In this document: one piece after another, positions 1 through 64,000 of the stretch | How positions within the stretch are numbered: position 1 is the first letter of the stretch | Layout: each line of letters starts with the position of its first letter | DNA from: Anaeramoeba ignava BMAN | Taxonomy: Eukaryota > Protista > Anaeramoebae | NCBI GenBank assembly: GCA_028826165.1 | Contig: JAPDFW010000063.1 | Span: 1,116,001-1,180,000, forward strand | DNA: 64,000 nt | Direction of reading: 5' to 3' | Made by a program: the position numbers and the translations under genes | The notes under the pieces: model-generated | Database searches by the model: none | Seen by the model: only the letters and a program-made list of their open reading frames with translations | Told to the model about the DNA's origin: nothing

Positions 1-2
1 AA

Positions 3-1238
3 GAAAAAGGAAAAGAAACAAAAACACTTGAAAATTTGCTTTCAGAAAAGAGTGAAATATATAATGATTTTTGTGATTTGTGGAATTACGAGCAATTATC
101 GCAAGAAATGTTCGAAACAAATTTCATTTCCTCGAAAACAGAAATTAATGAGATTGTCAAAAATAAGATTACTCTTGAGCAAATATACGAGAAATATGTG
201 AAGTCTTATAACGAATTGGTATATACAATAACAACAAAATTTATCAATAATTCGAGGAAGTTTGTTGTGGAAAGGATTGAATTGAAATCAGAAACTGAGA
301 AGAAATTCCCAAATATTTTGCGTCTATCGATCGAGGAAATCGACAATTTTGTGATTACCAATTTAATTGAAGAAGTGCAAAGTCTTTATTTATTAGAAAA
401 TTATTTAGAGCAGCAGTTTGAGATGATTGAAGTTCACAAATTAGAGCTTCCTCAACCAGAAGTTCCGTCGATACCTATTTTCCCAGAAAATGTGTTGAAA
501 GATATTAAAAATAAAATAGGAAACGATCAGTTTCAGAAGTCGCAAAGCATCTCAATTATTTCAGAACTGGAGCAATCCAGAATACTTGAGAATTGCGGGT
601 ATTTGCTTAATGTTTTGATGAATTATATTGCCAGCGAAAGTTCAAAAGAAGTTTTTGAAGCAATGAAGAAGAAGAAAATCAAGGATTTTCTTATCCAAGA
701 AGAGATTGCGAACCCCAAAAAAAATGAACCAAAAGAACTTGAGAAAGTATATAAATTGACCCAACTCCGTTTGTTTCAGGGAGTCAAAGAGCATGTTTTG
801 AAATGCCCAACGTTTTGCAAAATTTCTGTTCCTCAGCTTGTGTGTCTATATCAAAAAATATCTGAAAAACTCAACGATACATGTCGTTCTCTATCTCAAG
901 AATTCAAGAAGACGATAGTTGACACAACTAAAGCGGAAATTATTAAGAATTTTAATAATTTAAAACTTCAGTATCAATCTAAGTTAACAAAAGCTTTGGA
1001 AAGTTGTATAGAAATGATTCAAGATAAGAAACCAAAAAACGCAAATGAGAATAAAGAAAAAAATAATTCTGGTCAATTTGAGAATGATGAAATTTTTGAC
1101 AAGCTTTTGGATTATGAGTTGATTGCGTTTGAAGATATATCAAGATTGAAAAATTTAAAAGATTCTAAAATAAAGTTAGAAAATTTGGTTGATTTTTACA
1201 AAATTTGCGAAAGCCATTATCAAAAGAATTTGAATTAA
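3..1238 (+). CDS. C-terminal part of a large unknown protein (5'-truncated by the window edge)
   Basis: The frame of ORF 36..1238 is open back to position 3. The sequence is complex, helical-looking and ends in TAA at 1236-1238. No family recognised. Confidence 0.6.
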   Translation, partial: EKGKETKTLENLLSEKSEIYNDFCDLWNYEQLSQEMFETNFISSKTEINEIVKNKITLEQIYEKYVKSYNELVYTITTKFINNSRKFVVERIELKSETEKKFPNILRLSIEEIDNFVITNLIEEVQSLYLLENYLEQQFEMIEVHKLELPQPEVPSIPIFPENVLKDIKNKIGNDQFQKSQSISIISELEQSRILENCGYLLNVLMNYIASESSKEVFEAMKKKKIKDFLIQEEIANPKKNEPKELEKVYKLTQLRLFQGVKEHVLKCPTFCKISVPQLVCLYQKISEKLNDTCRSLSQEFKKTIVDTTKAEIIKNFNNLKLQYQSKLTKALESCIEMIQDKKPKNANENKEKNNSGQFENDEIFDKLLDYELIAFEDISRLKNLKDSKIKLENLVDFYKICESHYQKNLN

Positions 1239-1400
1239 AATTAAAATCAGAATTAATATCAATTAAAATTAATATCAATTTGAATTAAAATTAAAATTAA
1301 AATCAAAACTAATATGAATCAAAATTAAAATTAAAATTAAAATTAAAATTAAAATTAAAATTAAAATCAATATCAAAATTAAAATTAAAATTAAAATTAA
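1239..1400. repeat. (AAAATT)n-type hexamer microsatellite
   Basis: Visible tandem aaaatt/aaaatc units directly after the stop codon. Confidence 0.85.
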
Positions 1401-1562
1401 AAAAAGAAAAAAAAAAAGAAAAATAAAAATAAAAAGAAAAAATATAAAATCGGAAAAATTTTTTTCATTTTCCAAAAATCATTTTTTTCCTTTCAAATTA
1501 AAATTAGAAATTAAAATAATAAAAATCAAAATCAAAATAAAAATCAAAATAAAAATAATAAA

Positions 1563-4500
1563 ATGAACACATTAGAAGAATTCGCAAGACAACTATACAC
1601 AGAAACCAATCCAGAATTACGAACACAACTCGAAGAGCAATACAAAGAATTTGTATCACGATACGAAAGCATTGAGCTTGGATTAAGACTGCTAACAGAA
1701 AGCGAGAATCATCAAGCACAATTTTTTGCCAGTTCAGCTTTAAAGACGTTAATAACGGATTATTGGAACGTAATTGGGAGTGAAACAAAAAACCAGATCC
1801 AGAACACAGTATTAGAGATCCGGTTTGGAAAACAAACAAGACGAGAAGCGAACCACGTGCTGAACGCAATGGAGACTGTTGTAGCACGGTCAGTTAAGCT
1901 TGGATGGGATGATCCTGAACTCGACTGCAAGAATCTTTTGGACAAAATCGCAGGATATTTCTTTTCGTTCAACCCGGAAATTGTGGTTGCGAGTTTGCGG
2001 GTGAGTCGGCAGCTTGTGGAAGAGTTCACGATGGAGATTGGAAACAGGGAAACGAAGACAGTCCATCGAAAAAAAGCAACTTCTTTCCAAGAGTATTTGA
2101 TCAAGTTCCTTGATTTTGCAGTGAGTGTACTTGGACAGAGCCCAAACGAAGATGAGGCACTTGAGACGCTGCGGAAGATCAGCGAGATCACACTGGGAAA
2201 TAGAATAAGGGATCGGGATCAAGCAATGCGGGCTGTCGGGGAAGAGCAAATGAGAGTTGCGAATAAGCCAAGTGGGATCAGCGGAAAGGATGTTTCGCGA
2301 GAATTATTCCGTCTTGTTCGTGCTTGTCTTAATTTCGGACTCCCGCAGGCGCATGATGAGCAGAAACATGGGACGACGGCGATATATTTCCGCAGCGAGT
2401 TCAGGGAATTGATTAACAAGACGGATATTCTGAGTGTTTTTTTCGATCACTACCAAAATAATACTATTGCGGCAGGCGCGGTTGCATTGGAATGTGTGGG
2501 GTTATTCGTGCAAATTCCGTCGTATTATTTCTCAACCGACGGCGGTTATGAAAAAATGAAGAATTCACTTGTCAAGGGAATATGGGATATTCTCAAGGAT
2601 TCTCGCGGCTTGGACAACGAAGACATTGCGCATCAGTTCTGCGTGATGCATTTCAACACTGCAGGAGAGCATGACGTTCGGGAGTTCACAGGGATCGGGT
2701 TGTTTGACGAGTGGATGGATCGGCTGCTTGAATTTACGCTCCACGTGCTTCGCCGATCCACAGAGAGCAAACTCTTTGCAAACAGCATCTATTATCTTCT
2801 TGGGTTCTGGGGTCGCGTCTCGGGTGTAAGGGCCTTTGTCGAGAACCACCACAACCAATTCGCACACAAGAACTCTGTCATCTTCCAGACTTATATCCGT
2901 CTCCAGATTAGCTGCATCGACTGGGAATTCGACACCCATGAAGGTGTTGTTGCAGATGCTTTGGATGAAGGCTCGGGTTTTTATGAGATTCTTCAGGCAA
3001 TTTGTGAGTTGGGAAGAATCAATTATGAAGGAAATGCAAGTTTTTTGATCTCCCAGAAAAGCGAGATTGAGAAGAAATATCACGCGCGATTGGCAAATCT
3101 TTCCCAACAAGACCCTGCGCGCGATGCACTTGCAACCGATCTCGCGTTTCTTGTTGCCGTGACAACAATTCTGATACGCAAACAAGCGCGGTATCCGCAT
3201 ATCAACACAAAGTTCCGAACAGATGCTGAGCTCGTGGAGTGTGTTCTTTCCCTCCTCGCCAACCAGCACGAACTCGGACAATCCCATGAAAATCCTCCTC
3301 TCAGCCAACCCCTCCACAACGCTTGTCTGTTCTTTCTCCACTCCATATGGAAAACCCATCTCAGCACAACATCCTCTTTTTACTCCTCCTTCTTTGACGC
3401 GCTTTCTTCCATTTCCCAAATAGATTCAAACACCCAATTCCATGCATTTATTCTCAATGCTCTTGTGTGGAATCTCAAGCACTGGGCATCTTCCCTTGAA
3501 ATCATCTCCAAATCTCTTGATTTCCTTCTCGAAATCGTTGCCAATCCGTACAACTTCCCCGCAATTTCCCATCTGGATCCCCTCGGCTTGCTCGAGAGTG
3601 AGTTCACAAGCTTCGTTTTCTTGGAGTCTCATCTCGCACGCACCGGAAAACTTCGCAGAGTCTTCTTCGCTGTAATTGGAAAGCTCATCTTCATGGAGGA
3701 AAACCGCGCCAAAAGAGTCGAGCATTTCGATTCCTTTTCAAATTCTCTCGATGACAAATTCAAGGTCATACACTCCTCTCTCCAGGAATCCTCTCCACAA
3801 CAGCTTGCTGAGCTCTTTGCTCTCGAGGATAACGCTCTTCCGCTTTTCGCATTCATGCAAGATCTGCGCGGATTCCTCTCATCAGCAACTTCCCCTCATG
3901 CTTATACCCTGTTTTTTGAGTGGTTTTTCCCTGACCATTTCAATGATCTTCTTGCTCTTTCTTCTCATCTTCCTCTCTCATCACGTCCTTTGCTCCATAT
4001 CTACAAATTCTGGGCAGAATTGACATATAATCAAGCACAGAGGATTATGTTTGACTCAACTTCTCCATATGGAATGATTCTTTTCAGCGCAGCATCTGAT
4101 ATAATTCAGCGCCATTCCGCAGCTTTGATCTCGAATATGAAAACATTGATTTCTTCAAATATTCAGAATGTTGAAAATATCCAAAATATTCAAAATATTC
4201 AAAATATTCAAAATATTCAAAATATCCAAAACAAAAACCAAATAGACCCTTCTATTCTTGCTGCAAACAGCGACTACGCTACAATAGTTCGTTTCGTCTC
4301 CATTCTCTCAACCATTTTCTACAACACCCTCAAAGGAGGATATGTCCAATTCGGTGTGTTCGAAATATACAACGACACATCGTTCAAAAATACTCTCAAC
4401 TCAGTTCTCGACATGTCATTTGCACTGGACATCCGCGCGTTTTTTCTTTTCCCCCGAGCTTTTAAAAACTACTTCAAAATTCTCAAATTTATATCTTCTG

Positions 4501-5012
4501 ATTTTATCGATTACATCGTTTCTCTCGAGCCCCGCATTCTTCGTAACCTTGCAGACCATCTTGTCTTTGGTGTTTCCTGTGCAATGCCAAAGATTGTCAT
4601 CAACAGCTGTCGTGCCATCCGCTCAATCATGGATCATTACCTCTCTGTTATTGAACCGCCTTTGTTCCCTAGTTCTCTCCGCGAAGAACGTCTTCATTCA
4701 TACTCAGAGCATCTCCGTTTCCATCCTGCTCTTTTCCGCAACTGGCTCGATGCTCTTTTTGATTATCTTGTTGTCACACCAAATCCTTCTTCAGATTACA
4801 TTGCTCCTCCCCTTTTTAGTCTTATGATTGTTGAAGAGGATTATTTTAATTCGATCTCTTCTTCTTTTATTGATTCTCTTGTCTCAAAGGAAAAGGCTCG
4901 TTCTTTGTTTACTCAATTAACTTCTGGTGTTTCCAAATCCAAAGATGCAAAGAATAGATCTATTTTTACTCAAAATTTGACTAAATTTTGTCAAGATTTG
5001 AAGGATCTTTAA
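1563..5012 (+). CDS. XPO7: Exportin-7 / RanBP16-like karyopherin-beta
   Basis: 1149-aa intronless ORF with an importin-beta-like N-terminus. Motifs NSIYYLLGFW, KFWAELTYNQAQRIMFDSTSPYGMILF, GGYVQFGVFEIYND and KNRSIFTQNL match XPO7 signatures. Contains an internal (NIQ)n insert. Confidence 0.85.
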   Translation: MNTLEEFARQLYTETNPELRTQLEEQYKEFVSRYESIELGLRLLTESENHQAQFFASSALKTLITDYWNVIGSETKNQIQNTVLEIRFGKQTRREANHVLNAMETVVARSVKLGWDDPELDCKNLLDKIAGYFFSFNPEIVVASLRVSRQLVEEFTMEIGNRETKTVHRKKATSFQEYLIKFLDFAVSVLGQSPNEDEALETLRKISEITLGNRIRDRDQAMRAVGEEQMRVANKPSGISGKDVSRELFRLVRACLNFGLPQAHDEQKHGTTAIYFRSEFRELINKTDILSVFFDHYQNNTIAAGAVALECVGLFVQIPSYYFSTDGGYEKMKNSLVKGIWDILKDSRGLDNEDIAHQFCVMHFNTAGEHDVREFTGIGLFDEWMDRLLEFTLHVLRRSTESKLFANSIYYLLGFWGRVSGVRAFVENHHNQFAHKNSVIFQTYIRLQISCIDWEFDTHEGVVADALDEGSGFYEILQAICELGRINYEGNASFLISQKSEIEKKYHARLANLSQQDPARDALATDLAFLVAVTTILIRKQARYPHINTKFRTDAELVECVLSLLANQHELGQSHENPPLSQPLHNACLFFLHSIWKTHLSTTSSFYSSFFDALSSISQIDSNTQFHAFILNALVWNLKHWASSLEIISKSLDFLLEIVANPYNFPAISHLDPLGLLESEFTSFVFLESHLARTGKLRRVFFAVIGKLIFMEENRAKRVEHFDSFSNSLDDKFKVIHSSLQESSPQQLAELFALEDNALPLFAFMQDLRGFLSSATSPHAYTLFFEWFFPDHFNDLLALSSHLPLSSRPLLHIYKFWAELTYNQAQRIMFDSTSPYGMILFSAASDIIQRHSAALISNMKTLISSNIQNVENIQNIQNIQNIQNIQNIQNKNQIDPSILAANSDYATIVRFVSILSTIFYNTLKGGYVQFGVFEIYNDTSFKNTLNSVLDMSFALDIRAFFLFPRAFKNYFKILKFISSDFIDYIVSLEPRILRNLADHLVFGVSCAMPKIVINSCRAIRSIMDHYLSVIEPPLFPSSLREERLHSYSEHLRFHPALFRNWLDALFDYLVVTPNPSSDYIAPPLFSLMIVEEDYFNSISSSFIDSLVSKEKARSLFTQLTSGVSKSKDAKNRSIFTQNLTKFCQDLKDL

Positions 5013-5049
5013 GAGATTTTCAGGAGGATATATTGAATTAAAATGAAAA

Positions 5050-6150
5050 TTTAAAACAAAATTTATAACAAAATTTATAACAAAATTTATAACAAAATTT
5101 ATAACAAAATTGAAACAAATTTATAACAAAATTTATAACAAAATTTAAAACAAAATTTATAACAAAATTTATAACAAAATTTATAACAAAATTTATAACA
5201 AAATTTATAACAAAATTTATAATGAAATTTGAAACAAAATTTATAACAAAATTTGAAACAAAATTTATAACAAAATTTAAAACAAAATTTATAACAAAAT
5301 TTATAACAAAATTTATAACAAAATTTACAACAAAATTGAAATGAAATTTAAAACAAAATTTATAACAAAATTTAAAACAAAATTTATAACAAAATTTATA
5401 ACAAAATTTAAAACAAAATTTATAACAATTTATAACAATTTATAACAAAATTTATAACAAAATTTATAACAAAATTTATAACAAAATTTAAAACAAAATT
5501 TATAACAAAATTTATAACAAAATTTATAACAAAATTTATAACAAAATTTAAAACAAAATTTAAAACAAAATTTAAAACAAAATTTATAACAAAATTTAAA
5601 ACAAAATTTAAAACAAAATTTATAACAAAATTTAAAACAAAATTTATAACAAAATTTATAACAAAATTTATAACAAAATTTATAACAAAATTTATAACAA
5701 AATTTAAAACAAAATTTATAACAAAATTTAAAACAAAATTTATAACAAAATTTATAACAAAATTTGAAACAAAATTTAAAACAAAATTTATAACAAAATT
5801 TAAAACAAAATTTATAACAAAATTTATAACAAAATTTATAACAAAATTTATAACAAAATTTAAAACAAAATTTATAACAAAATTTATAACAAAATTTATA
5901 ACAAAATTTAAAACAAAATTTATAACAAAATTGAAATGAAATTTAAAACAAAATTTAAAACAAAATTTATAACAAAATTGAAATGAAATTTAAAACAAAA
6001 TTTAAAACAAAATTTATAACAAAATTTAAAACAAAATTTATAACAAAATTTAAAACAAAATTGAAATGAAATTTAAAACAAAATTTATAACAAAATTTAT
6101 AACAAAATTGAAATGAAATTTGAAACAATTTATAACAAAATTGAAATGAA
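5050..6150. repeat. 12-bp tandem repeat (ACAAAATTTATA)n, intergenic, about 1.1 kb
   Basis: Visible array with variants ACAAAATTTAAA and occasional TGAAATGA, lying between two convergent genes. Confidence 0.95.
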
Positions 6151-6328
6151 AACAAAATTTAAATTAAAAATTTATTCTTCTTTTTTTTTCTTTTATTTCT
6201 CATTTCTCTTCTTTCCAAAAACAAAATTTTGTCTTTTTAAAGAAGGGATTTTGATTTCTGTTTTGAAAAAAAAATAAAATGCTTTTTTTTTCGTTAATAA
6301 AAATCTTTTTTTTCTTTTTCTAAAAATC

Positions 6329-7600
6329 TTAATCAGAATCATTATCATTATCACTTTCATTATCATTATCATTATCATTTTCATTTTCATTTTCATTGTC
6401 ACTTTCATTTTCATTTTCATTTTCATTATCACTTTCATTTTCATTTTCATTTTCATTTTCATTTTCATTATCATTATCATTTTCATTTTCATTTTCATTT
6501 TCATTTTCATTTTCATTTTCATTTTCATTTTCATTTTCATTTTCTTGACTTATTGATTCTTTATCAACACTCATTGTATCATCAAGATCTTGACTTGTTC
6601 CATCTGCACTATCCTCTATTTCATCATTTCCTTCATTTTTTTCATTCATTAAATCAGCTTGGAATTGTTTATCTACTTCTTCCTTAATAATCATAATTTT
6701 CGCATCAAGTTCGTTTTTAATTTGATTAATTTCATCTTCAATTTCTAAAACTTGTTGATCATCAAGTACATTTGCTGAATCTTGTTTTTTTAAATTAGCT
6801 TTTATTCTCAACGCAATTTCATCTAATTTCAATCTTTCTCCATCAACTTCAGAATTATCCAACTTTTTTTTTTTGGGAATTTTTTTTTGTTTTTGTTCTT
6901 CTTTTTGTTCTTCTTTTTGTTTTTGTTTTTCTTTTTGTTTTTGTTTTTCTTTTTGTTCTTCTTTCTTTTTAATTGGAGTTTTAATTGGAGTTTTAATTGG
7001 AGTTTTAATTGGTTTTTTAATTGGAGTTTTAATCGGTTTTTTAATCGGTTTTTTTTCGTTATGTATTTGTTTCTGATTTGGATTTGGTTTTTGAATTGGT
7101 TTTGAATTTGAATTTAAATTTTGTTTTTTTGGTTCCACTTTCTTTGTAAAATTTTTCTTTTGAATTGAATTGATTTGCTTTACTCCTTTCTTAATAATAA
7201 TTGGCCTCATTCCATTTTTTGAATTTTTTTCATTTAATCCAACTTTAGGTGATTCAATTTTTTTTCTTGAAGATGGATTCATTAACGATTGAGTTATTTT
7301 TTGGATTGAATTTGGTTTTTTTTTAAGAGGAGTTGATTTTGAAAATGATTTTTGATCTTTTATTGTTTTTTTATTTTGATTATTTTCTTTTTTATTATTT
7401 TCTTTTATTTTTGGTTTTGAAGGAGATTTTGCTCTTTGTTTTTCAGAACTATTAATTAAATTCTCAATTTTTTGTGTTGCATTTATAAAGTACTTATTCA
7501 TTTCTATTAAATTATCTGTAAGCTTTTGATTTAAAATATTCCAGTTTTGATTCTCTTTTTTAATTAATAAAATTTCTTTTTTTAAAGAGAATTCATTCAT
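6329..7600 (-). CDS. Hypothetical low-complexity protein (Lys/Pro-rich middle, coiled coil, acidic EN/DN tail)
   Basis: 423-aa ORF with a non-repetitive N-terminus, PIKK/PIKT repeats, a helical segment and an acidic tail. Confidence 0.65.
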   Translation of the reverse strand: MNEFSLKKEILLIKKENQNWNILNQKLTDNLIEMNKYFINATQKIENLINSSEKQRAKSPSKPKIKENNKKENNQNKKTIKDQKSFSKSTPLKKKPNSIQKITQSLMNPSSRKKIESPKVGLNEKNSKNGMRPIIIKKGVKQINSIQKKNFTKKVEPKKQNLNSNSKPIQKPNPNQKQIHNEKKPIKKPIKTPIKKPIKTPIKTPIKTPIKKKEEQKEKQKQKEKQKQKEEQKEEQKQKKIPKKKKLDNSEVDGERLKLDEIALRIKANLKKQDSANVLDDQQVLEIEDEINQIKNELDAKIMIIKEEVDKQFQADLMNEKNEGNDEIEDSADGTSQDLDDTMSVDKESISQENENENENENENENENENENENDNDNENENENENENESDNENENENESDNENENENDNDNDNESDNDNDSD

Positions 7601-7880
7601 TTTTATTTTAAAAAAATTTTTTTTTCTTTTTATTCTTTTTTTTTATTAATTTTTTTAATTTTTGGAAAAGAAAAATGATTTAAAAAATAAAATTAAAAAA
7701 AAAATAAAATTTAATTAAAAATTAATTTAGATTCAAATTCTTGTTTTTATTTCTTTCTTCCAAAAAAAAATATAAGGAATTTTTTGTAAAGTAAAAAAAA
7801 AAAAAGAACAAATTAAAAAAAAAAATCAAAAAAAAAAAAAGTTGAACAAATTTCTTTTCATTTTGGGAATTTTTTTAGTT

Positions 7881-10595
7881 TCATTTCTTTTTTTCTTCTA
7901 ATAAAGTTTTAATCAATTCTTTTAATGGAGCTAATTCATTATTTTTAATTAATCTTTAAAATAAAAAAATTAATTAATTAATTTAAATTAAATTAAAATT
8001 AAATTAAAAATCGGAAAAAAAAAATTTACTTAAATTCTCTCACAAAATACATAAAATGTTTGAATGATGTATTTAAATGAGCTTCTTCTCCAAGATTTGT
8101 AATATCATCAAAGTGATTGTGATACATATGAGCATAAACTCGAAACAATCTTTTAAAAATTATTTTCACAATACTTTGAAAGTTTTTTGGAAATGAATAA
8201 CCTTTAATTATTTGAAATCAAAATTCAAATTCAATTTAAAATTAAAATTAAAATTGAAATTCAAATTAAAATTAAAATTAAAATTAAAATTGAAATTAAA
8301 ATTAAAATTAAAACAAACCCATTTTTGATGGGAAAACATTTTCATTATCTAAAAGATCTTGAATCCAATTCATTAAACGATCAATATAATCAGGAGCGGA
8401 TAATCTTTGTGGTTTTTTAATAGTTTGTCCATCAGCCCAATGATATTCATATTTTGGACCTGCTGACATTACTTTGCATGAATCAGTTGTACAAAATTCA
8501 GTAATTGTTCCATAAAGCATATTAATTTGATTGAAAAAATCAACAGCTATTATTTAATTATAAATTTAATTATAAATTTAATTATAAATTTAATTATTAT
8601 GTTAATTATAAATTTAATTGTAAATATAAATATAAATTTAATTATAAATATAATTATAAATTTAATTATAAATTTAATTATAAATTTATTTGTAAATTTA
8701 ATTATAAATTTCATTATAAATTTGATTATAAATTTCATTATAAATTTAATTATAAATTCATTCATTGGATAAATTTTTACATTATAAATTTAATTATAAA
8801 TTTAATTATAAATTTAATTATAAATTTAATTATAAATTTAATTATAAATTTCATTATAAATTTAATTATAAATTTCATTATAAATTTAATTATAAATTTA
8901 ATTATAAATTTAATTATAAATTTAATTATAAATTTAATTATAAATTTAATTATAAATTTAATTATAAATTTAATTATAAATTTAATTTAATTATAAATTT
9001 AATTATAAATATAATTATAAATTTAATTATAAATTTAATTATAAATTTAATTATAAATTTAATTATAAATTTAATTATAAATTTAATTATAAATTTAATT
9101 ATAAATTTATTTGTAAATTGTTTATAAATTTAAATATAAATTTTATTATAAATATAATTATAAATTTAATTATAAATTTGTTTATAAATTTAATTATAAA
9201 TATAATTATAAATTTAATTATAAATTTAATTATAAATTTGATTATAAATATAATTATAAATTTAATTATAAATTTAATTATAAATTTGATTATAAATTTA
9301 ATTATAAATTTGATTATAAATTTAATTATAAAATTAATTATAAATTTATAAATTTAATTATAAATTTAATTATAAATTTAATTATAAATTTATTTATAAA
9401 TTTAATTATAAATTTAATTATAAATTTAATTATAAATTTAATTATAAATATAATTATAAATATAATTATAAATTTAATTATAAATTTAATTATAAATTTA
9501 ATTATAAATTTAATTATAAATTTAATTATAAATTTAATTATAAATTTAATTATAAATTTAATTATAAATTTAATTATAAATTTAATTATAAATTTAATTA
9601 TAAATTTAATTATAAATTTAATTATAAATTTAATTATAAATTTAATTATAAATTTAATTATAAATTTAATTATAAATTTAATTATAAATATGATTATAAA
9701 TTTAATTATAAATTTGATTATAAATTTGATTATAAATTTGATTATAAATTTAATTATAAATTTAATTATAAATTTAATTATAAATTTAATTATAAATTTA
9801 ATTATAAATTTAATTATAAATTTAATTATAAATTTAATTATAAATTTCATTATAAATTTAATTATAAATATAATTATAAATTTAATTATAAATTTAATTA
9901 TAAATATAATTATAAATATAATTATAAATTTATTTGTAAATTGTTTTTAAAATTGATTATAAATATAATTATAAATTTAATTATAAATTTAATTATAAAT
10001 TTAATTATAAATTTGATTATAAATTTAATTATAAATTTAATTATAAATTTAATTATAAATTTAATTATAAATTTAATTATAAATTTCATTATAAATTTAA
10101 TTATAAATTTAATTATAAAATTAATTATAAAATTAATTATAAATTTAATTATAAATTTAATTATAAATTTAATTATTAATTTCATTATAAATTTAATTAT
10201 AAATTTAATTATAAATTTAATTATAAATTTAATTATAAATATAATTATAAATTTAATTATAAATTTAATTATAAATTTAATTGTAAATTTAATTATAAAT
10301 TTAATTATAAATTTCATTATAAATTTATTTGTAAATTGATTATAAAATTGTTTTTAAAATTGTTTTTAAAATTGATTATATATTTGTTGATAAATGTAAA
10401 TTGGAATAAAAAAAATAAATTACTATTAACTGCAAGCCATTCATTTAAATCTTCTCCTTCAGGAAGTACAACCGCTAAATGTAAATTTCCACTCCCAAGA
10501 GTCGCATCTGCAAATTTCTTTAATTCATATTGTTTTGTTCCTTCTTTAATTTTTCTTTGAGGCTTGAATGTTTTAGTTTTGCTAAAAAAACTCAT
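7881..10595 (-). CDS. MOB1: MOB kinase activator MOB1, 4 exons (10595-10424, 8546-8319, 8201-8030, 7953-7881), 214 aa
   Basis: Spliced translation gives [82 protein letters not shown]. All three introns are GT-AG and preserve frame. Confidence 0.97.
8555..10370. repeat. 12-bp tandem repeat (TTATAAATTTAA)n filling MOB1 intron 1 (8547-10423)
   Basis: Visible array bounded by a GTAATT donor and an AATAG acceptor on the minus strand. Confidence 0.95.
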
Positions 10596-10914
10596 TTATT
10601 CAAAACAAAAAAAAGAGAAAACGATTTTATTATTATTTTTTTGTTGTTTCTTGTTGAAAAAAAATGAAAAAAAAAATTTTGAAAGAAAAATTAAAAGCAA
10701 AAAAAAAAAATTAATTAAAAAAATATGGAAAAAATTAAATGGAGAAAAATAAAAAACAAATTCGAAAATCTAAAAGGAAATTTAAACAAATCAAATAAAA
10801 ATAAAATGAACCAAAAAAATTCCTGACTTAAATTTTTTTTATTCTTATTGATTTTGTTTAAAAAAAGAAGAAGAAGAAGAAGAAGAAGATCAAATAGGAA
10901 AAATTTTTCCTTTT

Positions 10915-11232
10915 TCATTTCAATTTATTTTCAACAGAATCAATTTTATCTTTCATTGTTTGAACCCTATCATTTCTGGTTCCAATTGATAATTCTGTAT
11001 GAATTCTTGGAACTCCAATATCATGAAGAGTATGATGAAATTCTTTAATAGCTTGAGTAATTGAATCAAAATCACCTTCAACATTTGTTCCATTTGAATG
11101 TAATTTTGTTTTAATTGGATATTTTTGAAGAATTTTGTGACACATCGCGACATATTTACTTAAACTAGTCCCAACACCAATTGGAACAACAACAATATTT
11201 CCAATGCAATTTAAACTTTTTTTATTCGACAT
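10915..11232 (-). CDS. MTH1187/YkoF-like thiamine-binding protein (DUF77 / Ecm15 family)
   Basis: 105 aa with VVPIGVGTSLSKYVA, LHSNGTNVEGD and GVPRIHTELSIGTRNDR..TMKDKIDSV, typical of the family. Confidence 0.85.
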   Translation of the reverse strand: MSNKKSLNCIGNIVVVPIGVGTSLSKYVAMCHKILQKYPIKTKLHSNGTNVEGDFDSITQAIKEFHHTLHDIGVPRIHTELSIGTRNDRVQTMKDKIDSVENKLK

Positions 11233-11298
11233 TTTTTTTGGATTTGAAAAAAAAAAATGAAAAAAAAAGCGAAAAAATTTTTCATTTTTTTTTTCTAT

Positions 11299-14199
11299 CT
11301 AATATTCAAAAATAAATGTTCTAATTTGCATTGGTTTTAATTCAATCAAATCAACTTCATGATCTTGATTAATTTTTTCTTCATTTTTGTTTTGATTAAT
11401 TTTTTCCTCATTTTTGTTTTGATTAATTTTTTCTTCATTTTTGTTTTGATTAATTTTTGGATTTCTTTTTTGATCCCAATTCATTCTCTTTTCTAAACAT
11501 TTTTCAGGAGTTGTTAATAACGACAAAGTTGTTTCTTGAAAATTTTTTGGATGAAAACGACTTGTTGGACAAGAAAAAATTTGAGATAAAGAAATATTGA
11601 CAGATTGAGAAAGTTCTTGATGGTTATCTTTTTCATAAAGATGATGAAACCTCAAAATTCCTTGAGAAGAAGAATACTCATTTTCCATCAAAGAAAGCAA
11701 ATGAACATTTTTTGGAAGATCAACACAAAGAGAAGACAAACGGGTTGAATAGAGAATGATCCAAAATTTGGGGTCAATATTCGGCGTAATCGCATAAGCT
11801 ATTTTGATGGGATTATTCAACAAAAACCAAGAAAGATGTCTTGATTTTTCTGAGTTTTGGATCGAATCAAAAATGATCCAAATTTTAGATGAAAAGTAAG
11901 TGGAATCTGAAAGAGACATATTTAATCCGCACTCATCATCCTGAAGAGTACTTCTTGCGATCATGATTTCGAAATTTCCTGATTTGAGAGAGGCGATTCC
12001 GTGGGGACTATCAGTTATGAATGTGAGTCGTTGATTAGAATCTTGGATCCAAGCGGATGATGAAAAGGGATAGTAATTTTCCGAAATGGAAGTGTTCCGA
12101 TAAATTCGCTTCCGGATTTCCAAGTTATTGTTTGTGTGATATAATATTCCTTCTGAATTAATTGAGCTTTCAAAACGAGTTACTATTTCTTGGCCTTCTT
12201 GCAAATTTGGGCCTAATTTGTGCTCAAGCTCAATTACATTTCCTAGATCGCGATTGTCTGTTTTGAAAATCCTCCAAATCTGAATTATATTTGATGCGAA
12301 TTGCTGGTGGATTTCCTCGTAAAGATCTGTGGAAACGTAAGTAACGCTGTGAACTTTTGCAGAAAAAGGTTCTGCTTGTTGCAAAGGATGGAAAATATAA
12401 GCGCCTGAACGATTTGAAGAATAGTGGAAAATATTATTTTCAACATCGAGAATTTTGTTTGTGATTTTGCTTTCAATTGAATTAAGAAATCCTGTTTTTC
12501 CCGAAAAGGAAAGAGAATAGTATTTATTGCTAATGATGTAATTCTGTGTATTTGCTTGAGCTGGATAATTGATCATTCTTGTGATTTTTGTTGAGATTTG
12601 GATTTGTGATTCGCGTTGTCGTTTGCGAATAAAATGTGTTGTGAATCCTAAAGGAGGAAGTGTGGAAACAAAAGACACTTTTTGGATTTGCTTGTCATAA
12701 ACGCTTCTGACAGGTTTTGAGTCAGGCCCAAGTATTTCAATATCAAGATGTGTTAAAGAAAGATTGAATGAGAGGATTTGATTGGAAAGAGTCCAGCCTA
12801 ATGCGTTGAATAGGAGAATGGGAACAGATTTGTTTTGCGAAAGAAGCAATTCCATTTTGGATTGATTTAATGAAAGTGTTGGTTGTGGACTTTTCCATTT
12901 GAGAAAACTTTGCGAAAGAGAAGAAAGAAACGCATTTTGCGCAGATTTCTCGCCAGAAAGAAGATCGCGAATATACTGGTTTTGGTTCACATCAGGCGTG
13001 GATGTGCCTGTGATTGCATCATGATGAGAACCAATCGCGACTGCATTTCTTAAAGGCAAAATATTGCGAATCAAAGAAGAATTTCCGTTGATTTTCGGAT
13101 TATAAAGAATATTTGAAATTTCTGTCGAAAATAAATTCGCATTTGCAGATTGAATCATGCCTTTTAAAACAGGCCATGATGTGAAAAATCCAGTCCACCA
13201 ATAGGATCCTCTGAAGCAGTAAGGCAGAAAATCGTCATCTTGAATAACAGGATAAGATATTCTTTTGTTTTTGTTGATTCTCTCAAAATATTCACTAAGT
13301 GTTGAATAGTGAACAAGCACCCCATAATCAACAATGTTTGAATTGATGTATTCAACCAATTTGTCCATGTTTCTGAATTCCTTTTCTGGGTCTTGGAACT
13401 CAAAATCTCCTCCAAACAAATAAAGTACGTAGTTATGAAGAAACCACGAATTCTTTTTCTTCCAAGAATAAGTGATCATATCCACCGATTTGACAAGATT
13501 TTCATCCGTGATTTCTTCATTGAGTGGTGAATGATGTTCCCAATTAAACGGGATGGGGGAGGAATAAAGAGATTGGGGACAGACATGAGTGAGCATTTGA
13601 GTTTCTTGTCCCCAATTTGATGATCCTTTCCAAATAAATTCCATATGTTGAGTTTTCATGAATTTTTTCTTGGTTTCCCAAGGAATGCGATCAATCACAA
13701 ACGCATCAAAACACATTTGGGAAAAAAGATAAGGCGACATATTTGAGCTTCCAAAAGGATCAACATGGAAAGCAATTTTTGGAATAGCAAAATCACCGAT
13801 ATTTTCCTTAATCCATTGATGACCAATTGTCATTTGATTGATTATCATGTCATAATTCACTATTGCCTCATCATTCATCACATATCCTCCATGAACAAAC
13901 TCAAATTGATTTTTTTCGATTAATTTGATAACATTTGATTTCATTTCTTCATTTTGTTCTTTCCACCAATATTGAAAAAATACGTTTTCAACATATATAA
14001 ATTTGTGTTTGGGATTCGCAATTAAATCGTTCATTGTATTTGTTAAAATTTCTGATACATTTGATTTATAATATTCTTCTAAAGTATTTAACCATCCTGG
14101 ATCGTTATGACTATGTGGAACAATAAATACTTCAGTTAATTCGTTTGTTGATAAAAAAAATAAACTAATTAAAACAAAATGTAATGAAAAATTTATCAT
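11299..14199 (-). CDS. Lysosomal-type alpha-mannosidase, GH38
   Basis: Signal peptide, VPHSHNDPGWL zinc site, GGYVMNDEA, VDPFG nucleophile motif, YWWTGFFTS, HHDAITGT, SGAYIF and C-terminal LKPMQIRTF. Confidence 0.93.
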   Translation of the reverse strand: MINFSLHFVLISLFFLSTNELTEVFIVPHSHNDPGWLNTLEEYYKSNVSEILTNTMNDLIANPKHKFIYVENVFFQYWWKEQNEEMKSNVIKLIEKNQFEFVHGGYVMNDEAIVNYDMIINQMTIGHQWIKENIGDFAIPKIAFHVDPFGSSNMSPYLFSQMCFDAFVIDRIPWETKKKFMKTQHMEFIWKGSSNWGQETQMLTHVCPQSLYSSPIPFNWEHHSPLNEEITDENLVKSVDMITYSWKKKNSWFLHNYVLYLFGGDFEFQDPEKEFRNMDKLVEYINSNIVDYGVLVHYSTLSEYFERINKNKRISYPVIQDDDFLPYCFRGSYWWTGFFTSWPVLKGMIQSANANLFSTEISNILYNPKINGNSSLIRNILPLRNAVAIGSHHDAITGTSTPDVNQNQYIRDLLSGEKSAQNAFLSSLSQSFLKWKSPQPTLSLNQSKMELLLSQNKSVPILLFNALGWTLSNQILSFNLSLTHLDIEILGPDSKPVRSVYDKQIQKVSFVSTLPPLGFTTHFIRKRQRESQIQISTKITRMINYPAQANTQNYIISNKYYSLSFSGKTGFLNSIESKITNKILDVENNIFHYSSNRSGAYIFHPLQQAEPFSAKVHSVTYVSTDLYEEIHQQFASNIIQIWRIFKTDNRDLGNVIELEHKLGPNLQEGQEIVTRFESSINSEGILYHTNNNLEIRKRIYRNTSISENYYPFSSSAWIQDSNQRLTFITDSPHGIASLKSGNFEIMIARSTLQDDECGLNMSLSDSTYFSSKIWIIFDSIQNSEKSRHLSWFLLNNPIKIAYAITPNIDPKFWIILYSTRLSSLCVDLPKNVHLLSLMENEYSSSQGILRFHHLYEKDNHQELSQSVNISLSQIFSCPTSRFHPKNFQETTLSLLTTPEKCLEKRMNWDQKRNPKINQNKNEEKINQNKNEEKINQNKNEEKINQDHEVDLIELKPMQIRTFIFEY

Positions 14200-14278
14200 T
14201 TAAAAATTAAAGAAAAATTGAAAAAACGAAAAAAATGAAAAAAATTTCTTTTCATTTTTCTTTCTTTTTTTACAGAAA

Positions 14279-17200
14279 ATGATTTACTTTCTTCTTTTCT
14301 TCTTCTTTTTCATTTCTTCCTTTTGCTTTTCCCCAATGATTGTTACACCAAATAGTTATTAAATCAAATGAAACAAAAAAGAAAAAATTAATAATAATTT
14401 CAATTTTTTATTTTTTATTTCTTACTATTTTAAAAAAGATTATTCTTGGGATGGATCAGTTAATCCAACTTTTCCTTTAAGTGGACTTTATGATGATTAT
14501 TATAATTCTGATCCTTTAGTTCTTCCTCCTGGAAATTGGTATTTAGGAATATGAATTTGAATTTGAATTTTAATTTTAATTTTATATTTTATATTTTATT
14601 ATGAATTTTAATTTGAATTTGAATTTTAATTTTAATTTTATTATGGATTTGGATTTTATTATGGATTTTAATTTTAATTTTAATTTTAATTTTAATTTGG
14701 ATTTGGATTTGGATTTAAATTTTAATTTTATATTTTATTATGAATTTGGATTTGAATTTGAATTTGAATTTGAATTTGAATTTGAATTTGAATTTGAATT
14801 TGAATTTATATTTTATTATGAATTTGAATTTGAATTTTAATTTTAATTTTAATTTGGATTTGGATTTGGATTTTATTATGGATTTTAATTTTAATTTTAT
14901 TATGAATTTGAATTTGAATTTGAATTTGGATTTTAATTTGGATTTTAATTTGGATTTAAATTTTAATTTTAATTTTAATTTGGATTTGAATTTGGATTTT
15001 AATTTGGATTTGAATTTGAATTTGAATTTGAATTTTAATTTGGATTTAAATTTTAATTTTAATTTTAATTTGGATTTGGATTTGGATTTAAATTTTAATT
15101 TTAATTTTAATTTTAATTTTAATTTTATTATGAATTTGGATTTGAATTTGAATTTAAATTTGGATTTTAATTTTAATATGAATTTATATTTTAATATGAA
15201 TTTGAATTTATATTTTGATTTTAATTTTAATTTGAATTTTAATTTGGATTTGAATTTGGATTTGAATTTGAATTTGAAATTGGATTTTAATTTTATTATG
15301 AATTTGAAATTGGATTTTAATTTTGAATTTTGATTTTAATTTTGATTTAGGGATTGGAACGAAACAAACCATGATACTGCAAATTTAATTTTATTTTTAA
15401 TTTTAAAAAGTGGAGAAATTTTCAAACAAATTTGGGAACATTTGAAATGATGAATGATTCAGATGGAAATCAATTTGGTTGGAGATTTATTGGAAATGAT
15501 TACCCTTCAACAGGTTATTTTTCAACTCAAAAACAAACAATATAATAATTTTAAATTTTTTCCAAAATTGTTTTCACTTTTATTCTTTTTGTTTATTGAT
15601 AGATTGGGAAGCAAGAGGTGATTTTTGGCAAGGAAGTTCTGGATTGAATTGGGCAAATTTAGGTAAATTTCTTCCATTCCAAAAAAAAAATATTTTGGAT
15701 CATTTTTATTTTACTTCTTTTTATTAGGAACAAATAGTGCCTTGCATTCAACAGGAGGTGGAAATCTTGGAAACGTAAGATTTAAATGTTTAGATTCTGA
15801 AAAATTAATTTTTAACAAAAAAATTTTATTCATCTATACCTTTTAGGGTCAAGCAGTTGTAAATTAAAAAATCAATCAATTTAATTCAAAACAAAATAGT
15901 TTTTTTTTAAAAAACAAATTTTCATTTAGTTATGTAAATTTTTATCAAGAATAACCCAATAAAAATATGGAATATTAATTGATAGTATTCCAAAAAAAAA
16001 AAAAGGTTTGAAAAATAGTTGGTCACTTGATTTTAGAACTGGAGATTCAAATGATTTAGTTTTAATTGGATATTGTGATCATTTATCAAATCCAAATGCA
16101 AAATCAACCTCAACAGATTTTCATTTTCAAACTGCAACCATTCATACAAGTTAGTTAATTTTTATTTCTTTCTTTTATTTAATTAAAAACAAATTATCAA
16201 AAAAAATATAATAGAATCTGGAGCTGATAGAGTTTATGTAAGAGATATTTCAAGAGCAGCAATTGATTTAGGGAATGGAGCAAATGGAAGAACAGATACA
16301 GTTGATGCAACAGATGGTTCAATATTAAAATAAATATTAAATCAAATATTAAAATAAATATTAAAATAAATATTAAATTAAATATTAAATCAAATATTAA
16401 ATTAAATATTAAATTAAATATTAAAATAAATATTAAATCAAATATTAAATCAAATATTAAAATAAATATTAAATTAAATTAAATATCAAATATTAAAATA
16501 AATATTAAATTAAATATTAAATTAAATATTAAATTAAATATTAAATTAAATATTAAATTAAATATTAAATTAAATATTAAATCAAAATATTAAAATCAAA
16601 TATTAAAATAAATATTAAATCAAGTATTAAATTAAATATTAAAATAAATATTAAATCAAATATTAAATCAAATATTAAAATAAATATTAAATTAAATATT
16701 AAATCAAATATTAAATTAAATATTAAATTAAATATTAAATCAAATATTAAATCAAATATTAAATTAAATATTAAATCAAATATTAAATTAAATATTAAAT
16801 CAAAATTAAATCAAATATTAAATCAAATATTAAATTAAGTATTAAATCAAATATTAAATTAAATATTAAATTAAATATTAAAATCAAATATTAAATTAAA
16901 TATTAAATTAAATTAAATCAAATATTAAATTAAATATTGAATTAATTATATTTGAAGGTGATGATGTTATTGCTATTCATGGAAATTCTCATGATTTTAG
17001 AATATTTGGAGGAGCAGGAAATGATGTAGTATTTTGGTATATTGATGAAAATTTACAAAGTACAGCATATTTAGGCCCAAACTTTTTTGGAACTGGATCA
17101 TGGGGAAGTGCATTATGGAGAGATTCGGATACAGATAGATTAGTTCTTGTAATTCCAACATCAACAGAAGTTATTGAAGCAGGTTCAACTCCTGCTGGAA

Positions 17201-17750
17201 AATTAAGAGTTGTTGGAGTTGATTCAAGTTATGTTGTCGATACTCCTACTGAAGATGATGTTTATGCAAGATATTGCATTACTTGTGGTGTTAGCTCAAC
17301 TGTAAGATGCTTTCTCATTTTTCAAAATTAATATTTATTTCTAAATTCATTCAACCCTTTTTGTGATTTTGTTCCATTTTGATTTTTTAGTCAAGAAAAA
17401 CTCTCATTTTAGAATATCGAGATATTTCGGATCAAATTTTGACAGGATATTTTTATGTCACAGATTTCGAAGAAATTCAAGTTGGGGTTGGTCAAGGTGC
17501 AAAAGTTTATGAAATTGATGATGTAAATGGTCATTTAAAGTAAGTTATTTTCTTCTTAAAAATAATTCCTTTCCTTTTATTCAAAAATAAACACAAACAA
17601 TATTTTAGTTATAATTCAAATCTTCAACCTTTGGAAGAACCAAATTTTCCAAGTCAATATTGTCAACCAATTATTGTCTCAAACTCAAATATTTTGGAAA
17701 ATCAGATTTATTTTTTTGTTTTTGGGTTTTTACTTTTATTTTTACTTTAA
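14279..17750 (+). CDS. Secreted, putatively GPI-anchored protein with RTX/beta-roll-like Gly-Asp motifs; 13 exons, 436 aa (absent from ORF track)
   Basis: Hand-built exons 14279-14354, 14439-14538, 15351-15378, 15411-15513, 15603-15662, 15728-15774, 15847-15858, 15930-15933, 16006-16149, 16215-16316, 16958-17301, 17391-17539, 17609-17750 give one stop-free 1311-nt frame. N-terminus MIYFLLFFFFFISSFCFS; internal TGDSNDLVLI, SGADRVYV, DGDDVIAI, FGGAGNDVVF; C-terminus IYFFVFGFLLLFLL*. Confidence 0.8.
14552..15345. repeat. Mixed hexamer repeat (AATTTG/AATTTT/GATTTG) filling intron 2 of the 13-exon gene
   Basis: Visible array inside GT-AG intron 14539-15350. Confidence 0.9.
16321..16945. repeat. 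12-bp repeat (AAATATTAAATY)n filling intron 10 of the 13-exon gene
   Basis: Visible array inside GT-AG intron 16317-16957. Confidence 0.9.
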
Positions 17751-17853
17751 TTGAACTTTAATATTTGGAATTTGAATAATTTACTTTCTTTCTCAATAAG
17801 AATATCTTAATTTTTTTTTTACAAAAGAAAAGTTCATTCAAGTTTAATAAAAA

Positions 17854-19641
17854 TCAAACATTTTTCTTTAATTCAAATTGATATTGATATTGATTTTGAT
17901 TTTTAAATTTGTTAATTAATAAATCAAATAAATTTGGATTTGTTTGATTTAATTGAAAATAATCAATTCCAATTTGAATTTCGTCAATAATTTCTTGTGT
18001 AATTTGAATTTCATCTTTAATTTGATTTGAATAAATCCAATATTCTAATATTTGAAATGATTTATTACTTAATTCACTATAATCTGTAACTTTATTAGAA
18101 GTATCTTCAGTTACAGATAAAAACATTCCTCGATATAATTCACTTCTCATTATTAATATTAATTTAGGAAATTTATATTGTTTTTCTTTTCTTTCAATAA
18201 TAAAATCATTTTCATTTTCATTTAAATAAATTCTTTTCATTGTTTCTTCAATTTTTTCATTGGAGTTTATAATTTCTTTAATTTCAGAATATAATATTGG
18301 ATTTATAATTCTGTTTGAATAAATCATTTCAAATATTTGATTTGATTCTTTTATTGATTTTTTTGAAATAATTTCTTGAAGTTTTTCAATTTCAATTTGA
18401 TTTTGATTTAATCTATATTTCAATATTAATTTATGAGCTTTGATTATTTCTCCATTTTTTGTTTTAAATGAAATGTTGCAAAATTCTTTTCTTTCAAATA
18501 GTTTTATCAAATCTTCTTCAAGATTAGAAAAAGAAGGAGAATAATAAAGGAATGAATTTTGATATCCACAAGAAAGATGATAATCGGAAATATCTTCATT
18601 AAATCTTAATTTAGGAAGTTCAATTTGAATAGGAATTAATTGATTATTTGTATCTCCAGTTCCTAATTCGCCATGAGAATTACCTCCAAATCCTATTAAT
18701 TTTGAATTGGAAGTTAAAATCAAAGTATGTTCATATCCACAAGAAAAATCAAGAATATTATCATCATTTTCAAATAAAGATGATTTGATTTCAGTAAATT
18801 CATAAGTATCTTTATTTTTTCCAAGTCCATTATATTCACAATCTCCGCATGAATAAAGTTTTCTTTTTGGATTTTGATTTTCATTTTCGATCAACATTAT
18901 TGAATGTAAATATCCACATTGAATATCAATTATTTTGCCTTTTGGAATATTTTGTATTTTGGTTAATTTTTTGATTTTCCAATCTTCTTTTCTTGATTTT
19001 CCTAATCCAATTTGTTCCCATTCATTATTTCCGCATGCAAATAATTCTTGATTTGAATTTAAAAGGAAAACATGTTCTGAAATATTTCCTGAAAATATTT
19101 TAGAAACATTTTTCATCATTAAAATTGGTTTTTTTGTTTTTTGGATTGATTGAGAACCAAGTTGACCATAAGAATTTGAACCAATTCCATAAACATTTTG
19201 ATTTGAAGTTAATAAGTAAATTGATTTTCTTCCAGAAACAATATCTTCAATTATTCTATCATTTTTATCTTCAATTAATGATGAAATATTGATAAATTGA
19301 TTTGGATTTTTTGGATTAATATCTTTTCCTTTGGCAAATACATTTCCTTCTAATGTTAAAATAGCTTCATTTTGTTCACCAACAGATACTTTTTGAATAT
19401 TTTCTTCAATTTGGATTTTTTCAGGATTTTGATTTAAATCATTTTCATCTAAATATTCTATTGCTTTTCCATTTTTAAAAAGGAAAATTATTGAAAAATA
19501 ACCTGTTGAAATTTGTTTAATTTGATTTTCATTTTCATTTTCATTTTCAAATTTAAATTGAATTGGTTTTGTTATTCTTTGTGGTTTATTTTTGATAATT
19601 TTTGGTGATTGATTTGAACCAAAAAATAAAATTTCATTCAT
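17854..19641 (-). CDS. RCC1-repeat beta-propeller plus C-terminal BTB/POZ protein (copy 1)
   Basis: RCC1 motifs GSNSYGQLG, CGYLHS, CGYEHTLIL and GGNSHGELG; BTB starts FCNISF..IKAHKLIL, with a second BTB-like unit DFIIE..FPKLILIMRSELYRGMF. Confidence 0.9.
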   Translation of the reverse strand: MNEILFFGSNQSPKIIKNKPQRITKPIQFKFENENENENQIKQISTGYFSIIFLFKNGKAIEYLDENDLNQNPEKIQIEENIQKVSVGEQNEAILTLEGNVFAKGKDINPKNPNQFINISSLIEDKNDRIIEDIVSGRKSIYLLTSNQNVYGIGSNSYGQLGSQSIQKTKKPILMMKNVSKIFSGNISEHVFLLNSNQELFACGNNEWEQIGLGKSRKEDWKIKKLTKIQNIPKGKIIDIQCGYLHSIMLIENENQNPKRKLYSCGDCEYNGLGKNKDTYEFTEIKSSLFENDDNILDFSCGYEHTLILTSNSKLIGFGGNSHGELGTGDTNNQLIPIQIELPKLRFNEDISDYHLSCGYQNSFLYYSPSFSNLEEDLIKLFERKEFCNISFKTKNGEIIKAHKLILKYRLNQNQIEIEKLQEIISKKSIKESNQIFEMIYSNRIINPILYSEIKEIINSNEKIEETMKRIYLNENENDFIIERKEKQYKFPKLILIMRSELYRGMFLSVTEDTSNKVTDYSELSNKSFQILEYWIYSNQIKDEIQITQEIIDEIQIGIDYFQLNQTNPNLFDLLINKFKNQNQYQYQFELKKNV

Positions 19642-19677
19642 TTTTGGAAAAGAAAAAAATGAAAAAATGAAAAAATG

Positions 19678-20112
19678 ATTTTAATTTTAATTTTAATTTT
19701 AATTTAAATTTTGATTTTAATTTTAATTTTAATTTTAATTTTAATTTAAATTTTAATTTTAATTTTAATTTTAATTTTGATTTTAATTTTAATTTTAATT
19801 TTAATTTTAATTTTAATTTTAATTTTAATTTTAAATTTGAATTTTAATTTTAATTTAAATTTTAATTTTAATTTTAATTTTAATTTCAATTTTGATTTTA
19901 ATTTTAATTTTAATTTTAATTTTGATTTTGATTTTAATTTTTGATTTTAATTTTAATTTTAATTTTGATTTTGATTTTAATTTTAATTTTAATTTTAATT
20001 TTAATTTTGATTTTTAATTTTAATTTTAATTTTAATTTTGATTTTAATTTTAATTTTAATTTTAATTTTGAATTTTAATTTTAATTTTAATTTTAATTTT
20101 AATTTTAATTTT
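19678..20112. repeat. (TTTTAA)n hexamer microsatellite between RCC1-BTB copies 2 and 1
   Basis: Visible array filling nearly the whole spacer. Confidence 0.95.
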
Positions 20113-21873
20113 AATTATTAAATTTGTTAATTAATAAATCAAATAAATTTGGATTTGTTTGATTTAATTGAAAATAATCAATTCCAATTTGAATTTCATT
20201 AATTATTTCTTGTGTAATTTGAATTCCATCTTTAATTTGATTTGAATAAATCCAATATTCAAATATTTGAAATGATTTATTACTTAATTCACTATAATCT
20301 GTAACTTTATTAGATTTATCTTCTGTTACAGATAAAAACATTCCTCGATATAATTCACTTCTCATTATTAATATTAATTTAGGAAATTTATATTGGTTTT
20401 CTTTTCTTTCAATTATAAAATCTTTTTCATTTTCATTTAAATAAATTCTTTTCATTGTTTCTTCAATTTTTTCATTTGAATTTATAATTTCTTTAATTTC
20501 AGAATATAATATTGGATTTATAATTCTGTTTGAATAAATCATTTCAAATATTTGATTTGATTCTTTAATTGATTTTTTTGAAATAATTTCTTGAAGTTTT
20601 TCAATTTGATTTTCATCTTGATTTAATCTATATTTCAATATTAATTTATGAGCTGATCAATTATTTCTCCATTTTCTGTTTTAAATGAAATATCACAAAA
20701 TTCTTTTCTTTCAAATAGTTTTATCAAATCTTCTTCAAGATTAGAAAAAGGAGAAAGAAAAGGAGAATAATAAAGAAATGTTTTGTATTCTCCACAAAGA
20801 ACATGATAATTAGGAATATCTTCATTAAATCTTAATTTAGGAATTTCAATTTGAATTGGAACTGATTGATCTATTGTATCACCATTTCCTAATTCGCCAT
20901 GAGAATTACCTCCAAATCCAATCATCTTTCTATTGGAAGTTAAAATCAAAGTATGTTCATGTCCAACAGAAAAATCAAGAATATTATCATCATTTTCAAA
21001 TAAAGATGATTTGATTTCAGTAAATTCATAAGTATCTTCATCTTTGCCAAGTCCATTGTATTGATATCTTCCACATGAATAAAGTTTTCTTTTTGGATTT
21101 TGATTTTCATCTTCAATCAACATTATTGAATGTAAATATCCACATTGAATATCAATTATTTTGCCTTTTGGAATATTTTGGATTTGAGTTAATTTTTGTA
21201 TTATTTCTTCTTCTTTTCTTGATTCTCCTAATCCAAGATGACTGTCTTCATTAAATCCGCATCCAAATAATTCTTGATTTGAATTTAAAAGAAAAACATC
21301 AACTGAAAAACCTCCTGAAAATATTTTAGAAACATTTTTCATCATTAAAATTGGTTTTTCTGTTTTTGGAAGTGTTTCAGAATCAAAACCAAGTTGACCA
21401 AATTGATTATCACCAATTCCATAAACATTTTGATTTGAAGTTAATAAGTAAATTGATTTACCACAACAAAGAGCATCTTGAATTATTCTATCATTTTCAT
21501 CTTCAATTAATGATGAAATATTGATAAATTCATTTGGATTATTTGGATTAATATCTTCTCCTTTGGCAAATACATTTCCTTCTTTTGTTAAAATAGCTTC
21601 ATTATCAAAACCAACAGATACTTTTTGAATATTTTCTTCAATTTGAATTTTTTCAGGATTTTGATTTAAATTTCTTAAATACTCTATTGCTTTTCCATTT
21701 TTAAAAAGGAAAATTGTTGAAAAATTTGAAGTTGAAATTTGTTTAATTTGATTTTCATTTTCATTTTCATTTTCATTTTTAAATTTAAATTGAATTGGTT
21801 TTATTATTTCATTTGATTCATTTTTGAAAAGTTTTGGCTCTTTATTTCTTCCAAAAAATAAAATTTCATTCAT
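20111..21873 (-). pseudogene. RCC1-BTB protein (copy 2), frameshifted near 20655
   Basis: ORFs 21873-20641 and 20638-20111 together match the paralogs. The sequence reads ATT GA[TC]A GCT CAT where paralogs have ATT GAA GCT CAT, a 2-nt insertion at the start of the BTB. Could be an assembly error. Confidence 0.7.
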
Positions 21874-21932
21874 TTTTGAAAAAGAAAAAAAATGAAAAAA
21901 TGATTTTTGTGAAATTCATTTTTCTTTTTTTA

Positions 21933-23003
21933 ATGAAAAAAACTCATAAACAAATCCCTCAACCAATTAGAGTTTATCGTGGACATTCGGAATCAATATC
22001 TTCTGTGAGATTCATTTCTGATAATACTATTTTTGCTTCTGGTTCAAATGATGGAGAAATTCGGATCTGGAAATCACAATCAAATCAATTAGTTTCAATA
22101 ATCAATTCAAATTCCAAAAAAGGAATTCTTCACATAGAGAAAATTGATTCTTCATCTTTTGCAACCCAGAGTCGTGATGGGGTTATTAAATTATGGAACT
22201 GCGAAAATTCGGATTTTATTTCCAATTTTGAATTTCAAACAAATTCCAAATTTTCCTTTTGTAAATTTTCTTTATCACTTGATTTTTCCTCATTAGCAAT
22301 TCCTAGTGAAAATCCGGATGAGATTGAATTATTTGATTTCAAATCAGGAAAAAAAATTTCAAAAATGCAAACAGAAAAAAGTGGAATGTGTATGACTTTA
22401 GGATTTTTGAAAGACCAACTTTTTGCTGGTTTTGAAAACGGGAAATTATATGGTTTTGACACAAGAATGCTTTCAGAGGATTTCATTCAACCTGTTTCTT
22501 CTTTATCTTGTTTTGAACAACCTTTTCTTAGTTTGGCCATTTCTCAAAAATATGAAACAATATTTACTGGTTCAGTTGATCCAAAATTTTTGCTAGTTCA
22601 AGTTTCTTCTGAAAATATTTCTCAAAAGGATCCATTTTCAGATGAAAAAGGAGGTTTGATTTTAAAAGATGAAATTCAACTTGGACATGAAGGAACTTCA
22701 GAAATTTGTTTAAGAAATGATGATCAAATTTTTGCTTTTTGTGGATGGGATAAAAGGTAAAAAAAAAAAAGAGAATTTTTTTAACATTTTATAAACATTT
22801 TTTTAAATATTTTTTTTTTGATTAGAATTCGAGTTTTTCAATTTAAAAACAAAACTCCCAAACCTTTAGCAATTTTAAAATTTCATACAGAAACTGTTAA
22901 TTCAATACATTTTTCAGAAGATCTTTTGAATGGATATCTTCTTGCTGGTTCAAAAGATAAAAAAATTACACTTTGGCAACTTTATCCAAAAAGAAAGAAA
23001 TAA
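21933..23003 (+). CDS. GNB1L: WD40 protein GNB1L/Asa1-like, 2 exons (21933-22756, 22826-23003)
   Basis: WD repeats plus C-terminal [45 protein letters not shown], characteristic of GNB1L/Asa1. One GT-AG intron. Confidence 0.8.
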
Positions 23004-23228
23004 AAAAATTGTTTAAAATTTTATTAAAATCTTTTTTTTTTTTTTTAATTTTGTTTTTATTGATTTGAGTCATCAAAAAAAAATTGATTTGATTTGATGA
23101 AAAAAATTTGATTTGATTTGATGAAAAAAAATTGATTTGAATTGAGTCATCAAAAATTGATTTGATTTGATGAAAAAAATTTGAATTGATTTGAATTGAT
23201 TTGAAAAAGATTTGATTTGATTTGAAAT

Positions 23229-23956
23229 TTAGCAAGGAACAAAAGGATAATTTGCTCCATAAACATCTTCCAAATGAGAATCTGACCAAATACCAACTTG
23301 AGTAACATTTCTCCAAGCCATTGCTGAAAATTGAAGAGTATAAGCATCATAACCCAAAAGATTTAAAATAGCAGTACTTTGAGAAGCAGTATGACCAGTA
23401 TAACAATAAACACTAAATAAAAGGAAAATAAAAAGAAAATTTTAAGTTTAAAAAAGACCCCCCAAAAAAAAAATAAATAAGTGGATAAAAATTTAAATTA
23501 AAAATCTTATTTAAAATTTAAATTAAAAATCTTATTTAAAAATTTAAATTAAAATCTTATTTAAAAATCTTATTTAAAAATTTAAATTAAAAATCTTATT
23601 TTAAAATTTTTATTTTACAGAATTGTTTTGTCAGTTGGAAGTTTTGCTAAACTTGAATTGGCTGCAATTGTGTGAAAAGGAATATTAATTGCATTTGCAA
23701 TATGACCTGAACAATAATCAGCTGGACTTCTAATATCAACAATGAAATAATCTTCTAAATCTGGATAAACTGTATCTGCCATCAATCCATGATACGGTTT
23801 TGCTAGAAATTCTTCAGCATATTTTTGTATAATTGCAAAATCATATGGTGGAATTACTTTTGTTGATGGGATTGGCTTTTTTGGATATGCTTGTTCTTGA
23901 ACCATTCCATAACTGAAAACAATTAAAAATGAAATTAAAATTAAAATTTGTTTCAT
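23229..23956 (-). CDS. Secreted single-domain rhodanese (sulfurtransferase), 2 exons (23956-23619, 23412-23229), 173 aa
   Basis: Signal peptide MKQILILISFLIVFSYG; IVDIRSPADYCSGHIANAINIP; active-site loop VYCYTGHTASQ..LNLLGY across GT-AG intron 23413-23618. Confidence 0.9.
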
Positions 23957-24299
23957 TTTTTGTTTTTGTAAATTCTCAAAAAAAAAAACAAAAGAAAAAT
24001 GAAAAAATAAAAAATAAAAAATTAAAAAATATTTTTTAGATTTTGAAAAAGGAAAAGGAAAAGAATTCAAACAAAAAGAAGTTCATTTAAAAAGAAATTG
24101 AAAAAAAAAATATTTTTTTTTTGCCTGAAAAATAAAATCATCAACTCCTAATTCAAAAAAAAAGTGGAAAAAAAAAAGTGGAAGGAAAAATAAAAAGGAA
24201 AAATAAAAAAGAAAAAAGAAAAAAGAAAAAGCGACAATCAAGGTCACAAGAAGTAAAGAAATTAAGAAACGAGAAAAATAAATGAAGAAGAAAGAAAAA

Positions 24300-24866
24300 T
24301 TATAAAAGAATACACCTTTTCTTTTTTGGACGAGGTCTATCTCTCGTATTAGAAAGACCACCACCAGATCCTTGAATTTCTCTTGCGATCATAAAAAATA
24401 TTTCTTCGACATTAACACGCAATTTTGCTGAAGTTTCGACATATTGACATTTAATTGACTTTGCATATTTTTGGGCATCTTTAGTTGGAACTTGACGTTG
24501 CTTTTCAAGGTCAGATTTGTTTCCGACAAGAACAACCGGAATTTTGTCATTTTCTTTTGCTTTATGAATTTGGTCGACAAATTTTGGAATTTCTTCAAAA
24601 GACTCTCTACTTGTAATTGAAAACACAACAAGAAAACCGTCACCTGAACGTAAATGAGTGTCTCTAATGACAGCATATTCTTCTTGTCCGGCAGTGTCCA
24701 AAATGTCAAGTATATGAACTTCATTGTCAATTTCTACTTGTCTTCGGTATGAATCTTCTATTGTTGCTTCGTAAACTTCTATGAATTTGGAATGCACAAA
24801 TTGTATTGTTAGTGCAGATTTTCCTACTCCTCCTCCTCCTACTATTACTATTTTAAAATTCGGCAT
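24300..24866 (-). CDS. Ras-family small GTPase
   Basis: GGGGVGKS, TIEDSY, DTAGQEEY, NKSD and ETSAK motifs, polybasic tail, CAAX box CILL. Confidence 0.95.
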   Translation of the reverse strand: MPNFKIVIVGGGGVGKSALTIQFVHSKFIEVYEATIEDSYRRQVEIDNEVHILDILDTAGQEEYAVIRDTHLRSGDGFLVVFSITSRESFEEIPKFVDQIHKAKENDKIPVVLVGNKSDLEKQRQVPTKDAQKYAKSIKCQYVETSAKLRVNVEEIFFMIAREIQGSGGGLSNTRDRPRPKKKRCILL

Positions 24867-25137
24867 CTTTTTGATTAATTTTTCACTTGTTTTTTTTTAT
24901 TTAAATAATTTGTTTTATTTTAAATATTTTGTTTTATTTTTAATAATTTTTTTTTTTTGGTTTTTGTTTGCAGAATTTAATTCAAAAAATTTTTTTGTTG
25001 TTTGATTTGTTTTGAGAGTTGGATTTCACAAAAGAAAAATTAATAAAACAAAAAAAAAAGAAAAAAATGAAAAAAAAAATTATTCAAAAAATTTTTTATC
25101 TTTCTTCTTTTTTTGAGAACAGTTTTATTTTATCTTT

Positions 25138-25173
<36 letters not shown>

Positions 25174-25317
25174 TTAAAATAAAATTTTCATCAATAAAAA
25201 GAAAAATTTTTTCAAATTGTTTTTTCAAATTATTTTTTTTAAAAATATAATTATTATAAATTGATTAAAAAAAAAAAAAAGAAAAAGAAAAAGAAAATAG
25301 AAGAAATAAAAAGGAAA

Positions 25318-26586
25318 TTAGAAATTAATTTTGCGACTATTTTTGCGAGTTTTTCTTGCTCTCTTTGGAAAATGATTTGAATTATCAGTTTGTTCATTTT
25401 CTTGTTCAAAATGAACAGATTCAAAAAATGATTGAGTATGAGACAATTCATCATTTAATTGCCTATCAAACTCTTCCAAAAGAGCAGAAGTATTTGCAGC
25501 AATATCCTTGACACCAGGATTTACATGAGTATTTTGTTGGGGATTTGCCAGTCCTAGTATCTCAGCAAGTTGTTCATTATACATTCTTAAAGTATGAATC
25601 GAGTGTCCGACCCATTCAAGGAAAGTTAAATGCGTGTTTGTTCTATAAATCATTTGCTGCCGTGATTCAGAAAGATCTCTCTGTAACCTCCCGATTTCGA
25701 TTTCCTGGAATTTCATTAATGTTTGTTTTGGTGTTCGTGAGTTTTGATTAGCAAACCATCGAACTACTCGTTTTTTATCCCATCCAATTTCTCGCACAAT
25801 TTCATCAATTTCTTCCGCATTAGGCTTTTGATTCATAATGAAGAATTGTCTTAGATATTCTTTTTCCGATCGAGTAGATATTCTTCTTCTTGTTGAATGC
25901 GAATTTTTTTTTTCTTCTTCTTTTTCATTTTCATTTTCATTTTCATTTTGATTTTTTTTCTTTTTTTTTTTCTTTTTTTTCTTTTTTTGTTTTTCAATTT
26001 CATTTTGAATTTGATTTACAATTTCATTTTCATTTTGAATTTCATTTTCATTTTCATTTCCAATTTGATTTTCAATTTCATTTTGAATTTGATTTACAAT
26101 TTCATTTTGAATTTGATTTACAATTTCATTTTCCATTAAAATTTCATTTTCATTTTGATTTTCATTTTCAAATTGATTTTCAAATTGATTTTGATTTATA
26201 TTTATAATTTCATTTTCTTCAAAATTTTCTTTTTTTTTTAAATATTTTTCTTCTTGATTTTGGTTAAATTTATCTCGATAATTTTCTTCCTCTTTTGGCA
26301 TTGATATTTTTTGACTTGAAACTTTTTGAGAAATATCATGTATTTGTCGATTTTTTGGCTTTGATTTTGGCTTTGATGTTATTTGAGAGTAAGTAGATTT
26401 TGATATTTTTGAGACATTGATAGGTTGTGGTTCATTTAATATTGATTCCATTTCTTCAAAATTGGTATCTTCTTCGTTTGTTGGAGTTTGTGTTGGAGTT
26501 GGACATTTAGAATAACTATCTGAAGATAATTTATCAATTATTTCATTTTCATTTAATAAAATACCTTTTATTTCCAAGTAATCCAT
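25318..26586 (-). CDS. Homeodomain protein with downstream coiled coil
   Basis: RRRISTRSEKEYLRQFF..KPNAEEIDEIVREIGWDKKRVVRWFANQNSR. First ATG is at 26586 (MDYLEIK). Confidence 0.8.
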   Translation of the reverse strand: MDYLEIKGILLNENEIIDKLSSDSYSKCPTPTQTPTNEEDTNFEEMESILNEPQPINVSKISKSTYSQITSKPKSKPKNRQIHDISQKVSSQKISMPKEEENYRDKFNQNQEEKYLKKKENFEENEIININQNQFENQFENENQNENEILMENEIVNQIQNEIVNQIQNEIENQIGNENENEIQNENEIVNQIQNEIEKQKKKKKKKKKKKNQNENENENEKEEEKKNSHSTRRRISTRSEKEYLRQFFIMNQKPNAEEIDEIVREIGWDKKRVVRWFANQNSRTPKQTLMKFQEIEIGRLQRDLSESRQQMIYRTNTHLTFLEWVGHSIHTLRMYNEQLAEILGLANPQQNTHVNPGVKDIAANTSALLEEFDRQLNDELSHTQSFFESVHFEQENEQTDNSNHFPKRARKTRKNSRKINF

Positions 26587-26854
26587 TTTAAAAAATAAAA
26601 ATAAAAATAAAAATAAAAAATAAAAACAGAAATAAGAAAACAAATTAAAAAACAAAAGAGAAAGAAAAAAATGAAAAAAAAAAAAATGAAAAAAAAAATT
26701 TATTAAAGATTTTTGTTATTTTATTCAATTTTTTGATAAAAATAAATCATAAAAAAAAAAAGGAAAAAAAATTAAAAAAAGAAAAAGAAGAAAAAAAAAT
26801 TTTAATTTCATTTTTCTTTTTTCATTTTCTTTTTATTTAATTACTTAATTCAAA

Positions 26855-28602
26855 ATGGATACTTTATATTGTGTTGCAATTGAAGATAATATTTCAAGAG
26901 ATTCTAAATCACTTTCTTTTCAAAGAAATCAACGAATTGTTATTACCCGAATGTAAAAAATTTTGAAATCCATTTTTAAATTAAAATTCATTTTTAAATT
27001 CATTTTGAAATTGAAATTAATTTTTAAATTCATTTTTAAATTGAAATTCATTTTAAAATTGAAATTAATTTTGAAATTGAAATTCATTTTTAAATTGAAA
27101 TTCATTTTTAAATTGAAATTCATTTTTAAATTGAAATTTATTTTGAAATTAAAATTAATTTTTAAATTAAAATTCATTTTGAAATTTGAAATTAATTTTT
27201 AAATTCATTTTTAAATTGAAATTAATTTTGAAATTGAAATTCATTTTTAAATTGAAATTCATTTTTAAATTGAAATTAATTTTTAAATTGAAATTAATTT
27301 TTAAATTGAAATTCATTTTTAAATTGAAATTCATTTTTAAATTGAAATTAATTTTTAAATTGAAATTCATTTTGAAATTGAAATTCATTTTTAAATTGAA
27401 ATTCATTTTGAAATTGAAATTCATTTTTAAATTCATTTTGAAATTGAAATTTGAAATTTATTTTAAAATTCATTTTTAAATTGAAATTCATTTTGAAATT
27501 GAAATTCATTTTTAAATTGAAATTAATTTTTAAATTCATTTTTAAATTAAAATTAATTTTGAAATTGAAATTCATTTTTAAATTGAAATTCATTTTTAAA
27601 TTAATTTTGAAATTCATTTTTAAATTAAAATTTATTTTAAAATTGAAATTCATTTTGAAATTGAAATTCATTTTGAAATTGAAATTTGAAATTTAAATTT
27701 AAAATTAAAATAGTGAAAATAATGGATGGTATCAAGGAGTTTCAAATGGAGAAGTTGGTACTTTTCATTCTTCAAAAGTACGTTTAATAACATCAACTTT
27801 AAAAGACACAGAAACAAATCAGTTACAACAGCAACAACAACAAACATTAGTACCACCAATAAAACCATTAACATCAAAAACAAGCAATCTTAGTTTAAAT
27901 ACAACTACAACTGAAAACACAAACGAAAAACCAAGTCAAAATTCACCAAATCCAGAAAATTCAAAAATGGAATTTTTTGGATTTAAATTACGTTCTCCAT
28001 CAACACTTGGTTCTTTTAATACAACAAACGTTCCACAAAGAGAAATTAAAAATAATTCAAATCGAAAAGAAAATCCTATTGAAAAACTTCTTAAACCTGA
28101 TAAAAATGAAAATCAAAATGAAAATGAAAATGAAAATCAAAATGAAAATCAAAATGAAAATGAAAATCAAAATGAAATTGAAGATGATGAAGATGTTCAA
28201 CCTTTTCAAAATTTAGAGCAGCTTATGAACAAGATGACAATAACAAATGAAAATAAAACAAAACAAAATGAAAATCAAGAAATAACAAATGACAATCAAC
28301 CAAAAGAAAAAGAAAAAGAAAAAGAAAAAGAAAAAGAAGCAAAAATTTCAACTAACCAATCTCAAAAAAATCCTTCAAATCCAAAAATACAATCCGTTAC
28401 TCAAAAAAGAATTAATCCTTCTTTAACTCCTCAATGGGAAAGACTTGCTAATTTGCAACTTGATGTTGAAAGTGAAAAAGAAAGATGTTCCACTTTAAAT
28501 AATGATATTACTTCTCAAGAACAATTTTTAGTCTCTTTTTCTCAACAAATCAATTCTCATCTTGAAAAATTATCCCGAATCAAAACTTATTTAAATCAAT
28601 GA
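26855..28602 (+). CDS. SH3-domain protein with C-terminal coiled coil, 2 exons (26855-26952, 27714-28602)
   Basis: Spliced N-terminus MDTLYCVAIEDNISRDSKSLSFQRNQRIVITRIENNGWYQGVSNGEVGTFHSSKVRLI is SH3-like and in frame with ORF 27967..28602. Confidence 0.8.
26960..27705. repeat. 18-bp repeat (AAATTCATTTTTAAATTG)n filling the SH3-gene intron (26953-27713)
   Basis: Visible array between a GTAAAA donor and an AAATAG acceptor. Confidence 0.9.
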
Positions 28603-28833
28603 AAAAAAAACAACAAGAACAAAAGAAAAAACAAATTTTTTTTTACTGAATTTTTGAAACTTAATTTTGCGTTGTAAACGAATATTTTTTTTTTGAAATG
28701 TTTCTTTCTTTTTCTTTTTAACAAATTCCAAAAATCCATTTTCCAAAAAATAATTTCAATCAAAGTCATTTTATATTTTTTATTTTTTTATTTTTTTTTT
28801 AAAAATCCTAATTTTTTCTTTTTCTTTTTAAAA

Positions 28834-29895
28834 ATGGAAATTGATATTGAAAATTTTAAATTAATTCAAACTATTTTTTCTTTTCAAAAAGAGTTTTCAA
28901 AATTAAAAAATAAATTAATTGAGAAAGAATGGATTTTTGAACAAAAATTAATTGAAGAATTTAAAATAATTCAAGTAAAAAAAAATAAAAAAAAATTTAA
29001 TTTCTTTTTCATTTTTTTTTATTTTCATTTTTTCTTTTTTAATTAGAATTATGAAGAACAAATCCAAGAAATAAATCAAGAATATCAAAAACAAAAACAA
29101 ACAATTCAAGCAACACTTTCTAAAAAACTTGAAGAATATCAAAAAATAATGAAAATAAAAATTTCTGAATTTGAAAAAGAACAAAAAAAAACACTTGAAA
29201 AACATCAACAAAAAATTAACAAAATTCAGAAAGAAATTGAAAATTACACAAAAAATATAAAGCAAGAAATTTCAGGAAATTTATTTCATTTTGAAAATGA
29301 ATTAGAATCAAAATATTCAGAAATAATTTCCAAACAAAAAGAATTTTCTGATGATTCAAATATAGAAATTCAAACATCAATTATTGAGAATGAAGAGTCA
29401 AAAAACAAGCACATTCAAGAAATAATTATTTCACATAAAAATTCAATGAAAAATGCCAAAAAATTCTTTCTTCATGTTATTCAAAATGAATTGGAAATGA
29501 TTTCAAAAATATCAAATCAACTTGAAAATTTCAAAATCAATTTCAAACAATCTCAAAAATTAATTTTAAAACTGCAACTTCAAAAAATGCAATCTCATCA
29601 AGAAGAATTAAAATCACAAGTTCATTCTCTTCAAAAAGATTTTGATGATTTTCAAAAATTAAACCAAAAATTAAATCACTTGAAAAATGATAACTCTAAT
29701 CAAAATGAAAAAATTCAGCAAGTTGAATTGAAAAATGAAAAATTAATCGAAAAATTATCAAAATTGAATCAAAAGAATGTTTTTCTTGAAAATCTTTTTA
29801 ATCAAAAAATCCAAGAATTAACTGAAATTTCTTATTCAAAAATTAATACTTTAGAACAAGTTTTTAATCGTTTACAAGCTTCTAGAATAGATTAA
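28834..29895 (+). CDS. Coiled-coil protein resembling divergent DRC4/GAS8, 2 exons (28834-28974, 29047-29895)
   Basis: In-frame GT-AG intron. ENEESKNKHIQEIIISH..FF..IQNELEMISKI and FNQKIQEL..SKINTLE echo GAS8 EERKN..H..YY..NNLALI and F..IQEVQQK..KN..LE. Confidence 0.55.
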
Positions 29896-29915
29896 ATTTT
29901 ACATAAAAAATAATT

Positions 29916-31305
29916 AAATAAAAATATATTAATAAACATTAGAAATTAAATATTTTAAAACTTATAAATTAAATTAATAAATAATAAATTGGGAAATATT
30001 TAGATTTTAATTTATTTTTAAATATAAAAATATATTAATAAACATTAGAAATTAAATAAAATATATATTTTAAAACTGATCACTTTTTATTTATTAATTT
30101 TATTTTATTTAGATTTAATAATTAAATTAATAAATAATAAATTGGAAAATATTTAGATTTTGATTTATTTTTAAATATAAAAATATATTAATAAACATTA
30201 GAAATTAAATAAAATATATATTTTAAAATTGATCACTTTTTTTTATTTATTAATTTTTATTTTATTTAGATTTAATAATTAAATTAATAAATAATAAATT
30301 GGGAAATATTTAGATTTTAATTTATTTTTAAATATAAAAATATATTAATAAACATTAGAAATTAAATAAAATATATATTTTAAAACTGATTACTTTTTAT
30401 TTATTAATTTTATTTTATTTAGATTTAATAATTAAATTAATAAATAATAAATTGGGAAATATTTAGATTTTAATTTATTTTTAAATATAAAAATATATTA
30501 ATAAACATTAGAAATTAAATAAAATATATATTTTAAAACTGATTAATTTTTATTTATTAATTTTATTTTATTTAGATTTAATAAATAAATTAATAAATAA
30601 TAAATTGGGAAATATTTAGATTTTAATTTATTTTTAAATATAAAAATATATTAATAAACATTGAAAATTAAATAAAATATATATTATAAAACTGATCACT
30701 TTTTATTTATTAATTTTATTTTATTTAGATTTAATAAATAAATTAATAAATAATAAATTGAAAATATTTAGATATTAATTTATTTTTAAATATAAAAATA
30801 TATTAATAAATATTAGAAATTAAATAAAATATATATTTTAAAATTGATTACTTTTTATTTATTAATTTTATTTTATTTAGATTTAATAAATAAATTAATA
30901 AATAATAAATTGGGAAATATTTAGATTTTTAATTTATTTTTAAATATAAAAATATATTAATAAACAATAGAAATTAAATAAAATATATATTTTAAAACTG
31001 ATTAATTTTTATTTATTAATTTTATTTTATTTAGATTTAATAAATAAATTAATAAATAATAAATTGGGAAATATTTAGATTTTAATTTATTTTTAAATAT
31101 AAAAATATATTAATAAACATTAGAAATTAAATAAAATATATATTTTAAAACTGATTACTTTTTATTTATTAATTTTATTTTATTTAGATTTAATAATTAA
31201 ATTAATAAATAATAAATTGGGAAATATTTAGATTTTAATTTATTTTTAAATATAAAAATATATTAATAAATATTAGAAATTAAATAAAATATATATTTTA
31301 AAACT
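29916..31305. repeat. About 153-bp tandem satellite, about 9 copies
   Basis: The landmark G(G)GAAATATTTAGAT recurs near 29991, 30143, 30301, 30454, 30607, 30760, 30912, 31066 and 31219. Confidence 0.95.
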
Positions 31306-31744
31306 ATCTTAATTTGTAATTACGAAATTCCAAAAAGATCAATTAATCAAAAAAAAAAAAAAAAGTATCCCCAAATAAAAATTTTTAATTAAATTTAATT
31401 AAGATTTTAAATTGGATTATTTAAATAAATTTTTAATCCCTTTTTTAATTTAATTTTATTTTTGTTTATTTTAAATTAAAAAAGAAAAAAAATTTTTTTT
31501 TATTTAATTTTTAATGACGTAATAAAAAAAAAAAAATAAAAATACATAATTTTCATTATTAAAAAAATGAGAAAGAAAAAAAAAAAAGTTTAAAAGAAGA
31601 TCGATCAAAAAAAAAACGTTTTTATTTTTCTTTTTACATTTTTTAAATATTTTTTTTATTATTATTATTATTATAATTAATTTTTTTTTTTTTTTTAATT
31701 AATTTAATAAAATTATTTTATTAAACAAAATTCATAGTTTAAAA

Positions 31745-32673
31745 ATGATGTATTCCAAAACATTTGATTCAATTAATTCATTTAATCCTTATAATTCACC
31801 TCAATTATCCAATTATGCTTATCCTGACAATCAATCAAATTATTTCGAACCAATTTTTTCAGAAAATATCGATTACAAAATTGCAAAAAAAGAAAATGAT
31901 ATTCAATACACAAAAGAATTTGGAATGAAACTAAATGAAAATGAAGAAAAACAAAAAGAAGATTTTTCACAAGAAGATGATCTAATTTTATCACCAACAA
32001 AATCTCCTTTTTTACAACCTTCATCAGTTACTCCAAGTTTAAATGATAACCAAATTTATTCACCAATTCATTCAAGTCCAAAACAACAATCTCAATTAAA
32101 TTCAAATTCTTTTGATCGACGAAAAAATCCCCTTCCAAATGAAACTTTTATTCAAGATGATTTGTATAAAACTGAATTATGTCGTTCATGGGAAGAAACT
32201 GGAACATGTAAGTTTGGAGATTCTTGTAGATTTGCACATGGAAAATCTGAATTAAGGTAAATATTTTTTAAAATCTAATCATAAAAATCTAATTGACATG
32301 ACAAATAATAAAATCTAATCATATAAAAATCTAATTAACATGACAAATAATATAATCTAATCATAAAATCTAATTAACATGACAACTAATAAAATCTAAT
32401 TAAAAAAAATTTTCACATTTAAATTTATACTAATCATTATTCCCCCTCTTTTTTTTAACCCCTTTTTATTTTAGATCAAAACCAAGACATCCGAAATACA
32501 AAACTCAAATTTGTAAAGCTTTTCATACTACTGGTTTTTGTCCTTATGGTAAAAGATGTAGATTTATTCATTATAATCTTCCTCAAAAAAAACAAATTGA
32601 TTCTCTTGATTTTCAAAATTTCTTTTCCAAAAGACTTACAAGAAGATTAAAAGTTTTTTCCACATTTGCTTAA
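31745..32673 (+). CDS. TIS11/ZFP36 (tristetraprolin-family) tandem CCCH zinc-finger protein, 2 exons (31745-32256, 32475-32673)
   Basis: [29 protein letters not shown] and [29 protein letters not shown]; C-terminal RRLKVF resembles the CNOT1-binding RLPIF motif. Confidence 0.92.
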
Positions 32674-32898
32674 AAACAAAAATTTTTCTTTTTTCTTTTT
32701 TCTTTTTTCTTTTTTCTTTGATTAATTCATTTTCATAACATTTTAATTTGTTGTTCTGCTTTTCTTTTTCTTTTTAAATTGTTTTCTACATTTAATCAAT
32801 AAAATGTCCAAAACCTTTAATTAATTAATCAATGTCAATTTTATTTCAATTTTATTTCAATTTTATTTTAATTTTATTTTTAATTTTTATTTTACAAA

Positions 32899-33951
32899 AT
32901 GCAAAAACAAATTATTCAAATTATAAAAGAAATAATTGAAGAAATTGATAAACAAATTAATCCAGAAATCGAATTAATCAAAAAAAACCAAAAAAACTTC
33001 AATCCATCAACATCAACTCTTTTAGTATCAGAATTATCAATTCAAAAAGGATATGAAAATCAAAGAAAACTAAGATCAAAAACAAATCAACTTTTAATCA
33101 AAATCAAAAAAAAGCAAAAAAAATTCTCAGATGTGATCAAAATTAGATCACAAACAATCAATGAAGAAACAAAGGAATTGTTGAACATAAAATTGGAAAA
33201 AAAGCGGGAGAAAATCAAAAAACTAACAAACGAACTTGCGAATCAATTGGATCAAGACTATGACACAAAAGAAAATGCAATTAAATTCCAAAACCAAAAA
33301 TTATTCCTTATAAATATTTTCCAGTCAATGATCCAATTCCAATCCACAAACAACACCAAATCTAACTTGAATATCAATGAAATTCCACAAGAGACAATTT
33401 GTCTGAAAAATATTCTTCAATTCATCCAAGAAAAAAAGAAAAAGCATGAAGAACTTTTGAACCAAATTGAGCAAAAATCAAAAAATCAAGATCAAATTAT
33501 CCAAATCCAAAAGAATTTTGTTTTGGAAGAAAAACAATTCCAAAGAAGTATTCAATCCAAAAAGCAAGAGGTTGATTTTCTACAAGATTCTCTGATAAAA
33601 AGTATTGAAAAAAATAAAGGATTGATTGAGTTTGAAAATGAAAATCAAAACGCAATAATTGAAGATGTAAAAAGAATGAATGATTTAGAATTGGAAATTT
33701 TAAACACAAAATTGAATAAGATTCAATTGTCTCTCCAAGAAGAAGATCGAGCCCATAATTTCTTCTTGAATTTTCTTGAAAATCAATTACATTTTTTCCA
33801 ACAAAAAACTGATTCTTTAATCACAAAATTTGAAAATGAAAATGATAAATATGAAAATGAATATAATGTTTTAATTGAAAAAGAAAAGAAGTTAAAAATA
33901 GAAACAGAAAAAGAAGAAGAAAAAATGATTTTTTTAAAAACAAAAATTTGA
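32899..33951 (+). CDS. Coiled-coil protein resembling divergent DRC9/IQCG
   Basis: QIIQIQKN, FQRSIQSK, QEEDRAHNFFLNFL and TKFENENDKYENEYNVL parallel IQCG QIISLQKQ, WQFEVQSQ, EEEARTH..FL and EKYDKD..NELNAL. No IQ motif seen. Confidence 0.5.
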   Translation: MQKQIIQIIKEIIEEIDKQINPEIELIKKNQKNFNPSTSTLLVSELSIQKGYENQRKLRSKTNQLLIKIKKKQKKFSDVIKIRSQTINEETKELLNIKLEKKREKIKKLTNELANQLDQDYDTKENAIKFQNQKLFLINIFQSMIQFQSTNNTKSNLNINEIPQETICLKNILQFIQEKKKKHEELLNQIEQKSKNQDQIIQIQKNFVLEEKQFQRSIQSKKQEVDFLQDSLIKSIEKNKGLIEFENENQNAIIEDVKRMNDLELEILNTKLNKIQLSLQEEDRAHNFFLNFLENQLHFFQQKTDSLITKFENENDKYENEYNVLIEKEKKLKIETEKEEEKMIFLKTKI

Positions 33952-33990
33952 AAAACAAAAATCATTTTTTTCATTTTATAAAAACAGAAA

Positions 33991-34995
33991 ATGTCTAATA
34001 AAGTTTTTAAAGAAAATGAAATTTTTGAAATTGAAGATGAAATTATTGATAGTGATAAAAGTTCTTTAATTGAAGATGCAACAGAATTTGATTCTGAAAA
34101 TGAAGATGAAAATGAAGATGAAATTGAAGATGAAAATGAAAATGAAAATGAAGATGAAAATGAAGATGAAGATGAAGATGAAAATGAAAATGAAGATGAA
34201 GATGAAAATGAAAATGAAAACAAAAACGAAAATAAAAAATCACAAAATACACCTCAAGAACTCAAAAAACAACTTGAAAAAATATTAGCATCGCCTCAAG
34301 GTATCTTAGCTAACACAGGAAAAAATATTAAGAAAAAACTTTTTCAAAAAGAAAGACCGAAAAAAAGTCAAGAAATCAAAATCAAAGAAGAAGATCAAAT
34401 CACACTTTTAACACAAGAACTTATTAATTTAAAAAAGAAAATTCAAGCGCAAAACGATGAAATTGAACAACAATTAAAATTAAAGCAAGATTTTGAGATA
34501 ATTTATGAAGAATTTTCAAAACTTAATCCAGAAAAACAAGATGAAAAATCAAATCAAGAAAACGAAGAAAATTCAGAATCTCAAATTGAAAAGCAAATTT
34601 TGTTATTGCAAGAAAACTTTAAAAAAATAAGGAAAAAATATCAAGAACTTGTAGTTGTTCATGAAACTTCTCAAAAAACAGAAGTTTCTCTTCAACTTTC
34701 GATTCAAAAACTTTCAATCGAACTTATAAATAGTGAAAATCGATATAATGCGTTAAAAGAATATTCAGAACGAAAACTTGAAGAAGCAAATTCGAATGCG
34801 GAAACTATTCAAAAGAAAATGAATCTTGAAAATGACCAAGTTTCTTTTACTTTGTCTGAAATGCAAAAGAGATTCTCAAAAACTCAAAAGGAAATTCAAG
34901 AAATGAAAAAGCTTATTGCTTCAAAGAAAAAAGATAATGAACAACTTCTTGATATTTGCAATACTTTAGTTGAACGTTTAGATAATATGTACTGA
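33991..34995 (+). CDS. TACC-domain (transforming acidic coiled-coil) protein
   Basis: Acidic N-terminus; C-terminal ENRYNALKEYSERKLEEAN..KKKDNEQLLDICNTLV matches the TACC domain end. Confidence 0.8.
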   Translation: MSNKVFKENEIFEIEDEIIDSDKSSLIEDATEFDSENEDENEDEIEDENENENEDENEDEDEDENENEDEDENENENKNENKKSQNTPQELKKQLEKILASPQGILANTGKNIKKKLFQKERPKKSQEIKIKEEDQITLLTQELINLKKKIQAQNDEIEQQLKLKQDFEIIYEEFSKLNPEKQDEKSNQENEENSESQIEKQILLLQENFKKIRKKYQELVVVHETSQKTEVSLQLSIQKLSIELINSENRYNALKEYSERKLEEANSNAETIQKKMNLENDQVSFTLSEMQKRFSKTQKEIQEMKKLIASKKKDNEQLLDICNTLVERLDNMY

Positions 34996-35039
34996 TTTTA
35001 AAAAGGAGATTTAAAAAGGAAATTTAAAAAGAATTTAAA

Positions 35040-36420
35040 AAGAATTTGAAATTAAAATCAAAATCAATTTGAAATTTAAAATGAAAATCAATTTGAAATT
35101 TAAAATGAAAATCAATTTGAAATTGAAAATGAAAATATAAATCAATTTGAAATTGAAAATTTTATAAAAGGAAATTTAAAAGGAAAATCAAAATAAAAAT
35201 CAAAAAAAAATTTGAAATTCAAAATAAAATCAAAATCAAAATCAAAAATCAATTTCAAAAAAATCAAAATAAAATGAAAATATAAAATTTGAAATTTAAA
35301 ATCAAAACCAAAATCAAAATTAAAAATCAAAATTAAAATCAAAAATTTAAAATAAAAATCAAAAATATAAATCAAAATCAAAATAAAAAAAAATCAAAAT
35401 ATAAATCAAAATCAAAATCAAAAATATAAATCAAAATAAAAATCAAAAATCAAATTAAATCAAAAATCAAAATTAAATATAAAATCAAAATTAAAATCAA
35501 AATTAAAATCAAATTAAAATCAAAATATAAAATCAAAATCAAAATCAAAATCAAAATTAAAAAAAAATCAAAATAAAATCAAAAAATAAATCAAAATATA
35601 AATCAAAATATAAAATCAAAATCAAAAATATAAATCAAAAAATCAAAAATAAAATCAAAATACTAAATTAAAAATCAAAAAAATCAAAATATAAATCAAA
35701 ATCAAAATATAAATCAAAAATATAAATCAAAATATAAATCAAAAATCAAAATAAATCAAAATATAAAATCAAAATAAAATCAAAATAAAATCAAAAATTA
35801 AAATCAAAAAAAATTAAAAATCAAAATTAAAATCAAAATTAAAATCAAAATAAAATCAAAATCAAAAAATATAAATATAAATTCAAAATCAAAAATAAAA
35901 AATCAAAATTAAAATCAAAATTAAAATCAAAATAAAATCAAAATCAAAAAATATAAATATAAATTCAAAATCAAAAATAAAAAATCAAAATTAAAAATCA
36001 AAAAATCAAAATCAAAATCAAAATCAAAATCAAAATCAAATCAAAATCAAAAAAAATAAATCAAAATCAAAATCAAAATAAATCAAAAATAAAATCAAAA
36101 AAATCAAAAATATAAATGAAAATATAAATCAAAATCAAAATCAAAATATAAATCAAAATATAAATATAAATATAAATCAAAATTAAAATCAAAATCAAAA
36201 TCAAAATCAAAATCAAAATATAAACCAAAACCAAAATATAAATATAAATCAAAATATAAATCAAAATCAAAATCAAAATCAAAATCTAAATCAAAATATA
36301 AATCAAAATCAAAATCAAAATCAAAATATAAATCAAAATCAAAATATAAATCAAAATATAAATCAAAATATAAATCAAAATATAAATCAAAATATAAATT
36401 ACAAAATCAAAATCTAAATT
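35040..36420. repeat. Degenerate (AAAATC/AAATAT)n hexamer tract, about 1.4 kb, intergenic
   Basis: Visible; almost G-free on the plus strand over most of its length. Confidence 0.9.
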
Positions 36421-36944
36421 TAAATCTATTTAAAAATTTTGATCAAATTTAAAAAGAAAATGATTTTATTTTTTTTTGGAATTTTATAAAATTTTTAATT
36501 TTCTTTTTAATAAATTATTTTTTTTTTTTTGAATAATAAAAAAAAAAAAAAAAGATCAAATAACAAAGTAATTTTTATTTTAAATTTCTAATTTAAATAA
36601 ATTATTTAAATTTCTATTTTGTATTAATTTAATTTCATTTTGTTTTGAAAATTTTTTGCTTTTATTAATTTTAATTGATTTTTTTTATTATCAGATCTTA
36701 TTTGATCTTTATTTAAAAAAAACATAAATTTATTTTTTTTTTTAATTTTGTTTTTTTCATTTTTTCTTGATAGTTTAATTATTTGTTCCGACTTATTTCT
36801 TTTTTTTACTCATCTTTTTACACAAAAATTGTTTTTTTTTTTACATTTTTTGTGTGTTTGTTCTGTTATTTTTTAAATTGTTTTTATTCCTTTTTAAAAA
36901 AAAAAAAAAAACCTTAAAAAAATTTTTTTTCAATATCAAGAAAA

Positions 36945-39900
36945 ATGTTGATAAAATTAATTCAGAAAATTCTTGATAAATCTACTTCCGCAAAAACAAA
37001 GATTGAAAATTTGCAAATATTACAGTTAAAAATAGAATTAATTACGAACAAAAAGGCAACGAAATTAATACCATATTTTATTCAATTATTAAAAGAAACA
37101 CTAATTGATTCAACTCAAGGAAATCACGAAATCATTTACCAAAAATTTGTTTTGGAGATTGCCTATAAATTTTTAACCATTTGTCATGAATTTCGTTTAA
37201 TTTCTCAAAACTTACTTGCAATTTTGGAAATTGTTACAGATTTCATTCAGAAAATTTTCGTTAGACTTCAACCACCAATTATTTTATTTCCTTTAATTCT
37301 CAGGATTTTAACTCTTGAATTTTTCATCTCAACAGAGAAATCCGATTTTCTTGCAAGAAATTCGCTTCAATTATCATCTTCAATGCTCAATATCCTTTAC
37401 AAATTGCTTAGTGACATTCTTCCTTTATCTCTTGACAATTCGCCCCAATTAATCGCAAAGCAAATTGCCATTCTAAAGACTGTCCGTGATGTTTTTGACA
37501 TTCTTCTCATCAAATCAAAACGCAAAATTTGGCGCAAAAAAGACACCTTCATTTTGCATGAAATTGCATTGAAATTCTCGCAAATTCACTTGACTTTATC
37601 TCTAAATCAAATCAATCCAAATGTTTACTCTCAACTCCTTCACACTCGTTCAAAAACCATTTGCTTTCTATTTTCTTCTCGGCTCAAAACTGATCCCCAA
37701 TTCAGACAACAATTAGTTCCTTTGGCAATTTCATTTTTAAAAGAGGCATCAATTGACGAGTTCAAAGAAAAAAACGAAATATTAAATTCTCTTTTGGATT
37801 ACAAAGACGTTATAAAAGACGAAATGCACCAACTGCTGCTTGATCCCCAAATTCTTGAAGACAGTATTCTACTTGGCGAATGGCACTCCTCAAAGCAAAT
37901 GAAATACTCTTACAAACTTGGGTTCCAAATCCTAGACGCAATTTTTCACAAGAATATTGTAAGCAAATCTTTGATTAAGATCATTGATATTCATCTCAAA
38001 AATTTGTTCGATGCAAGAACCCCCTTGCTTCAAAAAACACTGCAATTCCTCAAGCTTATAGACATCATGAAATCCAGTTCTTTTAATCCTCAACAAAAAT
38101 ATATGCTCTTCTTAAAAATTCTCAAGTCCCTAATCTTGAAATTGTCCAATTTGAGAAACAACATCATCTTGATAAATAAATTTGCTAAGCCAAAATACAA
38201 GCAAAAATTTCTTCATAAAAACCATTCTTTGCTTGAAATCTCTTCTTTTTGTCCTATTAAATATCAATTCGCTCCTTTGGTTAGCAAAAAAAATAATTTC
38301 AAAAATGTTCGCGAAGCTGTAAAAATTTTACTTCAACAACTTTATTCTATTCTTGATCTTCAGTTGAACTTCTTTAAAAATTCCAAAAATAATCCAAACA
38401 ACTCAAATCAAGATCTTCAAAATATTCCCTTAAATTCCCAAAATATTCCCAATCAAGATCCTAATTATTCCCAAAAAAATATCCCAAATTCTGATCCTTC
38501 TGAAAATAATTTACAGAATGAAGCAGATCGTGTTGATCAATTTCTCAAAAATTCTCTTGCAATTGAAATTTTTGAGCTTTCTCAAGACTCAAAAAAAATA
38601 TGTTTGACTGATGAAGGATTATCTTCATTTATTAAGATGTCAAAAGAATTGATTAAATGTTTTGAGATTATATCTGAATTGGATGAAAATGAAAATGAAA
38701 ATGAAAAAAAATGAAAATCAAAATGAAAATCAAAATGAAAATGAAAATCAAAATGAAAATGAAAATGAAAATGAAAATCAAAATCAAAATCAAAATGAAA
38801 ATGAAAATGAAAATCAAAATCAAAATCAAAATCAAAATATAAATAATCAAAATCAAAATCAAAATCAAAATATAAATAATCAAAATAATCAAAATCAAAA
38901 TGAAAATCAAAATGAAAATGAAAATGAAAATGAAAATCAAAATGGAAATCAAAATGAAAATCAAAATCAAAATCAAAAATGAAAATCAAAATATAAATAA
39001 TCAAAATATAAATAATCAAAATATAAATAATCAAAATCAAAATAATCAAAATAATCAAAATCTAAATCAAAATTTAAATCAAAATGAAAATAATCAAAAT
39101 AATCAAAATCAAAATAATATAAATATAAAAAATCCAAAATTATCAACTCAAATCGGTGTCACCTTTTATAGAGAACTTGGATTGATATTCTCAATGATCG
39201 ATATCAAATTTCACAAGAAATTCTTCGCATTAAACCTAGAATCCCTTCTTGATTCTTTTATTAAATACACAGAACCAGAAACTGTAATGAAATCCTTTTT
39301 TGTGGATAAAGACTCCTTTGCAGAATTATCCAATTTGGTATTCAATTACATATCTCAACACCATAATGATAAAAGCAATTTCGAAAATCCAAAAGTTTTG
39401 TTTGCATACAAATTCTTCGAATTCTTTCTTTCTTCAATAGAAAGCTTTGAGGAAAATGTTCAACAAAAATTATTCCAATCAAATTTTACAAGAATTATTC
39501 CCAAAATCATCAGAAGATCCTTCACTCTTACACAAAAAACTAAATTCTCAATGCATTTCCTTAAATTTCTTACAATGATCTTCTCCACTCTTAAAAAATA
39601 CAAAAAGTTGCATAATTATCTCCTCAACTTCATCCCATCAATCCTTGAAATTTGTTCGTATTTTTCTCCACATTCTCAAGAAATGCATTTGGAATGCATC
39701 CGCTTACTTTTAAGCATCCCACTCCAAATCCCAATGATCATCCCATATTTACTTCCTTTCTTTGAGCAACTCGCACATGGTTTGAATTCAAATTCTGAGG
39801 AAATTGCTGAGATGAGTTTGAAAATTGTTGATTATTTTATTGAAAATATCCAACTCAAATTTCTTTTTGATAAAATTGGTTTGATTGAAGAACAGTTTGC

Positions 39901-42900
39901 ACAGGCCTTAATTCGCCATTTGGATTCTGTATCACCAAAACTATCTGCAAGAGCATTATCAATCGTATCCAAAATTGGTTCATGGAACCGGAGATTTCTC
40001 TACTCAAAAGTTCACAGATTTGAAAGTAAAAAACCTTTTAAATATGAAAGAAGTGGACTTGAATTTGCTCTCCATTTCCCTGATATCAGCAACAATACAA
40101 GTCAAAATTTGTGCATAAAATTTGATGAATGCATTGAAATTTCAATCGAAATTCTTGAGAATGGAATTGATGATGAAACAAAACTTTCTGCTTTCCAATT
40201 ATTAAAAAATTGTCTATTTGGATTGATTGGGAAAATTTCGCTTTCTGCAAAAGATTCTAATTCTAATTCTCCAAATTCTCAGCTAGGAACAGAGCAATAC
40301 TACAACACCCAAGATCCAAACACAACGATCCGCGATAACTTCCAAAATGAAGGTGATGATATTATTGTGAAGAAATTTGTCAGTTTTTGGCATAAAGTCG
40401 ATCACACAACAAAAATTTTGATCAAAAATATTATGGCTGCTCTGTTTAAAACATACTCAAATCCGTTATTTCAACCTCAATCCAAGCATCTTATTGATTT
40501 GCTAATTACAGTACTATTTCAAATGGTGCTCATCACAAAAAAACACAACTTAAGTTTGTGGAGAAATGATCTGGATCAGAAAAAAAGCGGGAATCAAACG
40601 GAATCAAATCTTGAAAAAAAAATGAGCATTTCAATCGATTCCCTTTCAGATCAAAGCTCAAATTCAGAGTCGCTTTCTTCCTCCATTTTAGATTCAAGAA
40701 CACAAAGTCCATTCAACAACAATCCATTAAACAAACACCACAAATCCAATTCTCCTATTAATATTCATGATCCCTCAAACCCATCAATATTCAAAACACC
40801 AAATCCTTCTGTTAAAAGAGAAGCAGATACTAAACCTGAGATCCAAATCCAAAAATATAAAAACCACAATAGAAAAGCCACAGAAACATTCCAAAAAATG
40901 TCTTCTCCATTCGTTATCTCGGAATCCATACTTCAAATCTTGAGAGATCCTAAATGCGAACAAACTGGAATCGAATTGATTTACAAATATATTGAGATCA
41001 TCAAAAAACTTGGTTCAGAAATTGTCTTCTCTGATTTTATCAACAATTTTATGAATCAAGCTGTTCATTATTGCTATTTGCCTGCTATTCAATGCAAATC
41101 AGTCGGATGCCAAATCATTTCCATTTTCTGTTCCACTCTTGACCCTTTTGTTATTGTGGAAAATTATTTAAATATTGTCAATGGATTGCTTTCTGTGATT
41201 GAAAATTCTCCAAAGGATTCTTCATTTGTTTTATACCAAAAGGCAAAATCAACACTAATCCAAGTAATATCAAAATTACTTGATATTTATAGCATAGAAC
41301 AACAAGACAACCCTCTTCAAAGAAACCCACAAAACATAAGCAACTCGGATCTATTTCCTGGAAATGAAAAATTCACAAAAATACCTTTGGACAAAATGGA
41401 TAACGAAGAAGATTATCCCTCAAACGAAATTGAAATGGAAATTGAAATTTGGGAAGAATCTAATAATCAAGACCAAATCAACCCATTCGCAAAAAATATG
41501 CAAACACCAATTATATGCGAAAATCTGTTGTTACTTCTATTTCAAGAAGTATTCTCGCCAAACGAGGCTATTGGCAAAACATGTCAAGAAATTATAGAGA
41601 AATTTTATCCACAAAATGAAACACTTTTCACAAACATCATTTCAAAGTTTTCCAGTCAATTCTATTCTGAAAACAAATTTCTTGGAGATAATTTTCTCTA
41701 TAAAGTTTCTGCTTCACAGACAAGAATTCTGAACGCAATTTCCTTTATAATGCGGATTTCTCCACAAAGCTTAAGCGATACTTCCATAAACTTTCTTTTG
41801 AACTTGGTCCATTATACTCTGCTTTTGTTCCAAAATAAAGTTGTTTATATTTATGATGATCAAGACATTCAGGGACAGTTATTTCAATTCTACAACGAAA
41901 AATACAATTTCCAAAAAGAAAAATTGGATCCCAATAAGGACTGGAGAAAAATCCCACATCCCAACTATAAATCTTCCCGCAACCAAAAATCACTTATGAA
42001 GGCAACAATCAACTTTTTGTCTCAAATTATTTTATCCAAAATTCTAGTTTCTCCAACTCAACAAAAAATCAAGAACAGAATTGTATACGCGCTTTTCTCA
42101 CTGATTTCTCATGAAAACAAGCGCATTGTCCAATATTGCAATTTCCGTTTGGAGAATATCATTTCAGAGCAGCTGATTTCCTTATCAAATTTCGAAATGA
42201 TACTCACAATACATTATGAATTTTTGCAAAAAAATCCAGAAAACTTCTTCATCTTTTTGTCCGCTGTGCAGAAGCTTTCAAAGCTCTTTTCAGGGATATT
42301 ACAGCCTAAGTTCGGATCCATTCTTATTGATTACATGAAGAATTTCTATCATTCAAAAGCGAAATCAAAGACAATTGCTTGGCTAATTACAACGATTATG
42401 AACATATTCGAATTTATCCCAAATCAATCATTTATTCAAGACTTGAAGGATATCACGCTGCATTTCCAAGAGAAAATCAAAGGAATCATGCGAGAGCAGA
42501 TCCAGAAATCACTTGAAAATTACGCAAACAAATACCCTTATTATTTTATTGATTATTTCTTAGATTCGGTTATTTCTGGCGAAAATGAAAAAGAAATTGC
42601 GCTGTTTGTTTCCATATTTACAAACCAAAAATCATCCAAATTAAGAGAGTATCTGCTTGAAAACTGCGAGAAATTTATGGAACGCGGTTTTCGCAGAAAT
42701 GTACCCTCTGAACATCCAAATCATATTCCTCATCAACCCTTTTCATCATACCCGGCCAGAATGAAAAACCTGCAGAAATCTTTTTCGATACTCCTTTCTC
42801 TATATCATTTCTCGCCGCAAAAAACACTCCAAAAAACAGAACTGATGGATGGAATTATTCAGTATTGGAAAGTGCTACGAAATCGGTTGAAACCTCAAAA

Positions 42901-45900
42901 AAGTAGCCAAAATTATTGGAATGTCTTTGAACACGAAAACCTTCTTCATTCACTCTCCAAAATTCTCGTCACATATTTCAAATACAAACGAAACACAAAA
43001 TTACTGTTTCTTCTGTCCAAATATTTCCAAGAACGCAGAATTGCAGACGACCGTTTTCTGCGCGATTTCTTTTTCGTAACGTTGCCAACTATCTGCACAA
43101 CAGAAGTCAAGAACGAGATTATCCAACATTTTTTGGATAAATTGGAAAACAAACCAAACATTTCGGTCTCCAAAGTATCTCTGGTTCTGAAAGCAGTTTA
43201 CATACCTCTCCTTAAATCCGAAAAAGGAGAAAACCCAAATAACACCATTTCGCAAAGCGTTCCTTTTATCCTCGAGAAACTGTTTGCCTTATTGAAAAAC
43301 AGACAAACAGATCCACAAGTTGCTCTTCAGTACAACCAAAAGGAGGATACAAACGATTTGATTTCCCAAATACTGCAAATAATCTATCTTCTTTTCAACG
43401 CTTATCCGAATCTTCTTGGAAACGACTTCCGTAATGCGATTTTCAACTTTGCGATTGAACAAACACAAAACAGAAATATCACAGTGCGCAAAAACGCATA
43501 CTGCGTAATTGTTTATCATTTCGATTTGTACTACCGCAGAGAAGATCAGGGCGAAATCACCAAGACATACCAATATTTGATCAGAGAATTGAGGACGTTT
43601 CCAGGAAAAGCAATCATGAGAATTGTGAGCGATTTCACAATGAGGATATCAATGGAAAAAAGCTCCGCCGTCGATTATTCAAAGCAAATCCCCAATTGGA
43701 TATTGATCCTGAAATGGGAGTTGTCACACGACTACGATGCAGTTTATTCAAATTCGGAAATATACAAGATCATTCTGGAAAACCAGCATTTTTTCTATCA
43801 GTATCAAACTCTTTTTGTGTTGCCGCTTATCCGTTTTTTCAAGATTCTCCACGATTCCGAAAATGAAATTATCAGGATCATTCGCACAATTATTATATGG
43901 AAAAAAAGAGCAATCAAAGATCAAGAAACCGAAAAGCAAGAAACACAACCGACTCAAAAAGAAGACACTCAAATTCCCAATACCAAAAATTTCCAGAGAA
44001 ACATTTTTGCCAAGAAGCATTTAAACACGCAAATTTTCAATAGAATCACAGAAGTTTTGATATATTTCTCTCTCACAAACAAAAAACTTGCTGATGGGTG
44101 CTTGGATTTGCTCCGGAAATGCTCCAGATATTGGAAGGATAAGCAAATTTCTGTTAAGCATATCTTCACTGTTTCAAATAATTTTATTGTTAGCAACGAA
44201 ATGAGATCCCATGTTGGGTCGCAGATACTGTTTATGAACACTAAGCGCCATCCGTATTCCATGATTGTGGAAAATGGTGATGATTTCTTAAAATTGCTCC
44301 AGGATTCGCTTCCCGTTCATCAAACAGATCTTCTCATCTACGGAAGTAAGCTGATGAAAAACTTGCTGATGCCAATTCTTTCAAGTGAAATTTTCCCGCA
44401 GTCGTCAAGCAAACTTACTGAACAGCAACTCACTGAAATTGCGGAAAAAATGAAATATGTAGCCTTTTATATGGGTGCTTCTTTTCTTTCCCAGATCATG
44501 AGAAGTGACTGGCGAGAGGTTAGTATTTTTGGAGTTTCCATCTTTTTCCGAACAACTTATCCTTTTTTCCCGAATTTGCTCGATCAACATCTGAAAAACA
44601 TCTTCTCAATTTTCGAGTATTGTGTGAAAATGCATGCTGGTGATTCATCTCGAACCCAGATATATAACGAGAATCAGCGTAAAAACATTTTGAATAACAT
44701 TCGGGATTCTTTTTTTATGCTCAGCTTCAGATTACATGATTATCCGCAAATCAGGAAGAAATTCTTCTTGTTGATAAATAAGCTTTTGACAAGAAGTGCG
44801 GAAGTTGAGCTTTTAAGAGATATTGTTGGGGTTATTCAAACATGGATGATTCGGGGGGAAACGAACGAAAATATCAATCCAGAGACTAACCACGATTTCG
44901 AGGATCCTTTTATCACACTCGAAATATCCAAAAACCAAAAACAAACCGGATGGGAAAAATGTCACAAATACATACAGCTCGTCTTATCTCCAGAAGAGAA
45001 AATTATGTTCATGCATAGTTTTGTTGTTTTGTACAGCAACGTTTTCGATATCTCAATCCGGCAATTAATTCTTGATATTTTACTGCAAGTTTCCAAGGAT
45101 GAGAAATTGAAAAGCTCGCGCGAGTTTTTCCAGCAGATGTTCATGTACGGATTGGTTTCAGAAGATAAAGCAACGCGGAAGCATTTTTTCAACATTATTC
45201 ACGGAATCATGCCCAAATATCCTCTTCGAGAAAGGGTTGTGCATGTGATTACTCGCAAAGAATGGAAACCGAAAATATTTCCGTTCTGGATTAGACATAT
45301 TTTGAAATTGACGATACAATGCGCAGACATGAAAAGCAAGCTTGTGTATTCTTTCAGTTCAGAATCTATTTATTTCTCATCGCAAACAGAACAACAACAA
45401 AGAGAAAGGCAAAAACGAAGTTCGCGCAGTATTTTAAACTTACTGACCAAATTAGACCAGAATTTGGAGTCAATTGAACTCAGATTGCTACTTGAACCCT
45501 TAATCGATCTACTCGACAAGGATCCCCGATTCACACAAGCGTTGTGGCCTAATTTCTTCTGGCAGATTTGGGAATCAATCCTCGATTCAAATGAAGAAAG
45601 ACAAGAAATTGCAAAGTCGCTGATTGATCTTATGCTCGAAGAACCAACTCACATTAGTCCAGAACTTTCCAAATCAATATTAGAAGGCTTTTTCTTGTGC
45701 CAACCAAAGATTTTCATTCCGATCGAAAAGCTCAAGCTTCTTTCAGAATATTTCAAAGAGTGGCATATTGTGACATCCTTAATGGAGGAACACAACCCGC
45801 AATTTGTCAATTTATACACAACGCCAAGGGATATTGGCGATAAGCAAGAAAGAGATGAAATGAACACAGAGCTGTCCATAATGTACCATAAATTGGGGGA

Positions 45901-48900
45901 ATGGGATTTTTTATACGGTTTGTGGGATAGTATTTCCGCAAATGAAAATACCAAAGAAGGCATTTTTTTCGCTAAGCATGGAATGTGGGAGAATGCTCAA
46001 ATTTCCTTTGCAAAATCATTAGAAAAACGAGTCTTTATCACAAAACCCGCAGCTCGTCAGTAAAGGAGAAATTGGATTTTGTGAAGAACAGTGGATATAC
46101 TCTTCCCAAATGCTTTCCCAATACGATAATCTTTTCAAACTCGCCAAATATTTCGAGCACGATCCACTACTACTTGATTCTGCTTGGAAATCTGCGAATT
46201 GGATAGAGTTTGAACGAACCATCAAAAAGGAAATGATTCACGATTCTCAATTTGTTCTTTATATTGGCTATCTTCGTTTCCAAAAATCTCAGAAAAATTT
46301 ATCCCTAATACTTCAAAACTCTTTTGTAAATCAATATCTAAATCAATATCAAAATATAAATCAAAATCAAAATCAAAATCAAAATATAAATCAAAATCAA
46401 TATCAAAATCAAAATCAAAATATAAATCAAAATCAATATCAAAATCAAAATCAAAATCAAAATCAAAATAAAAATCAAAATCAAAATCAAAATCAAAATC
46501 AAAATCAACATCAAAATCAAAATATAAATCAAAATCAAAATAAAAATCAAAATCAAAATCAATATCAAAATCAAAATCAAAATATAAATCAAAATCAAAA
46601 TATAAATCAAAACAAACGCTATCAAATAAGAACACGACAAACATCTTCATTGACTCCAAATTTCCAAGTCAAGGAATTTAATACACCAAATCTTCAAACT
46701 TCAATCTATAACAAAAATTTTTTCGCAAATAAAAAATATCCGCAATACCAAAAATCCAAACTTCAGTATCACAAACAATCACCTAATCTAAGTTCTGAAC
46801 AGAAAACTCTCATTTCAAATGAATTTCTTGATCACGAGAAAATTTACACAAAAATAAGATCACTTTTATTAAGCGAATGGGCAAGCCTTCCAAAACAACT
46901 GGATAATTTACACATAAAGTTTTTGCAGAAATTGCAATATCATCACGAATTCATGGAATCTGTTGCTTTATTCCCACAAATTGCAAATGCACCCTCACAA
47001 GAAATCACAAATCGATTAAACTATTTTTTCCGTACTTGGCAAGAAAGACTTCCTTTGAAATGTGAAGATCTAATGGTCTGGGAAAATGTTTTTAATTGGC
47101 GAAAACAAGTATACAGTTACATTTGGGATTTTATTCAGAAAATTGATCCGATTTTCCAAAACAATCCAATTTGCATTCATGAGTATGGAAAAATGATTGC
47201 GAAAATTGCGAATATCCACCAAAAACATGGTGCAATTCCACAATGCCTGAATTCTTTGAATAAAGTATTTATTTTGGCAAACATATCATCAAGCGACATG
47301 GTGAAAAACCTCAAAACAAAAGCGAAATGTTATCAACAAATGCCCGAAAAGATTCCAGAAATGCTTGATTTTTTAACGGAAGACAATTTGTCTCATTTCC
47401 CAGATCCAAACCAGCGTTCTGTGTTTAAGAGATTGAAAGCAGAGCTTTTAACGAGGATTGGCAATTATTCAGAGGCAAACAAAGAATTTTCCGAGAGTGT
47501 CCAAACAAGCGAAAAAATTGGGAAGAATTGGGAATCTTGGGGGAAGTTTTGCGACCAACTTTACACAACAACGAAAAATCCGGTTTGGGGACAACAAGCA
47601 ATCACGTATTATTTGCGTTCAGTTTATCTGTTAAATGACAAGAATTTTGCGCTTATACCAAGAATATTGTATCTTTACAACCATCCTGAAGTATTCAAGC
47701 TGAGTTTTGGGATGTCTATGAGTATTTCGCCTTTTCATCTCCCGCTAAATCTATGGATCCCATGGTTTCTTGAGATTCTCAATGGGGTTTTCCAAAAAAG
47801 TGATCCGCAGATATACAGACATATTTTAAACAAAATTGCAGCCAAATATCCACAATCTATTTATTACACAGTAAAAGTGATGATCCAAATTTTGGTGATT
47901 GGAAAAATCAAAGGAAAGAAATTCGAAGAGGCAATTAATGCGTTGAATGAGTTGATGGAAAATCTGAAGCGATATGAAAACGAGAATTTCGAGATTCACC
48001 AAATGTACAAATTCCAAGTTCCCACACAACAAATTGATTTACTGATTCGGTCGATAATTGCAAACTATCACAAAGATGAAGAAATTATGAAGATGGAAAC
48101 CTCGTTCGATGTTTTATTGAAAATGTTGAGAAAATGCAAATCACTTCAAGATCACGTCCCAATCGAGAAACTCTCATTTATTGCAAATAGCACACCAAGA
48201 ACACCGAAAAATTCCAAAAATAGTTTCGATCCAAATAATCCCAAAATAAGCAGTACACTTAGTCTTAAGGAGTGTTTTGAAAGATTTTTAAGATTTAGAT
48301 ATGAAAAAGAACCCGAATTTAGGATGAAGAGGAAAAGCAAGAACCTTGAGAAAGAAGACGAGTTTCTTGCGAGATTCCAAGGCCAAGAACTAGTGGAAAT
48401 ACCTGGACAATATTTAGTTTTAAAATTGAATCCATCGCAGCATGTGAAAATACATCGAATATATCCCGAAATACAAGCGATTCCAAATCATCCATCATCA
48501 GATCGCAAGATTATCTTTATTGGAGACGATGGGAAATTATATCCGTTCCGAGTTCACAAATCATCACACAGCGAAATATTTACAGAAAGTAGAATCACTC
48601 AATTACTGCAATTCCTCAACTTCCATCTCGACAATTACATCCAAACAGCCAAAAGAGGAATCCATTTCCATGCGTCTCCTGTGATTGCAATCACGAAGGA
48701 CACACAGTTAATCAGCGAGGATTCAACAAAGCTATGGTTCGAACAGGTTTACTTTGATTACTGCACAAATACTCGGCACAATATGGAACCTTTTTTGTAT
48801 CATTTCGAAAATGTAGTTGAAACAGGAGATCCCCAAAAGGATCTTCAAAACAAAATTAATGTTTTCAAAGAAATTCAGGATTTGTATGTTCCCGAAAATA

Positions 48901-49613
48901 TTCTCCATCGGTTTGTGTTCTCAATGCTCTCTTCTGTAAGAGACACTTGGATCTTTCGCAAGCAATTTATTCTCGAACTTGGTCTTAATTACTGGCTCCG
49001 TTTTTTATTTAGTTCGTGGGAATATGTTCCGAATTACTATTCCTTCGACTCACAAACAGGCCAAGTTGAGCACACAAGAATCAAAATCAAAATTGATGAG
49101 AATCAAGTATTGAGACCTTTAACACAAAATAGTGTCGCTTTTCGGTTGACACCAAATATTACTAATTTCATGACTCAAATTGGGATTTTAGGTTTATTTT
49201 CAACTGTTTTATCCTCAACTTCTCAATGTTTTTCTGAGAAATCGTTTGAATTTCGAAATTACATGAATATTTTGATTCAAGATCAATTAATTTTCATACA
49301 ATTAAACAAAATGCAAAAAATTGTCAAATTACAAAATTTATCAAATTCAAATTCAAATCCAAATCCAAAATCCACTTTTTATTCTTTTGCAAAAAAACAA
49401 ATTTTTCCTTATTTAACATTAACAACTCCAATTTTAGAAAAAGTTGAGAAGAATGTTGAATTGATAATGGAAAGAATTGCATTCTTTGATCCAAGAAAAA
49501 AACAATTTGAAGAAAAAAATCAGAAAAAAAAATCATTGAAAGATTTGATTCAGCAATGCCAATCTTTAGAAAAAATAGCAATGGTGAATCCTGGTTTATT
49601 TCCTTGGTTTTAG
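36945..49613 (+). CDS. TRRAP: TRRAP/Tra1-like PIKK pseudokinase (about 4200 aa) with three +1 frame breaks
   Basis: HEAT region, FAT domain (GMWENAQ, WQERLP..EDLMVW..WR, KNWESWG, KYPQSIYY), kinase-like region (VEIPGQY, IGDDGKLYPF, FRLTPNI) without recognisable catalytic motifs, FATC end NPGLFPWF*. Breaks at about 38711, 38979 and 46023-46060. Confidence 0.88.
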
Positions 49614-49672
49614 GTTTTAGGTTTTAGGTTTTAGGTTTTAGGTTTTAGATTTTAGATTTTAGATTTTAGATT
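49606..49672. repeat. (GGTTTTA)6(GATTTTA)3 heptamer repeat overlapping the TRRAP stop codon
   Basis: Directly visible. Confidence 0.9.
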
Positions 49673-49782
49673 GAGATGAAAATTTTTAATATTTTTAATA
49701 TTTTTATTATGAAGAAGGAATCAAAAGAGAAACAAATTTATTCATTCATTCATTCATTCATTCATTATTTTTCAGAATAACT

Positions 49783-52702
49783 TTAATTTATTCCGTATTT
49801 TTCTTTAAGTGCTTTTAGTTCATCATTTTTCTTTTTAATATCAGATTTTTTGATTGATTTTTTCTTTTGATGATAATGAACAATCAAATATCTTCCTTCA
49901 ACATTAAAACCAGAAAGATGTTCGCATGCATTTTTAGCATCAAAAATATCTTCATATACAACAAAAGCAGTACCCTTAGTTTCTTTTTTATTTCCACTAA
50001 AAGAGTAAAAAAAAAATTTTGTTTAAATTTAAATTAAGATTTAAATAAATTTGGAATGAAAAAGTTTTAATTTTTTATAAATTTTGATATAAATTTTGAT
50101 ATAAATTTTGATATAAATTTTGATATAAATTTTGAAATAAATTTTGAAATAAATTTTGAAATAAATTTTATTATAAATTTTGATATAAATTTTGATATAA
50201 ATTTTGAAATAAATTTTGAAATAAATTTTGATATAAATTTTGAAATAAATTTTGATATAAATTTTGATATAAATTTTGAAATAAATTTTGAAATAAATTT
50301 TGATATAAATTTTGATATAAATTTTGAAATAAATTTTGAAATAAATTTTGATATAAATTTTGAAATAAATTTTGATATAAATTTTGAAATAAATTTTGAA
50401 ATAAATTTTGAAATAAATTTTGATATAAATTTTGAAATAAATTTTGAAATAAATTTTGAAATAAATTTTGATATAAATTTTAAATTTTGAAATAAATTTT
50501 GATATAAATTTTGATATAAATTTTGATATAAATTTTTGAAATAAATTTTGAAATAAATTTTGAAATAAATTTTGATATAAATTTTGAAATAAATTTAATT
50601 ATAAATTTTGAAATAAATTTAATTATAAATTTTGATATAAATTTTGATATAAATTTAATAAATTTGATATAAATTTTGATATAAATTTTTGATATAAATT
50701 TGATAATTGATATAAATTTTGATATAAATTTGAAATAAATTTTGATATAAATTTAATTAATATAAATTTTGATATAAATTTTGAAATAAATTTTGAAATA
50801 AATTTTAATATAAATTTTGATATAAATTTTGAAATAAATTTTGATATAAATTTTGAAATAAATTTTGATATAAATTTTGAAATAAATTTTGAAATAAATT
50901 TTAATATAAATTTTGAAATATAAATTTTTAATATAAATTTTAATATAAATTTTGAAATAAATTTAATATAAATTTTATAAATTTTGAAATAAATTTTGAT
51001 ATAAATTTTGATATAAATTTTGATATAAATTTAATTATAAATTTTGATATAAATTTTGAAATAAATTTTGAAATAAATTTTGAAATAAATTTTGAAATAA
51101 ATTTTGGTATAAATTTTGATATAAATTTGAAAATAAATTTTGATAAAATTTGATTATAAATTTTGAATATAAATTTTAATTATAAATTTTGATATAAATT
51201 TTAATATAAATTTTTGAAATAAATTTGATATAAATTTTGATATAAATTTTGATATAAATTTTTATAAATTTTTATAAATTTTTGATATAAATTTTGATAT
51301 AAATTTTTATAAAAAATAAATTTTTATAAATTTTTAATTATAAATTTTGATATAAATTTTGATATAAATTTTGAAATAAATTTTAATAAATATAATTTTG
51401 AAATAAATTTTGATATAAATTTTGATATAAATTTTGATATAAATTTAAAATAAATTTTGAAATAAATTTTGATATAAATTTTGAAATAATTTTGATATAA
51501 ATTTTTATAAATTTTGATATAAATTTTGATATAAATTTTGATATAAATTTTGATATAAATTTTGAAATAAATTTTAATATAAATTTTGATATAAATTTTG
51601 ATATAAATTTTGAAATAAATTTGATATAAATTTTAATTATAAATTTTGAAATAAATTTTGAAATAAATTTAATTATAAATTTTGATATATAAATTTTGAT
51701 ATAAATTTTAATATAAATTTTGATATAAATTTTGATATAAATTTTGAAATATAAATTTTGATATAAATTTTGAAATAAATTTTGAAATAAATTTTTGATA
51801 TTAATTTTGAAATAAATTTTGAAATAAATTTTGAAATAAATTTTGAAATAAATTTTTAAATTTAATTATAAATTTTGAAATAATTTTAATATAAATTTTG
51901 ATATAAATTTTAATATAAATTTTGATATAAATTTTAATATAAATTTTGATATAAATTTTGATATAAAATTTTGATATAAATTTTGATATAAATTTTGATA
52001 TAAATTTGATATAAATTTAATTATAAATTTTGATATTAATTTAATTATAAATTTTGAAATAAATTTTGATATTAATTTTGAAATAAATTTTGATATTAAT
52101 TTAATTATAAATTTAATTATAAATTTTGATATTAATTTTGAAATAAATTTTGATATTAATTTTGATATTAATTTAATTATAAATTTAATTATAAATTTTG
52201 ATATAAATTTTGAAATAATTTTTGATATTAATTTTGATATTAATTTTGATATAAATTTTGAAATAAATTTTGAAATAAATTTTGAAATAAATTTTAATAT
52301 AAATTTAAAAATAAATTTTGAAATAAATTTTAATATAAATCTTGAAATAAATTTAATTATAAATCTTGAAATAAATTTAATTATAAATTTTAATATAAAT
52401 TTTGATATAAATTTTGAAATAAATTTTGATATAAATTTTGAAATAAATTTTGATATTAATTTAGATATTAATTTAATTATAAATAATTTACACTCTAATT
52501 TGTCGAATTGCACCATAACGTCCAAATAAATCATAAATCTCTTCAGTTGTTAAATTAAAAGGAAGATTACGAATATATAAAATTCTATTTACTTCTGGAG
52601 GAAGTCGAACCTAATTTTATATTTTAATTTTTTTTTAAATTTAATTCAATTAAATTTTTTTTTAAAAAATAAAAAACTTAAACTTACAACTTTATTTGTC
52701 AT
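49783..52702 (-). CDS. SF3B6: U2 snRNP branch-site protein p14 (SF3B6/SF3B14), 3 exons (52702-52688, 52610-52492, 49996-49783), 115 aa (absent from ORF track)
   Basis: Spliced translation [85 protein letters not shown]. Both introns are GT-AG. Confidence 0.96.
50070..52485. repeat. 12-bp repeat (ATAAATTTTGAW)n filling SF3B6 intron 2 (49997-52491)
   Basis: Visible array of about 2.4 kb. Confidence 0.95.
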
Positions 52703-52811
52703 TCCAATAAAAAAATAAAATGAAAAAAAATGAAAAAAATGAAAAGATTTTTTTTTCATTTTTTTTTTTCTTCTTTTTCCAAATTTTTTTATTATTAATT
52801 TATTTATAAAA

Positions 52812-54795
52812 ATGCCAACAAAAAAATCCAAATTAAAATCCAAATCAAAATCGCAAAATAATAATAAAAATAAAAATAAAAATAAAAATAAAAATAAAAA
52901 AGAAAATTCAAAAACAAAAAAATTAACGAAAAAAAATAACAAAGAAATAAAACATAACAAAACACATATAATAAAATGTGTTTGTAAAAAAAATAAAAGT
53001 TCAGGAAAAATGATTGAATGTGAAAAATGTTTAACTTGGCAACATTTTAAATGTGTGAATATAAATCCAAACAACATTCCAAAACATTATTATTGTCCAA
53101 GATGCGAATTTAGAAAAATCAAGTGTGATTGCAATAATGTGTGTTATTTATTTATCAATATTTTCTGAAAAGAAAAGATGAAACTTCTTTTTTCTTAATT
53201 CTTTTTATTTTTCTTTTTTTCTTGAAAAAAAAACAAAAACAAAAATTGATTCATCTTCTTTATTTATTCAAAAAGAATTCTGATTATTCAAAGGATTTAA
53301 TTTTATGTCCAACTTGTGGATTTTATCAACATAAAGAATGTGCAAAAAAAAATTTACCTTCAGATCAAAAAAAATTACCAAAAAATTATATTTGTTCTTT
53401 TTGTCAAAAAAAGCAAAGAGAGAAGATCAATGGAAAAAATTTTTACAAGAAAAATCTAAAGTGAAGGAGTTTAAAAAAAAAGAGAAACAAAAAGAAAAAC
53501 AAAAGGAAAAAAAAAGGAAGGATTTTTCCAATTCATCATTAAATAATGAAAACTCTAATTTAGAACAAATTAAAAAGCAAAAAACAGAAAATGAAAAAAG
53601 TGGAAATTCAACTCCATCTCAAAATGATAATCAACAAAATAATCCAGGAAATTTATTAACACCCAAAATGATGGGGAAGAAATTGTGGAAACAAAATTTA
53701 GAAAATAACGAAGAAAATCAAAATCAAAATGAAAATTCAAATTTAAATTTAAATCAAAATGAAATTCAAAATGAAATTCAAAATCAAAATCAAAATCAAA
53801 ATCAAAATCAAAATCAAAATCAAAATCAAAATCAAAATCAAGAACATAGAACAAGTATAATGTCCAAAATAACGGATGCTCCAAATTATCATATTTTTCA
53901 AAATCAAAATCCATATTTACAATCAAATATAAATCCTCATTTAAGAATTGATTTACAACAATTTCATCCTCAAAATCAATTCAGGGAACACAATTATCAA
54001 GAACACTTAATCCAAAAACCACAAATGATTCACCCAATAAATTATGATCAGACTATTAAATTTGATTATGATCACAAAAATTTAAAAGCATTTGGAAGAT
54101 CATTTTCTGATGATGAAAAATTGATTCCAAACATTCATCCTCAACCAAGAATACCTGTATATTATCACAGAGAAAATCATTCTTCTTTTCGAGAAAATCA
54201 ATTTAATCCACATTCTCATTTCAATTATGATATCCCACAACATATGTATTCGGAGAAACAATATCAATATTCCTATAATGATCATTCAATAGAATATCAA
54301 GAAAAAAATCAAATGAATCCTCAAAATTTTATCCATCATCCACAAAACATCAACCGATTTCCACAAAATTATCAAAAATATTCAAGAAAAATAAACGATC
54401 AAAATTCATACCAATTAAAACATCAAATGCTTTCGCCTTTATCACAAAAAAAAGCATCGCCAATAAATACTTCTCCTCGAACTTATTCTCAAAATTATCA
54501 TCGTTCACATTCACCAGAAGATTATTCACCAAGAGATTATTCACCAAGAGATTATTCACCAAGAGATTATTCACCAAGAAAACATTCACATTCACATTCA
54601 CATTCACATTCACACTCACATTCACATTCACATTCACATAATGAATTTACTGATTCAAATATTTCTCATTCTCATCAAAATTATCATAATTCAATTCCTG
54701 AAATACAAAGATTCCCAAAAGAAACTGCTGATACTCTAGAAATTCAAATTAGAACAAATGTTCAATTTCTTAAATCTTCTGATAAAAAAATTTAA
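52812..54795 (+). CDS. Double PHD-finger protein (Set3/MLL5-type first PHD) with low-complexity tail; one intron (53139-53275) and one frame break at the A7 run 53406-53412
   Basis: IKCVC..GKMIECEKCLTWQHFKCV..IPKHYYCPRC; second PHD IKCDC..LILCPTCGFYQHKEC..YICSFC; continues in ORF 53338..54795 with DYSPR and HS repeats. Confidence 0.75.
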
Positions 54796-54879
54796 ATTTT
54801 TCTTTCCAAAAAAAAAACAAAAAACAAGACAAAGAAATGATTTACTTTTTTATTTCTTTTTTTTCTTACAAAAAAAAAT

Positions 54880-56982
54880 TTATAACATTTTCCTTTTAAG
54901 TTGACAATTAACAGTTGGACTTGTTCGAATATTATTTTGATGTTCAAAATTTTCAAAATTAAGTTCATTTTTATGATCCTCAAAAAAATATTGAATTTGA
55001 GAAGGAGATTTTGTTGTGATAATTTGAGATATTTTTTCCCAATCATTTCCAAATCGAGATATCAAAGAGACGAGTATTTGTTTTTCTTGATGATTCCATA
55101 ATTCCTCGAGTGGTTTTTCTTTTGAAAAATTATCAGATATTGATGATTTGTTATTATCATTTGCAATATCAGGATTTTGTTTATTTGGATTTTGATTTTT
55201 ATCCATTTGAGTTTGATTTTGTAATATTTGGAAAATATTCGATGATTTGAAGTTTTCAAGACTTGGATCTGTTTTTTGATCAAGAAAAAAAGATGGAGAA
55301 AGATTATTAGCATTATTCTTATTAGCATCAATATTAAAATCTATTTTATTTAGGGGTTTTTTGGGGTGATCTAACAAAAAAGTTTTTCGAAGAATTCTTT
55401 GATTGAATTGTTTCATTTTTCTTTGGAATTCGGGATTTTTTTTGTTTATATAATAAAAATGTATTGCATCACTAATTGATTTATCTGGAATATTTCGAGC
55501 AATTTCTTGAAAATTTTTTGGATGTTTTGTCCATCTAAAATTAAAAATCAAAATTAAATTAAAAATCAAAATGTAAATCAAATTTAGTGAAAAAAATTTA
55601 CACAAGAAAAAAGATATTCCTTTCTTCTTCTGTCCACTTTTTAGAAGAATATTGTTTGATATGTTCATCTTTTGGATTTTTTACTAATTGGTTCATGTTG
55701 TTAAATCTTTTGAATTTATAATCAAAAGGTTCGAGATTCATCATTGGAACTGGTGCTGATTTTTTGAGATAATATGATAATGGATGATTATGAGATCTTG
55801 TTTTCAAACTGTTCCTTTTTTTTTTCTATTAGAAGAAAAAAAATTTAAACAAAATTTAAATGTTGATTTGAGCAAATATTAATTTTTGGCAAGAATTACA
55901 ATAGGATTGTCTTTTTCTTTAAATTGAGTTTTTTGAGAAAATTTTTCTTCTTGCTGAAAATATTCAGTCACAATTTCATTTTGAAATATTTGATTGGATA
56001 ATTTTGTTTTGAGAATTTCATGTTGCAAAAAATCATAATTATTTTCAAAAAAATTAACAGTTTTTTGATAAGATCTTAATGTTTTTGGTTCTCCTAAAAT
56101 TTCCTATAATTTTTCATTTACAAAAAAAAATTTATTAAATGAGAATTTACTCTAAATAATTTTTCTTAATTAAAAATCTGATTTGTGAAAATTTACTTTA
56201 GCTCCTTTTTGAAATTTTTGATGATTTTTTTCTTGTTCTTCAACTCTATGATGATTTTCAGAAAAAATTCGAGAAACATTTCCAATTGAACATAAACAAT
56301 TTTTTGGTTTAGTTTGTTGACAAATTTCTTGGACATAATTTAATAATTTTTGAGTTGATGAAATTTGAGAATCAAGTTTTGTGATTGTATTTAGAACTTG
56401 ATTTGCAGTAGGAAGTTGAGGGGAAAAACCTGATTTTTTAATTTCATTTTGATATTGATATTGATTTTGATTTTGATTTTGATTTTGATATTGATTTTGA
56501 TTTTGATATTGATTTTTAATTTCATTTTGATTTTGATATTGATTTTGATTTTGATTTTGATTTAGATTTTGATTTTCAATTTCAATTTGATTTTCATTTT
56601 GATTTTGATTTTCATTTTGATTTTGATTTAGAATTTGATTTTGATTTTCATTTTGAATTTGATATTGATTTTGATTTTGATTTAGATTTTGATTTTGATA
56701 TTCATTTTCATTTTTAATTTGATTTTCATTTTGATTTTGATTTTGATTTTGATATTGATTTTGATTTGGAATTTTTGAATTATTCAATCTTCCTAAATTT
56801 CGAAAATAAAATTCGTTTTCTAATTGTTTAATTGTTTCATTAATTGAGGGATTTTTTAGATTTGTTGAAGTTGAAAAATTTGAAGATTTAGGAAGATGTG
56901 AATTGGAAGAAAATTGAAAAGGATTTATTTTTGATGTAGATTGTCGTCTATTTGGAGGTGGAAGATAAAATAATTGATTCAT
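54880..56982 (-). CDS. NCoR/SMRT/Snt1-like corepressor with two SANT domains, 4 exons (56982-56197, 56103-55900, 55825-55602, 55534-54880)
   Basis: IFSENHHRVEE, APVPMM..FNNMNQLVKNP..WTEEERNIF..HPKNFQEIA..DKSISDAIHFYYINKK (deacetylase-activation SANT), second SANT WNHQEK..FGNDWEKISQIITTKS. Introns are GT-AG and in frame; the exact 3' end is uncertain. Confidence 0.82.
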
Positions 56983-57320
56983 AAAATAAATTTAAAAAAA
57001 AAAAAAAATGAAAATGAAAATGAAAATGAAGAAAGAAATTGAAGAAAAAAAAAATTCACAAAAATGAAAAGAGCTTTTTATTTGTTGTTATTATTTTAAA
57101 AAGAATTAAATTTCTAACAAAATATTTGTTGTTCTCTATTTTTAAATCTAAAATTTTTGAGTGAAATCGTTTCTAAAAAAAAAATATTTTGTTGTTTTTT
57201 TTTGTTATTTTTTTTTAAATTGGAGTAATAAATACTATTTTTGAATCATCTGGAAAAAAATATTTTTTTATTAAATTGTGTTTTTTTTTTCATTTTTTCC
57301 TTTCAAAATAATTAAAGAAA

Positions 57321-59072
57321 ATGAATGATATTTGGTTTTTTGGTGAATTTTTTAGAAGAAAAAAACAAAATCAATACAAAGAAATTTACTTAAAACCAAT
57401 TCAATTTAAATTTAAAAATGAAAATGAAAATGAAAATGAAAAACAAATTAAACAAATTGCAACTTGTTATGATGCAACAATTTTCCTTTTTAAAAATGGA
57501 AAAGCAATAAAATATTTAAGAAATTCTGAAAAAAAACCTGAAAAAATCCCAATCCGAAATATTAAAAAAATTTCTGTAAATAGTTTTGTAATAGGAATAC
57601 TAACTGTAGAAGGGAATGTATTTGTGAGAGGAGAATATATGAATCTACAAAATCCAGATGAATTTATCAATATTTCATCATTAATTGAAGATACAAATGA
57701 TAGAATAATTGAAGATGTTATTTGTGGATTCAGTTCAATTTATTTATTAACTTCAAATGAAAACGTTTATGTTTTTGGTGATATTTTTTTTTTCCAAAAT
57801 TTTTATGATATGGACGAACCAGAAGAAAAACCAATTTTAATGATGAAAAATGTTTCTAAAATGTTTTCAGGAAATTCTTCAAGTTCTGTTTTTTTTTTGA
57901 ATTCAAATCAAGAATTATTTGCATTTGGAAAAAATAACAATCATCAACTTGGATTAGGAAATGCAATATCCACACCAGAAGTCAAAAAACCAACAAAAGT
58001 CCAAAATATTCCAAAAGGTAAAATAATTGATATCAAACCTGGTTTTGAACATTCAATTATGCTGATTGCAAATGATGATGTAAATCCAAAAAGAACACTT
58101 TATTCATGTGGAAATTATAAATTTAATGGAATTGGAGAAAATCAAACAGAGTTTACCAAAGTTGATTTGATATATGATATTGTTGAAATTTCTTGTGGGA
58201 ATTCTCATACTTTGGTTTTTACTTCAAATAAACAATTATTTGGGTTTGGGGAGAATGTAAACAATCAATTATCTAATAGCGAAATTGGTAGATTTTTTAC
58301 TCCTTTTCGAATTGAACTTCCCAAATTAAGGTTTAATGAAGATATTTCTCATTATCATATTTCTTGTGGGCATAATAATTCCTTCTTTTATTATTCTCCT
58401 TTCCTTTCTCCTTTTTCCAATCTTGAAGAAGATTTGATAAAACTATTTGAAAGAAAAGAATTTTGTGATATTTCATTTAAAACCAAAAATGGAGAAATAA
58501 TTGAAGCTCATAAATTAATATTGAAATATAGATTAAATCAAAATCAAAATGAAATTGAAAAACTTAAAGAATTCATTTCAAATAAATCAATTAAAGAATC
58601 AAATCAAATATTTGAAATGATTTATTCAAACAGAATAATAAATCCAAAATTATATTCTGAAATTAAAAAAATTATAAATTCAAATGAAAAAATTGAAGAA
58701 ACAATTAAAAGAATTTATTTAAATGAAAATGAAAATGAAAATGAAAAAGATTTTATAATTGAAAGAAAAGAAAAACAATATAAATTTCCAAAATTAATAT
58801 TAATAATGAGAAGTGAATTATATCGAGGAATGTTTTTATCTGTAACAAATGATACTTCTAATAAAGTTAGAGATTATAGTGAATTAAGTAATAAATCATT
58901 TCAAATAATTGAATATTGGATTTATTCAAATCAAATTAAAAATGAAATTCAAATTACACAAGAAATTATTAATGAATTAGAAAGAGGAATTGATTATTTT
59001 CAATTAAATCAAACAAATCCAAATTTATTTGATTTATTAATTAACAAATTTAATAATCAAAATCAATATTAA
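57321..59072 (+). CDS. RCC1-BTB protein (copy 3, most divergent propeller)
   Basis: Same architecture as copy 1 with a near-identical BTB half. Confidence 0.9.
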   Translation: MNDIWFFGEFFRRKKQNQYKEIYLKPIQFKFKNENENENEKQIKQIATCYDATIFLFKNGKAIKYLRNSEKKPEKIPIRNIKKISVNSFVIGILTVEGNVFVRGEYMNLQNPDEFINISSLIEDTNDRIIEDVICGFSSIYLLTSNENVYVFGDIFFFQNFYDMDEPEEKPILMMKNVSKMFSGNSSSSVFFLNSNQELFAFGKNNNHQLGLGNAISTPEVKKPTKVQNIPKGKIIDIKPGFEHSIMLIANDDVNPKRTLYSCGNYKFNGIGENQTEFTKVDLIYDIVEISCGNSHTLVFTSNKQLFGFGENVNNQLSNSEIGRFFTPFRIELPKLRFNEDISHYHISCGHNNSFFYYSPFLSPFSNLEEDLIKLFERKEFCDISFKTKNGEIIEAHKLILKYRLNQNQNEIEKLKEFISNKSIKESNQIFEMIYSNRIINPKLYSEIKKIINSNEKIEETIKRIYLNENENENEKDFIIERKEKQYKFPKLILIMRSELYRGMFLSVTNDTSNKVRDYSELSNKSFQIIEYWIYSNQIKNEIQITQEIINELERGIDYFQLNQTNPNLFDLLINKFNNQNQY

Positions 59073-59255
59073 AATTAAAATTAAAATTAAAATTAAAATT
59101 AAAATTAAAATTAAAATTAAAATTAAAATTAAAATTAAAATTAAAATTAAAATTAAAATTAAAATTAAAATTAAAATCAAAATTAAAATTAAAATTAAAA
59201 TTAAAATTAAAATTAAAATTAAAATTAAAATTAAAATTAAAATTAAAATTAAATT
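59069..59255. repeat. (AAAATT)n hexamer microsatellite between RCC1-BTB copies 3 and 4
   Basis: Nearly perfect array starting at the stop codon. Confidence 0.95.
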
Positions 59256-59258
59256 CCA

Positions 59259-59300
59259 AAAATCATTTTTTCATTTTTTTCATTTTTTTTCTTTTCAAAA
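59259..59300 (+). promoter_or_regulatory. Putative initiator (Inr) element, repeated TCATTTTT just upstream of the ATG
   Basis: aaaatcattttttcatttttttcattttttttcttttcaaaaATG. The same T-flanked TCA motif precedes most start codons in the window. Confidence 0.6.
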
Positions 59301-61112
59301 ATGAATGAAATTTTATTTTTTGGTTTAAATGACAAACCAATTCTTTTAAAAAATGAAGCAAATGAAATAAAAAAACCAATTCAATTTAAATTTGAAAATG
59401 AAAATGAAAATGAAAATGAAAAACAAATTAAACAAATTTCATCAAGTTTTTTTTCAACAATTTTCCTTTTTGAAAATGGAAAAGCAATAGAATATTTAAA
59501 TGAAGATATGTATGGAGATGGAGATCTATATGAAGACGAAGATGAAAATGAAAATAATTCAAATCAAAATCCTGAAAAAATCCAAATTGAAGAAAATATT
59601 CAAAAAGTAACTGTTGGTCATGAAGATGAAGCTATTTTAACAATAGAAGGAAATGTATTTGCCAAAGGAAAAGAAATTAATTCAAAAAATCCAAAAGAAT
59701 TTATCAATATTTCATCATTAATTGAAGATACAAATGATAGAATAATTGAAGATATTGTTTCTGGAAATAGTTCAATTTACTTATTAACTTCAAATCAAAA
59801 TGTTTATGGAATTGGTGATAATCAATATGACCAACTTGGTTTTGATTCTGAAACACTTGAAAAAACAGAAAAACCAATTTTAATGATGAAAAATGTTTCT
59901 AAAATATTTTCAGGAAGTTCTTCATATCATGTTTTTCTTTTAAATTCAAATCAAGAATTATTTGGATATGGATTCAATTATCATGGTCAAGTTGGATTAG
60001 GAGAATCAAGAAAAAAAGAAACAAAAATCCAAAATATTCCAAAAGGTAAAATAATTGATATTAAATGTGGGCTTGACCATTCAATAATGTTGATTGAAAA
60101 TCAAAATCAAAATCCAAAAAGAAAACTTTATTCATGTGGATATTCTGAATATAATGGACTTGGCAAAGATGAAAATACTTATGAATTTACTGAAATCAAA
60201 TCATCTTTATTTGAAAATGATGATGATATTATTGATATTTCTGTTGGATGTTATCATACTTTGATTTTAACTTCCAATTCAAAATTAATAGGATTTGGAT
60301 ATAATTATTATGGTCAATTAGGAACTGAAGATAAAGAAAATCAATTAATTCCAATTCAAATTGAACTTCCTAAATTAAGATTTAATGAAGATATTTCCAA
60401 TTATCATGTTTCTTGTGGATATCATAGATCATTTCTTTATTATTCTCCTCCTTCTTTTTCCAATCTTGAAGAAGATTTGATAAAACTATTTAAAAGAAAA
60501 GAATTTTGTAATATTTCATTTAAAACCAAAAATGGAGAAATAATTGAAGCTCATAAATTAATATTGAAATATAGATTAAATCAAAATCAAAATGAAATTG
60601 AAAAACTTCAAGAAATTATTTCAAAAAAATCAATTAAAGAATCAAATCAAATATTTGAAATGATTTATTCAAACAGAATAATAAATCCAGAATTATATTC
60701 TGAAATTAAAAAAATTATAAATTTAAATGAAAAAATTGAAGAAACAATGAAAAGAATTTATTTAAATGAAAATGAAAATGAAAATGAAAAAGATTTTATA
60801 ATTGAAAGAAAAGAAAAACAATATAAATTTCCAAAATTAATATTAATAATGAGAAGTGAATTATATCGAGGAATGTTTTTATCTGTAACAAATGATACTT
60901 CTAATAAAGTTACAGATTATAGTGAATTAAGTAATAAATCATTTCAAATATTTGAATATTGGATTTATTCAAATCAAATTAAAGAAGAAATTCAAATTAC
61001 ACAAGAAATAATTAATGAATTAGAAACTGGAATTGATTATTTTCAATTAAACCAAACAAATCCAAATTTATTTGATTTATTAATTAACAAATTTAATAAT
61101 CAAAATCAATAA
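59301..61112 (+). CDS. RCC1-BTB protein (copy 4)
   Basis: 603-aa ORF with the same architecture and an acidic insert DMYGDGDLYEDED. Confidence 0.9.
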   Translation: MNEILFFGLNDKPILLKNEANEIKKPIQFKFENENENENEKQIKQISSSFFSTIFLFENGKAIEYLNEDMYGDGDLYEDEDENENNSNQNPEKIQIEENIQKVTVGHEDEAILTIEGNVFAKGKEINSKNPKEFINISSLIEDTNDRIIEDIVSGNSSIYLLTSNQNVYGIGDNQYDQLGFDSETLEKTEKPILMMKNVSKIFSGSSSYHVFLLNSNQELFGYGFNYHGQVGLGESRKKETKIQNIPKGKIIDIKCGLDHSIMLIENQNQNPKRKLYSCGYSEYNGLGKDENTYEFTEIKSSLFENDDDIIDISVGCYHTLILTSNSKLIGFGYNYYGQLGTEDKENQLIPIQIELPKLRFNEDISNYHVSCGYHRSFLYYSPPSFSNLEEDLIKLFKRKEFCNISFKTKNGEIIEAHKLILKYRLNQNQNEIEKLQEIISKKSIKESNQIFEMIYSNRIINPELYSEIKKIINLNEKIEETMKRIYLNENENENEKDFIIERKEKQYKFPKLILIMRSELYRGMFLSVTNDTSNKVTDYSELSNKSFQIFEYWIYSNQIKEEIQITQEIINELETGIDYFQLNQTNPNLFDLLINKFNNQNQ

Positions 61113-61525
61113 AAAATAAGAATAGGTTTAATTTAATATTTAATTTATAAATTAATTTAAAAATATAATTTAATATTTAATTTTATTATTAAAATAATAA
61201 TTTATTGTTTTAGATTTAAATATTTTATTATTTAAATATTTAACATATAAATATAAAAAATAAGAATAGATTTAATTTAATATTTAATTTATAAATTAAT
61301 TTAAAAATATAATTTAATATTTAATTTTATTATTAAAATAATAATTTAATGTTTTAGATTTAATTATTTTATTATTTAAATATTTAGCATATAAATATAA
61401 AAAATGAAAATAGATTTAATTTAATATTTAATTTAATATTTAATTTAAAAATATAATTTAATATTTAATTTTATTATTAAAATAATAATTTAATGTTTTA
61501 GATTTAAATATTTTATTATTTAAAA
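61111..61525. repeat. 144-bp tandem repeat, about 2.9 copies
   Basis: The unit start AAAAAATAAGAATAG recurs at about 61111, 61255 and 61399. Confidence 0.85.
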
Positions 61526-61898
61526 ATATTTTGAAAATTGATTTTTGAAATTAAAATTTTATCTTTTTTTTGAATTAAATTGAATTAATATTAATTTGGA
61601 AATTTGTTTTTAAATTTAAATTTATTAATAATTTTTAAATTCAAAAAAAAAAATTAAATTAAAAATTAAATTAAAATAATTTTTCCTTTTTTTTTAATAA
61701 AAAATTAATAAAAAATAATAATAATTTTTTATTAATAAATTAATTTAAAATAATAAATTAAAAAGAAAATTAAATTAATTATTAATTTAAATTTATTCTT
61801 ATTTTTTATATTTTTATTTTTTTTTTAAATTTAAAATCCACTTTTTATTCATTTTTTTTCAATTTTTTTTTTCATTTTTTTCCTTTTTAAAAACAAAA

Positions 61899-63779
61899 AT
61901 GAATAATAAAAAACAACACAAAAATGAAAACAAAAACAAAAAACAACATAAACACAAACATCAGCATAAACATCAACACAAAACAAACAAAATGGACAAG
62001 AAGGATAATAACAATAACAATAACAATAACAATAACAATAACAATAACGATAACAATAATAATAACCAAATTGAAAATGCAAATCAAAATGAAAATGAAA
62101 ATGAAATGAAAAATTTAGAAAAAAAAGTAACAAAAAATTTAATTAAAAATTATTCAAATCTTTTAAATGGAAATTCATTTAAAGATTTTTCAATTTTTGT
62201 TGAGAATAAATCAAATCCTTTTGAAATTAAAGTTCATAAATCAATTTTATCTTCAAGATCTCCTTTTTTTAATGAGTTATTAAAAGAGAAAAATCATCTT
62301 AATTCTATTTCTTTAAATCAATTTAATAAAAAAGAAATGGAATCAATTTTGAGTTATATTTATTATGGAAATATTTCTTTTGAGAATCAAGAAAATCTTA
62401 TTCAATTATTGGAAATTTCAATTTATTTTAAATTAAATTTATTGAAAGAAATTATTCAAAAAAAAATTTCAAATTCAATTAATTATTCAAATTTTTTCCA
62501 ATTTTTATTCCAAAATCGAAATTTAAATTCAAATGAAATTGAAATAAAATGTTTTGAATTAATAAATCAAAATTTTTCCCAAATTCAGAATAATGAGAAT
62601 TTATTCAATTTAACTAAAGAAGAAATTATCAAATTTATTCAATTTAAACAAGAAAAAAAAGAAATTTTTCAATTTGATTTTTTTCAATTTTTAAATAATT
62701 GGATTAAAAAAAGAAATAAATCATTAAAATTAAAGAAATATGAACACAAAATGAATGAAAAGAAAAGATTATTTCATTCTTTTTTTTCATTATTTGATAA
62801 AGATTCAATTTCAAAACAAGATTTTGATAAATTAAAACAATTTGATTTTTTTCTTCCAAATTCTTTCTTAATTCATTTTGAAAGAACTATTTTTGAAATT
62901 CAAGATCAAGAAAAAGAAACAAAAATCAAAGAAAAAGAAAAGAAAATTAAAAGAAGAGATAAAAGAATTAAATCATTTCAATCAGAAAACCAAAATTTGA
63001 AATCTGAAAATAAGAAGAAAGAAAAGGAAATTGAAGAGAAATGGAAGAAAGAAATTGAAGATAAAAACAAAGAAATTGAAGATAAAGAGAAAGAAAATCA
63101 ACAAATGAAAATTGAAATTGAAGATAAAAACAAAGAAGTTGAGAAAATGAAACCTGTTTTTGATGAATATGAAAAAGAATTTGAAGAAATCCAAAAGAAA
63201 TTAGAACCAATCAAAAAGAATTTTCCTCAATTTTCAGAAACAAGAATTATTAAAGATATTGAATATGTTAAGAAATTACAAGAATGGATAAATGATAATG
63301 ATTTTTTTTCTAAAATGAAAAAAGGATTTTCAGCAAAAAGAGATGGATTTAATTCTCAAAATTGGCATAAAGCAGTTGATGGGAAAGGAAAAACATTAGT
63401 TATTATCAAAACAAAACAAAATTTTATTTTTGGAGGTTTTACTCAAGTTGGATGGAATAGAGGTACAAGATGGAGTAAAGACTCAAATGCATTTATTTTT
63501 TCATTAAGAAATGATAAAGGAGATAGAATACCTGCAAAGTTTACAATTAAAAAAGGTCAAGAACAATGGGCAATTTATTCTGATTTAAGTTATGGTCCAA
63601 TATTTGGTGATGGAAGTGATATTTATTTAGTTTCTAATTTACAATCTGGTTATTCAAATTTTGGTTGTACTTATAATCTACCTAATGGAATTACTTATAA
63701 TACAGATTCAGGTAAAAGTTATTTAGCTGGTTCTTATAATAATTGGGTTGTTGATGAACTTGAAACTTATTTCATTTAA
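61899..63779 (+). CDS. BTB/POZ - BACK-like - coiled coil - TLDc protein
   Basis: FKDFSIFV..IKVHKSILSSRSPFF..ILSYIYYG (BTB); AKRDGFNSQNWH..DGKGKTLVIIKT..IFGGFT..DSNAFIFSL..YGPIFG..YLAGS..VDELETY (TLDc). Confidence 0.9.
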   Translation: MNNKKQHKNENKNKKQHKHKHQHKHQHKTNKMDKKDNNNNNNNNNNNNNNDNNNNNQIENANQNENENEMKNLEKKVTKNLIKNYSNLLNGNSFKDFSIFVENKSNPFEIKVHKSILSSRSPFFNELLKEKNHLNSISLNQFNKKEMESILSYIYYGNISFENQENLIQLLEISIYFKLNLLKEIIQKKISNSINYSNFFQFLFQNRNLNSNEIEIKCFELINQNFSQIQNNENLFNLTKEEIIKFIQFKQEKKEIFQFDFFQFLNNWIKKRNKSLKLKKYEHKMNEKKRLFHSFFSLFDKDSISKQDFDKLKQFDFFLPNSFLIHFERTIFEIQDQEKETKIKEKEKKIKRRDKRIKSFQSENQNLKSENKKKEKEIEEKWKKEIEDKNKEIEDKEKENQQMKIEIEDKNKEVEKMKPVFDEYEKEFEEIQKKLEPIKKNFPQFSETRIIKDIEYVKKLQEWINDNDFFSKMKKGFSAKRDGFNSQNWHKAVDGKGKTLVIIKTKQNFIFGGFTQVGWNRGTRWSKDSNAFIFSLRNDKGDRIPAKFTIKKGQEQWAIYSDLSYGPIFGDGSDIYLVSNLQSGYSNFGCTYNLPNGITYNTDSGKSYLAGSYNNWVVDELETYFI

Positions 63780-64000
63780 AAATTAATTAATAATAAGAAA
63801 ATCAAACTTTTTTTTTTTAATTTTTTTTTTCAAAATTTAATTCAATTTTAATTTACTTTTAATCAAATTAATTTCTTTAAAATAATAAATAAGAAACAAA
63901 TTTTAATTTTAAATAATTTAATTTTAATTTAAAATATTTATTAAAAATTTAATTAATAAAAATAATCCAAAAAAAAAAAATAATAAATTTTAAAAAATTG

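Follow-up and report, generated by a model that had tools for sequence, protein, structure and literature searches.

A laterally acquired, intron-rich gene of Anaeramoeba ignava encodes a predicted beta-helix protein of an unnamed bacterial surface-protein family

Several described systems resemble the gene that we analyzed in Anaeramoeba ignava BMAN. Region IV of MpAFP (MpIBP), an ice-binding adhesin from Marinomonas primoryensis (PDB 3p4g), forms a right-handed parallel beta-helix with Gly/Asp-rich turns in a cell-surface protein, and the product of our gene is predicted to have these properties in common with it. Identity is just 17-20%, however, and no sequence match is found even with a family profile. 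The repeats of MpAFP are regular and 19 residues long whereas those of our family are irregular, our family has an additional N-terminal segment rich in Trp, and leaders at the N-terminus take the place of type I secretion in its bacterial members. The likeness to MpAFP does not imply ice binding. RTX beta-roll domains (PF00353), as found in serralysins, in blocks IV-V of CyaA and in an Aeromonas RTX-like adhesin domain (9cse), are alike in fold (Z 10-13), and our family has one canonical unit next to degenerate ones; it lacks, however, the tandem nonapeptides, the C-terminal type I secretion signal and the toxin, protease or lipase domains of RTX proteins. The A-domains of Candida glabrata Awp1 and Awp3b (7o9q/7o9p) likewise come from eukaryotic surface proteins showing a parallel beta-helix via a GPI signal, as our model would (Z 9.9-10.0), but there is no sequence relationship and their origin is independent. 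Yeast Awp proteins become linked to the cell wall; the present amoeba is not known to have one. For the very organism studied here, 612 bacteria-derived genes have been published (Jerlstrom-Hultqvist et al. 2024, PMC11550330). Unlike these, the present gene, for which no paralogue was found in its own genome, is single copy and not amplified, and its locus tag, M0811_06940, is not found in the part of the supplementary text of that study covered here.

The window, meaning the whole stretch of 64,000 nucleotides that was analyzed, had been predicted to contain a hidden gene (14279-17750), assembled from 13 islands of complex sequence. An independent rebuild from the 13 predicted exons, all on the forward strand, gave a joined frame of 1311 nt that encodes 436 aa and ends in one terminal stop, and every exon piece matches a bacterial family profile in collinear order. 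We estimate ~0.076 chance stops per random codon for a sequence of this composition, and an open frame of 436 codons is thus not due to chance. Hidden it is not, as the public record already holds the locus: the NCBI annotation lists a hypothetical protein, M0811_06940, of 413 aa and 12 exons, which we could reproduce exactly from the window.

Predicted exon 1 (14279-14354) provides the first ATG and a signal-peptide-like hydrophobic N-terminus of ~19 aa, with hydropathy values of 2.3-2.9 for 11-residue windows across the initial residues. The public model begins at the second Met (14336), and M0811_06940 consequently has no signal peptide. Exon 2 (14439-14538; YSWDGS ... LPPGNW) aligns to family profile positions 61-107 with 28 bits and is followed by an 812-nt intron (14539-15350), nearly all of which is a (GAATTT)n microsatellite of 132 copies (14547-15342). 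Exon 3 (15351-15378; DWNETNHDT) terminates at a GC donor, and the 32-nt intron behind it (15379-15410) would have to be of the GC-AG type, all other 11 introns being GT-AG. Exon 4 (15411-15513; WRNFQTNLGTF ... FGWRF), part of which is skipped in the public model, covers profile positions 116-151 with 34.7 bits. Family profile matching and splice-path scoring placed exon 5 at 15603-15662. Exon 6 (15728-15774) ends with GGGNLGN and runs to 15787 in the public model. A 12-nt microexon, exon 7 (15847-15858), is the same in both models, and exon 8 (15930-15933) is a predicted 4-nt microexon, TTAT between ag and gtaaat, that is not in the public model. Exon 9 (16006-16149; SWSLDFRTG ... TIHT) again matches the family profile, and exon 10 (16215-16316; SGADRVYVRD ... 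GRTDTVDATD; 47 bits) contains Ca-turn-like motifs; the intron that separates it from exon 11 (16317-16957, 641 nt) consists of A+T-only decamer-like repeats. The largest exon, exon 11 (16958-17301; 114 aa, 169 bits), contributes GGAGNDVVF, LGPNFFG, TDRLVLVIP and YCITCG, and exon 12 (17391-17539; RKTLILEY ... FEEIQVGVG ... VYEIDD) scores 64.5 bits. Exon 13 (17609-17750) supplies the C-terminal Cys of the family (QYCQ), then a 27-aa extension and the stop codon (17748-17750). The rebuilt protein shows all of the Gly/Asp-x-hydrophobic units named in the original prediction, as well as its YCITCG motif.

The bacterial family comprises ~190-250 proteins (189-254), all annotated as 'hypothetical' and mostly from Myxococcota metagenome bins; named members come from Polyangiales, Myxococcota, Acidobacteriota and similar bins. 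Its core of ~400 aa (YSWDGSW ... LGPNFFG ... YCxxCG) is matched by no Pfam or NCBIfam model. Exon 11 alone matched 36 clusters (best E 1e-59), and in a local blastp search the 436-aa model is 45% identical to its nearest bacterial member, P0003, over residues 25-409 (E 1e-119). The amoeba protein keeps 65 of the 73 columns conserved at a level of at least 90% (89%), the four conserved Cys (167, 332, 335 and 408) and 10 of 13 invariant Asp columns, the 3 replaced ones being located in N-terminal coils. A search with an 8-row family alignment detected the family in 45 of 185,579 species genomes, mostly from Myxococcota but also from Peregrinibacteria, Hydrogenedentota, Sphingobacteriaceae, Aquimarina and Gemmatimonadota; no Desulfobacteraceae (symbiont-type) relative is among the 45 genomes with matches. 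Bacterial members have N-terminal leaders of the signal or lipoprotein type and carry SLH modules, T9SS sorting tails and Calx-beta modules for surface anchoring. At the 45 bacterial loci, shadow ORFs aside, the sole conserved neighbor was a cluster of long open frames shared by 8 loci, which has no Pfam match; the neighborhoods gave no functional hint.

These comparisons bear on the lateral origin of the gene from bacteria, which is well supported. In agreement with the original proposal, every detectable relative is bacterial, the sole eukaryotic match is the gene itself, and the gene resides on a nuclear contig with host codon usage and spliceosomal introns. No eukaryotic homologue following the species tree is among the matches obtained. 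In an unrooted tree, the amoeba row has a long branch (1.02) and falls within a bacterial clade of 38 rows, which has a split support of 97; its sister is a Gemmatimonadota bin, at a support of only 86. The intron load was likewise claimed to be heavy compared with intron-poor neighbors, and this is borne out: 11-12 introns interrupt 1.3 kb, compared with a genome mean of ~2.1 per gene, and both flanking genes are single long ORFs. Bacterial genes settled in eukaryotes usually have few introns. Two intron stretches were searched for introner-like copies, and each is unique in the genome. The transfer is solid and the intron gain unusual.

We compared predicted structures of the bacterial and amoeba proteins with known folds. 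The AlphaFold model of the P0003 core (pLDDT 91, pTM 0.92) has its best structural match in 3p4g_A, with a Z of 14.8 (2.4 A over 183 residues), followed by 9cse (11.5) and 6sus (10.5). The amoeba model (P0155), which represents the annotated 413-aa protein and not the 436-aa model, ranks the matches identically, with 3p4g at Z 14.1 (2.6 A, 186 residues), 9cse at 12.8 and 6sus at 10.8. Structure prediction, proposed earlier as a check for a parallel beta-roll, thus returns a Ca2+-bound beta-helix as the best match of both models, and a parallel beta-roll/beta-helix fold is present in the predicted models. Their Atlas neighbors are HemolysinCabind clusters, and Foldseek against the PDB gave weak rows only (best E 8.6e-3), with 9cse as the top match. 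By sequence, neither exon 11 nor the family profile retrieved anything from the PDB. PF00353 scores are below the cut-off of 23 for exon 11 (13.3 bits) and for the annotated protein (13.8 bits), and a tandem GGxGxDxUx array is absent: one unit is canonical (GGAGNDVVF), and the other turns are degenerate, irregularly spaced G..D-x-hydrophobic motifs. Features of type I export are not found either, the bacterial members having signal or lipoprotein leaders together with SLH or T9SS tails and the amoeba copy having a eukaryotic-type signal peptide. The RTX-like character claimed for the protein therefore holds at the level of the fold, where 3p4g, a Ca2+ beta-helix, is matched at Z 14.1-14.8 and RTX domains at Z 10-13, but not at that of the sequence family (13-14 versus 23 bits for PF00353, one nonapeptide).

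A signal peptide and a hydrophobic C-terminal tail that ends at the last residue had both been noticed before, and they are present in the sequence as judged from hydropathy and inspection. The 27-aa C-terminal extension is absent from the bacterial relatives inspected. It contains a small-residue segment (VSNSN), which a polar spacer of 6 residues separates from a hydrophobic end of 14 residues, an arrangement that is GPI-attachment-like, and the AF2 model of the annotated protein has a helix at 393-412. The A. ignava genome encodes the anchoring machinery (Gaa1, 218 bits; Gpi16, 228; Peptidase_C13, 80; PIG-A, 145), which, together with the tail sequence, makes it plausible that the protein is GPI-anchored.

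Correction of the public gene model seems warranted: it has no signal peptide, and it departs from the 13-exon model at two junctions that are doubtful. At intron 3, the 6 nt that follow exon 3 (15379-15384) code for a near-invariant Ala-Asn of the family, and the 26-nt interval needed to retain these residues opens with TT, not with a canonical donor. The GC-AG path reaches 79.0 bits with the family profile versus 49.0 bits for the best GT-only path; GC-AG introns are rare in the A. ignava genome (20 of 32,108). Inclusion of exon 8 restores the frame and gapless collinearity with the GPDVLVF strand of the family, and this path is the best of 67,027 GT-AG paths (54.5 versus 47.2 bits); with a minimum exon size of 15 nt, the best path falls to 32.0 bits. 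Overall, the profile score rises by 50 bits, from 440 bits for the public model to 490 bits for the 13-exon model. It is possible, though in our view doubtful, that the 12-exon, GT-AG-only M0811_06940 is the true mRNA, with two lineage-specific, non-homologous loops and with neither a 4-nt microexon nor a GC-AG intron; the upstream ATG may still be used in this case. Such an mRNA requires canonical splice sites only, the annotation pipeline used RNA-seq mapping (PMC11550330), and 4-nt exons are, like GC-AG introns, rare. Its lower profile score argues against it, however, as does the exchange of the conserved WRNF ... FGWR stretch and of the GPDVLVF strand for unrelated residues. It is precisely these swapped segments (35-54 and 112-122) that have a pLDDT below 50 in the AF2 model, whereas the remaining core is mostly at 77-98. 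No short public proteins containing exon 11 were found. The missing canonical donor of the 26-nt interval would also be expected if the gene went back to an old transfer and were now in decay, recently disabled at this splice donor and no longer making a functional protein. Its long branch and the loss of some Ca-site Asp residues fit with decay, and clustering at 90% leaves the annotated protein as a single-member cluster, which thus holds no EukProt transcript-derived ORF, unlike the cluster of the neighboring gene. Decay is nonetheless unlikely: stops occur in 0 of 13 exons although the composition makes stops frequent, conserved columns are retained to 89%, neither the added signal peptide nor the GPI-like tail is damaged, and an in-frame GC-AG alternative is available.

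Two further explanations concern the function and the origin of the gene. We consider it quite unlikely that the beta-helix acts as an enzyme on glycans of bacteria or algae, for instance as a polysaccharide lyase, an epimerase or a hydrolase, and not as a binding module. In favor of an enzyme, many structural matches at Z 8-9 are pectate/alginate lyases, epimerases and tailspike depolymerases, the N-terminal segment is rich in Trp, and Arg, His and Asp residues are invariant in the family. The matches at Z 8-9, however, represent a generic beta-helix background, and those to the Ca2+ beta-helix and to RTX domains score far higher (Z 11-15). No catalytic-domain family was found, and all fusion partners are modules for adhesion or anchoring. 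That no transfer into the amoeba took place, the gene being a contaminant, an assembly chimera or part of an ancestrally eukaryotic family moved into bacteria, is extremely improbable. The tree is unrooted and the amoeba row is a single long branch, but the gene has 11-12 spliceosomal introns, exons of 68% A+T and a host-like codon usage with a GC3 of 12%, and on its nuclear contig of 1.44 Mb it has a GH38 mannosidase gene on one side and an RCC1-BTB gene on the other. The neighboring mannosidase clusters with a EukProt protein of A. ignava, and GC content and intron statistics of the genome agree with those published (PMC11550330). We thus rejected contamination on the basis of introns, host composition and eukaryotic neighbors on the same contig, and we rejected a eukaryote-to-bacteria transfer since at least seven bacterial phyla carry the family versus one eukaryotic gene.

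As a whole, the locus is probably best explained as a laterally acquired gene for a secreted, GPI-anchored binding module with a Ca2+-type beta-helix, which has gained introns. Under this explanation, the single-copy nuclear gene of A. ignava derives from bacteria, and the family to which it belongs, as yet unnamed, consists of bacterial proteins that are secreted or anchored at the surface. Its ~390-aa core is predicted to form a right-handed parallel beta-helix of the Ca2+-stabilized, RTX-like type, with G-x-x-G-x-D-x-hydrophobic turns stacked along the solenoid. After the transfer, the gene would have drifted to host composition, a eukaryotic signal peptide would have replaced the bacterial leader, and a GPI-type attachment signal would have been added behind the last cysteine of the family. 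The 11-12 spliceosomal introns would have been acquired, two of them swollen by microsatellites. The product would enter the secretory pathway and be GPI-anchored on the plasma membrane or on a symbiosome-connected membrane, where it may act as an adhesin-like, Ca2+-dependent binding module and not as an enzyme.

Sulfate-reducing symbionts live inside the amoeba, within a network of membranes that opens to the outside. A surface-displayed binding module of bacterial type is therefore a reasonable candidate for bacterial contact, and a role as an adhesin or lectin for contact with prey or symbionts is our conjecture. A fuller version is improbable, in which the protein was captured from bacteria and serves on the symbiosome-connected membrane as a GPI-anchored receptor whose beta-helix binds the surface of Desulfobacteraceae symbionts or prey in a Ca2+-dependent manner, all 12 introns, the 4-nt and 12-nt microexons included, having been acquired after the transfer; if true, few documented genes of bacterial origin would have gained introns as densely. 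As all introns must post-date the transfer, one can read from this gene, as from a clean natural record, how introns were gained, how microexons formed and how eukaryotic sorting signals were grafted onto a bacterial fold. The gene also provides a first handle on an uncharacterized, mostly Myxococcota family of surface proteins for which there is no Pfam model.

The window is 77% A+T, and the gene region at 14279-17750 consists of islands of 30-37% G+C set between tracts of 1-15% G+C. No long ORF was found over this region in the window, as the original prediction had stated, and a rebuild of the gene on the plus strand from splice-site anchors returned exactly the predicted architecture: 13 exons totaling 1311 nt and encoding 436 amino acids, with a single stop at the end. 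Exons 1 to 6 occupy 14279-14354, 14439-14538, 15351-15378 (followed by a GC donor), 15411-15513, 15603-15662, and 15728-15774. Two microexons of 12 nt (exon 7, 15847-15858) and 4 nt (exon 8, 15930-15933, TTAT) precede exons 9 to 13 at 16006-16149, 16215-16316, 16958-17301 (114 amino acids), 17391-17539, and 17609-17750. The exons are 68% A+T with a GC3 of 12%, and the gene is present in a single copy in the Anaeramoeba ignava genome (42.8 Mb, 147 contigs), whose composition and intron sizes agree with those reported for the BMAN assembly (19.4% GC, an intron GC of 8.1%, and 0.74 introns/kb; PMC11550330). The adjoining gene, on the minus strand, is an intronless GH38 alpha-mannosidase (11299-14199, 966 amino acids) with NQNKNEEKI repeated threefold at its C terminus; it shares a 90% cluster with an EukProt A. 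ignava protein, the transcript-derived representative having 948 amino acids. An RCC1-repeat and BTB protein (17854-19641, minus strand, 595 amino acids) is encoded by one ORF. Intergenic sequence at 10000-10300 and 19700-20100 has just 1-4% G+C, extreme even for A. ignava.

We compared the splice junctions with a profile of 22 full-length bacterial relatives, which matches every exon piece in collinear order (profile positions 61-461). Between exons 2 and 4, the sole in-frame family-like path uses the small exon 3 and then a 32-nt GC-AG intron, scoring 79.0 bits versus 49.0 for the best GT-only path. The six bases 3' of this GC donor encode Ala-Asn, which is near-invariant in the family. A version of the whole model retaining them scores 502 bits versus 490 for the GC-AG version, and the 26-nt interval that it leaves starts with TT. 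For exons 6 to 9 we enumerated 67,027 GT-AG paths, the best of which contains the 12-nt and 4-nt exons (54.5 bits; runner-up, 47.2; 32.0 with all exons at least 15 nt long) and aligns gaplessly with the GPDVLVF strand of the family.

A profile search seeded with the exons retrieved P0155, the 413-residue "hypothetical protein M0811_06940 [Anaeramoeba ignava]". The gene is thus already publicly annotated, contrary to the claim that it was hidden. P0155 could be reproduced exactly from the window with 12 exons and GT-AG introns only. It starts at Met-20 and hence lacks the signal peptide, the conserved WRNF stretch is exchanged for unrelated residues, and a longer exon 6 bypasses the 4-nt exon. 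The family profile scores P0155 at 440 bits versus 490 for the 13-exon model. In the AlphaFold model of P0155, its model-specific segments 35-54 and 112-122 have a pLDDT below 50, with the rest of the core mostly at 77-98. The public model thus apparently contains errors, and the junctions of the 13-exon model are probably the better ones.

Under either model, 11-12 introns interrupt the gene, whereas the genome averages ∼2.1 per gene (32,108 introns, 15,022 genes; PMC11550330), and 10 of the 12 lie in its 5' coding half. Ten are short (32-89 nt; the modal length in the genome is 76 nt (PMC11550330)). The two long ones are both filled with microsatellite: GAATTT in intron 2, and in intron 10 (16317-16957, 641 nt) a repeat of A+T only. 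The (GAATTT)n tract spans 796 nt (14547-15342; 132 copies, 80% matches) and has a G-only GC skew of +1.0 over ∼700 nt; the repeats of intron 10 are decamer-like, with ∼2.5-7% GC. Two intron stretches were searched for further copies in the A. ignava genome; none were found, and an introner-like origin was therefore rejected for both.

The amoeba gene was used as query in the form of single exons and later as P0155. With exon 11 alone, 36 clusters with identities of 41-58% were retrieved from 1.84 billion representatives; a search with a full-length relative yielded 189 proteins and a profile search 254. All named family members are bacterial "hypothetical proteins", with bins assigned to Polyangiales, Myxococcales, Deltaproteobacteria, and Acidobacteriota, and no Pfam or NCBIfam model was found for the core. 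A scan with two peptide patterns, using one genome per species, placed the family in at least 45 of 185,579 species. Most are Myxococcota, the remainder being Peregrinibacteria, Hydrogenedentota, Sphingobacteriaceae, Aquimarina sp. Aq78, Gemmatimonadota, and Acidobacteriota; none of these 45 matches bears a Desulfobacter-like title, the symbiont type of the amoeba. P0008, a relative of low-GC appearance, is located on a dense prokaryotic contig. No conserved gene neighbor was found across the bacterial loci. Some Myxococcota carry the domain twice, in tandem in one protein or in two adjacent genes (loci L020:4265-7597 and L006, two ORFs; protein P0001). In the Myxococcales proteins P0014 and P0141 it is fused to Cys-rich Dictyostelium repeats (PF00526), an odd union of a "eukaryotic" repeat with a bacterial family.

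An unrooted tree of 63 rows was calculated with a quick IQ-TREE method, excluding domain matches below 330 (loci) or 300 (fetched proteins) profile positions, the fragmentary P0015, P0016, P0018, P0020, P0024, and P0027-P0036, and also P0001, P0002, P0004, P0007, and P0014. A long branch (1.02) leads to the amoeba protein, which falls within a 38-row bacterial clade set apart from the remaining 25 rows by a split with support 97. A Gemmatimonadota bin is the weakly supported (86) sister of the amoeba protein, and the highest identity is 53%. The lateral bacterial origin proposed for the gene is supported. The amoeba protein retains 65 of 73 strongly conserved family columns; these retained columns, the host-like composition, the single copy, and the introns together indicate that the transfer is old and the gene domesticated.

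We next consider the fold. The core of P0003, a bacterial family member, was modeled with a pLDDT of 91 and a pTM of 0.92. In an exhaustive structural scan, its top match is a Ca2+-dependent beta-helical antifreeze domain (3p4g; Z 14.8, 2.4 Å over 183 residues), followed by an Aeromonas RTX-like domain (9cse, Z 11.5), CyaA RTX blocks IV-V (Z 10.5), and the S-layer protein RsaA (Z 10.1). These four lie above the generic beta-helix background of lyases, tailspikes, and adhesins (Z 8-9). The P0155 model ranks the first three of them identically (Z 14.1, 12.8, 10.8), and Foldseek and ESM Atlas are weakly concordant. PF00353 reaches only 13-14 bits in exon 11 and P0155 (cut-off, 23 bits), and no PDB chain was found with the family profile. 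The RTX-like reading thus holds for the predicted fold but not for the sequence family: judging from the models, the protein would work like a Ca2+-type beta-solenoid outside the Pfam RTX family. Unlike RTX proteins, it lacks a toxin, protease, or lipase part.

Accessory parts of bacterial members (SLH, T9SS sorting tails, Calx-beta, PKD, and TSP3 modules) and leaders resembling signal or lipoprotein peptides point to probable extracellular display. The first-ATG amoeba protein contains both predicted sorting elements: it opens with ∼19 strongly hydrophobic residues and adds, after the last Cys of the family, 27 residues missing from the bacterial relatives compared. In this tail, a run of small residues is followed by a spacer of 6 residues and then by 14 hydrophobic residues that close the protein, an anatomy that would suit a GPI signal better than a transmembrane segment. 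GPI anchoring appears feasible, because genes for Gaa1, Gpi16, a C13 peptidase, and PIG-A are present in the genome. The Gpi16 gene is on the same contig, outside the window (G000:C64:1365829-1367656); it matched in three pieces, one of them running across a TAA stop, which suggests that it, too, has introns.

A Ca2+-dependent binding module is the leading, still tentative, proposal for function, because of the surface-anchoring partners in bacteria, the adhesin and S-layer fold kin, four conserved Cys, and the lack of a catalytic family. An enzyme ranks below such a binding role and is improbable, no catalytic family having been found in the protein; a silent remnant, to be set against the retained family columns, is unlikely, if slightly less so. 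That such a module might make contact with symbionts or prey is attractive as an idea but conjectural. The original observation is confirmed and its main inference supported. The gene is a well-documented instance of a phenomenon already published for A. ignava, to which its intron density, its microexons, and the apparent errors of the public model add interest.
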